Positions 1 to 64,000 of a stretch of DNA of 64,000 bases are shown here, in pieces. Position numbers and translations under genes: made by a program. The notes under the pieces were generated by a model that did not search any database, was not told the origin of the DNA, and was given only the letters and a program-made list of their open reading frames with translations. The DNA is from Kondoa subrosea (taxonomy: Eukaryota), in NCBI GenBank assembly GCA_039545335.1, contig BCIN01000001.1, positions 186,001-250,000 on the forward strand, in the 5' to 3' direction. Position 1 is the stretch's first letter. Each line of letters starts with the position of its first letter.

Positions 1-1358
1 GATTGGCACTCTTTACATTGAACCTGAAAAGAGAGAACGCCGTGGAGCAAACTACAACGTCGATCGCTACTATGTGGATGCTATGTCTACCGGTGTCAGA
101 AAGGGCCCCTTGCCTAAAGGACTCGTCAAACCGCCAACTACTGGTGTGAAGCGATACGATTTCCAATTCTTCCCGCCGAGATTGTATGCCTTAGTAGATA
201 AGGAATTGGCTCATTTCAGAGTGAGTTATTTGGTCACCATGATGAAAGGCGATTTGACCTGATTTACATCGAAAGAAAACGCAAAATTATGTTGTGCCTT
301 TGGTTGAATCCAAGACGAAAACTACTGCAGAACAGGAAGCTGAGCGTGCAGCTGAACAGAAGGTCATTGATGATGGTAAGGTGGCTTGTCCATCACCTGG
401 CGTAGCTAAGGCTCTGTTCAGCTATTCCACTGACTGAAGAAGAGGAGGAAGAGAAGAATTCTTTGCTGTCTCAAGGTTTCGAAGACTGGCAAAAAAGGCA
501 TTATCAAGCTTTCATTCGCGGCGCTGAGCAATTCGGAAGGTAAGGAGATGTTTCTCCTCGTCTTCGTCGCTGATTGATTTCTTCATCTGATAGGGATGAT
601 TACGAAAGTATTCAAGCGAAAGAACTTCCAGACAAAACTGTCGAAGATGTTGCAGCCTATGGCAAAGTGTTCTGGCAGAGATACAAGGAGATCGAGGACT
701 ACGAAAGACAGCTCAAGAAGATCGAGGATGCTGAAGCGAAACGAGAGAAGGAACGATATATTGAGCGATTGGTCAAAGAAAAGGTTGAATCAACGCGTCA
801 TCCTTTCCAGCAGCTAGTCGTGGCCTATGCGAGTGAGTTGATTTTCCCGCTCTGCTCCAGTCAATCTCATAGATTTGGCAGATCAAACCAAAGGCAAGAC
901 TTATACTGAGGAAGAGGATCGCTTCTTGCTCGTTCAGCTCAACAAGTATGGTTTGACTTCGGAAGGCGTCTATGAAAAGATCAAGAAGGATATCAGCAGC
1001 TGGCCTGCATTCCGCTTCGATTGGTCTGTTCAGTGAACCATGCGAAGGATTATCTGATTGTGAATGTTGACCGACAGGTTCATCAAATCTCGTACTCCTA
1101 TCGAATTGCAGCGTCGCTGCACGACTCTCGTATCCCTTGTGCAAAAAGAAGCCGTAAGCCGTCCATTACAGTTCAGGACTTTCGCTCATAAATTTACAGG
1201 AAGAAAACGAGCCCAGCGAGAAGCCCAAAACTGGACGCAGAGCACCAGTCAAAAAGGAGAGCACGCCTGTCGCTTCCACTTCCAATGGCCGCAAAAGGAA
1301 GTCAGCCGGAGGCGGAGAGTCTGAAAAGCCTGCTCCGAAGAAGAGGTCAAAGAAGTGA
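1..1358 (+). CDS. ISW2: ISWI-family chromatin remodeling ATPase, C-terminal HAND-SANT-SLIDE region (5'-truncated by window, multi-exon)
   Basis: Spliced exons give IEPEKRERR, DFQFFPPRL, PLTEEEEEEK..LLSQGFEDW, YTEEEDRFLL, FRFDW/FIKSRTPIELQRRCTTL, then a basic tail ending KKRSKK-TGA at 1356-1358. ISW1 and ISW2 cannot be distinguished from this part. Confidence 0.93.
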
Positions 1359-1741
1359 TTTTTGCTACTTCAATTCTCCCCTTGTATTACCTGTATTGCA
1401 TATAGATGAGGCTGACATACTCACACCCGGTATTGATCATTCGAAACGTTTATCACACATAGCATGCAAAGAAACACTTAGGCCCCCATCATTTGACGCA
1501 GAATAACGACCTTGACCTGCTCAAAAGAGCTAATCCAATGTGCAAGTCTCTCCTTATGCCGTAGCCTCGTACTATTTTAGGGACTGCAGAGTGTAGAAAG
1601 CAGCTCAGTCGCAATCAGGCTCTTGAAACTCGACGTTTCCAAAAGTCTCAGTGTATCCGTCAATTTCGTTGCCTTTCTTGTGTGCTCTTCCGCTTCTACT
1701 ACTCTGGAGTCTGCGCTCCAAGTTATGCTCTACCTAAACAA

Positions 1742-2939
1742 ATGTCTTTCCTGTCAGACCTGCACCGAGTCGCGTATGAGTATCCTGCCAATCAAAGGGC
1801 TTTCTTTGACTTGGGAGTTGTAGTGTTCAAGTTCATCCAGTCGTTCAAGGGTCACTCGCGGACGCGATGTCTGGGCATGTTGCTAGCACAGAATTGCAAA
1901 AGCACAAGCATGCTCTGAACCGCATCAAGGGTCAGAAGAGCGGACTAAGCTTGCCTGAATTGGACTCGAGTAAGCCTTTATGATTACTGCCTACCATTGC
2001 TGTTCCTAATCTTCAGCTCAGAATGGTTCCTCGATTGCTGGCAACGGCGAATTTGGCCTCAAAAGCAGAGGCATCTCCAGGTTCTTGGATTGCTAGGTTT
2101 GGGATCCTTGGATCGCCCATATTTTCCTCAAAAGAGCACAAGCGGGACGGCTACGCATTTTCTGGAAGAAGCAACATCTTCCAGTTGGACCCAATTACTG
2201 CTGTTTCTCAATCTCAAGACCACATGGGTGAGTTGCGCTTGCACCACTACCGATGACCGCTCTCATGACGCGGACGAACCCCCTCTAGCTGAATACCATC
2301 CCTGAAGCATTGCCTCGGTTCGACTTCATCTGCGAACCGGCCCTGACACATTCTCATCCGCACTATCCCTTTCAGCCCACTACAGCAGGAGTAACATCTG
2401 ATATCCAAGCGCTCTGCAGTCTTGGTGTCAATGCTATGCCTTACCATTTCGATGCACGAGATTCAGACAGAATACATCTAAGCAACCCGGTCTTGAATGA
2501 TCCTGCTTGTCCGGCTCCTTCGTCGATCTCCACGGCAGGCTTATTCGGTACTTTGACTTGTCTGGATCTATCTGGAACGCCTTTTGAGCTTGCTCACAAT
2601 ACGATAGAATGGGCATCTAATCACAACCGTCTGCAGAACCTCATTCTCATACCCGATCTGGAGTATATCAAGATGCAAGCAAGAAACAGGAATAGAACCA
2701 AAGCAGCTGCCATCGCATCAAACAGTACAAGTCATGGCAGACCCGATATCAATATGAATGTCCCTCAACGTCTTTCTCAACATCTTGATAATAATTATTT
2801 CAACCTGCAACAACAACAGCGCAGAATCGTCTGGTGGAACACTCAGGATATAGCAGCAATCAAGCAGCGATTGGGAAAAGAGGTATGTACCCTTTTAGAA
2901 CGGCTGTACTATCGCTCATCAATGCATCAGGTCCAGTAA
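1742..2939 (+). CDS. Hypothetical protein (multi-exon; start and exon structure uncertain)
   Basis: Successive ORFs 1682-1918, 2023-2256 and 2310-2939 are separated by intron-like segments (e.g. GTGAGT at ~2228). No family recognised. Confidence 0.4.
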
Positions 2940-3049
2940 TGACAAGGGCATCAATCTGTCTATATGTTGAATATCATCATTCGCAAAAACATCTACAAAA
3001 GCATACCACGCTAATATATCTCTTGAGCTGATTTGTTTATGATGGCACT

Positions 3050-4200
3050 ACACTGATATTGATGGCCAATTGAAGTATGCTCGACAAGCCTGAAGTATTC
3101 ATGTAAGTGAAAGAAGAAGATTCAGCCCGATCGAAAGCATACCAGAGTGCGATCCAAAAGATCAGTCAAACACTGTGAAAGTGGAAGAACTTGATCCGTA
3201 GCAATACACATGAGAAGATAAGCCAGCTGTGAAAGCAGAGGGATGTCAGTATTGAGACGCAAGAAGGTCCACTTTCCAAATGACTGACATTACGTGTGAC
3301 AGCGACCAAGTAATCGTCATCTATCATAACTCGCTTGATCTCCAACTCTCCGGGGTCCGAAAGACTTTTACTACCCATATTCGTATCGAAGTGCAATTTG
3401 CAGTAGTAACGTGAAAAAGCTTCAGCTGGATTGCCAATATTGATCTCAGTTGGACCGATGATGATGTGGACATAAGGGGACAACGTACGATATGCACAGG
3501 CATAGAAAGAGAACAGCCTTTGAAATTGTAAAGATCCTCGAAGCGACCGTATACGGCTGACCGCTGGTATTGTCAAAGGTCCGACAGACGCCATCTTCTG
3601 CGGAACCAGATAAGTGACATGATCTGATACGCTAGAGTCATTAGCATTCGCGCAAACACGCGATCTGCTATGCTTGTACGCACCAAAGATGCATTGCATT
3701 TCCGCTCGAAGGTTGCAAACAGCCGAAATGGTTTCATGCTCTTCCAGAATTACTTCTGCTTCCTGTATATGCTTGCATGGAAGGGATAGAACTCTGAATA
3801 CACTTATTTATCAGATCTTACATGCTTGATGAAATATCGACAGCCTTACGTTATCAAGATCTTGCGCACTAGGTGGATACAAGTAGAGTCGGATGGATGC
3901 ATTGTCATTATACCTTATACCAATGCAAGAATTAGGACAAGATAGTTGCGGAACAGACTGTTCTGAATCCGTTTGCCGTTTCAACATTATAACAGCACCA
4001 AACAGCTTATTGTCAATGCGACCGGTCACAGATGATGTACGATGCAGGCAAGATGCGAAGTGATACCGTGAAAGACGAACAGAGACGAGATCAAAAGGAA
4101 GAGTTTTGATACATATAAAATGAGATGAATGAAGCCAACCAAAAGACCTCAACCCAAGCCTAAAGGCCGCCCATATGCTGGCAGAATCTGCACACATCTG
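3050..4200 (-). CDS. Hypothetical protein (boundaries approximate)
   Basis: Minus-strand ORFs of 128 aa and 177 aa with globular composition, separated by a short intron-like gap. No family confidently recognised. Confidence 0.35.
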
Positions 4201-4386
4201 CTATTGCACAAGCTCAAAGGACTAAGAGATGCTCGACACCGTTGTTTTCGGACGACAGGCCAGCTGACCTGGCTTGGTTAGACACGAACACTTCTACCGC
4301 GTGCATACCTATATCTAGTCGCTAGTCACTTATACCCAAGCCTGCCTCTGAATCATTCACGCCCGCACCTGCTTTCGGTCTCATAA

Positions 4387-5402
4387 ATGTCAACATCCGC
4401 GCTTTCCTGTTTGTCTCGCGTCTCTCCCTGCCATTATCTTCATAAGAGCCTTATGTCATACATTGTGTGTGTGTGTTGATTAGGGGATGAAGCACGAAGA
4501 CGAACGAGATCTTTAGAGAACGCTTTAGAAACTTCATTAACCAATTTCAACAAAGCTGCAGCTCAAGCTTCAAACGCTTATTCTTCTTCTGGTTCCCTTT
4601 CTTCTGATTTGAAAGAGGAATACAAACGATTAGAAGAGGAGATCAAGGATGGGTTAATCAAGGTACATTGTTCGCCCAGGTAGTGAGATTGGTTCTCATT
4701 TCATTTGGGTGATGGCGTACAGCTGGAAGGATTGGTAGATCAAATGACTGCTCTTGTTGACAAAGACCCGAAATCTACTACAACTATGCAACATACTGCA
4801 AGAAGACATGAAGAGATTCTATCAGATTACCAAAGAGATTTCAAACGAACTCAAGTAAGCTTTCCCTCTCCTTCTTCTTCTTGCTACTTCAATCGCTCAA
4901 GATTGGTTTTAGACATCATTAAGAGAAGCGGAACAAAGATCTAATCTTCTAGGAAGTGTACGAGATGAAATTTCCGCATTCAAGGCATCTACTTCTTCTT
5001 CTTCACCTGATACCGATCGATTACTTTCCGAACGAGGGCATATTGATTCAAGTCATCGAATGGCAGATGATATACTAGGGTCAGCATGCATTCCAGGCTA
5101 ATTCGCTTTTAAATTAGTCTAAAACGTGTGCTGACAGGCAAGCTTACGAAACGCGATACGAGTTTTCTCAGCAGAGGAATATGTTGAGTGGGGTCAACGC
5201 AAGGATGGGAGGTGTACTAGGCAAGTTTTCTTGCTCTTCAGCTCAATACCAGGGCTAAGAGATCCAAAAACTTGCAGCTTCTATGCCTGGTATCAATTCT
5301 CTACTGAATATGATCAACGCGAGACGGAGGAGGGACTCTTTAATATTGGGAGCAGTAATAGGAGTACTAGTAGTGTTTTTGTTATGGTATGCAACGAGAT
5401 GA
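4387..5402 (+). CDS. GOS1: Golgi SNARE Gos1 / GOSR1
   Basis: MSTSALS/WDEARRRTRSLENAL, RHEEILSDYQRDFKRT, LLSERGHIDSSHRMADDILG/QAYETR, MPGINSLLNMINARRRRDSLILG followed by a C-terminal TM helix; stop at 5400-5402. The last intron (5221-5277) is GC-AG. Confidence 0.93.
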
Positions 5403-5545
5403 TTGGACTTTTTCAGCATTAAACTTATATACATTTGTGTCTTGGTGTATTTCCTTGTTTCTTTCCTTCCTTAATGAGTCTATTGTCCTCTATTGATGCG
5501 GGAACTTGCCATCTCGTGTCGCATTCGCTTTGAATTGTCGAAAGA

Positions 5546-7762
5546 TTACAGTTCTTTTCGCAAACCTTTCTTCTTCAGAGCTTTGTTCTTTGTCTCTTGA
5601 GGTGCATTTGTAGGGATGCCGTTAGCGTCTTTGTGTTTAATCTGTCAGAAAAAGATGTCAAACATCAGCTTATGCTGATTTGCCTCAGCTTCTAACTGAC
5701 CGTCAGACAATTGATATCAAAGTAATCGCAGATCTATACGAGGAGCCAAGTCATCAGCCTAAAATTTGGCCACTCAAACTGAAACCACGCACCTCTCCAA
5801 CCACATCATAAACAAAGAAAGCATACGCAGCAAAGGAAGCAATCAAACCCATATAAACAGCAACCAACGCTTTCCTTTCCGTCCTTTGGAAAGCGTATTC
5901 ATGACCCTGCATACCGAAATACGCATCCACAGCACCAACAAAACTAACGACTTGCAAAATGTTGAACCAAGGGAAAGATTGTTCCGTCGTATGAGCTGTA
6001 ATGAGGATTCCTACTTGATATGCGAAAGCTAAGCAATAATAGAGTGAGAAAGCGACTAGATGACCGTTGGCTTTGATTGAAGGTGCGTTGTAGAGCCAGA
6101 TACAGTTACATGCTGCTTGGAAGACGAAGGGCAAGAGACCGAACGCTGGAGTGATGAGATTCAGTCCCTTTTTACGACGAGCTACGATGACATTTCGGTA
6201 GCTGAGATAGCGATTAGATTAGGCTTTGTATCGATTCAATGGAAAGGGAAAATACCTGGAAACAATGTTGAAGAGAACGCCAACAGAGCCAAAGATAATG
6301 AAGCATTCGTTGAGAGGCAGATCCTTGAGGCCAAGTGTCTGCACTATGCTAGTATCACGGATGCCCATAGTAGAGAAGATGCCTTGATCCCAGAAAGTTG
6401 GACCTAAATCTAACTTAGCATGAACAGTCATAAGTAACTACGTGCCTACCTTTGAAGCCAGTGATGATGAAGAGGACAATAATGATCAATATGCCTTCAA
6501 TTGGGCCAGAGAAAGCGCTGAGGAATAGAGTCTGTGCAGATGCGCGACCGAAATCACCAACAGACTGATATCAGGTCGCCTTCACTCACGCCAGTATGAT
6601 ATTCTTCCCACGTTGATAAATAGAAGTTTCCTATTGTACCAACTTGGATCAAGACAGTCCACCAACTCTGTCCTAGGTTCAAGGCTGAGGCGGTTAGTAG
6701 TGTTTCCAGCTGTAGAAGAAAAGGACGTATAAGCACTCGCAAAGTACTACAAGCTTGACTGCTCTACAGTAGTATTGATAGCATCGCACTGTCAATGAGT
6801 TGCTATTGTTTAGCTCATAGCAAGAGCAAACTCAGGACCACACTCACACCATGATCGAACATCTCTCCTAGTGGACCAGAAGTCCCAGTTCTTCTAGCTT
6901 GCTTTCCATCAATCGCATCCAAACTTTGGTACATCCAAAGCCCGATAGCCCATCTAATCATTTTCCCCGATTAATCAATGATGTGAATGCTTTCAATAGG
7001 CAGTACAAAATTTACGAGAAATAGATCCAACTTCCAGGACAAGTCATCTCTTGCGTATAATTCACAGGTAAGATGACGCCTAATTTACTTTGCGCCCAAC
7101 CTATCGAATTTTGGTAGAGGGTATGATTTCTATTGCTCGTGAACAATGGATCCCAAGAGCCGCCAAGTGCCTGTAGTCATATTGAACCAATCAATAACAG
7201 TTATCGAGATTTGATTGCGATATGATCTACCCTATGTAAAGGTTTCTCGGAGCATGTTAATGCTGGAAGGAAGATAAGCATAGTGACGACATTCAAGCCG
7301 ACGATTGTCAATCCCTGGTACATATACATTAGACATGTATTGAAAGGAGTGAGCTACAAAGCGCACCAATAAGGTTATCGCATTTGGTGCCATGCCCAAA
7401 GGGAAGAGTTTGACCAGACCATCTACATCATCATCGCTGTCAATTCGATGCTTCATACTAAAACGAGGAAAAAAGCCTACTCCAGTAAGGCGAAAGAACA
7501 TATTTCTGCCCTCGAAGCAATTTCAGCATGACCCAAATCACAACATTCTCATGCAAAGGAATGCCCAGCTGACACTCAATATAGACTTGTCTAGACCACT
7601 GTACTTGTAGTTGGATAGATTCTTCCGCTTGCTCGAAGGTATAAAGAAAGATTTCTGATACACAACAACTTGGATCAAGCTTCTGGCTGATCTGATAAAG
7701 GGACTAACGCCTCTTCGGACTCTGTTGAGCCCTCTGGCTGGAGAAATCTCAGAATCAGCCAT
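5546..7762 (-). CDS. EPT1: Choline/ethanolamine phosphotransferase (CDP-alcohol phosphatidyltransferase, EPT1/CPT1 family)
   Basis: [44 protein letters not shown] (CDP-alcohol motif), [12 protein letters not shown] and multiple TM segments. Start codon tentative. Confidence 0.92.
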
Positions 7763-8235
7763 GTTCCTTCGAATTGGAAGTTGGCTGCAACAAGTCAACC
7801 GAAACGTGACGTTTTGGAAATTATGTGATACACTCGTGATACAAAGGTCACAAAGCTGGAGAGATTTACAGTGCTATCTACACATGCACGGAAGCAGCGC
7901 ATTCAGCAGATATACCAGCAAACGGGCTTTAGTGCCAACGGGTCCTCAGCGATTGACCCCTGCGAGCAAAGCCTATTATTCGTACCGGACGACGTACTTG
8001 CTAGTGACAGCTGATTAGGATAGCTGCGATACCCGGACAAATCCAGAACTGACAGGCAAACTGATGCTCCAGCATCCCGTTGAAGGCCTGGTTTCTCGTT
8101 ATTGATTCAGACACATGTGAGACTGTGCGGGGAAAACATACCCATCAGGAAAGCTGAAAGGTAATTGAGTCCGCGCACCTATCCAAAAGCTCGGGAGCGA
8201 AACCTCTTACGGACATGAATCGAATCTTGCTTCTT

Positions 8236-9028
8236 CTACCATCCCCAGAAACTTCCTCCCGCTGCTGGAGATGCGCCAGAAGTACTTTGTCTTCTTCCAG
8301 TATAGCCAGCTTCTTTCCGCTCTGTCGGAGTAACAAGTATTTCAAGGGGATACTGCAAAGATAGAACTTAGAACAATGACAGCCCCAATGCTGAGCTTAT
8401 ACGCACAGGAGATATATCACTCGACGTAATCGGAGGAAGATGATCCTTCTCTGCACAATACTCGAGCATCCTCATTTGAAAAGCAACAAGCTGTTCCCGT
8501 GTGACGGCATCGATTTTATTCCGTTCTGTCAAATACAACGGACTTCACTACTCGAGTCACACGAGTATGTATAGAAGCAAGAGAAGACTGACCTCTTTCT
8601 GTATTACCATGCAAAACAGTAACATTGATTTCCCAAACTTCAAAAGGTTCATCTTCCGAAGAAGGTGTATGAGCGAACCAACCACTTTTCTTTTGGATTC
8701 GTTTCTCATTGAATCGAACAGAGATTCGGAACTTGCTTCCTCCTGAGTTCCAAGCAGTTTCAACACGCGTTTCTACTAAGTTGATAATGGATGATTCTTG
8801 GATAGCGCAAAAGGTTAAGTTGTGTACGTCGATAGTACGAGGAGATAAAGTGCCTGTGTACACGGCGAGCAGAAGAGCGAATGAGAAAAGCTTAAGAGAA
8901 ATGATAGACATAAGGTGAAGCGGACCAAGAACTCTTTGAAACAGGATGGCATGAAGGACAGCAGTCAAGACTGCACGCTCTGAAGTGCGTTCGATGGTCA
9001 GATCTAGAGGATAGTGCTTAGGCGACAT
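8236..9028 (-). CDS. ATG101: Autophagy-related protein 101
   Basis: VLHAILFQRVLG.LSP, ISVRFNEKR..KKSGWF (WF finger), EPFEVWEINV, KDHLPPITSSDISP/YPLEI; stop at 8236-8238. Confidence 0.88.
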
Positions 9029-9719
9029 AGCGGCAGCAGAGAGACTAGAGAAGCTCGAAGGGGGTTGATTCCAAACAAGGATAACAATGGCTTCTTTCCG
9101 TGCTGTTGTTGGATCATACACATACACCGAGCCTCTTATACCTCTGCTGCCTGCCTCTACATCCTCCTGAAGTCTCAAGCGAATTCGATGGAATTGTCTT
9201 GAATGGCTGACGAATGGATCTTGGCGACACTCTCCCGCTTAATGCATTATACACAAGGCCAGAGCTACAGATCTACGCTAGATGCCCAGACTCCGCTCTG
9301 GTACGGCAGAACCAGCCTCAGAGATAATTGACAAATCCGGCCATCTTTCGAAATTTGCCTTACCCGTCCTTAACTTGCCTTATGCAGCTTCATATCTGTG
9401 ATCTGCTAGCCTCAAAAATGAGCAGACAATTAAAAGTCAAATCGCACAGCTCCAGATTGGAGGCTTTCATACTGGGTTCTTCATAACTTTCATTCGGCTT
9501 TACTTTCTCTTCTCACTTCCTTCATTCATTCGTACCCTCTGAAGAGATCCAGATACTGTGGTTGTGTTATCTGTCTCTTCGCCCTCACCAAACACAAGAA
9601 GCTTACACGCTAGCTCCACTTTGCTTTTCAAATCAAGCAAACCTTTTACATATTCCCAAAGTCCTCTGGCAGGCATTAGATACTATCACTAATACTTCAA
9701 TCACTTTCTCAATACAACA

Positions 9720-12700
9720 ATGAAGTCCAATCAACTACTACTAGCTACCTCACTTGGTCTCTTGTCTCTAGTATCAGCAAACGATGTCTCCCCTACTTCT
9801 CCTGCAGAACATACGCTAGCTAAGAAGGGCTTGGGTAGTCTATGGTGTGCTTTGACTTCTGGTTTCGCTATGGATCAATGGGGAAATTGTGTGAATACGG
9901 TCACCGATGAGAACAAGTAAGTCTAGTCTTTAGTGATGTACACACATCCTTCTGACTAACATTTTGTCTATCAGTTGTGGAAAGGCTGGCAATGTCTGTC
10001 AAGTGCCTACCAATGGTGGTACACAATGTCTGAACAGCGCGTAAGTACTTGTCACCTGTCTTTGCTTTGCCTTGAGACTAAAATCGTTTCTTCAAGTTGC
10101 ACCTATACTTGCAATTACGGTTACTCGTATCAAGCCGTCAACGGCGTTCCTACATGTGTCGCAACTCTATCAGATCCTAACAAGTAAGTCCTTGTCTAAT
10201 CTTTTTTGGTCTCAATTGCTAAACAAATGAAAATCAGCTGCGGAGCACCCAAGAAAGTATGTCCAGCTCCAGCAAACGGTTTTGCTACTTGCACGAATGG
10301 TGGATGTGGATCTGCTTGCAACCCTAACTACTACTGGTACAATAAAGCTTGCCAAGATGGCAGATCAGACATTCAAAATTGCGTATGTTTTCATGTTGAT
10401 TGTAATTGTTTCCTCTGTTCTGATGAGATTGATTAGGGACGCCAATCTAATTACTGTACTGTACCTGCTAATGGTCAAGCTTCGTGCACGAACGGAAACT
10501 GTGGAATAACGTGCAACAAAGTGAGTCAACAGCATTTCCCATTTGTTTTATTCGTAAGCTTATACATGGTCTGAAAGGGTCTTACTGCTGTTGGATCTAC
10601 TTGTCAAGATTTAACAACCAGTGTCATGAATTGTGGAGGCAATGGTCCTTGTTATGGAAGCGGCACACTCTCAAACGGATTGGCTTCGTGCAGTGGTGGT
10701 AAATGTCAAGCTAGCTGCAACTATGGCTATACTTTCGATGGCACAGGGTCTTGTGTCAATACTGCAGGTGACGCAATGGTGTGTTCCTCTTTCATCTTTT
10801 TAGTTTCTTCTGGATCTAATTGTTTTTTGCCCTATGTTAGAACTGCGGTGGCCTGAAGAAAGCTTGCCCTACTGATCCAAATGGAACTGCAAAATGCAAT
10901 GGAGGCAATTGCGGCATGGTATGCAACGCCAACTACTTCCTTTCTGGCGGTACTTGTCAATCAACCCAAAACGATGCACTCAATTGTGGTAGACAATTTA
11001 ACGCTTGTCCTGCACCTGCTGGTGGAAGTGCAACATGCTCAAACGGATTATGTGGTCAATCTTGTCCATCTGGTTGGGCTTTGAGCGGTTCTGGATCAAC
11101 TGCTACTTGCGTTTCTACTCAAAATGATCCCATGAATTGCGTAAGTTTTTTTCAGTCAGGTTCAACTTCAAGTATAGAGTAATTGATTTCCATCGCAATA
11201 GGGCTCTGCTGGCACGAAATGCTTCGGATCTGGTACTATCGCAAATGGTCTAGCTACCTGCTCTAACAGCAAATGTTCAGCAACCTGCAATTACGGTTAC
11301 AGCTTTGACAACGTTTCCAAGTGCGTTGCTACATCAGGCGATATCAACAACTGCGGTGGTGTGAACAAGAAATGCACTCCACCCGCTAACGGCAAGGCAA
11401 CATGCACAAATGGGAACTGTGGCTTCACGTGCAATGACAACTACTTTGCAAGCGGTAGCACATGTGCTAGCAGCTCTCAAGACATCAACAATTGTGGTAG
11501 TGAGTTGTTCTGCTGGTTTGGTTTGGTCTTCTAGAAAACTGACGGAATATCTTTAGGACAATTCAATGCTTGCCCTGCTCCAGCAAACTCGCAAGCAACC
11601 TGCTCTGGTGGTAAATGTGGTTTCAACTGTGCACAAGGATACACTCAATCGCAAGATGGACTTTCCTGCTCGAATATGTCATCTGATCCAAACAAGTGAG
11701 TTGCACGGCATCTTGCTCTTTTGTGAAAGCTGACATATCCTTACTCAGCTGCGGACGCTCTGGAAGCCAATGCTCTGGCGATGCTAATGGAACACCTACC
11801 TGTACAAATGGACAGTGCGGGATCGCCTGCAATCCTGGTTATGATTACGCCAGCTCTCAAGACTTATTTGGCGCTATTTTCGGAGTTTCGGGAGGAAGTT
11901 GCATTCCTACTCAGAATGATCCTAACAATTGTGGAAGAGCTGGATATGTCTGTCAAAACCCTGCGAATGGGGACCCTACTTGTACGAATGGATCGTGAGT
12001 CGCATGCTTCGTAATTCCTTGTCTTAATCAGACTGACCTCTTTTCCTTGTAGTTGCGGTGTCTCTTGTTATGACGGTTACTTCGCCGTCGGAAACTCTTG
12101 TCAAAGCACTAGGTCCGATATCAACAACTGTGGACGGCAATACAGCGTCTGCCCTCAACCAGCAAATAGTCAAGCTATATGCTCGAGAGGTCAATGCTCT
12201 TTCACTTGCGCCGATGGATACGACCAGAAGGGTACTTACTGTGTCGCCACTACTTCCGATCCAGCCAATTGCGGCAGAGCTGGACGAGTTTGTCCGACTC
12301 AAGCTAATTCCAACCCTACTTGCTCTAATTCGCAATGCGGCTACAAATGCTGGGATGGGTATGCAGACAATGGCAGTCAATGTGTCGCAACTACCAATGA
12401 TGTAAACAATTGGTTCGTACATATTTTACGTTTCCGCTTGTCTTGCTAATCTTTTTTTACTTCACACAGTGGAGGTGTTGGCAAAAGATGTCCCGATAAC
12501 ATTGCAAACGCTTCACCTGTCTGCAGTCAGAGCACGTGCTCCTTCACCTGCGATTCCGGTTATTCTCTCTATAATGGACAATGCATCGACACTTCATGCG
12601 ACATCAACAACTGTGGTGCTCCAAACAACAGATGTCTTGTTCCAACGAATGGTGTATCGGCCAGCTGCAGAAACTCTCAATGCTCTGCAACTTGCAAAAG

Positions 12701-13825
12701 CGGTTATACTTACTCAAACGGGCAATGTGTCAATACCAACACGGATATCAACAATTGCGGTACACCTGGCAGACAATGTCCATCTAGTCCTGGAGGAACA
12801 GCGAAATGCAACAATGGACAGTGTACTTTAGTTTGCGGTACTGGTTCTTCTCTCAGCAACGATGGAACTTCTTGCATTGCTACTGATTCTGATCCGCTAA
12901 ACTGGTATGTTTCGTTATAGCTGAACACAAATTGTCAGCTGATGTATGCTTTGCAGCGGTGGTGTCGGGAAACAATGCCCAGCTCCTGCTTTCTCAAATG
13001 CTAAATGCAAGAATTCTCAATGCGGATATGACTGCTATTCTGGTTATAGCGATGACGGGACTAAGTGCATTCGAACGAGCGACGATCCCAATAACTGGTA
13101 AGTCGTTATCTTGTTAGCTTGCAGTGCCAATCCTGATTTTTTTTTCCCTAGCGGTGCTGTCAAGAATGTCTGCCCTACTCCTAGCAATGGCAAAGCTATC
13201 TGTACCGGCGGTTCTTGCGATATTTCCTGCACTGCCCCTTACAAACCTACCAATGGCAAATGTCTCTTGAATGCTTCTGCTGCACCAAAGAAGAGGAAAC
13301 GTTCCAAAGATGTTTCACTCTGCCCTGCCGGAGAAACGTGAGAGCTTCACATCATCTCCTCTCAACAATAGCTGATAGAAAGTTCTAGTGCATGCCCTAT
13401 CGCTGGCGCTGCATCTTTCGCTTTCTCGGCACAACATGATGTTACACACCTGCACACTACCGATCTCATCAAGGGATCAGATGGTTATGAATGTTTGGAT
13501 GTGCAAATCTCTTTGGACTCTTGCGGACGATGCGGAAATGATTGTTCGAAAATAGCCAATACACTGGGTGTAGGCGTGAGTTTCTCCTCCCATTTCTTTG
13601 CCACATCAAGTACTGATGATTGCTCCTCAGTGCACTGAAGGTTCATGCGTTATCTTCAGCTGTCAGCCGGGCTACGAAGTATCTTCGGATGGTCTTTCTT
13701 GTCTGGCATCATTGGGAGGCAATTCTACTTCCGCCTCAAGGCAACGCAAGCGTAAATCAGGCCACGCACATCACAAGAAGTCGTCGCACGGACACAAGCT
13801 TTCAGCTCACTCGCATTCGCATTGA
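9720..13825 (+). CDS. Large secreted cysteine-rich protein: ~18 tandem D-x-x-N-C-G repeats (STIG1-like) plus C-terminal PriA/CPL1-like domain
   Basis: Signal peptide MKSNQLLLATSLGLLSLVSA; ~46-48 aa repeats CxxTxxDxxNCG..C..PxNG..C.NG.C...C..GY; KKRKR linker; CPAGETACPI..GYECLD..LDSCG.CG.DC..C.EG.C.I.SC.PGY; His-rich tail; about 15 GT-AG introns. Confidence 0.85.
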
Positions 13826-14041
13826 TGAGAAGTGGTAATAGGGTAGAAGGGTTCTACATTTTCCAGTTGTTCTAATGTGCATTATAAATTATTCGTTCTT
13901 GCACATGCTTTGCTTTTTGCTTTGGCCATGACCCTGCTGTGACATGTATTGAACACTTGATGGAATTCGCACTTCACTTTTTTCTGAACACGTCCATATA
14001 CCACTGGTCTGAATCTGGCTGTTTGACTTATACCATCACAA

Positions 14042-16097
14042 ATGTCACAAGGACTACCAGCATTCGTCGTTAATGCGTCAGGAGATAAAAGGGAGAGCGG
14101 GAGAAAGGCACAAATTAGGTGTGCATCCAAGCAACTTTCGCAATTGCAAAGCAGGCTCATAAGAGTCTCTGGCTATAGCAATATTCAAGCTGCTAAGACT
14201 GTAGCTGACGTGATTAGAACATGTCTTGGTCCTCGCGGTGCGCTTCAAAGCTGATTGTCACTTCTGCTTTGCGCATTGCTTATGCCTTTGTGTGGATTGG
14301 CAGCTATGATGAAGATGATTTTGGATCCAATGGGAGGCATCTTGTCAGTCTATTAGGAGAAGGTAATGACAGACATGCTGATAATCTGAGTAATTAGGCT
14401 CACAAACGATGGACATGCGATTCTTCGTGAAATCGAAGTAGCTCATCCAGCTGCGAAAAGTATGCTGGAACTCAGTCGGACGCAAGATGAAGAATGTGGA
14501 GACGGTACTACCTCAGTCATTATCCTAGGTATGTCATTTCGAAATTTCATGCATACAAAAGCTCAAGAGCTCATGTCCTGTTTGAGCTGGCGAAATCCTT
14601 GCTCAAGCTTTACCTGATTTGGAACGCAACATTCATCCTGTTGTCATTATTAGAGCTTTCAAAAAAGCACTCGTAGAAGCCCTCAACATTATCGATCAAA
14701 TATCTGTACCTGTCAACCCAGACAACGAAGAAGAAATGCTTGAACTTATCAAAGGCTCTATTGGAACCAAGTTCGTTAATCGCTGGTCTGATCTTATGTG
14801 TCGCTTGGCACTAAAAGCTATTCGGACCGTTTCTCAAGAAGAAAATGGAAGGAAAGAAGTTGATGTGAAACGTTATGCGAGGGTCGAGAAAGTACCTGGA
14901 GGTGAAATTGAGGATTCTCAAGTTTTAGATGGCATCATGGTCAACAAAGATGTAACGCATCCTGGAATGAGAAGGAGAATCGAAAACCCTAGAATCATCT
15001 TACTCGATTGCCCGCTGGAATATAAAAAGGGAGAATCGCAAACGGCTATCGAAATCACCAAAGAACAGGATTGGAACAGGGTGCTTGAAATTGAAGAAGA
15101 ACAAATCAAGACGATGTGTGACAAGATTATAGAGTTCAAGCCTGATCTGGTATTCACAGAAAAGGGTGTATCAGGTCAGCATTGGCTTTGGCTGCATCAG
15201 GATTGCGCTAATACTAATCTGTATCAGACCTGGCTCAACATCATCTTCTCAAAGCAAACATCACCGCTCTTCGTCGAGTCAGGAAGTCAGACAACAATCG
15301 TATCGCACGAGCAGTAGGAGCAACCATTGTCAATCGAATTGAAGATCTGCGCGCTTCAGATGTAGGAACCGAATGCGGTCTTTTCGAAATCAACAAATTA
15401 GGCGACGAATATTTCACTTACCTCACTAAATGCAAATCACCAAAAGCTTGCACTATCCTCTTACGCGGTCCTTCAAAAGATATCCTCAATGAAATAGATA
15501 GGAATTTAGCTGATGCAATGGGTGTTGCAAGGAATGTGGTTTTCGATCCTAGATTAGCTCCTGGTGGTGGTGCGACTGAGATGGCTATCTCTGTTGGTTT
15601 GGCAAAAAGAGCGAAAAGCATTGAAGGAGTTGAAGGATGGCCTTTCAAAGCTGTCGCCGAAGCTATGGAAGTTATCCCTAGGACATTGATTCAAAATGCT
15701 GGTGGGAATGCTATGAGAGTATTGACTCAACTGAGGGTGAGCTCTTTCCCGCTTTGACCACAGGTCACTGGCTAATATCGACTTTCTAGGCAAAACATGC
15801 TGCTGGACAAAACGACTTTGGAGTAGATGGCAACACAGGCAAAGTTGTATCAATGAAGGAGTACGGTCTTATGGAATCAGCTGCTGTCAAGGTACAAATC
15901 ATCAAAACTGCGATTGAATCTGCTTGTTTGATACTGAGAGATAAGTCTTTGACTCTTTTGCTGGATGACACTACAGCTGACGTATAAATTCACTGGATGA
16001 TATAGTTAGTTCTCGCAGAAAGCAAGGTGGAGGGCAGGGACCTTCACCGTTGGGCAACGAGCCTGGAGATATGGGCGATCAGCAAATGGAGCAATAA
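14042..16097 (+). CDS. CCT3: T-complex protein 1 subunit gamma (CCT/TRiC chaperonin)
   Basis: [106 protein letters not shown]. Confidence 0.98.
15941..15993 (+). other. Putative AT-AC intron (53 nt) in CCT3 with U2-like signals
   Basis: Removing ATAAGT...GCTGAC...TTCAC restores the conserved L-R-V-D-D-I-V-S. I found no GT-AG or GC-AG combination that does so. Confidence 0.8.
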
Positions 16098-16323
16098 TTC
16101 GATTTGCATTGCATTCCTAAGTGATGGGCAATCGACGCAGTGCGCTCAGCAAGGACAACCAAATGAGTGTTACATTTCCCTTTGAAACCCCGAGAGAGCG
16201 TAGCTATTTTACAAATATGAAAGAAGACCCTGACTTTGAAGTAAGACTACAAGTATCCCTGTCTGCATATACAGTGCGCGATTCGACAAGACTACAGCCC
16301 TGTAGATCGCTTGCAAACTCTTC

Positions 16324-17733
16324 CTAAAAGAAGAAGGCGAAGGCGCTGGCAAGAACAGCAGCGCCAGGCAAAAGAGTAGCTGCCGAAGAAGTGGTAACTC
16401 CGGCAACGTTGCTTTCAGCTTGTGGAGTGGCTTGTGCAGCAGCGCCAGTCAAAGATTGGGGCGCGACGAACTGGGTCACGAAACCATCAGAGGCAGTTGC
16501 AAAGCCAGATTGTTTGACAGCATTGACTTGAGTTGGTCCATCTTGAGAGCAGAATTGTAGAGCTTCGAGATCAGATGCCTTGATGTTCTTGCTGCAAGGA
16601 TCAGTCTGTTGCAACAAAGAGTCAATCAATGTCTCTCGGTTTAGATCGATAGAGGTACACCCAAACAGTCGTCCAGCAAAGAGCAAGCGTAGAGTTGAGC
16701 GCGCTTAGCCATACGACCGCCTTTGGTCTGGCACAAATAGGATATGAGCATTTGCTAGAAGACAATAAAAAAGTTGCTCACCAAAGGTGACCAACCCATA
16801 GAGGTCAACTGAGAACCACATGTTTTGGCAACGCACTGTGAAGTAGGATCGCTTCCGAGAGCTGAAGAGGTGTCGTCGGCAGCATTGACTTGGGTAGCAG
16901 TAGCGGTGCAGAATTGCAGAGAAGTAAGATCGCTCTCCTTCACGTCTTTGCCGCAAGGATCGGAAGCCAACTACGAGTAGTGCATAAGTACGCATTCAGA
17001 AGGAAAAACAGGCAAGCTCACACAATCGGTGTAAGCATCACACGAAGCTAATGCAGCTCTCTTGCGACCACCTTTCGTCTACAGCCACAATCTCTCAGAA
17101 GATTAAATAAACAGAGTAATCAGAACTCACGAGAGGAGACCACCTGTTGACAGAATTCGTTCAGTGTTCGGTCACAGGCAATTTCAATTTGAACATACCC
17201 GTTGGCAGTCAGTTCCTGACCACAAGCTTTACCCATACAGACAGAGACGGCTGAGATAACATCAGCAAGGGATTGCTCTCTCCGACAGAGTGCTCACGAT
17301 CAGTACCCAAAGTAGCGGATGCTGCATCGGATGCAGCATTCTTCTGAACAGCGCCAGCAGTGCAGAAGCCCAAAGAGACCATGTCAGCCTCTTTGACATC
17401 GGCACCACAAGGATCGGAAGCCAGCTGAGTTGGATGCGTTAAGCCATCACATCAAACATCTGTGATTTGACTGACACAACCGGTGTAGGCATCGCAGGAG
17501 GCTAGAGCAGCTCGCTTGCGGCCTCCCTTGGTCAAAGTAGACCACCTGCGAACAGAGTGTCAACTATAGTAACGAAATCGCACAGAATATGCCTACCCAT
17601 TAGCAGTCAATTCGCGACCACAGGCTTTGACCAAGCAAGTAGAGACTGGATCAGTTCCTAGAGTTGGAGCATCTTGAGCGGTCACGAGAGCAGCAGCAAT
17701 GCTGACGAAAGCGAATAGCGTTTTGTTGAACAT
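16324..17733 (-). CDS. Secreted, probably GPI-anchored protein with three ~85-aa six-cysteine repeats
   Basis: Signal peptide MFNKTLFAFVSIAAALVTA; three copies of LG(T/S)DP.S.C..K.CG..LT..GWS.LTKGGR..KRA.L..C.....CL..DPC....K..D...L.FC; Ala/Thr-rich stalk; hydrophobic end AAVLASAFAFFF. Confidence 0.8.
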
Positions 17734-18395
17734 GGTTGAAAGTGGGAAGAGGATACGATAGGTAGTGAAGAAGAAGAGAGGGAGAATTACAGAGCTAGCT
17801 TTTTGTGCTTGGTGTGTATAGAAGAAGCTTGTGAGGCTAGACAGAAGGCACACGCTTTTGACAATAACTGGCTGTGACAATCAAAGGATCGCCAGCTGTC
17901 CACATCTGCTGGCTCACGGCATTACGACAGTGAGCAGAATCCAGGCAGAATAAGAACTCCATACAGAAGGATTACGTTGAGTCATCAAAGGGAGAAGAAA
18001 GCATCTCATCGTGAAGTGATAACAGCATGTTCACACGAGCTTTCATGCAATGTGACTCTTAGTACAGCGTTAAAAAGGAGAAGACAGGCGACTACCAGAG
18101 AATGAGGGAGCAAAGCAAACCAGCGCAAATTCGTCGAACCGCGGCATGCAGTGATTCGATCCGCTGCCGCAACGTAGCTAAGACAGTTCAGAGCACAACA
18201 AACAAGAGAGAACGGCACTGCAGCCATGCCATCTGTAGCTGAAGCACCATTTTGACATTTGTGTCTGGGCGAGAAAGACAGTACCGGATTCAACTCGTCA
18301 TGATCAAGACAGAGCTTGATCAGGTGAGTATCACTACGTGACTCTTAGTACTGCATTGCTATATACATCAAAGTCCATATCAATCCACTCGAGTC

Positions 18396-20362
18396 TCAGA
18401 CAAGCCATGCAGTGATACCAACTCCCAGAGCAACAAGCATCTTCAATGCACTCGAAGCCTGCGAAGCATCGCTGGTCCCATTGTTGACAGTATAGGCCAT
18501 GCTGTTGTTGGCTGCAGCAAGATACGGTGCAATGACAGCTGCCCAACCGATATCGGAGGAGAAAGGAACAGCGTCGACAGAACAGACAGTGTCTTTAGAG
18601 GGCAGAGTTCCGTTGATGAAGTAGGCACGAATAGCGTCGACAGTACAACGAGAGGCTTGATTGCTTGCAGAGTGCTACAAGGTCGTCAGCTGAAGTCTCG
18701 AGTCAGCTTTGTCCTTGAACTCACTCCATAGCCATCTTGGATCAATACAACACTTCCTTCCAAACCAGCTGAAGTATTCCGAGCAGATATCAGAGGTGTT
18801 ATAGGATCGTGAGTGTTTCCGATTACTGATTGGTCCATCAGCACGTCTGGATTGAAATGACCTGAAGAAATTACATACGGAGAACGGGATTCTTAGTCTT
18901 TACGCTGAAATTGCCGCTATACTGCTCTTTAGCATCCATCCTCCATTGAGCGCAAGCCAACACTAGATCGGTATCGATATCTCCGCCGATCCTACTTGAC
19001 TTGAATCGAGCATCCAGTACTGGTAGTATGTTGATTTCTTCTGAGACGCGCACTCTTGAATCACTGCACTGAATTCCTTTGAGCGCATCAGTTGCGGAAG
19101 GAGGAGCAGAAAGAAGTGGAGCAGCGAATTGAATTATAGGTGCTTCATCACCAGTCAAGAGACCGTTGATGACGCCTGCTAGCTGTGGCCAGGAAGCAGG
19201 AGTATACATGTTTTGGAAGACAAGAGGTTTGACTAGATTGTAGGTGAGGGAATAGTTGCCAATGCCGGGGATGTTGAGAGGTATAGGAGCTAGCTTGAGT
19301 CCTTCTATATAGGAATAGATGGTCTCTTCCAATTGAGCAGCTGTTCGATTGGTTGCCAAACTTCCGCACTTGTCTGGGTTCTCGATGCATTGAGTACAGA
19401 AACCAGTAAAGACAGAATCAGCATCAGTGAAGAGTTGAGTTTCCCTGTGAAATGTTTGAGACATCATTATTTTACCGAAGATTCGATGCTCACCGGTTCA
19501 GCATATACTCATGAGGATTCACAACACCATCCAGAAGCATTCTGTCAATCCTGTCGGGAAACATCGAAGCAACAGTAGCTCCAAGCAGTGTTCCATATGA
19601 GACACCTGCCAAATCTTGCTGTCAGCTAGATTAATGTATAATTGAAATAGATTTACCCCAATATCTGAGCAGGCCGTCTTCCTGCAAGGCATCCACAATT
19701 TGCATCAGATCCCGGGCAACGAAAGCCGTGCCAATAAGAGATCCAGTTTGATTTTCGTGAGCGTAACAATCATCGGCAAACACTTTTTGACTTTTCCAGA
19801 TCTCATCCACTGCCGTGCTTGATGCATTGCCAGTAGTCAATGTCGTGAGGATAGAATTACTTGGTTGAGTTCCGTTGCCGTAGCAAACAAAGGGCAAAGT
19901 GTACCCCGTTCCTCTAGTAAAATCAGGTCAATATGAATAGCTGCAACAAGAAAGGTATTACCGAGGTACAAGACTGATTAGGTCATATTGAAAGCCAGTA
20001 AGACTGTAATGTACGTCAGTATGGTGACGCAAGCTGTTGGAAGTAAATACTCACGCTCCCTGGATTTCATAATCTGTTTGGAAAGGCTGTATACCGTCTT
20101 CTCCAGGTCCACCGTAATTCAGTAGGATGGAACCTCGACTGGTGCCTTTAGCTTTTGCGCGCACCAGTTCCAACTCGAGTGTTGCATTCGATGTGGGTGA
20201 TGTATAATCAAGAGGAACGGTCAAGCTTCCGCAATCGAGAGCGGAAGAGGTATTGAAGGGACATGTGCCCCACTTAATACGAGGTCTAGCTTGATGCGTA
20301 GTAGGAGCAGCAAGACTGAGTATACCGAAAGAAAGCAAACTGAGCAGACGGAGTGAAATCAT
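18396..20362 (-). CDS. Secreted alpha/beta hydrolase, tripeptidyl aminopeptidase (TAP)-like, peptidase S33; possible GPI tail
   Basis: Signal peptide; CGSLTVPLDY, NYGGPG, GTAFVARDL, nucleophile motif GVSYGT, GNTHDPITPL, DGYG/HS; hydrophobic C-terminus LVALGVGITAWLV. Confidence 0.9.
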
Positions 20363-20780
20363 AGCTGGTTTGAGGAGAGAAGGAGAAAGAAGAGAACGGG
20401 AGAATGCCTCGATACACAGGCATCGCGGGCACTGCTGGCCGAATTACCGAAGAAGGTAGCATAATGATCCGATGACCGCAAGCCAGAAATACATCAGAAG
20501 AGGGAAGGCGAAGATAAAGAGTGCCGAACACAGAGCTAATAACAGAAAGTGAGTGAAACCAGTAGGGTGCGCGAATGCTTTGTATGGCGCATTTCTTCGC
20601 CTTGATGTCGACTGTTGTTCGTGTTCGAGCAGACCCAGCATCCGAAATATCCTTCTGCTTGTTCCACTAAGATTTGTGTGCATTTAGAGCCACACAGTGA
20701 TCCTGATCTGGTATCTGTTTGAGGATAAGAGTCGCATTCACATTCTGTCTTGCTTCTCTCTCTCTCCGTCTTGAACAAGT

Positions 20781-21798
20781 ATGAGCAGTCCTAAAGTGAT
20801 CATCCATCATCTCGAAAACTCTCGGTCGCTGCGAATCGTCTGGCTATGTGAGGAGCTGGGGTTGCCATTTGAAGTGAGCCTCGAAACGATGTGAATGAAG
20901 TCGGGCTCAGACTCTCATATAGATCAAAGAGTACAAACGTAACTCTGGTACGAGATCTCATTATGTAGCCATCGATTTCAGGCTGACCTTTCAATCTAGA
21001 AACACTCTTAGCACCGAAGGAATTGACTCGCATAGTCAGTTTTTTGCTTGACACTGAAGTCAAATAGTGCCTTATGCCATTATAGCACCCTTTGGGCAAA
21101 AGTCCTGTCATTACAGTCGAAGAAAATGGCAAGACCGTCACTTTGGCTGAAAGTGGTGCTATCGTAGAATTCTTGACTCGCCGGTATGGCAAGAATACTC
21201 AACTTGGTCCTGATACTGCAGATTTGGAAGAGGAAGCACAATGGCTCTAGTGGGTTCATTCGCTGTATAAAGAGATCGTGGTCTGATTATATTCGCCAAA
21301 GCTTCTTGCATTATTCGGAAGGAAGTTTGATGCTTCCTCTAATACTGAAGATGATCTTCACCATCATTCCGGCTCGCATGCCATTCTTTTTGAAACCTAT
21401 CGCTTGGTTGATCTTTGGTGGAATCATGAGCAAGCTTGTTGACCCTATGCTGAAGATGCACACACAATTCATTGAAGAATCTCTCAAGAAGTCAGAGAAT
21501 GGATTCTTTGTGGGCAACAGATTCACTGCTGCAGATATCATTATGTAAGCTTTTCTGTCATTTGCAGTAGGGCGCGTGATTGATCTGTGACTGCGCGCTG
21601 AAAAGGTCATATCCTGTATCAGCATTACCAGATAGAGACAAATACCCTGCTATAGCTGCCTACTGGAAGAAACTATCAGCTATGCCTTCGTACGAACGGG
21701 CTGTTGCTAAAGGTGGAGAGTAAGCTCTTCTTCTTCTCGCGCTCTACCTCCCTCTAAGTATACCTTCCAGTGTCGACTTCTCAGTCTTCTCCAAGTGA
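20781..21798 (+). CDS. GTT1: Glutathione S-transferase (GTT1-like)
   Basis: MSSPKVIIHHLENSRSLRIVWLCEELG, HPLGKSPVI, LAESGAIVEFL, LHYSEGSLMLPL, FVGNRFTAADIIM/SYP. Confidence 0.92.
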
Positions 21799-21966
21799 TG
21801 GAACCAATGTATGAAGTTTCAGGTTGTCATAGTGTGCAGAACCAAAAAGAATTTGATGGAAAGCTTTGAGGTGTATGCATTCGTATGCTATGGACAACCG
21901 TGTACCGAATTAGTAGCTTCTTCTTCCTTGGTGGAAGGCTGTCTTGTCAAGCGACCGTCTTTTCGC

Positions 21967-24900
21967 ATGAGCGATTTGGAACAGCTTCGAGAGCTGACAA
22001 CACAGCTCAAGACGGCACTATCCGGCCGTATAGCTAGCCTGCAAGAGCTGTGCAGCCTCTTACTTCCACCTTTACAATTTCTGGAATTACATTCTGGCCA
22101 AATATCAAGTCCTTGGGCTGGTCTACCGAGGGAACTTAGATCAGTCTTTGTACAGCGATACCTGCCAAGTATTCAAGTACTGCTGCTACAGACTATCTAT
22201 CTGGATTGGCACGAGCAACTTCAAGCAGAAGACCTCTTCCAGCAAGTTTATGAGCAATGGTTCTGTCCTTCTTTAGATAGCAAGGCATCGTCAGACATAC
22301 AAGCTTTGGTAGCTTTGTCTGGATATGCAACTATTCTGAGTGTACTGTCGCCAAAAACCCATGCGCTGGTCAACTCCTCCAACAATCTGCACACTTCTAC
22401 GTTCGCTACTAGTTGTAACCTTCTCTCTTCACTCTCTTCAACGTACTCTTTGGGTCTACTGTACCCTACTCTCTTCTCTACAGAAACAACGCTCAAGAAT
22501 CGGTCAACCTGGACAGAAACTGTACAGCTACTCTTCTCTGTACCTACCAAAGTCGCCAACGCTCAATCAAAATTGTCAAATGTCTCTATTGCAGAGAACC
22601 TGCAATGGTCATCATATATGGCTAATTTAGCAGAAAATTTCGATTCGCTTTTGGCCAATCCTACCGATATAGATGTTCCGGCAATTACAGAAGTGTTGAG
22701 CAAGTTCGCTCGAGTTGGTTTCCTAACCAACCATCGACTTCCCGGTTCTAAGAATACTTCTTTCTGGCATGTGGTCTTACCTCGACTTTGGCCTCGTCTG
22801 GAAAAGATGGAAGAAACAATATGGCTGAAAGCAATGCAAGATCTTCCTCAAACTGATCTAGCTTCTTATGCAAACAGTCTCTGTCAACATATCTCGTCGA
22901 ATGATAGCATAATGCCATTTGACATTCTACCCTGTTCGACCCAAAGGGAAGATTCGCAGCGTATCAAGAGTGTTGCGATCTTAATGTACCAGCTTTTTGG
23001 TCCGGTTGTGCGAGGTGTCGAGGGCGAAAGTGCGAGGACGGTAGTGAGAAGATGTTTCCTGCAAAAAGAGGGTTGGCAGCTCGTGTGGGCTAGAGTTATA
23101 GTTTGCTGGGCGTCTTTGAGTCCGGGAAAATCAGACAACGAGAAAGGTATATCTACTACTGACAGCAGCCTGCAAAGCTAAACTCTTCAGCAGGTCTTGC
23201 ATGGCTACTGGATGAAGTCTTGCAAGTTTGGTCGACTGCCCGAGTGATAGAGCATTCGCCTGTGCTATTCCATTCTTATCTCACTGCCATGTTCTTGCTC
23301 GCTGTTCGAAATCTGCCTCAATCTCATCCAGCAGTTGTATCCACTTCAACCAAACCTTCTTTCCTTCAAGCTATCCAGACACACCTCCCATGTCTTCGCG
23401 CTCCAGTTCGCTTAATGGGAATGCTTGCTGCCGAAATTGTCTCTCAACGTTCTTTGTCTGCCGATTCGACAATCACACCCCTTGATTTTGGAAAAGAAAT
23501 ATGGACTGGTGAAGGGCAAGCGCAACAAGATTGTCTCGCTCTTCGAAATCTACTGGCACATACACTTGACAAAGACGTGGATAGCGCTAAATTGAGAGAT
23601 CTCTGCCCGCCTATACCTTCTCCAGCCAAGACTATTGTCTCTGTCCAACAGCTCCAAAATTTCGCAGACAAGCCAAAGAAAGTCAAGAAAGTCAACAGCA
23701 AGCCTGTTTCCAAGATACAAATCATTGATTCTTCTACACTCTCTGAATCGGAAGATGATCTTCAAGCGTATGCTATGCCCCAAGAGGAGGAAGAAGAATC
23801 CGATGCCGATCTTGACGATCCAAGTAATTTCACACCTGGAAAGAAGAAAGTGCAACCACCTGTCTACATAGCTGATCTTTCCACTCTATTGCGCTCGACG
23901 GAAGATGCCGAGAAGCTGGAAGTGGGCTTACGAGAAGCTGCGCTTTTGATAAGGAAGAAGACCGGTTGGGGTCTAGAATTAGGTGAATAATCCCTATAAC
24001 TACTGACAGAGGTCGATTCCTGAGATAAAGCGTGACAGAGGAACATGCTGTGGATCTTGCTTTTGCTCTGCTTGGCTTACAAGATAATTTCGATCTGACT
24101 GATTTTGATCAGCGCAAGCAAAACGCTCTCGTTGCGTTGCTCGTTGGCTGTCCAGAGAAAGTAGCTCCGTAAGCTTTAATTCTGGCATCGCAATATCTAT
24201 AGCTGACTAATTTTTGCTAGCGCGTTAATTGAGCAATTCTTCCTGCATCAGTACTCGATAGCTCAACGCATGGCAGTACTTGCAGCACTAGCTCTGTCTA
24301 CCAGAGAACTTGCCGGTCTCCCTTCGCCAGCCATAGCAAACAACATCAAAGCTGTTGCCTTCCCTAGCAAAACTCTGCCTGACAATCTTCATCGGAAAAT
24401 GATTGGCACTCAGCAAGATACGTCCGATCAGAGGTCTAGTCTTTCAATATCTACCATTGATACCTTAAACAATGTATTGGCGGACACAAGCATTGCAGAT
24501 ACTCGATCAGAAACGACAGAACGGTTACCAGCTGCTTCACGAGAGAAGCTTCTGACAGTAGGCAGGCACCTTCGCCAACCAAGTCAGAAGCCCTCGAAGC
24601 CGAATGCGACTGTTCCTCGCTTTGCTTTGATAGCAAGCGAATGCTTCTTGATGCCTCTGATCAATCGAATGTGGCTTTACTTGCGGGATGCCTCACAACA
24701 AACATTCACTGCTGGAGCTGACGGAGTCGTGCTCTCGTCTATGACTCTCGCGCGCTTCTACTCTTGCTTGACTGTCATGTTGGACGCATCAAGACATTCG
24801 CCGCATTTTCTGGCAGTTCTCGTTCCCGAAAGCTTGGAGCTATGTTTAGGCATGAGAGGTGTTTCAGAAGAGGAAGAAGTCGTTGCTGGTCAGCTGCAAG

Positions 24901-25097
24901 TGATTCTGACAGGATTGAATGCAAGTGTACAGTTGGATGGTGGAAGAACGCTTCGACTTGATTTCAGAGAACTGGTATGGAAAGTCAAGGACTACGCTGA
25001 GTCAATATGGAATGGATCGGGAGCGCAGCCAGAGGCAGGAAGCACTCGTTTTGCAGCAGGAGTACTTCTTCGAGCTGATGAAATACTTTGCAATTGA
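21967..25097 (+). CDS. TEL2: Telomere length regulation protein Tel2 (TTT complex)
   Basis: VRLMGMLAAEIVS, an acidic SEDDLQAY segment, PPVYIADL, LIRKKTGWGLEL/EEHAVDL, YSIAQRMAVLAALAL..RELAG, FPSKTLP. Confidence 0.92.
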
Positions 25098-25441
25098 TGT
25101 CTCGTGTACATTTCTACTACTGGCCAATACTGCGGCTCTCATGCATCTATCTACCGTAGAGGCTGAGCTGATTACCTAGGCTACAGTCTGAGGGACTTCG
25201 ACAAGGTACCAGTTCCAACTTTGACTCAGGAAGCTTGTGAAAGCACCGCCATGCAGAACAGCCCTCGCATGCATCGCTTCTTGCTCTTCGATCTGGACCA
25301 TCCTAAAGCAGGCACACTACTTATAGCTCGAAGTTTGCCAACTTCGCCTATTACCAAACGCGTAATTTAGCAAGCCACTTTTTTGTTCACCTTCAATACA
25401 TCTACCCGTTGCTCCTTGTTCTACACCCACACAAGTCAGAT

Positions 25442-26826
25442 ATGCTGCAATCAATCGTGATCGCCGTCCTTTTGGCCAACTTCGCCAACGCAATCCCAAT
25501 GCATTTGAAGCGTCAAATTCCCATTGATGCCCCAGCATGCAACCTCTTGTGCATTGATGTCAAATTCAGGGAAGCTGCTACTTTGGCTCCAGAGTGTGGA
25601 CTGAATGATCCAGCTTGCCATTGTGCTGTAAGTAGTCTTTGCCGTTTGACACTCTCAGAACCAAATCTGATTAGTGAACTAGACGCCTAACTTCCAAAGA
25701 GCTTTCACGACTTGTCTCAACGACAATTGTGCCTCAGCTGCTGATATTGCCTCGGGAGAAACTGCGTTGCAATCGGTCTGTAGTGCAGTGTGAGTTTCTC
25801 TGACGTATATTGGATTTTATTGAGCAAGTATTACAGCGGTGTTGGTATCAACTCTGCCATACCTTCCTCAGATCCTTCTTTGTCTGCCTTTGTATCGTCG
25901 CAACTGAGTTCCGGTGAGTTCGCAATCTCTTTTGCAATGGAAACCGGTCCTTATGCATACATGATTGATAGTCTTTGCAAGTGCCAGCATGGTCAGCATG
26001 GCTTCAGCTGCATCCGCTTCAGCTGCAATGTCATCTGGAATGATGTCATCTGGAATGCCTTCAGCTTCTGCTTCTCTTCCTGGCGGCGTCGTTCCTGTCC
26101 CTACTGGAGCCTCTTCTTCTTCGGAACAGCTCTCAAGCAGTATTGCTTCGGTTTCCAGCAGTATCGCATCAGAAGCATCAAGCAGTATCGTCGACGTTCT
26201 CTCTTCAGCTTCATCCGCAAGTTCTAGCCTGGCTGCTGCAAGCTCAAGCGAATCAGCATCCAGATCAAGTGAATCAGCATCCAGATCAAGTGAATCAGCG
26301 TCTAGATCAAGTGAATCAGCATCAAGCTCTTTGGCTGCTGTTTCTCGCAGCAGCAGTATGCAAGCTTCAATGAGCTCCGTTTCATCTGCGTCATCTGCCA
26401 TTTCAAGTCTCAGCAGCGTCGCCTCATCTAGCTCTGCAGCGTGAGTGCGATCGTCTTCTGTGACTAGTCTAGACTAAAGCTTGGCTTGTCGTAGATCTGA
26501 ATCTCGCTCATCAAGCAGCGCTTCAGCTTCTTCTTCCAGCAGCATGGCACAAATGACTTCTTCTCAACCGGTTCCAACGGTCACAATCACTCAAGAAGTA
26601 CCAGTCGTTGTTTCCACAAGTGTCGCAAGATGTGCGTAGATTTTCCTTCAGATAGTACTGCTCGCAAAGCTTATCGAGAACATCTGCAGCTACGAAGACT
26701 CAGGGAGCAACTGTGATCATTGTACCAGCTCAAACTCCTACAGTTGCTCCAACCTCTTCATCTGCCAACAAGCTCGAAGTCGGTTTGGCTTTGGCTTTGG
26801 TTTGTATGGCAATGTCATGGATTTGA
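25442..26826 (+). CDS. CFEM-like domain, Ser/Ala-rich, GPI-anchored cell-surface protein
   Basis: Signal peptide plus KR; PACNLLC..C.LNDPACHC..NFQRAFTTCLNDNC..D....LQSVC (8 Cys); Ser-rich stalk; hydrophobic C-terminus. Confidence 0.85.
26245..26322 (+). repeat. 21-bp coding tandem repeat (SSESASR x~3.7)
   Basis: TCAAGTGAATCAGCATCCAGA repeated with few changes. Confidence 0.9.
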
Positions 26827-26951
26827 ATGGACAAACACATATGTATCTAGTATAAAGTAGTAGTAATGTATTGCCAGTGATCATGCAGAGCCAGCTGCCC
26901 TACCTGGCCCTACGTCCAATCTTGAGAAGAGTAGCCTTGTTTTGAACGTCC

Positions 26952-28334
26952 ATGCGTAATGTCATCAATCAGATATCACGCAAGAGCATACCCTGCTGCC
27001 TTTTCTGTCTCTTCGTGGTAGGGGCCAAAATAATCTGGGACACATGCGAGCATCTGCTCTACATCCAAAATCGCCCTTTAGCTGCTCTATTCCTTCTATT
27101 GTCCAGCTGCTTTGAATTGTATCTGGTTGCTTGGACTTTCATAGCTATTTCATTCGCTCCTACGGATCATGCAAGACCTCCATTTGATCCACCAGCCAAT
27201 TTCGACCATCCGCTCGAAGTCAGTCCGAACGGCGAAGTAGTGCGATGCTTCGAGGGTAAATGTAATGGTAGCTGGAAACCAGCAAGAGCGAGACATTGCA
27301 AGACGCATGATCAATGCTCTGTCGCATGGTAGCTACTGCTCTGCTAGACGTCTACTGCTTGAATTGATCTTCTCCATGCAGGGATCATCATTGCGTTTGG
27401 TTTGATTCATGCGTGAGTCTTCTCTGCGCGCGTCCGGCTGACTCAAGCTCAGTGCAATGATAAGATCTCTCTAGCTACAAACTTCAAACACTTCTTGCTC
27501 TTCCTATGTGCTGTCCCGCCCTTGGTCTTACATGAACTCTATCATTTGGGTCCACTGCTGTATCGAGATTTAGTAACAGTGACTTTACATCAATGGGACT
27601 CGATATGGCTGTCAGCTTGTGATATCATTCAATCTAATGACCTCGAGCTGAATTTACTTAAAGAAAGGATGTGTGGTGGTCAAAGAGACGCAGTTGGATC
27701 CTTGGACCAGTCTATCGGTATGCTGGAGGGCTTTACCACTGTTACAAGAAATATCAGGGGACATCCCTTACACCTGATCCTATACTCTCACCTTTCTCAA
27801 TGTTAGCTCGACCTCGAATGCTTCCTCTTGTTGTCTGTGTCTTTGGTACACTCGTCAGCTTGGTGGCTTTAGCGATGATCGCTATGTCTATCTCAAATCT
27901 CAGGCGCGGTCTTTTCCAAGTTGAGATAGAGTATGCCAAGCTTGCTTCATAAGTCTTTCGAAGACACTGCTGAACTGGGCGATAGACGTATGCGCAAGTA
28001 TGAAGGCTACAAGCGAAGAGTTCAGCGCTTTCCTCAGACAACTCAAAAATGGGATCCATCTCGATATTATGTGATGGGCAAGGAGAAGGAGAATATCTTG
28101 AAAGTACCCCTACATGTCAGACTCTTTGATCTAGGGCCAAGAGAAAATATTCGGTTAGCGCTTGTGAGTATCTTCCTCAGGCAGGATGTTATGGATAAAG
28201 TAAACTGGTTCAAGGGCGACTACATGCTCGACTGGCTTCGTCCTGCTGTGCCGACTAAAATAGATGGTTTGCGCTGGAGAACGAATAATGAGGTGCTGCA
28301 GTGGCTAGAGGTCGATGCCAGAAAGTCTGACTGA
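26952..28334 (+). CDS. DHHC-type palmitoyltransferase
   Basis: C..WKPARARHCKTHDQCSVAW/DHHCVWFDSC/I...NFKHFLLFL, flanking TM helices and a C-terminal LFDLGPRENIR motif. Confidence 0.88.
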
Positions 28335-28876
28335 TACTAAAAAAGGGTATGGTCTGTATCTTCATGAAAGGCTCTGATTAATTTCTGGCTCAAGGCATAA
28401 ATGTCACATATTTGCATGTCCAATGGTGATCTCAAACTATGCTCAATATACGCGCGGCTACGTATTTGATCCCATCTCATTCATCTATGCTTCATGCGCT
28501 CAGACTCCTGCCCTACCCTGCCGCTACTTATCTAGATCCCAGAAGCGAGGATATCGTTCACAACTTTTCAGCAGATTAATCTTCTCCGCTTCTTTTGTCT
28601 CATGTTCTTCTCCTGCTATGATGTTCCACTAGATCTTTTTGCATTATCACTTTCAATCAATTCGACTAATTCTAGTGTCATTACCGCACACCGTCTGTGA
28701 CACTCAGTTGTCCCACTCAACAGAAGCTTTGCGACTTTGTCCGAGGAAGCTAACGATTACATTGAATGACATGTATGCTCAAATATTGCTAATGACCAGT
28801 ACCGCTACAGCACACCCACTCCCAACGCAAACTCATCTTGAGCCTTTCCGCACCTAAAAACTCCAGCTGTGCGGAC

Positions 28877-31176
28877 TCAAATCTTGGCGACTATAGAATA
28901 TGAAGTCAAATGAGTGGGTTGCCCAGAGAGTTTTGCTGAGTAGTCACTTACGCGCAACACAGCGTCCCTCAGAGCATCCTACTCCGATCAACTTCTTTCC
29001 CCCTTTCGTGCAATCGTTCCGGCAATGACCACAAGCTTGAATCTCATCTTGCAAATTTACGCAGCCCAGCGACGGACAATAAGTTAGATTCTGTGGACAA
29101 GTAGAGCGGGCGTAGAATAGTTTGTTGCGACGATCCCGCATGCGAGAACGGAATCGAGCCCTTGCCGAAGGACCTGGGGGAGGAGGGGAGGCTACAGCGC
29201 ATTGGGAATTGGAGCATGTAAGACCAGATTGGCAATCGTAGTTCCCGTTACAGAAGCCATCTTGTTGAGAAGCCTGGCAGGTACATTGAACATTATTGCA
29301 AGATGTATCGCTAGGATATCCGGGAAAGATGGGGGGTAAAGTGATATAGAATGCGCCATCTCCCTGGCAAGAGCCACTGCTGCAGTCAGAATTGTACAGA
29401 CATACATACTGGCTGCTCCTATTTGGCACGCATGTTTTTGCATCGGAGTTGTAAAATTGACCATTAGGACAAGCACTGCAAGCTGACTGGATGCAGACCA
29501 TTGGAGCGTTGCAATCGCCATTCGATTGACACCCAACTTGACAAGAGTAGTCGCCGGGACTTCCAGCGTTCGGAGCGCATTGTGCAGGTGATTGACAGAC
29601 TTGGTTCTGGCTGCCACAGTTGCTGTTGGTTTGAGAAGGTGTATAGCAGACTTGTTGCTGAGCGTTGTATAGTTCTGTCGAAGAGCAAGATCCACAAGTA
29701 CTGGAAGAGCCCGATCGAAGGCAGTTGAGTCCATTCGAGCAGTCTCCGCTGTTGAGGCAAGCCGCGCCGGATGACGAAGATGTGCAGGTGCATGAACCGC
29801 TGTCTGCACTTGAAAGCGAACAATCGTTGCCTTGCTGTTGTGCGGACCCTGATGCTGAGCAATAACCACTGAGACAGTCCGTTGATCCGACACTGCAAGT
29901 TGCGCCTTGACTTGATTGGAGGCATACTCCATTAGAGCAGCGATTACTGAAGCAATCTCCATCAGAGAAACACCCTCCACCAGCTTGCGCCTGTTGACAT
30001 TGCTTGGAGGAAAGATTACAGCTGCCAGTTTTGCATTGTTCGTTTGCAGAGCAATATTGCGAAGACCCAGCTAGAGGACAGGTTCCTCCTGAACAGCTGC
30101 CAACGACACATTGATTGTTCGTATCTGTTGGGCAGCTTTGGCCAGGTAATCCATATTGACACGTTTGATCATTGCAGACCCCTCCGTTGGAGCAGTCACT
30201 GATATATAAGGAAGTCATCAGAAACGTTATCAGAACACATAGTCGATCGATCGACTGACCTGTCCCTGCGACAAGTATTTCCGAAATTTCCTGCTGCGCA
30301 ACTGAATACCCCATTTGAGGGCAAACAAGTACCGGAGAGGCATTGCTGCTGTGCTGAAAAGAATTGACACCCATGTCCTGCTGAACCCTTACAAGCTCCA
30401 TCTACGCAGTAGGTTGGATTTGAAGGATCGGAAGAGGCACAACTACTGTCTGATAGACAAGCAGCTCCTAAGGTCGATGTTGTGCAAACATTCCCTTGAC
30501 ATGTGAGATCCGAATCAGGGCTGAATTTGCAGTCACCTGACAATACATTGAGCTCTTCCTCGTTGTCAAAAAGGTCGAGAAGAAATACTTACTGTCGTTT
30601 TGGCAAGAGGCGCCTGCGGTGAGCGTGGCTGCACAGGTTCCTTGGTTATAGCCTGAACAGGAGATTGGGCATGTTCTAGGCTGGCGATAGACCAAAACGG
30701 CTCACTATGTGCTCCTGGCATACAATAGCCAGTTGTGCAAGCTTGAGGTCTCAAGTCGAGACCGCAGCGTTGGCCCGCCGAGAATCTGCATTTGCCAGTA
30801 ATACACTGAATCTGATTATCGGGCCTTTAATGAAAGATCAGCGTCGATGTCGGATATGGAATGTGTATTTGGACAGACGTTCCGTAACCGAAATCGTAGC
30901 AATCAAGGACCGTATTGCAGCCTGAACCTGCTTGAGATTTGCAAGTTCCACCATAGTATCTGTTACTGCATCTACGATATCAAGAACGCGCAAAGGAGGC
31001 CACTCGTAAGCCATTTGCCCTCCAAAATTGAAAAGGGCATACGAGTATCCGGGATCACAATAGAACGACGAATAATCACTTGTGGGCGTACACTGTTCTC
31101 CAAGCTTTTGACTGAAAGAAGTTGTAATGAGATAGCAAGCGACCAGCGCTCGGTACCAGGTATTGAATGCCTTCAT
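28877..31176 (-). CDS. Secreted cysteine-rich repeat protein (GxxCxxxxxCxSxxCxxGxC units) with C-terminal PriA/CPL1-like domain
   Basis: Signal peptide MKAFNTWYRALVACYLITTSFS; many 4-Cys units; PPPPGPSARARFRSR linker; CP.NLT.CP..GCVNLQDEIQACGHCRNDC...GVGCSEGRCV. Confidence 0.82.
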
Positions 31177-31808
31177 CTTTCTGGGCAGAGTGTACGAACG
31201 ACAGAGAGTGGGAAACGCGTAAAACGACTTGGGAGGTAGTATGCGGAAAAGAGCAGCCAGAGCGGCATGTGCAAAACAGTCGGCGGAGCGGAGTTGATCT
31301 AGATGCACTGAGACATTGACCCATGATTTGCAAAATCCACTGGAGTTACAGCTCAACCGACGTTGGCGCTTTGGCGTCCTGTAGGCCAACGTCGCTACAG
31401 TAGATGTAGCTGCATCAGCACGACATCAGCGATAGATCGAAGAGTATCTTTGCGACATGGATAACTGGGAGCGAAAGACGTTTCTTGCTCTCGCGCGTGG
31501 TGTCGTTGTGCGACAATTTGATGTTCATTGCGGTGCCAAGATGAAGAGCAGCACCAGAATGACACTGACATAAGTGTTTCTTTGCATGCATGCTATGCGT
31601 GATAAATGTTTCGATACCTTTCAGTAGATCAGCTTTTCTGACTAAATATGAGACATAAATCTTTCGCAATGCTGGGGTCACCTCAAAGAACCCTAGAATC
31701 TCCCTCTGTTCCTTCGTGCGGATATCTTCCTCGTTCTTTCCAATAATTTCCAGCTGCATATAGGCCGTTCGTGTAATTCTTCTCTAGCTTGATATCCTTC
31801 GACGGTTA

Positions 31809-34092
31809 CTATTTCTCTTCCTTACTTCTGCGTGCTTTAGCATCGTCACTGACCACATAAGGCCCTGTACGAAGATAAGATCAACGAGACATTACATACA
31901 GCAGGCAAGACCTACTGGCAACATCCGTCGAGAATTTAAAGTAATCGCATCGATGCGGAGTGAGCGTTTTGGTCTTTGACTTGTGTCCTTCTCCGACCGG
32001 GCGTTGACATAGCCAAAACTTTCGACCTTTGTTCGGACCAGGTTTGAGTGTCTGCCATTCTTTACACGGTTCATCCTAGAACAAACACATCAGTATAATT
32101 TGTATAGACGATAAAAGGAAAGACTCGCGTGAAAGCACAGCGGAGCAGGTTCTTTTTTGAATATAGCAGACCAAGCTTCAGCGCTATTGACGACCGCAAC
32201 GGCATCAACTTCCTCTATTCGATCATCTTGACTTCCAGCTGTAATTCCATTCAGAACACCTTGATCATCATCTCCAGATAATTGAATAACTTCATCTTTC
32301 TTTGCCTTTTTCAGATTTGTACTCCCACTCTCATCAACATATTCAGCTTTACGTTTCTTCTTCTTCTTCTTTTCCTTTGGCGGAGGAGCAAAGAAGCTGG
32401 AAATAGATTTCTGCTCTGCCGCAGCGGGTGATTTGCCTTTGCCTTTAGCTGCGGAAGATGAGGATGGAGCAGGGAGAGAGGAAGATGGAGCAGGAAGAGG
32501 CTTGACTTTTTGAGAAGAAGATTGGGATAAAGGTTGACTTGGTTTTGGCGTAGGTAGTTTCGAAGTAGATGCTACGGGTACAGGACTTGCTTGAGAATGA
32601 TCGACAACCGGTACTTCAACTTCGGAAGAAGCGTGCAATTTGGCCAGAGCAGCATCAACCGAAAGCTCCTCTTCTGGACTAAGCATTGGACCTTGTTGCG
32701 CTAGACTGGGTGAAGGCGACGGAGATGGTTTGGGTTGTTTGTTCCACATTGATGACAGTTTGCGTACTTTGAATTCTGGGTAATTGCGAGCTGAGAAAGC
32801 GGGAGCTTCTGGTATCGGACCACCTTTTACGCGAGTTGGCGGGTTGATCAAGGGCCAAAGTTGCTGAACTGTTCCATCCTCCAGAGTACGCTCGTTATGG
32901 AAGTCGACATAAACGGGACAATGATCTGATCCTTTGATAGTGTTCATGATATCGCTTCCTTTGATCCAAGGTAATAGACCAGAAGTGACACAAATATAAT
33001 CCAATCGGGTTCCATAATTGCCTTCACGAGCATTGATTCTGGTCTCCCAGCAAGTAAACATTCCAGTTCTATTTGGATAATACAAGCGAGTGACATCCGT
33101 CAAAGGACCGTTTGGTCCAATTAAGCGTTGAAACCATTTGCGCGGCATAGTATCCATATATCCATCAGGACCACCAGAACGAGAAGGTTCGCAATGATCC
33201 AGTTCGTTAGCTACCACATTGATATCGCCAACCAAAATGACTTGTCTTCCAGCAGTGATCAGCGCTTTGATTCTTGCCTCCAGGACATTACTGAACGCCA
33301 TTTTGAACATTAAACGTTCATCATTGGTTTGATTAGGGCAATAGACGTTGATCAGGACAAATAATCCCATATCAACAACAGTAGTTCGACCTTCTGTATC
33401 AAGATCCGCTAGTTCTTGACTTGAAAGATCTAGATCGTCGATAGCTGAACTGGATGGGTAATTGCCTACTCGATCTTTTGATGGGATGAGAGGTCGATCG
33501 TTCGCTTGCAGAGTTCCAGAAATGCCTTCTTCTGCTTTCAATGGCATGCAAGTTGCATGTTTTGTAAAAATACCAGTACCGGAATAGCCCTTTATAGCAA
33601 TCAGCCTGAGGTATTATATAGCTCAGAATTGAATCATACTCGAGCTGGAATTCGTCTGTTTGAGGAAAAGAAAGCTTCATATCTCTCAAGGCAAGCCATA
33701 GCTTTAGTGATCTTGGGCTTGACGATCTTGGTCTCTATAGATCATTCCATGCACATGAGTAGTGCACGGAGCATTATCCAGCTAAGCAAGCAAGCAACTT
33801 TACCTTGAACGCAAGTGATGTCTGCTCCAAGCTCGTCCAGGATTTCATCAAAGCCTTTGCAGGTGAGCCAGCTGCAGATTAGTCTTGAGTAAAGTCTCGC
33901 GAGACTTTCCAGCCACTTGTAAGCTCACGGATGATACTTGGGCATGGTAGAGATTCCATTCTGTGTGAAATGACATATGTTGAGCAAAGAACAGCAGCGA
34001 AGGAGCTACGGCGTACGATATTCCACTGCAAATCATTCACATTAGCTACTGTAGCGTCATGGGAGCTACAGGCTCACAGTGATGAGTCTCAT
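31809..34092 (-). CDS. APN2: Class II AP endonuclease Apn2 (ExoIII family plus zf-GRF)
   Basis: MRLIT/WNI/NGI, DITCVQETK, GYSG, EGR, NVYCPN, GDINV, TRLDYI, GSDHCPV, PIP-like QKSISSFF, and zf-GRF PLCFH..PC..KPGPNKGRKFWLC.RP..RCDYF. Confidence 0.96.
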
Positions 34093-34247
34093 GGCATGAT
34101 CGCTCGAAAACAACATAAACCGATTTATCAAATGTAGAGCACATTGGGAGATCGGAAGTCAAATCTAACATGTAAGTCACTAGACATCTTGTGTATTACG
34201 TTATTGCACGCGAAAACAGTAGTCCGTCAGACAGAACATGCGAGGAT

Positions 34248-35802
34248 CTACAATTTTGGTTTGACAGTCTTGTTCTCGTTGGCCCAGCCTCTTCCAGCTA
34301 ATCGAGATCCACCATCTGTCTCGATAGTAGTTCCCGAAATATGTGCGGAAGCTCTGTTAATTACGTGATTCAATGTGAATTGTCGAGGAAAAGAGTTACA
34401 GTATCAGCTTACCTCGAGGAAAGGAATAGCACAAGACCAGCCATATCTTCAGGAGTACCACTGTAAGATATCGCCAACTTTGAGCACAGATTTTGCTTCG
34501 GTCTACCAATACCTTACACTCTTTTCATTGGGTGGGAACCAGCAAGTAGCTGTTCGTGCTGCGCTATTCCATATGCTGTCATTTTGCTAGGGTATACTGC
34601 AATATATATTGAGCTCTTGAAGACGCCGAAAAGGAGAACCGACGACTTACCACCAGGGCAAATGGTGTTGACTGTAATATAACGCTTGCCCAGAGTGACT
34701 GCGAGTGTCTTGGAAAGGTGAATAGCAGCAGCTGTTCATACTTTTATCAATCATCTGGTAATGTATAGATGTAAGGCTGAACTTACCTTTCGAAGTATTG
34801 TATGACCAAAGACCAGTTCCACTGGCACCTAGAGCGGTATCTTCTACTCGAGCATCAAGACCAGCTGTGGAAGCGATGTTGATCACGCGTCCAGGATCTG
34901 TAGGTTGGCAGGATGAGCACACCTGAATTTGTGTGACATACCGTCAAGACCTACCGATATTGTTTGCATCTTTCGCTAGAAGTTCGGTCAAACCTTGAGT
35001 GAGGTAGAAGAGAGACTTGACGTTCCTGTCGTGACACTTGAGGCAAGCTTCAGAAGACACAAGTGATTAGCTTACAGGGCTAGAATCTTGTCCCATCCTT
35101 GTGCTTCTGGAACATTGTCATATGGAGCTCCCCTGCTTTAAAGTCAGACGAATTCATAGATCTCGTAAACGGAAACGAACCATGTTGCTCCCTGTGAGTG
35201 GATTCTCCGTCAAAATCACAAAAGAGAATCAAAGCAGCAACACTCACACTATTGTTGACCAATACATGAACCTTCTTGACCTGATCACGCATACAACCAA
35301 TTTAGTCCTACATCATTCATAACACAAACAACATCCTCACCCTCTTCTTGACTTCGTTAGACAAAGAATCGCATCCGGCTTTGCTGCCCAAATCAGCTAC
35401 CACATATTCCGCTTTGCCAGGTCCTCGTTTGTTCAATTCATCGCAAGCCTACAGATCCATCGGTACGTGCGTCAGCTCAATGTCCTCATACCCTTATTCG
35501 CGAAGTAATTAACGCACATCTTTCAATTGCTTTTCTTTCCTTGATGCGATAATAACGTGACATCCGTTAGCTACGAAAGCAGTAGCAATCATATAACCAA
35601 TTCCAGATCCACCCCCAGTGACCTATACATTCACATAGAACTCCGTATAAGCTTTTTCTTTTGAAATGGAATGCATGTGAATTATATTCGGACGCACGAC
35701 ACAAGTCTTGTTCTTGACTGAGAAGAGGTTGCTCTGCTCGAAGATATCAGCTTTGTATAGCACTAGAGCTAATCAGGGACTCACAACATCGAATTGTGAC
35801 AT
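34248..35802 (-). CDS. Short-chain dehydrogenase/reductase
   Basis: VTGGGSGIG, LVNNS/G, RVINIAS, catalytic YNTSK, VNTICPG; C-terminus KPKL. Confidence 0.93.
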
Positions 35803-36098
35803 GTTGAATAGTTGCTGTCCAAGCTTTGTGTCCCAAAATTAGTCAGCGAGAGGCAAGAACGCGGGGTAAAGTAGTAAAGGTTGTGAGGAGAAGCGTAAAC
35901 GAGAAGCAAAAGCATACGAATTGCATAATACCACACTGTACAAAGAACTATCACAAAAAAAACGTACAACATAACAGAAAACCGGTACATCATCAAATAT
36001 AAATATTAAGAAACACTATTAAAACCCAGAGCCAGCCATAGATACCGAATGATTGCACACGATTCAAAAGAGAGAGAGAGAAAAAGACACGAGATGCT

Positions 36099-38867
36099 TC
36101 ACCAAGGTGAGAAATAGACTCCGCCAATCGAACTGTTTCTTCTGTGATGACCACTTCCACTACCAGCAGAAGAGAATCTTGGAGTTGACATGAGTGAAGT
36201 GCTGAAACATCCATCGCTGAAGAAGTTGGAAGCAGAAGTGGTAGCAGCAGAAGAAGCGAAGCTGGAATCTTCAGTCATTCGATCCAACTCAGATTGAACC
36301 AATCCACCGTAATCGTATGGATCAGCAGCATAGACAGCTTGAAAGCTTGAATTGAGGATAGTTCGACCTGGAGTACTGAATCCAGTGAATTGACGTTGAT
36401 GACCTTTAGGAGTGGTTTGAATGTTTTGTAGAGCTCGAGAAGAAGAGGCAGCTGATCCTAGACCAGAGATACCATATAAGCTATTACTTCTTCTGTGTGG
36501 GCTGCGAGGAGGAGAAGCAGGTGAACCGTCTGTGCTGGATAGTGGAGAATCGACTTCCGAAGCAGATCCATCCTCGCCTTCCTTGTCGGAGCCAGCCTTC
36601 TTCTTGTTTGTTAGACGAGGAGGACTGCTACCAGCTCTTTGCTGAGATTTGCGAAGCGGGGATCCAATACCAGGTAAGAAAGAGTTGCCTCTCAAGTGAC
36701 CTCCAGGAGAAGGCATGTTATCGAATTGAGCAGTGAAGATAGGATCGAAAGCTGGTGCAAAGGGAGATGGACCAGTTGCAAGTTGCAAAGGAGGTAAGAA
36801 CCATTGACTTTGACTGGCTGGGAACGGTGCTGAATGATGATGTTGTTGTTGACCTTCAACGATCGACATTCGCCTCTTAGCTGGGTGTTCAGGTGAAGCC
36901 AAGAATTCTTTGGTCAGATGAGCAAACTCATCGATCGGCGGAAGAACAGGACTTTTGGGCTTGATGGTTTCATCAGGATCGGCTTCACCTTCAATCTCGA
37001 TATCAATGTCATCTGAAGGAGGAAGTTCGATCCGTTTCTTTTGTGCAGCCGCTCGTTTGGGTCGTTTCTCGCCATCGTCGGCTGCTTGTGGTTTCTCCAA
37101 ATCTGGGTCAATTTCAACAGCAAAGGCAGGTTCAGCGTCATCCGCTTTATTTGCTGCCTTCTTTGCCTTTTTGCGAGGAGGGGGCGCGACATCACCAGCA
37201 AGAGACGGAGGCAGAGGTAAAGGTAGAGTGATAGAAGTAGAAATAGGCAAGACAGCCGCTGCAGCTGCCGCTTTGGCAGCCTTCTTTTTGGAAGATTGAC
37301 CACTTCCACCACCTTTCTTGATGAAACCACCATTGGCAAATTGATGTTCTGTTCCTTCGACAATAGCCCACAAACTTCCTTTGCCTGGGTTGTCTGCATC
37401 TCGGATGGTTTTCATGAAGCATTCGTTGAGAGAGAGGTTGTGACGAATGGAGTTCTGCCAACCCGCATCTTCTTTGCGATAGAAAGGATAGTTGTCCATA
37501 ATGTATTGATAAATATCGTTTAGCGAACGCTTCTTTTCTGGATCATTGAGGATAGCTTGACCAATCAAAGCTGCATAGCTGTAAGCAGGCTTCTGCGACT
37601 TGTCTCGAGGGGGAAGAGTATTTCCAGCATAGTCTGCATCCGAGCTGCCAGCAGCAGGCGCAGGTGCTTTGCGGGGTCCAGCAGCTTTCTTTTGCTTCTT
37701 TGGCGCGGGAGCAATCTTGGGCATATGAGGAGGAAGAGGTACAGCAGGTCTGTAAATAGGTGCGGCATTGCCTTGAAGAACAGGAAATTCAGGTTGGTAA
37801 TCTGAATCTTCCGAGTTGCCAATGTCGGAAGAACCAACAGCATGCTTCTTGCGACCACCGGTAGCCTTGACTACGCGTTGAGGCAGCCAATCTTGAGCAG
37901 TAGGCAAAGTTGCTTGATTGGCAGGAGGTGGAGAACCGCGCAAAGAAGATGTTCGGCTCGAAGAAGTCATTGGAACAGAAGGCGAAGGTGAGCTTTGGGG
38001 ATTCTCTTGCGCAGGTTCTTCTGGTTTGGCTTCGGGAGCACTATTTTGCGATGATTTACGTTTCCTCTTCTTTTGCTTCGAGCTAGACGCGCCATTTGAT
38101 GTACTGTCGGCAGCTTCGGCGAAGAATTGAGTGTGTGCGTTGTTTGTGGGTTGAAACTATTTAGTGCGATGAGTATTCGACGCGTCTTTCGTTATCGAGA
38201 AGCTTACGTATGAAGTATCCACCTCTTGAGGATTCAAAGCCTGCATCTGACCTCCTCCATTCATTAGATTTGCCCTACTTCTAGGTGACGAAGCGAATTG
38301 CATCATTTGAGCGAATTGATTCATTCCAGCTCTTGCAGGTGAAGATCCAAAGGCGAAACCAAGACCGAAGCCCATATCAGCTGGAGGAGAGAGAGCTTGT
38401 GATCCTCTTCGAGGAGAAGGCATAGCCGGCAGAGGTTGATAGAATTCATCGGAATGAGGTGGTTCAGCTGAGACAGCTCTTCGGTTATCGACAGGGTACG
38501 GTGCCAGACCAGTAATAGCAGTATTAGTGTTGCCAATGGGATGTTGACCAGGTAAAGGGAGCATCGGGAAAGAGATTGAACGCATCATCGGGAAAGGCAT
38601 ACCGAAAGGTGCTGGCATTTGAGCTGAAGACATGTCATTTTGGCTTTTGACGCGTTGCAAATCGTTACCAGCCATATGAAAGGCGGGCTGTTGGATTGCC
38701 TTTGTGTAAGTGTTGAAGGGCGCGCCAGGCGAAGAGACGAGAATTTGAGCTTGATGACCATTTCCACTGCCTTGAGCTGGGGTAGCCAGAGCAGGAGATG
38801 AGGACGATGAAGCTTGAGACATGGAAGGATGCAAGAGACCAGGAGTAGCTGGAATTGTTGCTGCCAT
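36099..38867 (-). CDS. Forkhead-box transcription factor (Hcm1/Sep1-like)
   Basis: [53 protein letters not shown]; one intron near 38157-38208; long low-complexity flanks. Confidence 0.95.
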
Positions 38868-39241
38868 GTCGAAAAGTAGTTTGATGACAAGGGGGAACGA
38901 AGAATTCCTACAAATCGCGTCAAAGCAAGTCAGTCTTAGGTCATGAGTGTAGGGGATGGGCTAGCAATCACCTTTTAGGTAGATTTACACGCTTCTAGAG
39001 CGATTCAAAGGCGATCTGGACTTTCAAGGAATGTACGGTTTTGAGAAGCGAATGTAAGGCCTGTTCAAGGCTGTAGGGATGTAGCAGGATATAGGTATAG
39101 CAGTACACGTCTGCCAGACGTCTTGGGCGAGCAAGTTTGAAAGTGTTAGGTTTTGGTTCAAGACGAAAGTCAAAAATCGGTTCGCCCAACTGAAGTCATT
39201 TGACAAATGAGGTGCAAACCCATTCCCTTTTGCACTGGACT

Positions 39242-41945
39242 TCACTTCAACCTGAATTGCTTCAACAGAACGTCCGCATCTTCAAATTGCTTGTAAAGCT
39301 CAGGTGCTATCGCGCTTTCAGCTTTCAAGACTTTGACGGCGCTGCAAACCTGTTTCCCGAAAATGAAAAAAAAGGTCCCGATCAGTTTCTCGACGCCTTG
39401 AAATCCACGGAAATAACGCGTGAATGACTGACCGTATCCCAGAACCTAAAACCTCTCTCGAGTTCTCCCTTGACGTTTCTCACGCTTGCACCAAATGGTT
39501 GATCCAACATTTCGACCGCAGCTTCTTTCAGTTCATTCCCTTGTTCTCCAGTCATTCCGCCAGGAACTTGTAAACTCATATGCCTGACCGCGTCGCAATA
39601 GCCTTTCACTACAATACCCATTCCTGTTGAGGTATCGGATTGGAAAGGTAAACTGAGTGCAATGTCGAGGTAATCTTCTCTAGACCGACGTGCATCCGCT
39701 CGGAGAAGCATATGGGCTGTTGTCGCTTCCACCAAAGCGCGAATTGAACGACTAAGAGCGCGTAGGAAAGAGTTGAAAACTAGTAATTCGCGTGAAAGAG
39801 GTCCTGTCCAGGCTGCGGTCTGTTCGTAAGGATAAAGGCCGATCAGTAACGCAGACTGAGCGACCTGTAACTTGACGAACCGTTGTAGTGATTTGTACTA
39901 TACTTGTGACTCTCAGAACAAGTAGCATGCTTTTCTGATCCGCGTCTGCGCCTCGTATATCAGCTCGTTCTACTAGCAACTACGTAATAACTCACCTGAA
40001 CCATAGTTCGGACCTCCAGACAAGATCTTGCCGCCAAACTTGCCTGCGTGAAGTACATTGGCTCGAAGCAGTTCCAAAGCCAAATACAGAGGTTCTTGAA
40101 ATTTATCGTTGACTCTTGCTTCTTGCAAGGAAAGGTATAGCGCTTTAGCGTGCGCTGTATGGTTGTGCGATGAATTCAGGAAACCGCGGAGTTCAAGGAA
40201 GCGCCATAGAGTATTAGCTACGATTTCATCCTTTTTCTCCAATACCTGTACGCGCGATTACAACTGTTCAGGCTGTGTGGTAGCCAGATTGAGGTAGACT
40301 ACGTACGCGAGCTGCTTTGGGTGTTCGAGTTTGGCCAGCAAGCTTCGAATTTTGCGTAGCACCCAGACAGAGCGCAAGATCGATCGTCGAAGACTATACC
40401 AAACATTCTTATCAAGTTTTCTAGTGCGACGAAGAGCACGTCACTCACATTCTGCCTGCTCAGATTTTCTTCAATTATACCCAAGCTCACATTCCAACTG
40501 TTGACTCTTTGCACTACACTGGTCGTTGACGCTGAATTGTGCGGGATAGTAGATTGATTTCCTTGACCGCTTTCAAAGTAGTAAACCCCAACCTGTAAGC
40601 AATACCGGTGCTGTATCAGTCTTGAGACTGAAGCTTAGGTAGCACTACGTACCACTTGTCTTTTACCCCAGAATGGATTCAGAACAGAACTCAACAACCC
40701 TAAAGCAACACATCTTGGACCTTGTGGATGTTCCGTCAAAGTTTCCTTCAAGAATCGTTTGTAATCATCTGTTGCTCCAGTGCATAACGGAGGTTCGTCT
40801 ACCCAAAATCCACTAGCCAAAGCATCTAAAGCAGTCGTTCCAAACAAGCCTCTCCATAATTGGAAATAGATTTCGTCCGGTAAACGATGAGAGAAGACGT
40901 CGTGTAAATCAGAAGGGATGTCTGATCCAGTAGTAGTAGAAGGTGTGGTAGGGAAAGCTAGAGAAAGAGGTAGGACTTTGCCTGGATCTTCACCTGCTGA
41001 TAAAACTAGCGAGAACTTGATGAGTGATCGAGCTCGAGTGAAGAGTTCGGTGTAGGAAACGGCTTTGACTAAAGGATTCGTTTCGCTGTATTGTAAGACT
41101 GCTGGAAGACCGGATCGGAATTGTTGTATAATGCTGTGCGCCGCGCGGAAAGAAAAGTCATGGGGCATGAAGATGGGGAAAGTCGGACAGTGATCGAAGC
41201 CTGCCAAGAGACCTAGGTCGAGGAATTGATCAGAAGTAAGATTGAGGTCGCGCAGAATGTCGGCCTTTTGTACAAAGGTGAAAGTTGCATTGGTCCAGTT
41301 GATAGAGAGGATAACTCGTTCTGCGCCTTCGAAGAGAAGAAGTTCATTGCTTGCGAAACTGCCGTGGACATATGACTTGGCATGGCGTTCGAGGTAGACC
41401 AGCTGTAACACTACATAAGCAGAAGCTCTGCTATGCTACATTAAGCAACTTGCCTGAGCTGAAGCCAAATAAGGTGCTGTCATGAATTCGGTATTGCGAT
41501 GCTTGAACTTCCTGTGAACAAAGCGCAGGATATCCTTGTAGGTTGTGCTGGACCCAGCGCTGAAGTTCATGGTAGCCTGTTCTATCCGTCCCTTCTCGTA
41601 ATGTTCCCAAGCCAGCTGCCTCTTGCTAGGTTTCTGAGCGACCTCATCTGTATTGCTCAGAGGCTTCTCACGCTGCCTAACACCTAGACCAGAGAAGACA
41701 AAGATTGGTTTGATCTTGTTGACTTCGAGCGTTCGCAGATGTTCCTCTATTTTCCCTCCCAGCGCAGAAGGTACACCTCCTAAGGCATTGACGTTTGGCT
41801 CCTTGGTAGCAGGATCAGACAACAGCAAGTCGATGTAATGGCCAGCATCAATGCCGAGACGAGTCTGAGAGAGCGCGGATAATGGCAGCTCGCGTATCAA
41901 TTGTCGCTCTGAAAGGTATTGGTGCAGCTGGAAGATGCCGACCAT
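39242..41945 (-). CDS. MKT1: Mkt1-like post-transcriptional regulator (XPG/PIN fold)
   Basis: TRLGIDA, ALGGVP, PIFVFSGL, TAPYLASAQ/LVYL, DVFSHRLPDEIYF, ANTLWRFLELRGF, EPLYLALELLR, LSLPF...TGMGIVVK, LERGFRFWD. Confidence 0.88.
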
Positions 41946-42162
41946 GTCTGCGGCCTCTATGGTGTCTCAAGAACAAGCAGAGAGCCAATGCGGGACCTTA
42001 AACTTATTAACGTGCTTGGGCAACTATATCAGGTATATTAGGTAAGCTCTGATTCGCTTCAGTGACTGTAAGCCTCTGAGGACGCTGTCTTGCGAGAAAT
42101 CGATGATGGTACATGAAAATGTACAGTAGAAGGAAATGATCTTCTTGGACAATACAACCTCT

Positions 42163-45100
42163 CTAGAAATCCAACCCATCTTTAATCTTCTTGTACTTCT
42201 TGGGTCGACCTGGTCCTGCTGTACTTTTGTGTTTACGTGGCTTCTTTTCAGGTGAAGGTTCGTCAATCCAGATGATTCTGACAGATAATTTTCAGCTTTC
42301 GGGATCAGTATCGCAAACACCGTTACTGACGTTTCGAAAGCCACAACGTCATCGCATTCCGCGTATCTGAAGAACGGTTCCGCATAATCTGTCTGATCCA
42401 AATCGAACCATTGGACAGTCGAGTCCGTGTCTCTTGATTGGATAAGAATACGTCTTGAATCGGTTGTCCAGTTTTCGCTTCTGTTGCAAAACTCAGTACT
42501 GGGTGATAGAGTTCAACAGAGGAACACTGACCGCTCAAATCTGCGAACTAGACTGCCAATAGAGATGCTTCGATCGACTGTAGAGTATATTGAAACCTCA
42601 TCAATGCAATAGCACAACAACTCACCTTCAATGGGACGAATCGCATCTTCACCCTCAATCATGATCGACAAGTGATACGCCCTGATCGGCATCACATCTG
42701 CGAGCGATTGAGCAACAACATCTTTTACGAGGTTTTGACTTACAGAAATCGGTAGCTCCCGTAGCGAAACTTGTGTAATCATTGAGCTACGCATCACAAC
42801 ATGAGCTGCCGTATGCAGAACCATAAGGTTCAACGTACCATATCTGTATTGAAAGAATCGTGTTTGCCATGTAACAGAAAATGATCAACAGGGTTCAGAT
42901 TCATTCCTTTAGGCGCTACTTCCGCCAGCCGATCAAAGATGGAGAGAAGTGTAAGCGGGTATTCCATCGCAACTAATTTCTTCCTAAGTATGTGACTAGC
43001 GCAGATGTATTGAGACTCACCTTTAATCAGCCAATGATAATCGCCAAAATGTATCTTGAGTTGCTGCAATTTGCTGTCATCCCGGTTCGGTCTGCCAGAC
43101 ACCCATCACTTAGTTAGTTCGAAGCATATAATGAAGAGGCTCACTTCTTTGTACGGCATGTCACGGTAAGCGCTGGTTCAATATCAAGACTATCGAGTCT
43201 AACATCGGCTGCCAACAATTGACCGCATTCGGCCATAATCTTGATATCTTCGGGCCGGGGTGATTTGACTAATTCGATTGACGAGTGACTTGTCAAAGCT
43301 GCGATTTGCATCTGAATGTCGCCAATGGTCTGTGATCGTGGATCAAATACTGTCAAGATATCAGAATATAGATACATCGTAGCTTTAGATCAGACACCCA
43401 CGAGACATAGGGAGTGGACATCGGCGCCAAACAAAGACAAGTTGACCAACAGGTCGTTTGCGCTTCCTACCGATGTTGCTCGTTTCCAGTGCACTCTTCA
43501 AATCATGGTTTGCTAGAGTCGCGACTTCTAAAGACGCTTGTTGCTGTCTGGATGATGAAGGAGAAGTTACTGCCGGCATAGATAGATTTTTAGCTGAAGA
43601 GGAGAAGAATTTCATCTGTTGAAACTGCGGATCGATGATGGGTGCTGGCGGTTCTTGCTTGACAACAGGTACTATTGGCGGTGCAGAGTAAGCAGCAAGG
43701 CTTGGCGCTGGAGGAAGCCTTGATGTCGACGCAACAGCTACGTACATTCAACCTCAGCCAATCGATCGCCTGCGTCTATGCAGGAAGACGTACGTTGTAC
43801 AGGTTGAGCAACATCAGCGGATTGTACTGCCTGAGCTCGAGGAAAGGGGTTGGAGGGCGTAATAGACGTCAAGATACTGCGCAGTCATGTTAGCGAGATT
43901 GGAAGCTGGTAGTAAGATATGGCTGACGTTTCGAAGGTAATCTCAGAGTTGTCCGATGCGTATCGGAACAGAGGCTCTACTGGACTACGTTCATCTAGAT
44001 CGTACCATCTGAAAGTACCGTCCGTTTCGTCAGAGGCTTTGACAAGGATGCGCTTCGAATGTCTCGGCCAATTCTCGGTCCTACTCGAAGTCATACTGGA
44101 AGTGAGAACGTTGAAAAGACACTCACTCTTCAAATTGCCTGATAAAGCTGCCAATCGAGATGTTGCGGTCGACTACATTGTTTCATTTCAATCATAGAAG
44201 TCAGGCTAACAAATATTGTCTTACCTTCCACGGAACGAGGTTCTGCTCCATTGTTACTCACCACTCTCAAGCAGTAAGGTTTCAACGGGAGCACATCTTG
44301 AGCTAAATCAGAAAGGAACACAAAGACAAAGTACAATGATGAAACTCACAGAAATCAGTAGAACCATTTTGAAAGATTTCTTTGTAATCATAGAGCTATA
44401 TGATCGAGTCAGCCAAATAATTGCTGAATACGATCGAGGAGGCAAACCATTTCAGCGTTAAAGACATCATTTTGTCCATTCAGTAGGTAGTGATCGTGAG
44501 GATTGAGGTTCAAATGTGGTGCGACTTCTGCCATACGATCAAAGATACTCAAGATGGGAGCAGGGTGAGCAGTAGCGACTGCAATAGACCAAGATTGGCC
44601 TTGGAAGTGAACTGTCAGTTGTTGTGTTGTGGTGGTATTGCCAGGTCTGTGAGTTTGTCGCATTAGAGAGAACGAGGTCGGAATAATACCGTGGAACGAA
44701 CCGCTTGGTACGACAAGTAACAGTGAAGTCGTGCTGTTCGCCAATGAAGCTATCGAGCCTTTCAGCCGGATTGCATACCCGACCGCATTCCGCCATGATG
44801 TATATCAACTCCGGAAGAGGTTCAGTAACAAAGCAAAGTTGTTTGTGATCAGTCAGTGCAGCTATCTGCACAGCAATATCTCCTATTGTCGTCGATCGTG
44901 CGTCGAAAAGCGATAAAGCTAGAGGCATTTGGCGCCAAACGAAAATGAGACCTTTCTGGAAGCCTGGTTTGTAATTCTTCTTCGTGATGGATGCTTGTCC
45001 TGTAACAAATGATTTGAAGACCCTCTTCAGCGGTCTGTTGTGCTGAACTGCTTGCGCCAATGGTGCTGTAGCCACAGTTGGTGCTGAAGGCGCCAAAGCA

Positions 45101-46027
45101 CAAGTGCAGGTAGGTCCGTGCGAATGGTGTGTTCTGGATGCTTTAGTAGGTAATTGTTGAGCGACATTGAATAGATTGGTTGCTACTGCTTGGGACACAT
45201 CTGTAGGTAGAGCTGAGGTAGAAGCAACAGCTGCCAGCGATATGTCAGATTCTGATTTAGTCTTTCAGTCAATTATTAGGCTCACCCGCTGACGATGGAG
45301 CACTAGTTGAAGTCGACCTAGACGATTTTGTTGTCGAAGAAGAGCTCGAAGAAGAAGAAGAAGAAGAAGAGGTTGAAGAGGAAGAACCAGATCTGTTTGA
45401 GCCAGCGACGGGTAGAAAGGCTGAAGGGATCGGTAATGATGAAGTGCTTGCAACAGAGACTGGTGATTTGTGTAACTTGAAAGAAAGTGTGCGTCGAGGA
45501 GATGAAGCTTGTTCCAGTTTGACTTGGACGGGAGCGGACAATTCAGAAGTAGCTGGAACTGCTGCAGCAAGACGGGGAGAAAGACTGGAAGGAGGAGTTG
45601 GATAAGTATTAGAAGCAGAAGCAGAAGCGGCAGGGGTTTGTTGAGCTGAATCCAAAGGTAGAGGTTTCGGCGGCTTCAAAACGATAAAGAGCTCTGTTTC
45701 TGGCTTGAGCTGAGCGAGAGCAGAAGTGAGCACCACAATTCGTTTTCCATTGACCTCTTGCTGTAGACGGTAATCTGTTGCACGGCCAGGCAGCTGGAGA
45801 CCTATGATCATGCAAACAGATGAGACGTTGTCAATTGATGCAGCAGGAATGAATAGCTAGCGAACCTTCGACTGCAAATTGTGTAGCTCGAATGAGTGTT
45901 TGTGCTGGGCCTACAGACTCAGAAACTCACCTGCTTCGGCCAGTAGGGATGTAACTGTGGTCTTCTTTTTGTCAATCCCAAGTTGAGCGGATCCATACTG
46001 GTCGTGTGTGAGAGTCAGCAGTCCCAT
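42163..46027 (-). CDS. Uncharacterised multi-exon protein with an internally duplicated ~250-300 aa module (possibly ubiquitin-like subdomains) and a C-terminal AT-hook-like motif
   Basis: GT-AG splicing gives a plausible single gene from MGLLTLTHD (46027) to ..GPGRPKKYKKIKDGLDF (42163), with two homologous blocks at ~43920-44960 and ~42330-43450. Some internal junctions were not resolved. Confidence 0.7.
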
Positions 46028-46287
46028 CCTGCTCCTTTCTTCGTGCTTGACAGATTAAGAGCTGGCTTTCGATGTCTCAAAGCAAGAAAAAATAACAATA
46101 GACGGTCCTGCTAATAGTGCGGGGTAATAATGCAGTATGTACCAAAGCTGCAAGTGTCTTGCCAGCAGGGTGCAATAGCATCTAGAAGAGCAGTATCCTC
46201 TCCCGTGATCATTAGAATGTAATGCATTATATGGTACATTTTCAGACCGCAGCGCAACTGAACGACTCTTTTGAATTTCGATTCGTC

Positions 46288-47635
46288 TTAGCTCTTCTGC
46301 TTATACTCTATGAAGATTTTCTTGAACACTATCAATATGAATTATAAATTCATCAGCATCTCGACCATTCTCAACTAATAAAGAGACAACTCACATTCAT
46401 ACGATAACCAACATATCGCGTTCGAAGGTGTATGAACCATAACTCTCGGTGTCAAACCTCTAAAGAAACCTCTAGCACCTTCCCTTTGCCAAATAATGCT
46501 GGCAGCATCTTTCATTCCATTCGCTTTTCGAATAATCGCATCATCTGAACTTCCTCTCGTTTGCAACAAAGTCTTGCACACGTCTAATGGGTTCGTGAAG
46601 GCTGAAGCGAGAGCGCCAGCTAATCCGCCTGAAATCATATGCGTCGCTGGTGAATAAGAATTGGAGGGATTGAGTATCGCTTTGGCGTATTCATAGACTG
46701 TGAATTGAACGGCAGTAAAAGGTACGGTCATGGCTGCAATTCAGAGCCGTACGTAAGCACAAAGATTGCCTGAATGGAGCTTCTCACGCACTTAGTGTTG
46801 TAGGGTAAGATAACCAGAATGCTCCTAATCCTTCTTGCGCATAGACTTTCTGAAAGGTAGATGCTACTGTTCTCGATGTTGCATTGTGTAATTGTAGCCG
46901 TTGTTTGACCACTGTAAGTCAAATAGCTCTCGAATGAGCGATGCAAATTGGCAAATGAAGGGCTTGACTTACCGTCAAAGGGATTCATAAGCGCATCTGA
47001 CGCTATTGTTGCTGATGCACCAGCGATTGCTATTCAATCATCAATTCGATTCATTCTGATGCATGCGGGTGATGCTCACCTGTCGAAGTAAATTGATGTC
47101 CTGCGTTGTTTCCTCCCGTAGCATGCTTCACAGCTTCATACGTCCCTACATCACACTCATTCATCAGCTCTCTTCACTTTATTTCATACCTTTGCTGGGA
47201 ACCTTACCGAAATAAACAGCATGCGCCGGACCAGCTCCCATAATCACACTTCCTACTCCACGCCATAATCGTTTCGCACCTTCTTGTGCAGAAATAGTAG
47301 AAAAAGCATTCGTCACTCCAGAATAAATAGCTTGAGGTTGAGTAGTATAAACTTGCATTCGAGTCTGCCGTAATCATTCGTAATCAGCTTCCATTCGAAT
47401 TGGTCGAGAGTATAAAGAGGATCACGGACTTTGATTGAATCTATTGGAAACATTACTGTATGTTCTGAGATACCAGCTAAAGCGCCAGCCAACATATTCA
47501 CTCCAACTTTATAAGAACAGCAGCATGTAAATTTTGCGGATTCTAAATAGACTTTGAGGGCAAGAGTCACGAACGTGTTTGACCTTCTAATCCTTCATAC
47601 TCTACTTCTTCAATAGTTTCTATCGCTTGTGCCAT
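46288..47635 (-). CDS. MRS3: Mitochondrial iron carrier (Mrs3/Mrs4, mitoferrin)
   Basis: [92 protein letters not shown]. Confidence 0.96.
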
Positions 47636-48181
47636 GTTTCGGTTAGGAATTGAAAGTCGAGATTTTCTAGGGTGATGTAACGAAAGACCGGACTGCTTTG
47701 ATTGACCAGCTACTTGAGTGGAGGATGCAAGCCGTAGTGATCAGATAAAGGGTACAGCAGTAGTACAGCTCTGGCAGTAGTAGGGCTGTTCGAGATGTGA
47801 TGCGAACAAGAATTTCTGATTGCGAGTGATCGATTGGACGAGGGAATTGTCCGGTCAGGATATACACCAAGCGAATAGCACAGTCTCTGTGAGCACAATG
47901 GTATTATCCAATCGGTGATCTGCGCAAAGCCTGGGCGGGATGTGGAGCAAGACAACCCAGAGGCGTTTTTAAACATTGCAGGAAAAAAATGTGACATGTG
48001 ATTGTCAAGAATCACAGATGACGAGACTCCTGGCTAGATTGTGTATACAGGAAGACAAATGGAAGGAGCATAAATCATGCATTTTGTATTTTCGTCTTCC
48101 CTTGATTGGCAGAACTAATAAGCCAATCTACAGGGTCTACTCTAGGTGTCCGGGATATCTGATGATGACATTCTTGGCAGA

Positions 48182-49195
48182 TTAGTCCTGTTTGTGTTGT
48201 TTCGCGAATCGATCGTGTTCTTCAATATTTCTCGATTCCCACTAAAGACAGAGAAGTTAGCGTACTTCGAAACTCCAGACTGAGCAGTTTACAGGATAGT
48301 TGATCCTATATGTATCGATCAGTGAAGGCGGCATTGAAGTCATCAAATTGACTCACCAGATATCTTCCACATCCTGACCTGAGAAATAATGTACTGAATC
48401 TGGCACTGAACCAAGCTTCTCTTTCAGCTTATTGTGCACTAAATGCATCTTGAGTATCAGAAGACAGAAATACGACATGCAAACAACGTACCAACAAAGA
48501 TCGCGAATTCAGTTTTAGGCATTGAGGCGCGCTTGTCTTCAGGTAGAGCAGCCAATTGTTGATCTATATCTTTCTGAAGTTCCGAGACAGCATATGAGAG
48601 TGTCCTGTCAATGATTCAATTCTTTAGCTAAGCGTACTAGCATGAGAATCGATATCACTGACGTCCGCGAATCATCAACTTCGTCCTGAATAATTAATCA
48701 GACAGGCGAAACTTTGAGGATCAACCGAGCTTACTACTATCAGAATCTTCCTTCCGATGAGCGGTCTGCTCCCTAGTGTACTGAAATCAAGCCATTGAGT
48801 CCTAACTACTTCTTTACCCAATTTCTCTTCAACACCAGTCTCTTCTTCTCCTGTTGTTGTACCCAATTCTTCGTACAATGATAATCCGATAGCTTGAATA
48901 GGAATGTTCTTGCCTCCTTCTGATTTCAAGAAGGTTCGTAGCATTCGAGCGGGGATACTACGTTTTCCATTATAAACAGAAGAACAGAGGTAATAGGAAA
49001 GGCAGGGTGACCGTACAATCCTCCACCTCCAATTGCAACCATCAGATCAGGTTGAAAGTTGGCAAGAATCTTAAGCACACAAAGGGAGACTTAAGAGATT
49101 GGCGACAATTCGAAGCGAAATGGACTTACTTTTGAAGCAGAAGAAGCACATAGCTCATGAATATCGTTGTAGGTCGCGTAGAGCTTGACTACCAT
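48182..49195 (-). CDS. HPT1: Hypoxanthine/xanthine-guanine phosphoribosyltransferase (fungal Hpt1/Xpt1 type)
   Basis: YATYNDIH, PDLMVAIGGGGF/IPARMLRTFLK, IPIQAIGLSLYE, RTQWLD, VDEVDDSRT/TLSYA, HNKLKEK, W/INYP/WES. Confidence 0.94.
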
Positions 49196-49567
49196 CTTGC
49201 AGAAACTGTTGCGGGTCGAGATAAGAAATTTTCGAAAATGTTGTTTGTTCTTGTTCGTCCAAGTCTGATGTCTTTTGGAAGGTTGGGCAACAGATGGCAA
49301 TCATCTGTTATCGCTTTCATGTGGTCATGCGGCTAGCGAGCCATTGCTGGGCTGAATGCGATTGCTTACATATGCACTCAAAATGCTCGAATCTTTGTCT
49401 TGGCTTTACTCTTTCGCTGGCTTTACTGTTCTTATGCTTTGTCTCTTATATTCGATGTGTCAGCCTTTATCTCCCCAGCACGTGCTGTTGGCGCATTACA
49501 TGAGCTTAAGATATTCGTTTGCTCTTCCTCTTCTCGTTCCTTGCCTGTTGTCTTCTTGCATTGCCCT

Positions 49568-50429
49568 ATGCCTCCTCTCACCCTGGACAATCTAACGATG
49601 AACGAAGAAACTCAGTCTGAGAGTTTCAATCACTTCAACGGTTCACCACCTTCTTATGCTACTTCTGAACATTCCAACAATACTGCTGGTCCCGTGGCAT
49701 CTGTACCAACCGACTTCACTCTCAACTCACATTCTGCTGCTGATGCTGCTGCAAACACGAATGGTGCTCATATCGACCCTAAAACGGCTAATGCACAAGA
49801 ACTGGCTGGTCTAATTGGACAAGTCTTCCATCATACTTTCGTCAATCCATCAAGTATAAGTCTTCTCATCGAAGCGGTTACCCACTCTTCCGCTTCTGCT
49901 ACTAAAGAAGGCAATACTCGACATGCGCGAGGAGATCAAGATATTATAGCTGGTGTTGCTGGCGTACAATTATGCAGGAATAATATCAATACAGGTGGTA
50001 CGCATTGATATTGGTCTTAGAATTTATTGACGACTTGTTAATCTGCGATTGTATGGTACAGTCAACGCAACTAGGCAGAAACATAAATTTGCCAATGATC
50101 AAATGGGTCAAATCGCTAGTAATATGAACTTGAGTGACTTCGTTCGCATCAACAATGGGGTGAGTTTTCTCTGGCTCCGCTCTCTTCTCTAGGCTAAAAT
50201 TCAATTGACTAACTCAAGGTTGAAGATGTCACTCTAAAGATGGAAATTGCGCAGCCCCTATTTCTTGAACATGTATCAGGAGATTTGCTAAAGATCTCAC
50301 AGTGTCCTGGAAGCAATCTGTTATGTGATCTTTGAAGATTGCATGTCAGAAGGCGGAGCTGGTCTTGCAGAATTCATAAGTCTTCTGAATAGGTTGGATC
50401 TGTTGTATGTGCCAGAAGCAGAACAATAG
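49568..50429 (+). CDS. Stand-alone degenerate RNase III-fold protein (paralog 1)
   Basis: FHHTFVNP..SLLIEAVTHSS..GNTRHARGDQ, ANDQMGQIASNMNLSDFVRI, TLKMEIA/VLEAICYVIFED..LLNRLDLL. The last junction needs a weak GC-AG intron at 50251-50302. Confidence 0.6.
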
Positions 50430-50555
50430 ATGACAGCAGGGGATCAAGGTTGCACACTTTATTATTAGAAAATCATGCATCAACGATGAGCCAGTATATA
50501 CAGTTTTGGCAGGAAAACCTCTATGGAACGAAAAGAGACAATCACAGCGATCTAT

Positions 50556-51815
50556 TTACACAGCAACACATTTGCCCAGATGAGTCAGGCCAGAAAGGCG
50601 GAAGCCTTCCTTGCATTTCACTGGCAAGACGAGTCAGAGACATACCCGAGACAAACAAAGGCAACAAGACATACGAGCGTGACAATGACCATCGTGACAT
50701 CCAGAGAATAGAACGTTGGGCGCCTGACTGGTTGAGCACGAAGAATGGCAGGCGCCGCAATGATCGAGATCGGTTTTGAGCTGAGGTGCAAGAGCTTTAA
50801 AAGAGTGCCGATACTCAGAAGAGCCCAACTTACATCGACACATTCATGTCCAGCAGATAAAGTGCCATCACCTTTGATCAGAGAGCAAGAACTTTCATTC
50901 TTTCGGGGGCAGGCAGAGCGAATTGATTTCAATGCCAAAGCACGACGAGCTCTTCTGCCTGGTGCGGAGGATCCATAGTTGCCATCGTTACATTGGTAGC
51001 CATTGCTGAGCTTGTAATCGCTGCATTTCCCAATTGCATAGGTGATGACTATGAAAACGGGTCAGAGCGAAGTAATTTTGATCAAAGCAAGACTTACATC
51101 CGTTACCGGCAAGAGAAGCAACTACCGCCGAACTCTTCAGGGTACATTGAACATCACTAGAACCAGTAGAATCGACAGTAGATGTATAGGCGAGGCAACC
51201 CGAATCTGCGTTGCAAGCTTGTTGACAAGCCGAGGCAGAATCAGTTGTCAGAGTCCGGTATTCTGCCATACCGATTTGTTCGAAATAAGGATAGACAGCG
51301 AATCCCCCGTTGTTGCCACAAACAGATTGTGCTAGAGCGCTTGCATCGGAGGAGTAAGAAGAGCAAGAGCCTTTGAAACCGGAAGTGTCTATAGAAGAAA
51401 CGGCATGAGACACAAATGCATAGACATACGACCTCGGGAGCATACAGGCGCTTGTCCTCGACATGTTCGCATCATCGACGGGAGTTGAGCGCATGTAACA
51501 TGTGACAGAGTTTGAGTGATATGCGACAGTGCTAGAACGGTTGATCAGCAACTACGCGATCTTTATATGATACTTTACATACAAAGACTTGCACTCCGTG
51601 TCTTGCTGGCATGCTGTTTCGCAAGCAGCAACAGTTGGTTGGTCGTTTGAAGATATCAGAGCACCGTCATCATCGACGTTGGGGTCTGCGTTGCAACGAA
51701 ATGATGAACAAGGCCCGATGCTGATTGCAAATGACTCACAGTTGGCAAATTGACTTTGAGCTGAACCCGAAACGAAGGCCAATACTGTGATTTTGATAAG
51801 GATTGAAGAGCGCAT
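50556..51815 (-). CDS. Secreted protein with two PAN/apple-like modules plus C-terminal PriA/CPL1-like domain (paralog 1)
   Basis: Signal peptide MRSSILIKITVLAFVSGSAQS; ACETACQQDTEC..CYMRS; ACQQACNADSGCLAYT..CTLKS; PGRRARR; CPRKNESSC..GHECVD..DLDHCGAC..C..SGCHDGHC..CKEGF. Confidence 0.8.
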
Positions 51816-52638
51816 GGCTTGTGGTTGGCGGGATACTAGTAAAGGAATGTAAAGAAGTGGCGCGGCGGGAGTGGATGTAGGAAGCAAAAGAAAAGCAAAA
51901 TGCGTATTTAAATGGGGAAAAAAAAGGAACAGGGCCACACCGACAGGCGGAACGTCATACAGGAAGGCTGCTGCCAAGATCTTGCGGTAACTATTGTGTC
52001 TTTGTAAGACAGCAGCCTTCTGAAAAGGGTAAGGATGAGTTCCAACGCCCTAACGGCGCGAAAAGTGCCTTAGGCACCTGCTCGTGGCCCATCAAGGGCA
52101 ACACAGACGCAATGAACGTTCCAGATGTAGACCGGCTGCGAGACTAGTGATAAGATATAGTAGGAAACGAAACTCGGCATGAAGCGAGAGCGACAAGAAG
52201 CATGCAAAGAAACACTTAGGCCCCAAGAACTTGAAGTAGACAAGTGCGATCTGCCTACGAGAAAGATAGATATAGTGTAGTAGCAAACGACACCACAAGG
52301 GACTTCGCAGGGAACTGGGAGCAAGGCCGGATGAACGAAGATATGAGCAGACTGTCACCGTGCTTTGCGGCTTTTTGGGAAGTCTATCTGTCAAGACGAA
52401 CAGGATAGCTGCAGGGAATTCAGTCGCGCTTGCTCGCGGACGTGTATTCACCCTTTTTCGTTTGGGCGACATGTCAAAGTTACTTAGTAAGCTGCCAAAT
52501 TATTTGAGTCCATGTTCCACGAGAGAAAGTTGGAGAAAGGCCAAAAAGGCATTCGGGAAAGACCCAAGTAATCAGAGTATGCAATATTAGCCCAATTAAT
52601 TATGCACAGTCACACCCTCAATAGAAACCAAAACGCAT

Positions 52639-53845
52639 TTACTCCGAAACACAGGTGCCTGTAGTTGGGTCCAGGTTGTAACCATCTTTGCAAGATACTT
52701 GCTTAGGAGTTAGCTTGATTCTCGAAAAAAGAAACGGGGTATTTACTCACAAGCTTGACATTCACCAGCAAAGCAACCTGAATACAAAACGCCTTCACCT
52801 TGAGAAGACGTGCAATTGTTTCCACAGCGACCACAGTGTTCAACCTCGTATTGAGTCTATGTAGCTAATTAGCTTCTAAGCTTGATAAAAGTCAAGCGAA
52901 AATAATCACATCAACACATTCATAGCCAATACCGACTGACCCATCTCTCTTCCTTAATTGACAGGCGCTTTCATTCCTCTGAGGACACATTGGCTTGTAG
53001 AGATCGGCTTGCAATTGAGCTCGACGAGATCTAGCTCGAGCAGCACTTGAAGGTACTAGAGTATTGGTGCAAGCAGCGTTGGAATTTGCATCGACTTGAG
53101 CAGAGTATGTCGAACACATTCCTTTAGCGCCAGTATAGAAGCCATTTCCAGAGAGAGATGTTGCCTTGGCTTCACTCTTGAGGTAGCAATTGATTTGGCC
53201 AGATGTGCCAGCTGCTGGTCCAACGGCAGTGTAGCCAGCGCAGTCCGTCTCGGCCGAACATGTTTGCTGACAGGCCTGGAATGTATCGACAGTTGAAGAA
53301 GATAACTGCGATATCTATTAGCTTGGCGGACACATAATCAATATTCGCAAACGTACATCTGCAGCATTCAGTTGATCCATGTAATTGAAGACACAGTATC
53401 CGTTGGCTTGATTGGCCTGGGATTGCGCCAAAGCGGAAGCACCACTTGTAAATCTACAGCAAGACATCAGTAGATGTTTTTCTATTGCTCTCGAAAGCTC
53501 ACTGAGAGCAGCTTCCTTTATAACCAGTACTGTAATGATTGTGAGTACTTAATCCATTGGCGGGAAGACTGCTCTTCAAGTAGCACCTGGAAAAAGCATA
53601 GGTTAGCATATCTTTTCTTCGTAACTGAGATGAAGAGCTGACGTGACATCGTTAGAGTTGACTGTAAGAGTATAAGCGTTACACTGTGCATTGGCTGTAC
53701 ATTGATCTTCGCATGCTTGAAAGGTAGGTTGTGCTGAATCTGTAAGATCGTTCCCGTAAGCATCACGATCGGCATAGTGTGCATATTGAGCGAAGGCTGG
53801 TGCTGATAGCATGAATAGAGTGGCGAGAAGTTGAATCGAGATCAT
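52639..53845 (-). CDS. Secreted protein with two PAN/apple-like modules plus C-terminal PriA/CPL1-like domain (paralog 2)
   Basis: Signal peptide MISIQLLATLFMLSAPAFA; DAYGNDL..ACEDQCTANAQCNAYT; ACQQTCSAETDCAGYT..NCYLKS; PSSAARARSRR; CPQRNESAC..GYECVD..EVEHCGRCGNNC..SGCFAGEC..CKDGY. Confidence 0.82.
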
Positions 53846-55012
53846 CTTGATGTTGCTTGCTTGAAGTTTGCGATGTGTTGTAAGCTGAAGAAGGGGTTAG
53901 TGAGCGGTAGTACTAGAATTGTAGGAGAGAAGAAGAAGAAGAGAGGAAGGCATTGCATGCTCACTTGAAAGGGTTCAGGTCAAATTGGAATATCCTGATG
54001 AGTGGATGTTCGGCTGAAGTTCAAGAAGATCCTTCGCGATCCAGATGTGAGAGATAAGATAGATACAAGATGAACTCTAAGCACGTGCGAAGCTGAATGC
54101 TGTTCGATGCGAGCATGAATACGAAATGATCGAAATCCAATCTATCAATCTATGCCTGAATGGCTCCTGTGATTGCCTGGACACAAGCGAGAGAAAGGAA
54201 TGCGCAGACTGATCGGTGCGAGAAACGAGGAACACAAATGATACAAATCTCGCTGTCCAGGGCTACAAGTATAACTTGAAGTTCGAATCAAACTCTTGAA
54301 CCGAAACCAGATGTGACTTGGATTTCTTCGCAGTTTGTGTCCAACGTTGCGACAGCCTGTTGCTCTTCCTACTGTATGCATGGTTAGCGAGATCAAGGGA
54401 AGAATTCGCTTCAGGGAAAGCTCCGTGTCCAACTTTTCATGGAATGCTAGCACAATCGTGGTATAGCGCTGATTGGACGCTGTTTCACGTATATTTCACA
54501 TCGAGCATGGCCTTTCTTCTTTGAATAATCTCGCTGTATCTTTTCTTTGCACACTGCAAGACTTCAAGTCTACAAGCTCTTCCCTGTTTTTGCTGCTGTT
54601 CATTATTGCGTGTCATCCACGGAGGCGCCCTGTATGCCCCTAAGAATGTGTCTATCCGGTGCAGATGTAATAGCAAGCTTCGACATTAGCTCTTTAATGC
54701 GCATTTGTGCCGTAAGCTTGAATTTGCGGCTTATCTTTGGCCTTGTACCTAATACAAGAACACACTCAAACACTACACATCTTGACTGCCTAGCTTCTCT
54801 CTTCGCTCCTTTCTGCTCCGACCAATGGGTTCTGATTCTACAACGACACTGGTGCTCGTGTAGTACAATGGCAGCAAAACACCTTCAACGATACTGCTCT
54901 CAACCTTTCTTTCAGTCTTGCCGAATCTCTTTCATCCCGTTCTTCCACTCTCGTTGATGCATCTCGCGCTCGACAAGCTTCTTCTCCTGCAGCTATTGTA
55001 TCAGGTACTATC

Positions 55013-55588
55013 ATGTTGGGTGGTGAAGGCCTTTTACGTGAAGTGGAAGCTCGAATCGACTACACCTTCGAGCATAGAGATCAGGCGATTGGCGATGTCA
55101 TCACTGCTTGCGATCAGAGAGTCAAGGATGATAGAGGTCTGGCAAGAGTTGGAGCTACTATGGTTGTCGCTGTGGCTATTCTTGTGCGTATTCAGCGTAC
55201 CATTTGTATCTAAACTTACCCCGAATTCAGATTATGCATCTTCGCGGAACCTTCACTCCAGGTGATTCTTAACATCAGCAAGGTACAAATCATAGCTGAT
55301 GTTCTGTTCAGCTCGCGAGAAGCAGCAAACCCAAGAGCTGCTTGGCAAGTTCAGTCTTAAACGAGCTGCCCAACGGATAGGCTTTGATAAGTCAATTGTC
55401 CTAACCAATGTGCGCTACTCTCATGTATTTACGAACGAATACTAAGCCAGACACAGGAAGCGACTGTCACTCCTGCAATGGCGTCTCGTGTCTTCCAATC
55501 TGTCTTGGGCGCTATCGTGCTCGATTGTCGCGGCGATGAGGAACAGCTCGTTAGGCTGTTGTCACGATGGGATCTACTTGTGATGTAA
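55013..55588 (+). CDS. Stand-alone degenerate RNase III-fold protein (paralog 2), ~145 aa
   Basis: Four exons with GT-AG introns: EVEARIDYTFEH..DDRGLARVGATMV, LKRAAQRIGFDKSI, TPAMASRVFQSVLGAIVLDCRGD..LLSRWDLL. Confidence 0.68.
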
Positions 55589-55882
55589 TAGACCAGGAGT
55601 TCAATGTAAATAACACTTATTCCTGCAAAACGATACAATATTCAAATCCTTTTCAGCTGGAATAACACATCAACAGCTTTGCGAAACCCTTCTCCTTTCC
55701 CCCTCTTCAATACCAAATTCAAAATAACACCTTCGAAATAGATAACAACCAAAATACAGCGAGCACAGACAACTTTTTCTTCTCCAAGAACGGGAAGAAT
55801 GAGAATGAGAGAATGAGAGTGATTGTATGTATATTGTAATGAGTGGAATAATCTTGGCAAGATGTGAGGGTAAGTAAATGCT

Positions 55883-58665
55883 TTATTCTTGGTCTTCGTC
55901 GTCCAAGAAGTTTTTGGATGCTGCAAGAGAAATCAGATCAGCTTGTGTCCGACCAATCGGATTGCACCACCCACGAGCAGCGTAAGAATGACATTTATGC
56001 TATGGTAAGTCTTATATTAGCAATACAAGGCAGCCACCGGGAATATGACCTACTGCGTGTTTCCACCAAAGTGCTGGACCTTTGTCCGTCCCGATTTGTC
56101 TTTTGGTCATGTACTTCTGCCATTTTGTGCAGCTGTGACAATAGCCTTCCATACTTCCGTCATCCGCCACTCGAGTATTGAGCGGAGGCGTGAACTTGTA
56201 ACCAGAAGTAGAAGAAATTCCATGCGTATATTGCTTGTGATACCTTTGTGCGATGAATTAGATCAGTTCACAGTCACAAGAATGAAAGAAAGCAACTCAC
56301 CAGAAAGCAGAAGTCTTGAGTTGTAACCATTTCCCTTGAGGTTCGGGACAAATAGCACACCATCCCTCTTTGGTTTGACCTTTGCCACGAATCCATTTCG
56401 GTGTGTACATATCATCCCTGAACCTGGTCTTTTGCTGCTTGGGTACCATTTCGGCATTGTTGTTGTTGAAATCCGTTGGAGGTGGTCGACGGATCAACCA
56501 TTCTCTACCACCTGCAGAAGAGACGCTTGATCCTCCTTCACTCGAGGCAGAAGGTGCTGGTGAAGGTGGCGCAGAGAGAAGAGTAACAGCAGGAGATAGA
56601 GCATCAGGCAGAAAATCCGTAGTTGGCGGAGAAGGATAAGTCAAGCCAGTGACTGCAACCGAACGACCACGACGACCAGAAGAGTTTGAAGTGGTTCTTC
56701 GCAAAATGGGTCGCGCTTCCGTCATTTCTGCTTCTGGCATATAATTACCAGATTTATCCGTATCTTGATCTTCGGATGGATCGGAAATTGGATCAGAAGG
56801 AGGTATAGTGGTGATGGAGTGACGAGTCATGACTTGTTGCGCATTGACTTCGTTGGCTACACCGCTTGCAGCAGGTCCACGAAGCATACGTGCAGGCGAT
56901 AAAGCGTCAGGGATAAGACAAGGCGCGAATACAGCAGCGGTAGTTGAGCTGGCCGGCTTCTTCTCTGAACCATGCAATTGCTGAGTTGGAACAGTAATCT
57001 GTTGCGCAGCCGAATGCTGATTACCGATCGGTCCTCTCAAGCTGGCAAAGAAAGCTTGATTGTCCATACTTTGACTGTGTCGCAAACGCTTCTGTTCGGG
57101 CTGTCCTTGCTCTGATGGCACGCGAATACGCATCTGAGGTAGCGAGGCTTGAATATTGACAGCGCAATGCGAGTTCTGCTGACCATTAAGAACTTGCGGT
57201 GTTGAATGAGTGTACTGTTGCTGTTGCATGGAAGAAAGGCCTGAGTAAGTGAGAGCTCGAGCTGGCAATGCCGATAAGCGACGATCTTGGTACCGGTGAT
57301 CGTATGCTTGGGTTGGCGGCGGAGCGAAATGTTGATGATTGTTAGGAGGCAAAGGAATGATGCTGTTACGGCGATACTCTGGAGCATAATGATGGACCAA
57401 GGTTCGCGGGCTTGTACCTTCATATGGCTGGTGGTAAGGCTGAGAGTATGGTACGTTGTTGCGCTGTTGCTGAACTTCTGCGCAAGGTGCAAAAGATTGC
57501 TGCCATTGGATAGGACTTTGATGCACCTGATTATAACGAGGTGCAGACTGATAAGCGTTAAGCGCATGTCGTCCTGGTGCACTGCTTTCTTTACCGGAAG
57601 GCTGGAAGTTGGCAGCGAGGAAAGCTGGACTTGCAGAAGCAGCATAACGAGGTTGAGGCGCGACGATTACTGGAGCAGCAGGTTCATACTGAATGACTTC
57701 AGGATGACTTCCGGCGGTGAAAGACCGATTGCGGTCAGCTGAGACACCGGATGATTCAGAAACAATCGAAGTAGCAGGTGAGTTGTCTAGGCTAGGCGGT
57801 GCAGAAAAGCCATATGAGAACTGACTGGTCGCTTCCTCTTCTGAATTTGATACATTTCTGTCCCGCTTGCTCTCTGGTAAATCTTGATGGGTTTGCTGCG
57901 GTTCAAGGATCAAACGCAAACCCCCAGTAGGAGCTGACCAGCCACTGTATCGGTGACCATACGAGCCGTTGCTGTCAGGGTTGGCAGGAATGGAAAAGTA
58001 CGATGGGCGGCGAGAATCGGAACCTTCTGATGTGTAAGAAGAGCTATTATCGCCAGATTGGTTAGGCCAAAGAAGAGGAGGCGTATCCAGTGTACCTGCT
58101 GATTCGGCAGAAGGAGATAAAGAAGCTACAGAAGGGGTAGATTGCATTCGATAGGTAGACCATTGAGTTTGACCGTGAACAGGTGCTGCCATGTGAGCTT
58201 GCTGTGGAGGTCTGGTGTTGACTTGGTCGGATGGCATCTTGCCAGCGAGTGACAAGTGATGTTCTAATCGAGCTTGATAAAATCGACTCGCGCTGGTCTG
58301 CTTGCTCAAAGTGCAGCTGTCTTGAGCATGCTGTTCTAGTCCTTGCTGCTACAGATGAACGAGTCAAGCAATGTATGCAGTCTTCGAGAGATAAGACTCA
58401 CGCCAACCGATTGCCTTGAAGCGACTGGAGAGGAATTGGGATCATTAGGCGCGCCGCGAACGTTGCTCAAGGCGCTGTTGGCAGAAGAGGGCCTATCCGC
58501 CTGCTGAACAGCAAGAGCACCATCTTCGTTCCAGGGGCTGGCTTGTAAAGAATGTTGAAATACAGCAATTTGACTGGATCCTATGGTACCATGTTCGTGT
58601 TGCTGTGCAGGCTGATCCTGGTAAGACCTGCTGAAGTGGTCGGTTTGCTGCAAAGAGCTTTGCAT
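55883..58665 (-). CDS. Rua1/Meu26-type (DUF4451) transcription regulator
   Basis: Long Q/P/S-rich region, then DMYTPKWIRGKGQTKEGWCAIC..WLQLKTSAFW/YHKQYTHGISS..F.PP..EGYCHSCTKW..WWKHA/HKCH. Start tentative. Confidence 0.85.
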
Positions 58666-59363
58666 TTCCACACAGAAGCGTTCTACGCGGGCTTGACAAT
58701 GTTGAGAAGTAGTGAGAAGAGTGTAAACAGAAACTTAGCAATGTGCAGGAATTAGTCCTGCGCAGGACTTGTGCAGAAGAAGTAACAGTTGTATAAGGAA
58801 GAGCCAGGTCGACCTCGAGATTTAGGGGCCGAGATTGTCAACTGTGGAAAGTGCACTTTCCCCAACCTGCGCTTGCGGGAGGTTTGAACGCCTCGCCCAG
58901 ACCAACTGCGGCCCGCTCAAGTGGTGCCCTATCAAATAAGCGGTCCACGGGATCGGGAAGGTCAGACAGGGTGGTGCCTGCAAATCAATTGCAATATGAA
59001 GATCAGGGTCGAGAGATCTGCCCGGGTCTGTCAATCATGACAAGCGTCAAAAGAGTCACCTCAGCACGTTAAAACAAGGACCAAATGGGCAGAAAGAGTG
59101 TCTTATCCCTGAATTTCGAAGCCAAAAATCGTTTTAACCGAGAAACAAGTGCTGAGGAAAGCAAGATACATAAGCAAGAATATAACGAGGCGTTTTTTCG
59201 TTCGTCTCGGCACAAGCGTAGCATGAAGCTTCATGCCAGTTCGGCATTGCTGTCATACAACCTTGAAAGAGATTGGGGACGCGAAAACGAATTGAGATAA
59301 GCATTCACGTCCGATTCACGTGCAGGGAAACTGAAGGAATACCATTTTTTGACCTCAACGAGC

Positions 59364-60115
59364 ATGAGTTGCCTCAATAAGATTGACAATGAGGATCTAG
59401 ACCCGCTGCTCAAGCGTCTGGAGGCGCTGAAAGAAAAAAAGAGAGTAGAAAAAGGTTCGGAAAAACGGGAAGACTTTGATCATGACAAATCAATGAGAAA
59501 CCTTGTTCCCCAGATCTTGAGCGCGCAGCAGCAACGACAACAGACGATTTGGAGAGAAGGATGGCAGCACTGGGTCCAAAGAAGAACTTGAGCAATATTC
59601 GAGCACGCTGTGATTCGGTGGGCTCAAATCTTCTCGACTCGGGGATAACGGACTGATACCGCGAGTCAACCGAATCGATTCTCTTAGGTCGATGCCTATC
59701 TAGCATCTGAAGACTATCTCATAGATCCAGAAGAGGAGGACCCGAATCTGAATGCACCATTACCATCGACCGATAGACTCCCTCAGCTCAGACCTACCAC
59801 TTCACTGGCTCGTCACACCATCGATCATGATCCCATTCAAATCAGCTTCGCTGTCCCGCCCAAAAGCAAAGAAAGACGCAGGAAGAAGAAGAAGAATTGA
59901 TATCGCGCTTGACAAGAGAAATCGCTGAAGAGCCGGTGAAGCAGGAATCGAAATTGACTGGGAGGTTACAAGCGTTGCAGAAGTTCAATTCAGGCGGAAT
60001 TAGTGCCAACAGGATGCCTCAAGCTCTAGGCGACCCGCCGCAAGGGTTCAACCCATATGAATACGGCCTCGCAACTGGTTCGGATAGCGAAGATAGCGCA
60101 TCTGATGAAGAGTAA
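59364..60115 (+). CDS. Hypothetical helical/acidic protein (3' exon structure unresolved)
   Basis: DLDPLLKRLEALKE / DDLERRMAAL / VDAYLAS are joined by GT-AG introns. The terminal ORF EEEEELISRL..SDSEDSASDEE lies in another frame. Confidence 0.45.
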
Positions 60116-60197
60116 GTGTAAGCTCATCCTATATGTTGTAATAGTACTTCACATACCATGCATTCAATCACGTTATATTTCTCTTCGGGCAAACAGC

Positions 60198-61821
60198 TCA
60201 CTCCCCTTCATCTAACAAACAGTCGGCTATCTCTTGCCTCATCTTTGCTCTTGCCACAATACTATCCGGCAAGGGCAACAGCTCTTTCTCCGTCCGAGTT
60301 GCCGCAACGGTAGGATTCGATAGAATAACCAAACAGGCATAACAAATAGCCTGTGCCAAAGCTTGCTTACCTTTCTCAGTAGGCGGAGTATCTGAGAAGG
60401 TTGTGATTGCATTGGCAGCTCTCCAGTCGGAAGCAGATTCCTCAGCCGGTCTGTCGGTAAGCATCGGTTTGAGCTCTTCCACTCAAAGTTGAAAAATACA
60501 CTTACAGCCCGCATACTGCGCATATGGGCACATTGCTGACACTTGCACGAGATCTCAAGCCTAATTTCTCTGCTGTTCTCGAAATAGTGAAAACAGTAGA
60601 AGGAAATGATTCTTGCAGGCCATGAACGAAATCTGCAAGCAGCAATCATGACTTACACACTGGCGATGACTGTGAGTCAGGACTTTCACTCACCATCTAC
60701 AAGAACATTGATATCTGCTTTAGTGGACCGACTACCAAATTCAGTCTTCTGCTTTATCTTGGCTGGTACTGGTATGCCTTTGATCTTGTTGTAGAGACTG
60801 ACTTCGTTCTCCAACATATTGGCCATGGGTCGAAGCAACATCAGATCTAGGTCCGTGTCAGCTTTGCTCTGAGCTTATCTTGACAACAAAGATTTCTCAC
60901 CTTCCGAACAGCGATAAGCATGAGCTACATCTTCTCCTAAACCCCATCCACGACCTTGAGAAATGCCACTTAAGGTCCTGACAGCCAAGTCTGTCGAAGT
61001 TTGCGCAAACAAGATCAGATCCGATTCGTTCTCTTTCGCTATCCTCTGTAGCAGATTCAGTCGCAGTGAAGCAATGAGAGAAGATCGAGAAGTAGGTGAA
61101 AGCGGTTCTAGTAAGCTCCGTAAGTTTTCAATTGATGTCAAGGCAGAATGGATTGGGTGAAGAAGAAGATTGGTCGATGAGCGATCGAAGGACGCAGTAC
61201 TTTCAGTAAAGATTTCTTCTAGGAGATGAATGTGAAGCATCAGGCCGTATTTTTCCAGCACCGTAGTAGCTAGTTCCTGCGCTGTTGTCGAGGTAGAAGT
61301 CGATCCTGCTGCGGTTGCATCTATATAGACTAGATCGACTGAGCCTACCAGCGGTGGTGGACCTTTCTGAGAAGCTTTCGGTAGACCGTCGACAACGAGA
61401 TCGAGAAGAGCGCTACCAAAGGAACGTAAGCTAAAGAGGAGACACCAAAACAGCAGAAGAACGAACAAGGATGAAGCACTGCCTGAGAAAGCTAATAGAG
61501 CCTTGTTGCCAAAGACTCCTGCGTCTCTCCGGGAAGTAGCAAAGATTCTCCGATACTTGTATTGATATGCTTGCAGAAAGCAATCTCTGAAGCGGACCGC
61601 AGCATAAAGGGAAAGTGAAGAAAATAGAAGCAATGGGAAGACGTACTGGCAGAATGAAGTATTCTGTGTCTCTATCACGACTTCGTGCTTCTGGCATCGA
61701 CTGCATACAGTGGATGTGCGAGCTTTTGATACTTTGGGAGAAACGTGAATCTAAGCCCTCGCAAAGCACTTTACCTACCTGGTAGTGTATCTTCTTCGTC
61801 TAAAGGTCTACCGCAGGACAT
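60198..61821 (-). CDS. NCS2: Cytoplasmic tRNA 2-thiolation protein 2 (Ncs2/Ctu2)
   Basis: N-terminal CSRC..FC/RDCF, LLAFSGSASS, LFAQTSTDLAVRTLSGISQGRGW, LRPM, and C-terminal C..C..ICYAC. Confidence 0.9.
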
Positions 61822-61975
61822 GTTTGCTTGAACACGACACTTGGAGATTTTTTCGAAACCTATGATGCTTGTCCGAAGTCAACATTGTACTGTTTCTTCT
61901 AAACCATAACTCTCTGAGGCTGTCTGCAGCTTTCAGCTATATCTATCTACACTCCTGACTACAGCTCAAGCCAAG

Positions 61976-64000
61976 ATGACTGCTCCTTTGCAAGTCTACG
62001 AGCTGCATCTCGAAGAGAATGGATCACCTTCAAAGGAACGAAGTGTACGCGTCTGGGGTTTGTCAGCTTGAGTGCGCAGACTGACATTGAAATTACAGTA
62101 CATCCGCCTACCGCCGCCAGCAGAAACCTACATCTTGAGGATTTCGATTGAAGCAGGTTCTGTTGCTTCCCGTCAAGGTGTTCTCTTCACTTCTTATCCT
62201 ATCGATGGCTCTGCTTTTGAGCGCAAAAAGTTTCACAAGACTCAATTGCCTACGGACCCTTCCAAAGCTATCGAGATTGACTTGACTATTGATCGACCAG
62301 GAGTCTTTGAGGTATGTAACCCCTTTTCTTCGTCTTTCCGGCTTGTCGTAAGTATTCAATACCTTCTCTTCAGTTCTATGTCGAGTATGAAGACACTTCT
62401 GGCAAAAGAGTGTCCGGAGAGCATGGCTACTTCAATGTCGATCCTTTGCTTAAGATCCTCAAACGCACTCCCATTCTTGATTCAAAGACTGCTGCTCCTC
62501 TTTCTGTAGCTCAAGGTGGAGGCAAGGTTACTAAAGAATCAGTTTCCATCTCTGCTGATGCTCTGGTTATTCAAACTGTCATCGCAAAATGGATGGGCAA
62601 TTTAGAAGAGTGGGCACCTCACCTCGAAACTACTCGTGATAGAGGTTACAACATGCTGCACTTCCCTCCATTACAACCTCGCGGTATTTCCAACTCACCT
62701 TACTCACCTTTTGACCAACTTGGATTCGCAGACGATTTGTTCACTCATCTCAAACCCAAGAAGCCTCTCACTACTCCAGAGAAGCAGAAGATCATGGAGG
62801 AAGCTCTTAGAGACATTTACAACAAGTATGGATTGCTCAGTATGACCGATGTAGTCTTGAACCACACCGCAAACAATTCCGATTGGTTACAAGACCATCC
62901 TGAAGCAGGATACAACATGATCAACTCTCCACATCTCGAATCTGCTGTAGAAGTCGATCAAGCTCTTTTAAAATTCTCCAACGAATTGAAACAACATGGT
63001 CTGCCAACTGATATCCAATCAGAAGAAGATATTGCAAAGATCATTGATGTACTCAAGAACAAGATTATTCCTGAATTGAAGCTGTATGAATATTATGCTA
63101 TTAATGTAGCAGCTGAAAAAGAAGCTTTCGCAAAAGTTTGGTCTCAAGCTGGACAGCTGCCTGCACCGTCTCGACCTGAACCAATGAGGAAAACAAGCAG
63201 TAATCAAGGTAAATCCAACAAGAAGAAGATGACGAATGGTTCATCAGCTAAAGCCGCATCACCCTCACCTGTAGAAGAAAAGAAGCCAGTCAAGGAAATC
63301 ATTCAAGATGTGAAATCACTTTCTCGCTCTGAAATGGTTGAAACCTTTGCTCAGATCTGTCTACCCGAAACATGGAAGCAGTTGGGCGCCCGCAGCCATG
63401 TTCGCGTCGATTACGAAACCGCTTGCCAATTCATGAGCAAACTTCTTGACATCAAAGTCGGCACTGACTCAGACAAGGTCGCTAATGAATTGGCCAAGAT
63501 CCTTGATGATCTCAATGTCGACCGCTACAAGGTTTACGACGATGATGTAGCCACGATACTGGTCCAGTGTGCTGGTCGACCCAAATTCCAGCGTTTGGAA
63601 CCACATGGACCCAAACTTGGTCCAGTGACTGAAAAGACTCCTTTGTGGGACAACTTCTTCACCAAGATTCCATCCAACGATAGAACAGCCAAACATGACC
63701 CAAAATCACTCTATGTGGCAAATAATGGGTGGATGTGGAACGCAGACCCTTTGGCCGATTTTGCCGGACCTAACTCTCGAGCCTACACTAGAAGAGAAGT
63801 CATTTCCTGGGGCGACTGCGTCAAGCTGCGTTTTGGGAAATCAGAAGCAGACTCGCCTTTCTTGTGGAAGCATATGGAAACTTATGTCGCTAACATGGCT
63901 CGTGTATTCCATGGTTTCAGAATCGATAACTGTCATTCTACTCCTTTGCATGTCGGCGAAAAGTTACTCGACGTCGCCAGAAGTGTCAACCCGAATCTGT
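61976..64000 (+). CDS. GDB1: Glycogen debranching enzyme (3'-truncated by window)
   Basis: YIRLPPP, GYFNVDP, IQTVIAKWMG, GYNMLHFPPLQPRGISNSPYS, DVVLNHTA..WLQDHPEAGYN, ANNGWMW, RREVISWGDCVKLRFG, FHGFRIDNCHSTPLHV. Confidence 0.98.

What the first reader, a model, noticed from the sequence alone, without database searches (positions are those of the whole stretch)
49568..55588. Two stand-alone, apparently catalytically dead RNase III-fold paralogs hidden by introns
Seen: manual splicing gives two small plus-strand genes (49568-50429 and 55013-55588) that the ORF track shows only as fragments. Both show RNase III elements in the right order: (Y/H)TF plus helix (LLIEAVTHSS), a signature-like segment, an 'A..x(G/N)(L/F)...I' helix and a K..ADxxEA..GA..LD-like segment. 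Established: RNase III catalysis needs the E and D of ERLEFLGD and the D and E of DxxE. Paralog 2 has LARVGA and SRVFQS, so all four acids are replaced. Paralog 1 has HARGDQ and IAVLEA, so at most two are kept. Neither shows a dsRBD, PAZ or helicase domain. They share two approximately equivalent intron positions (phase 1, then phase 0) and a C-terminal LL.R.DLL, which supports paralogy. Inference: a pseudo-nuclease family that could bind dsRNA, heterodimerise with active RNase III or Dicer domains, or modulate RNAi or antiviral responses.
Basis: partly seen in the sequence, partly recalled or inferred. Interest (0 to 1): 0.72.

Follow-up and report, generated by a model that had tools for sequence, protein, structure and literature searches.

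The report
Two degenerate fungal mini RNase IIIs
Two small intron-split genes are very divergent members of an unstudied fungal family of single-domain RNase III proteins; one has clearly lost its RNA-cutting residues and probably only binds RNA, while the other may be dead, half-active or a broken gene.

Summary
Both genes are there. The spliced models match RNase III profiles over the whole domain. They match best a family of small, dsRBD-less 'RNase III domain-containing proteins' (P2 43.7 bits, P1 28.8; 0 of 2000 shuffles reach either). All 15 named clusters of the 20 I looked up are filamentous ascomycetes. P1 and P2 also carry that family's phase-1 intron within one codon. Likely mL44, mL57 and two Dicers lie elsewhere in the genome.

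The 'four acids' argument needs correcting. The family already has Ala at E41 (100 of 102) and mostly no acid at D114, like active Mini-III. Only D45 and E117 discriminate. P2 has lost both (D45A, E117Q), so it is very probably cleavage-dead. P1 keeps E117, its D45 register is ambiguous, and it needs a poor GC splice donor. Loss of these acids recurs in the family (16 of 102 lack one, 2 lack both). No RNA runs or orthologs were found, and no link to RNAi is shown. An earlier scan note describes a similar orphan fungal RNase III in another genome (not checked). Verdict: a real, modestly interesting variant of a known kind.

The parts
49568..49997 (+). P1 exon 1: about 75-aa acidic Ser/Thr/Asn-rich tail, then RNase III helices 1-3 with the degenerate signature (E41 position Ala at 49925; G44/D45 positions Asp/Gln at 49934/49937 in the gapless register)
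49998..50061 (+). P1 intron 1, GT-AG, phase 1, at codon +20 after the D45 position (family: +19 in 24 of 26 loci)
50062..50159 (+). P1 exon 2 (98 nt), middle helices of the domain
50160..50218 (+). P1 intron 2, GT-AG, phase 0, strong donor and branch point
50219..50250 (+). P1 exon 3 (32 nt), loop before the last catalytic helix
50251..50302 (+). P1 putative intron 3, 52 nt, phase 2, with the atypical donor GCAGCC; the weak point of the model
50303..50429 (+). P1 exon 4: E117 kept (codon 50310-50312), C-terminal helix, stop
54836..55012 (+). Open, coding-like Ser/Thr/Ala-rich stretch in frame with P2, without an ATG; probable N-terminal tail, start unresolved (nearest ATG, 54825, is out of frame)
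55013..55183 (+). P2 exon 1: helices 1-3; E41 position Ala (55142), G44 kept (55151), D45 position Ala (55154)
55184..55230 (+). P2 intron 1, GT-AG, phase 0, 47 nt
55231..55261 (+). P2 exon 2 (31 nt)
55262..55311 (+). P2 intron 2, GT-AG, phase 1, at codon +20 after the D45 position
55312..55409 (+). P2 exon 3 (98 nt), middle helices
55410..55450 (+). P2 intron 3, GT-AG, phase 0 (41 nt; 47 nt with the acceptor at 55456)
55451..55588 (+). P2 exon 4: D114 position Arg (55487), E117 position Gln (55496), C-terminal helix, stop

Best explanation
P1 and P2 are two old, fast-evolving members of the small (about 150 aa) single-domain fungal RNase III family. That family has a Mini-III-type catalytic site in which only the D45 and E117 acids are regularly kept. 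Shown: family membership by profile, size, lack of a dsRBD and a shared intron; and that P2 has lost both key acids while keeping G44, the fold pattern, the reading frame and the splice sites. Inferred: P2 is a maintained pseudo-nuclease. It dimerises through the signature helix and sits on double-stranded or structured RNA without cutting it, needing a partner or its low-complexity tail for affinity because it has no dsRBD, and so protects or gates an RNA substrate. P1 is most likely also inactive (distorted signature), but I cannot exclude residual activity or a recently broken gene.
For: Family HMM 43.7 (P2) and 28.8 (P1) bits against 20.2 and 15.0 for the bacterial HMM. An HMM built without any window sequence gives 27.9 and 13.8 bits, 0 of 2000 shuffles. 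Phase-1 intron at +20 in both genes against +19 in 24 of 26 family loci. In a FastTree tree P1 and P2 join the family clade (support 0.855), apart from this genome's Dicers and the bacterial enzymes. An AlphaFold model of family member P0051 (pLDDT 93.9) matches RNase III nuclease domains with TM 0.77-0.83. E. coli D45A and E117Q bind dsRNA with low or no cleavage (PMC8708148 Table 1); Mini-III E106Q is fully inactive (PMC5141509). A rough neutral-decay estimate gives at most 2e-4 for losing both acids while keeping frame and splice sites. Non-catalytic RNase III domains with real roles are known (RNC1, KREPB4-10).
Against: No expression data. No ortholog found, so conservation of the dead state is untested. 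Branch lengths are 2.3-2.5 substitutions per site and P1 and P2 do not group together; long-branch artefacts are possible. The family HMM is broader than the bacterial one, and its members were picked with a profile that contained window exons, which inflates the contrast. Each gene has one doubtful spot: the P1 donor and the P2 start. Mutant RNase III binds RNA largely through its dsRBD, which P2 lacks. The spliced proteins themselves were not folded. The neutral-decay figure ignores the possible upstream frameshift.
Confidence: 0.5

Rival explanations
1. Both genes, or P1 at least, are decaying duplicates under relaxed selection. P1 has lost its third splice donor and makes a 214-aa product without the E117 helix; P2 has a frameshift near its original start. 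The missing acids then reflect decay, not a new role.
For: The P1 donor GCAGCC has no G at +5 and is not enriched at likely donor positions (4 seen, 2.9 expected), while about 85% of the excess GT donors in 264 kb have G at +5. GC-AG introns are about 1% in fungi (PMC7072748). In the gapless register P1 has Asp at G44, which is invariant in 102 of 102 family members and whose G44D change is a null in E. coli. The coding-like stretch upstream of P2 has no in-frame ATG. Very long branches.
Against: All modelled exons are open and keep codon bias. Five of six introns are ordinary GT-AG. P2's whole domain can be made from the ATG at 55013. Each defect is a single position, which an assembly error would also give. 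An earlier scan note reports GC-AG introns and micro-exons in this genome (not checked by me).
Confidence: 0.27
2. Enzyme plus pseudo-enzyme: P1 keeps a Mini-III-type two-acid site (its Gly-Asp read as G44-D45, plus E117) and pairs with dead P2, giving a heterodimer with one active site that nicks one strand of a duplex, as proposed for trypanosome KREN/KREPB pairs.
For: Two of three HMMs align P1's Gly-Asp to the signature Gly-Asp with a one-residue gap. E117 is kept. Mini-III-like proteins have the same A-D-T-E pattern (3 of 3 printed). The genes lie 4.6 kb apart. Precedent in PMC6800513 (abstract) and PMC3867540.
Against: The largest HMM and hhalign prefer the gapless register, which puts Gln at D45. 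The other register needs two compensating indels in the signature helix. The E117 helix depends on the weak GC donor. Neighbourhood is no evidence of binding, and two unrelated genes lie between them.
Confidence: 0.13
3. The proteins come from another RNase III source (a Dicer RNase IIIb fragment, a bacterial RNase III, or a two-domain RNase III lineage) and resemble the ascomycete family only by degeneration.
For: The best single-sequence hits of P1 include unnamed two-domain proteins and bacterial enzymes (P0128 23.2, L052 22.6 bits, against 21.9 for the best small-family member). P1's first helix ends in Thr-His-Ser-Ser, as in canonical enzymes. Tree support is only 0.855. All named family members are ascomycetes, while the host looks basidiomycete.
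Against: The shared phase-1 intron. Ala at E41 in both. P1's Gly-Asn-x-Arg-x-Ala matches the family motif seen. The P1+P2 pair profile scores small-family members higher than bacterial ones (median 19.9, n=99, against 12.75, n=80).
Confidence: 0.08
4. They are the mitoribosomal mL44/mL57 or other housekeeping RNase III-fold proteins.
Against: A probable mL44 (PF22935 E 7e-5 plus a dsRBD exon; best solved-structure hits are yeast mL44 at E 0.44-0.48) lies on contig C2. A PF14622 protein that I read as mL57 from recalled motifs lies on C9. P1's N-terminus is acidic, unlike a mitochondrial presequence.
Confidence: 0.02

Closest known systems
Small 'ribonuclease III domain-containing proteins' of filamentous ascomycetes (e.g. 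Aspergillus udagawae GFF29788, A. fischeri XP_001259026, Xylaria nigripes KAI2638206; probably also A. fumigatus AFUB_054390, called 'of unknown function' in PMC12871901, passages read; I did not check that this gene is in the family)
   Same: One RNase III domain of about 150 aa, no dsRBD, Ala at E41, a phase-1 intron after helix 3, sometimes an N-terminal tail, tandem copies (Aulographum KAF1985768/9).
   Different: 86 of 102 members keep both D45 and E117; P2 keeps neither and P1 keeps E117 with a distorted signature. Very long branches, extra introns, and a host that looks basidiomycete.
Bacterial and plastid Mini-III (class 4 RNase III; PMC5141509, PMC4357697, passages read)
   Same: Catalytic domain only. 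Same A-D-T-E pattern as the parent family in 3 of 3 printed Mini-III-like proteins (identified by size and a recalled motif).
   Different: Mini-III is active, homodimeric and aided by ribosomal protein L3. The family model matches canonical RNase III nuclease domains best, and no Mini-III is among the rows shown of the top 50.
Trypanosome KREPB4-KREPB10 (PMC6800513 abstract; PMC3867540 passages) and plant RNC1
   Same: Divergent, non-catalytic RNase III domains kept for binding or partnering.
   Different: They carry extra domains or tandem domains and work in organellar complexes. No homology beyond the fold and no partner is shown here.
Arabidopsis RTL4/RTL5 (PMC4687873 passages; PDB 9h4a)
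   Same: Single RNase III domain without a dsRBD; 9h4a matches the family model at TM 0.78.
   Different: Plant lineage. Targets of RTL4 are unknown; its catalytic state was not stated in the passages I read.
Mucor R3B2 (PMC8136814 passages)
   Same: A fungal RNase III domain with a non-canonical acid cluster; a warning that altered motifs need not mean no activity.
   Different: It keeps three acids, has two dsRBDs and cuts single-stranded RNA.

Membership tests
RNase III superfamily | Profile match over the catalytic domain | tested here: met
   Bacterial HMM 15.0/20.2 bits, family HMM 28.8/43.7 bits, 0 of 2000 shuffles; hhalign 97-98%
RNase III superfamily | All-helical RNase III fold of the proteins themselves | not testable with these tools
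   Spliced proteins could not be handed to the folding tool; only family member P0051 was folded
Active RNase III nuclease | D45 and E117 equivalents (P2) | tested here: not met
   Ala and Gln
Active RNase III nuclease | D45 and E117 equivalents (P1) | tested here: inconclusive
   E117 kept if intron 3 is spliced; D45 is Gln or Asp depending on register
Small ascomycete-type single-domain RNase III family | One domain, about 150 aa, no dsRBD, PAZ or helicase | tested here: met
   Stops follow the last helix in both models; no Pfam domain in six exons
Small ascomycete-type single-domain RNase III family | Ala at E41 within a Gly-Asn-Lys-Arg-Leu-Ala-type signature | tested here: met
   Ala in both; P1 keeps G, N, R, A; P2 keeps L, A, G
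Small ascomycete-type single-domain RNase III family | Invariant G44 | tested here: inconclusive
   Kept in P2; Asp or Gly in P1 by register; 102 of 102 in the family
Small ascomycete-type single-domain RNase III family | Phase-1 intron about 19 codons after D45 | tested here: met
   +20 phase 1 in both; +19 in 24, +20 in 1, +23 in 1 of 26 family loci
Small ascomycete-type single-domain RNase III family | Nested in the family clade | tested here: inconclusive
   Clade of family + P2 + P1 has support 0.855; P1 is outermost; long branches
mL44 / mL57 | Being the genome's ortholog | tested here: not met
   Better candidates on C2 and C9; the mL57 label rests on PF14622 plus recalled motifs
Dicer / Rnt1-type class I | Tandem RNase III domains or a dsRBD, with intact ERLEFLGD | tested here: not met
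   Absent; two loci with tandem RNase III matches are elsewhere
Mini-III | dsRNA cleavage as a homodimer; role in rRNA maturation | not testable with these tools
   Needs biochemistry; the P2 sequence argues against cleavage
Enzyme-pseudoenzyme heterodimer (KREN/KREPB-like) | Physical pairing of an active and a dead domain | not testable with these tools
   Spliced chains not available to the complex predictor; no job sent

The most novel reading that the evidence does not exclude
A widespread, never-characterised fungal family of Mini-III-like single-domain nucleases has reached a basidiomycete lineage (by old inheritance or transfer) and split there into a half-active P1 and a dead P2. The two form a one-site heterodimer that nicks or shields duplex RNA and tunes what the two Dicers and two Argonautes see.
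Probability: 0.1. Interest if true: 0.65.

Novelty: new variant of a known kind. Interest (0 to 1): 0.33.

Why it matters
The genes themselves matter modestly: dead RNase III domains are known, and nothing ties these two to a pathway. The wider point is the parent family. It is common in filamentous ascomycetes, keeps exactly the two acids that Mini-III-like proteins keep, and my ten literature searches found only a one-line 'unknown function' mention that probably refers to it. If its typical members cut RNA, fungi have an overlooked Dicer-independent dsRNase class, and naturally dead members such as P2 are its likely regulators. If P1 and P2 are expressed, they would also extend the family to a basidiomycete.

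Tried and rejected
Expression: no RNA holder listed for 48500-57000, so no reads were laid; this says nothing either way.

Homolog searches that found nothing: P1 exon 1 against 5.8 billion proteins (27 candidates, none at E<=1); ESM Atlas on the P1 exon-1 core; solved-structure sequence searches with exon 1 of each gene (one chance repeat-protein hit); the mL57-like ORF (4773 candidates, none). The profile search listed the best 150 of 9334 (cut-off 78 bits); P1 and P2 score 128 and 86 on that profile, so only close orthologs are excluded.

More paralogs in this genome: not found with four exon queries, two family proteins or an HMM scan of 264 kb around the locus (8531 fragments). The genome-wide first look also misses P1 and P2 themselves, so absence is not shown. 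No Rnt1-type gene rang with PF00636; not followed up.

Alternative P1 splices: the only all-GT-AG in-frame route I found (a 2-nt exon at 50226-50227) scores 18.2 bits against 28.8; no third intron scores 19.1; a GC donor at 50254 scores 30.8 but its donor is no better. No convincing upstream exon for P2.

A simple tandem duplication of the block: rejected; no nucleotide self-match, and translated matches are mainly between the PAN genes. IQ-TREE timed out; FastTree was used on 85 of 89 rows, leaving out three Mini-III-like and the mL57-like row, which aligned poorly. 36 of 146 new representatives were dropped as partial or intron-retaining, and 8 more with Glu at E41 before the 102-member counts. 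No complex prediction was sent.

Literature searches found no study of the small fungal family. Subscription papers are largely missing from the library, and I did not open supplements (Figure S10 of PMC12871901 may bear on this).
Full report
Setting. The window is C1:186001-250000 of an 18.9-Mb, 27-contig genome with short introns. Other scan notes call it a basidiomycete, one of them Pucciniomycotina (leads only). My own support is indirect: 13 matches to the CPL1-like family, 4 over cut-off (that this family is basidiomycete is recalled), and the intron style. The genome has two loci with tandem RNase III matches (Dicers) and two Piwi loci, so an RNAi core is present.

Gene models. Splicing by coordinates gives P1 (228 aa, four exons) and P2 (145 or 143 aa, four exons). 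Five of the six introns are GT-AG, 41-64 nt. The spliced cores have coding-like codon use (0 of 5000 shuffles each).

Two weak spots. P1 reaches its last exon in frame only through a 52-nt intron with the donor GCAGCC. In 264 kb of this contig about 85% of the excess GT donors have G at +5, and GCAGCC is not enriched (4 seen, 2.9 expected); it is one base short of GTCAGC, which is (11 against 4.1). GC-AG introns are about 1% in fungi (PMC7072748, passages). P2 is preceded by 59 open codons with strong coding bias (0 of 5000 shuffles; top 2.5% of 568 open windows) but no in-frame ATG; the nearest, at 54825, is out of frame. Either spot could be an odd splice, an assembly slip or a real lesion. 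No RNA run was listed.

Fold. No single exon hits Pfam (0 of 6). An HMM from 80 bacterial RNase III domains (80 of 81 loci) scores the spliced P1 15.0 and P2 20.2 bits, above all 2000 shuffles (maxima 6.7 and 8.5). P1 and P2 are only about 21% identical to each other (E 0.011), so paralogy rests on the shared family, the shared exon and the neighbourhood more than on pairwise similarity.

Family. A short recalled motif retrieved 48 metagenome loci that encode small RNase III-like proteins. From them I reached full proteins (24 hits) and, with a profile that also held window exons, the best 150 of 9334 representatives. An HMM of 110 near-complete domains scores P2 43.7 and P1 28.8 bits over nearly the whole length. 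An HMM built without window sequence gives 27.9 and 13.8, again above all 2000 shuffles. hhalign gives 97-98% against the family and 85-94% against bacteria. The family has one phase-1 intron, at codon +19 after D45 in 24 of 26 distinct loci; P1 and P2 have theirs at +20. In a FastTree tree both join the family clade (0.855) on branches of 2.3-2.5, not as sisters. Against this, P1's best single-sequence hits include two-domain and bacterial proteins. Of 20 clusters looked up, 15 carry an organism name, all Pezizomycotina; Atlas clusters are mostly Ascomycota. This samples the family's range and does not define it. A model of member P0051 (pLDDT 93.9) matches RNase III nuclease domains at TM 0.77-0.83; this tests the family, not P1 or P2.

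Not mL44, mL57 or Dicer. A probable mL44 lies on C2 (PF22935 E 7e-5, dsRBD exon, weak hits to yeast mL44). A PF14622 protein that I read as mL57 lies on C9; that label is partly recalled, and a search with it found no relatives.

Catalytic site. Among 102 family domains without Glu at E41, E41 is Ala in 100, G44 is invariant, D45 is Asp in 91, D114 is Thr 41, Asp 21, Ala 16, Ser 15, and E117 is Glu in 93. Both D45 and E117 are kept in 86; neither position is acidic in 2. Three Mini-III-like proteins show the same Ala-Asp-Thr-Glu pattern, and Mini-III is active (PMC3867540, passages). In E. coli, E41A and D114A keep weak activity in excess Mg2+, D45A has low activity and binds, E117K/A/Q is dead and binds, and G44D neither cuts nor binds (PMC8708148 Table 1). 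Mini-III E106Q is inactive (PMC5141509). So only D45 and E117 discriminate. P2 has Ala and Gln there, with G44 kept: cleavage-dead with high likelihood. P1 keeps E117. Its signature reads either gapless (Asp at G44, Gln at D45; preferred by the largest HMM and hhalign) or with a one-residue gap that restores Gly-Asp. Mucor R3B2 shows that odd acid clusters can still cut (PMC8136814, passages), but it keeps three acids.

How it most likely works. Shown: membership and residue states. Inferred: P2 was kept after losing catalysis, since neutral loss of both acids with frame and splice sites intact has a rough joint probability of at most 2e-4 (a crude model). I therefore read it as a dimeric, non-cutting RNA-binding or scaffold protein (0.5), with precedent in RNC1 and KREPB4-10 (PMC3867540 passages; PMC6800513 abstract). 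Rivals: decay of one or both genes (0.27); a half-active P1 paired with dead P2 (0.13); origin from another RNase III (0.08); mitoribosomal (0.02). Nothing here links the genes to RNAi or viruses. Their neighbours are two paralogous PAN-domain genes, a phosphoribosyltransferase-like gene (recalled) and a Rua1-type regulator.

Novelty. The family is annotated in databases but seems unstudied: ten searches found only the remark on a small A. fumigatus RNase III protein of unknown function (PMC12871901, passages; supplement not seen, family identity not checked). Passages of bioRxiv 10.1101/2022.07.28.501871 and PMC4357697 added nothing on it; PMC4687873 (passages) gave the plant RTL4/5 comparison. 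An earlier scan note (e1-7835403) describes an orphan stand-alone fungal RNase III in another genome. Dead RNase III domains are a known kind and dead members recur in this family. What is new is a doubly dead, very divergent member, with a degenerate neighbour, in a probable basidiomycete. Verdict: new variant of a known kind, interest 0.33.

Noticed in passing
window 50600-51730 and 52700-53960, minus strand (approximate): Two paralogous, intron-rich genes for probably secreted proteins with repeated PAN domains (PF14295 E 3e-6 to 0.09) and Cys-rich C-termini; 34-52% identical in translated blocks. They lie between P1 and P2.
   Followed up: partly
L094-L141, P0025-P0170: The small Pezizomycotina RNase III family keeps the same two acids as Mini-III-like proteins (86 of 102 keep D45 and E117) and one conserved phase-1 intron that gene callers often read through. 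It may be an uncharacterised Dicer-independent nuclease class.
   Followed up: partly
G000 genome-wide: PF00636 rang only in two Dicer loci; no Rnt1/Pac1-type gene was found with this query. It may be hidden by introns.
   Followed up: no
P0066, P0104, P0119, P0122, P0128: Unnamed proteins with two RNase III domains and no dsRBD hit; one domain often has Lys at E117, and P0066 has an N-terminal kinase domain. A possible natural active-plus-dead tandem.
   Followed up: no
window 54712-54793, plus strand: A strong intron-like stretch (GTAAGC donor, branch point, TAG) upstream of P2, probably in its 5' UTR.
   Followed up: partly
window about 199486-199702 of contig C1 (window 13486-13702, plus strand): A CPL1-like domain gene split by an intron.
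   Followed up: no
window 56297-58348 minus; 46375-47700 minus: A Rua1_C-domain regulator (PF14616) and a mitochondrial carrier gene (PF00153) flank the locus.
   Followed up: no
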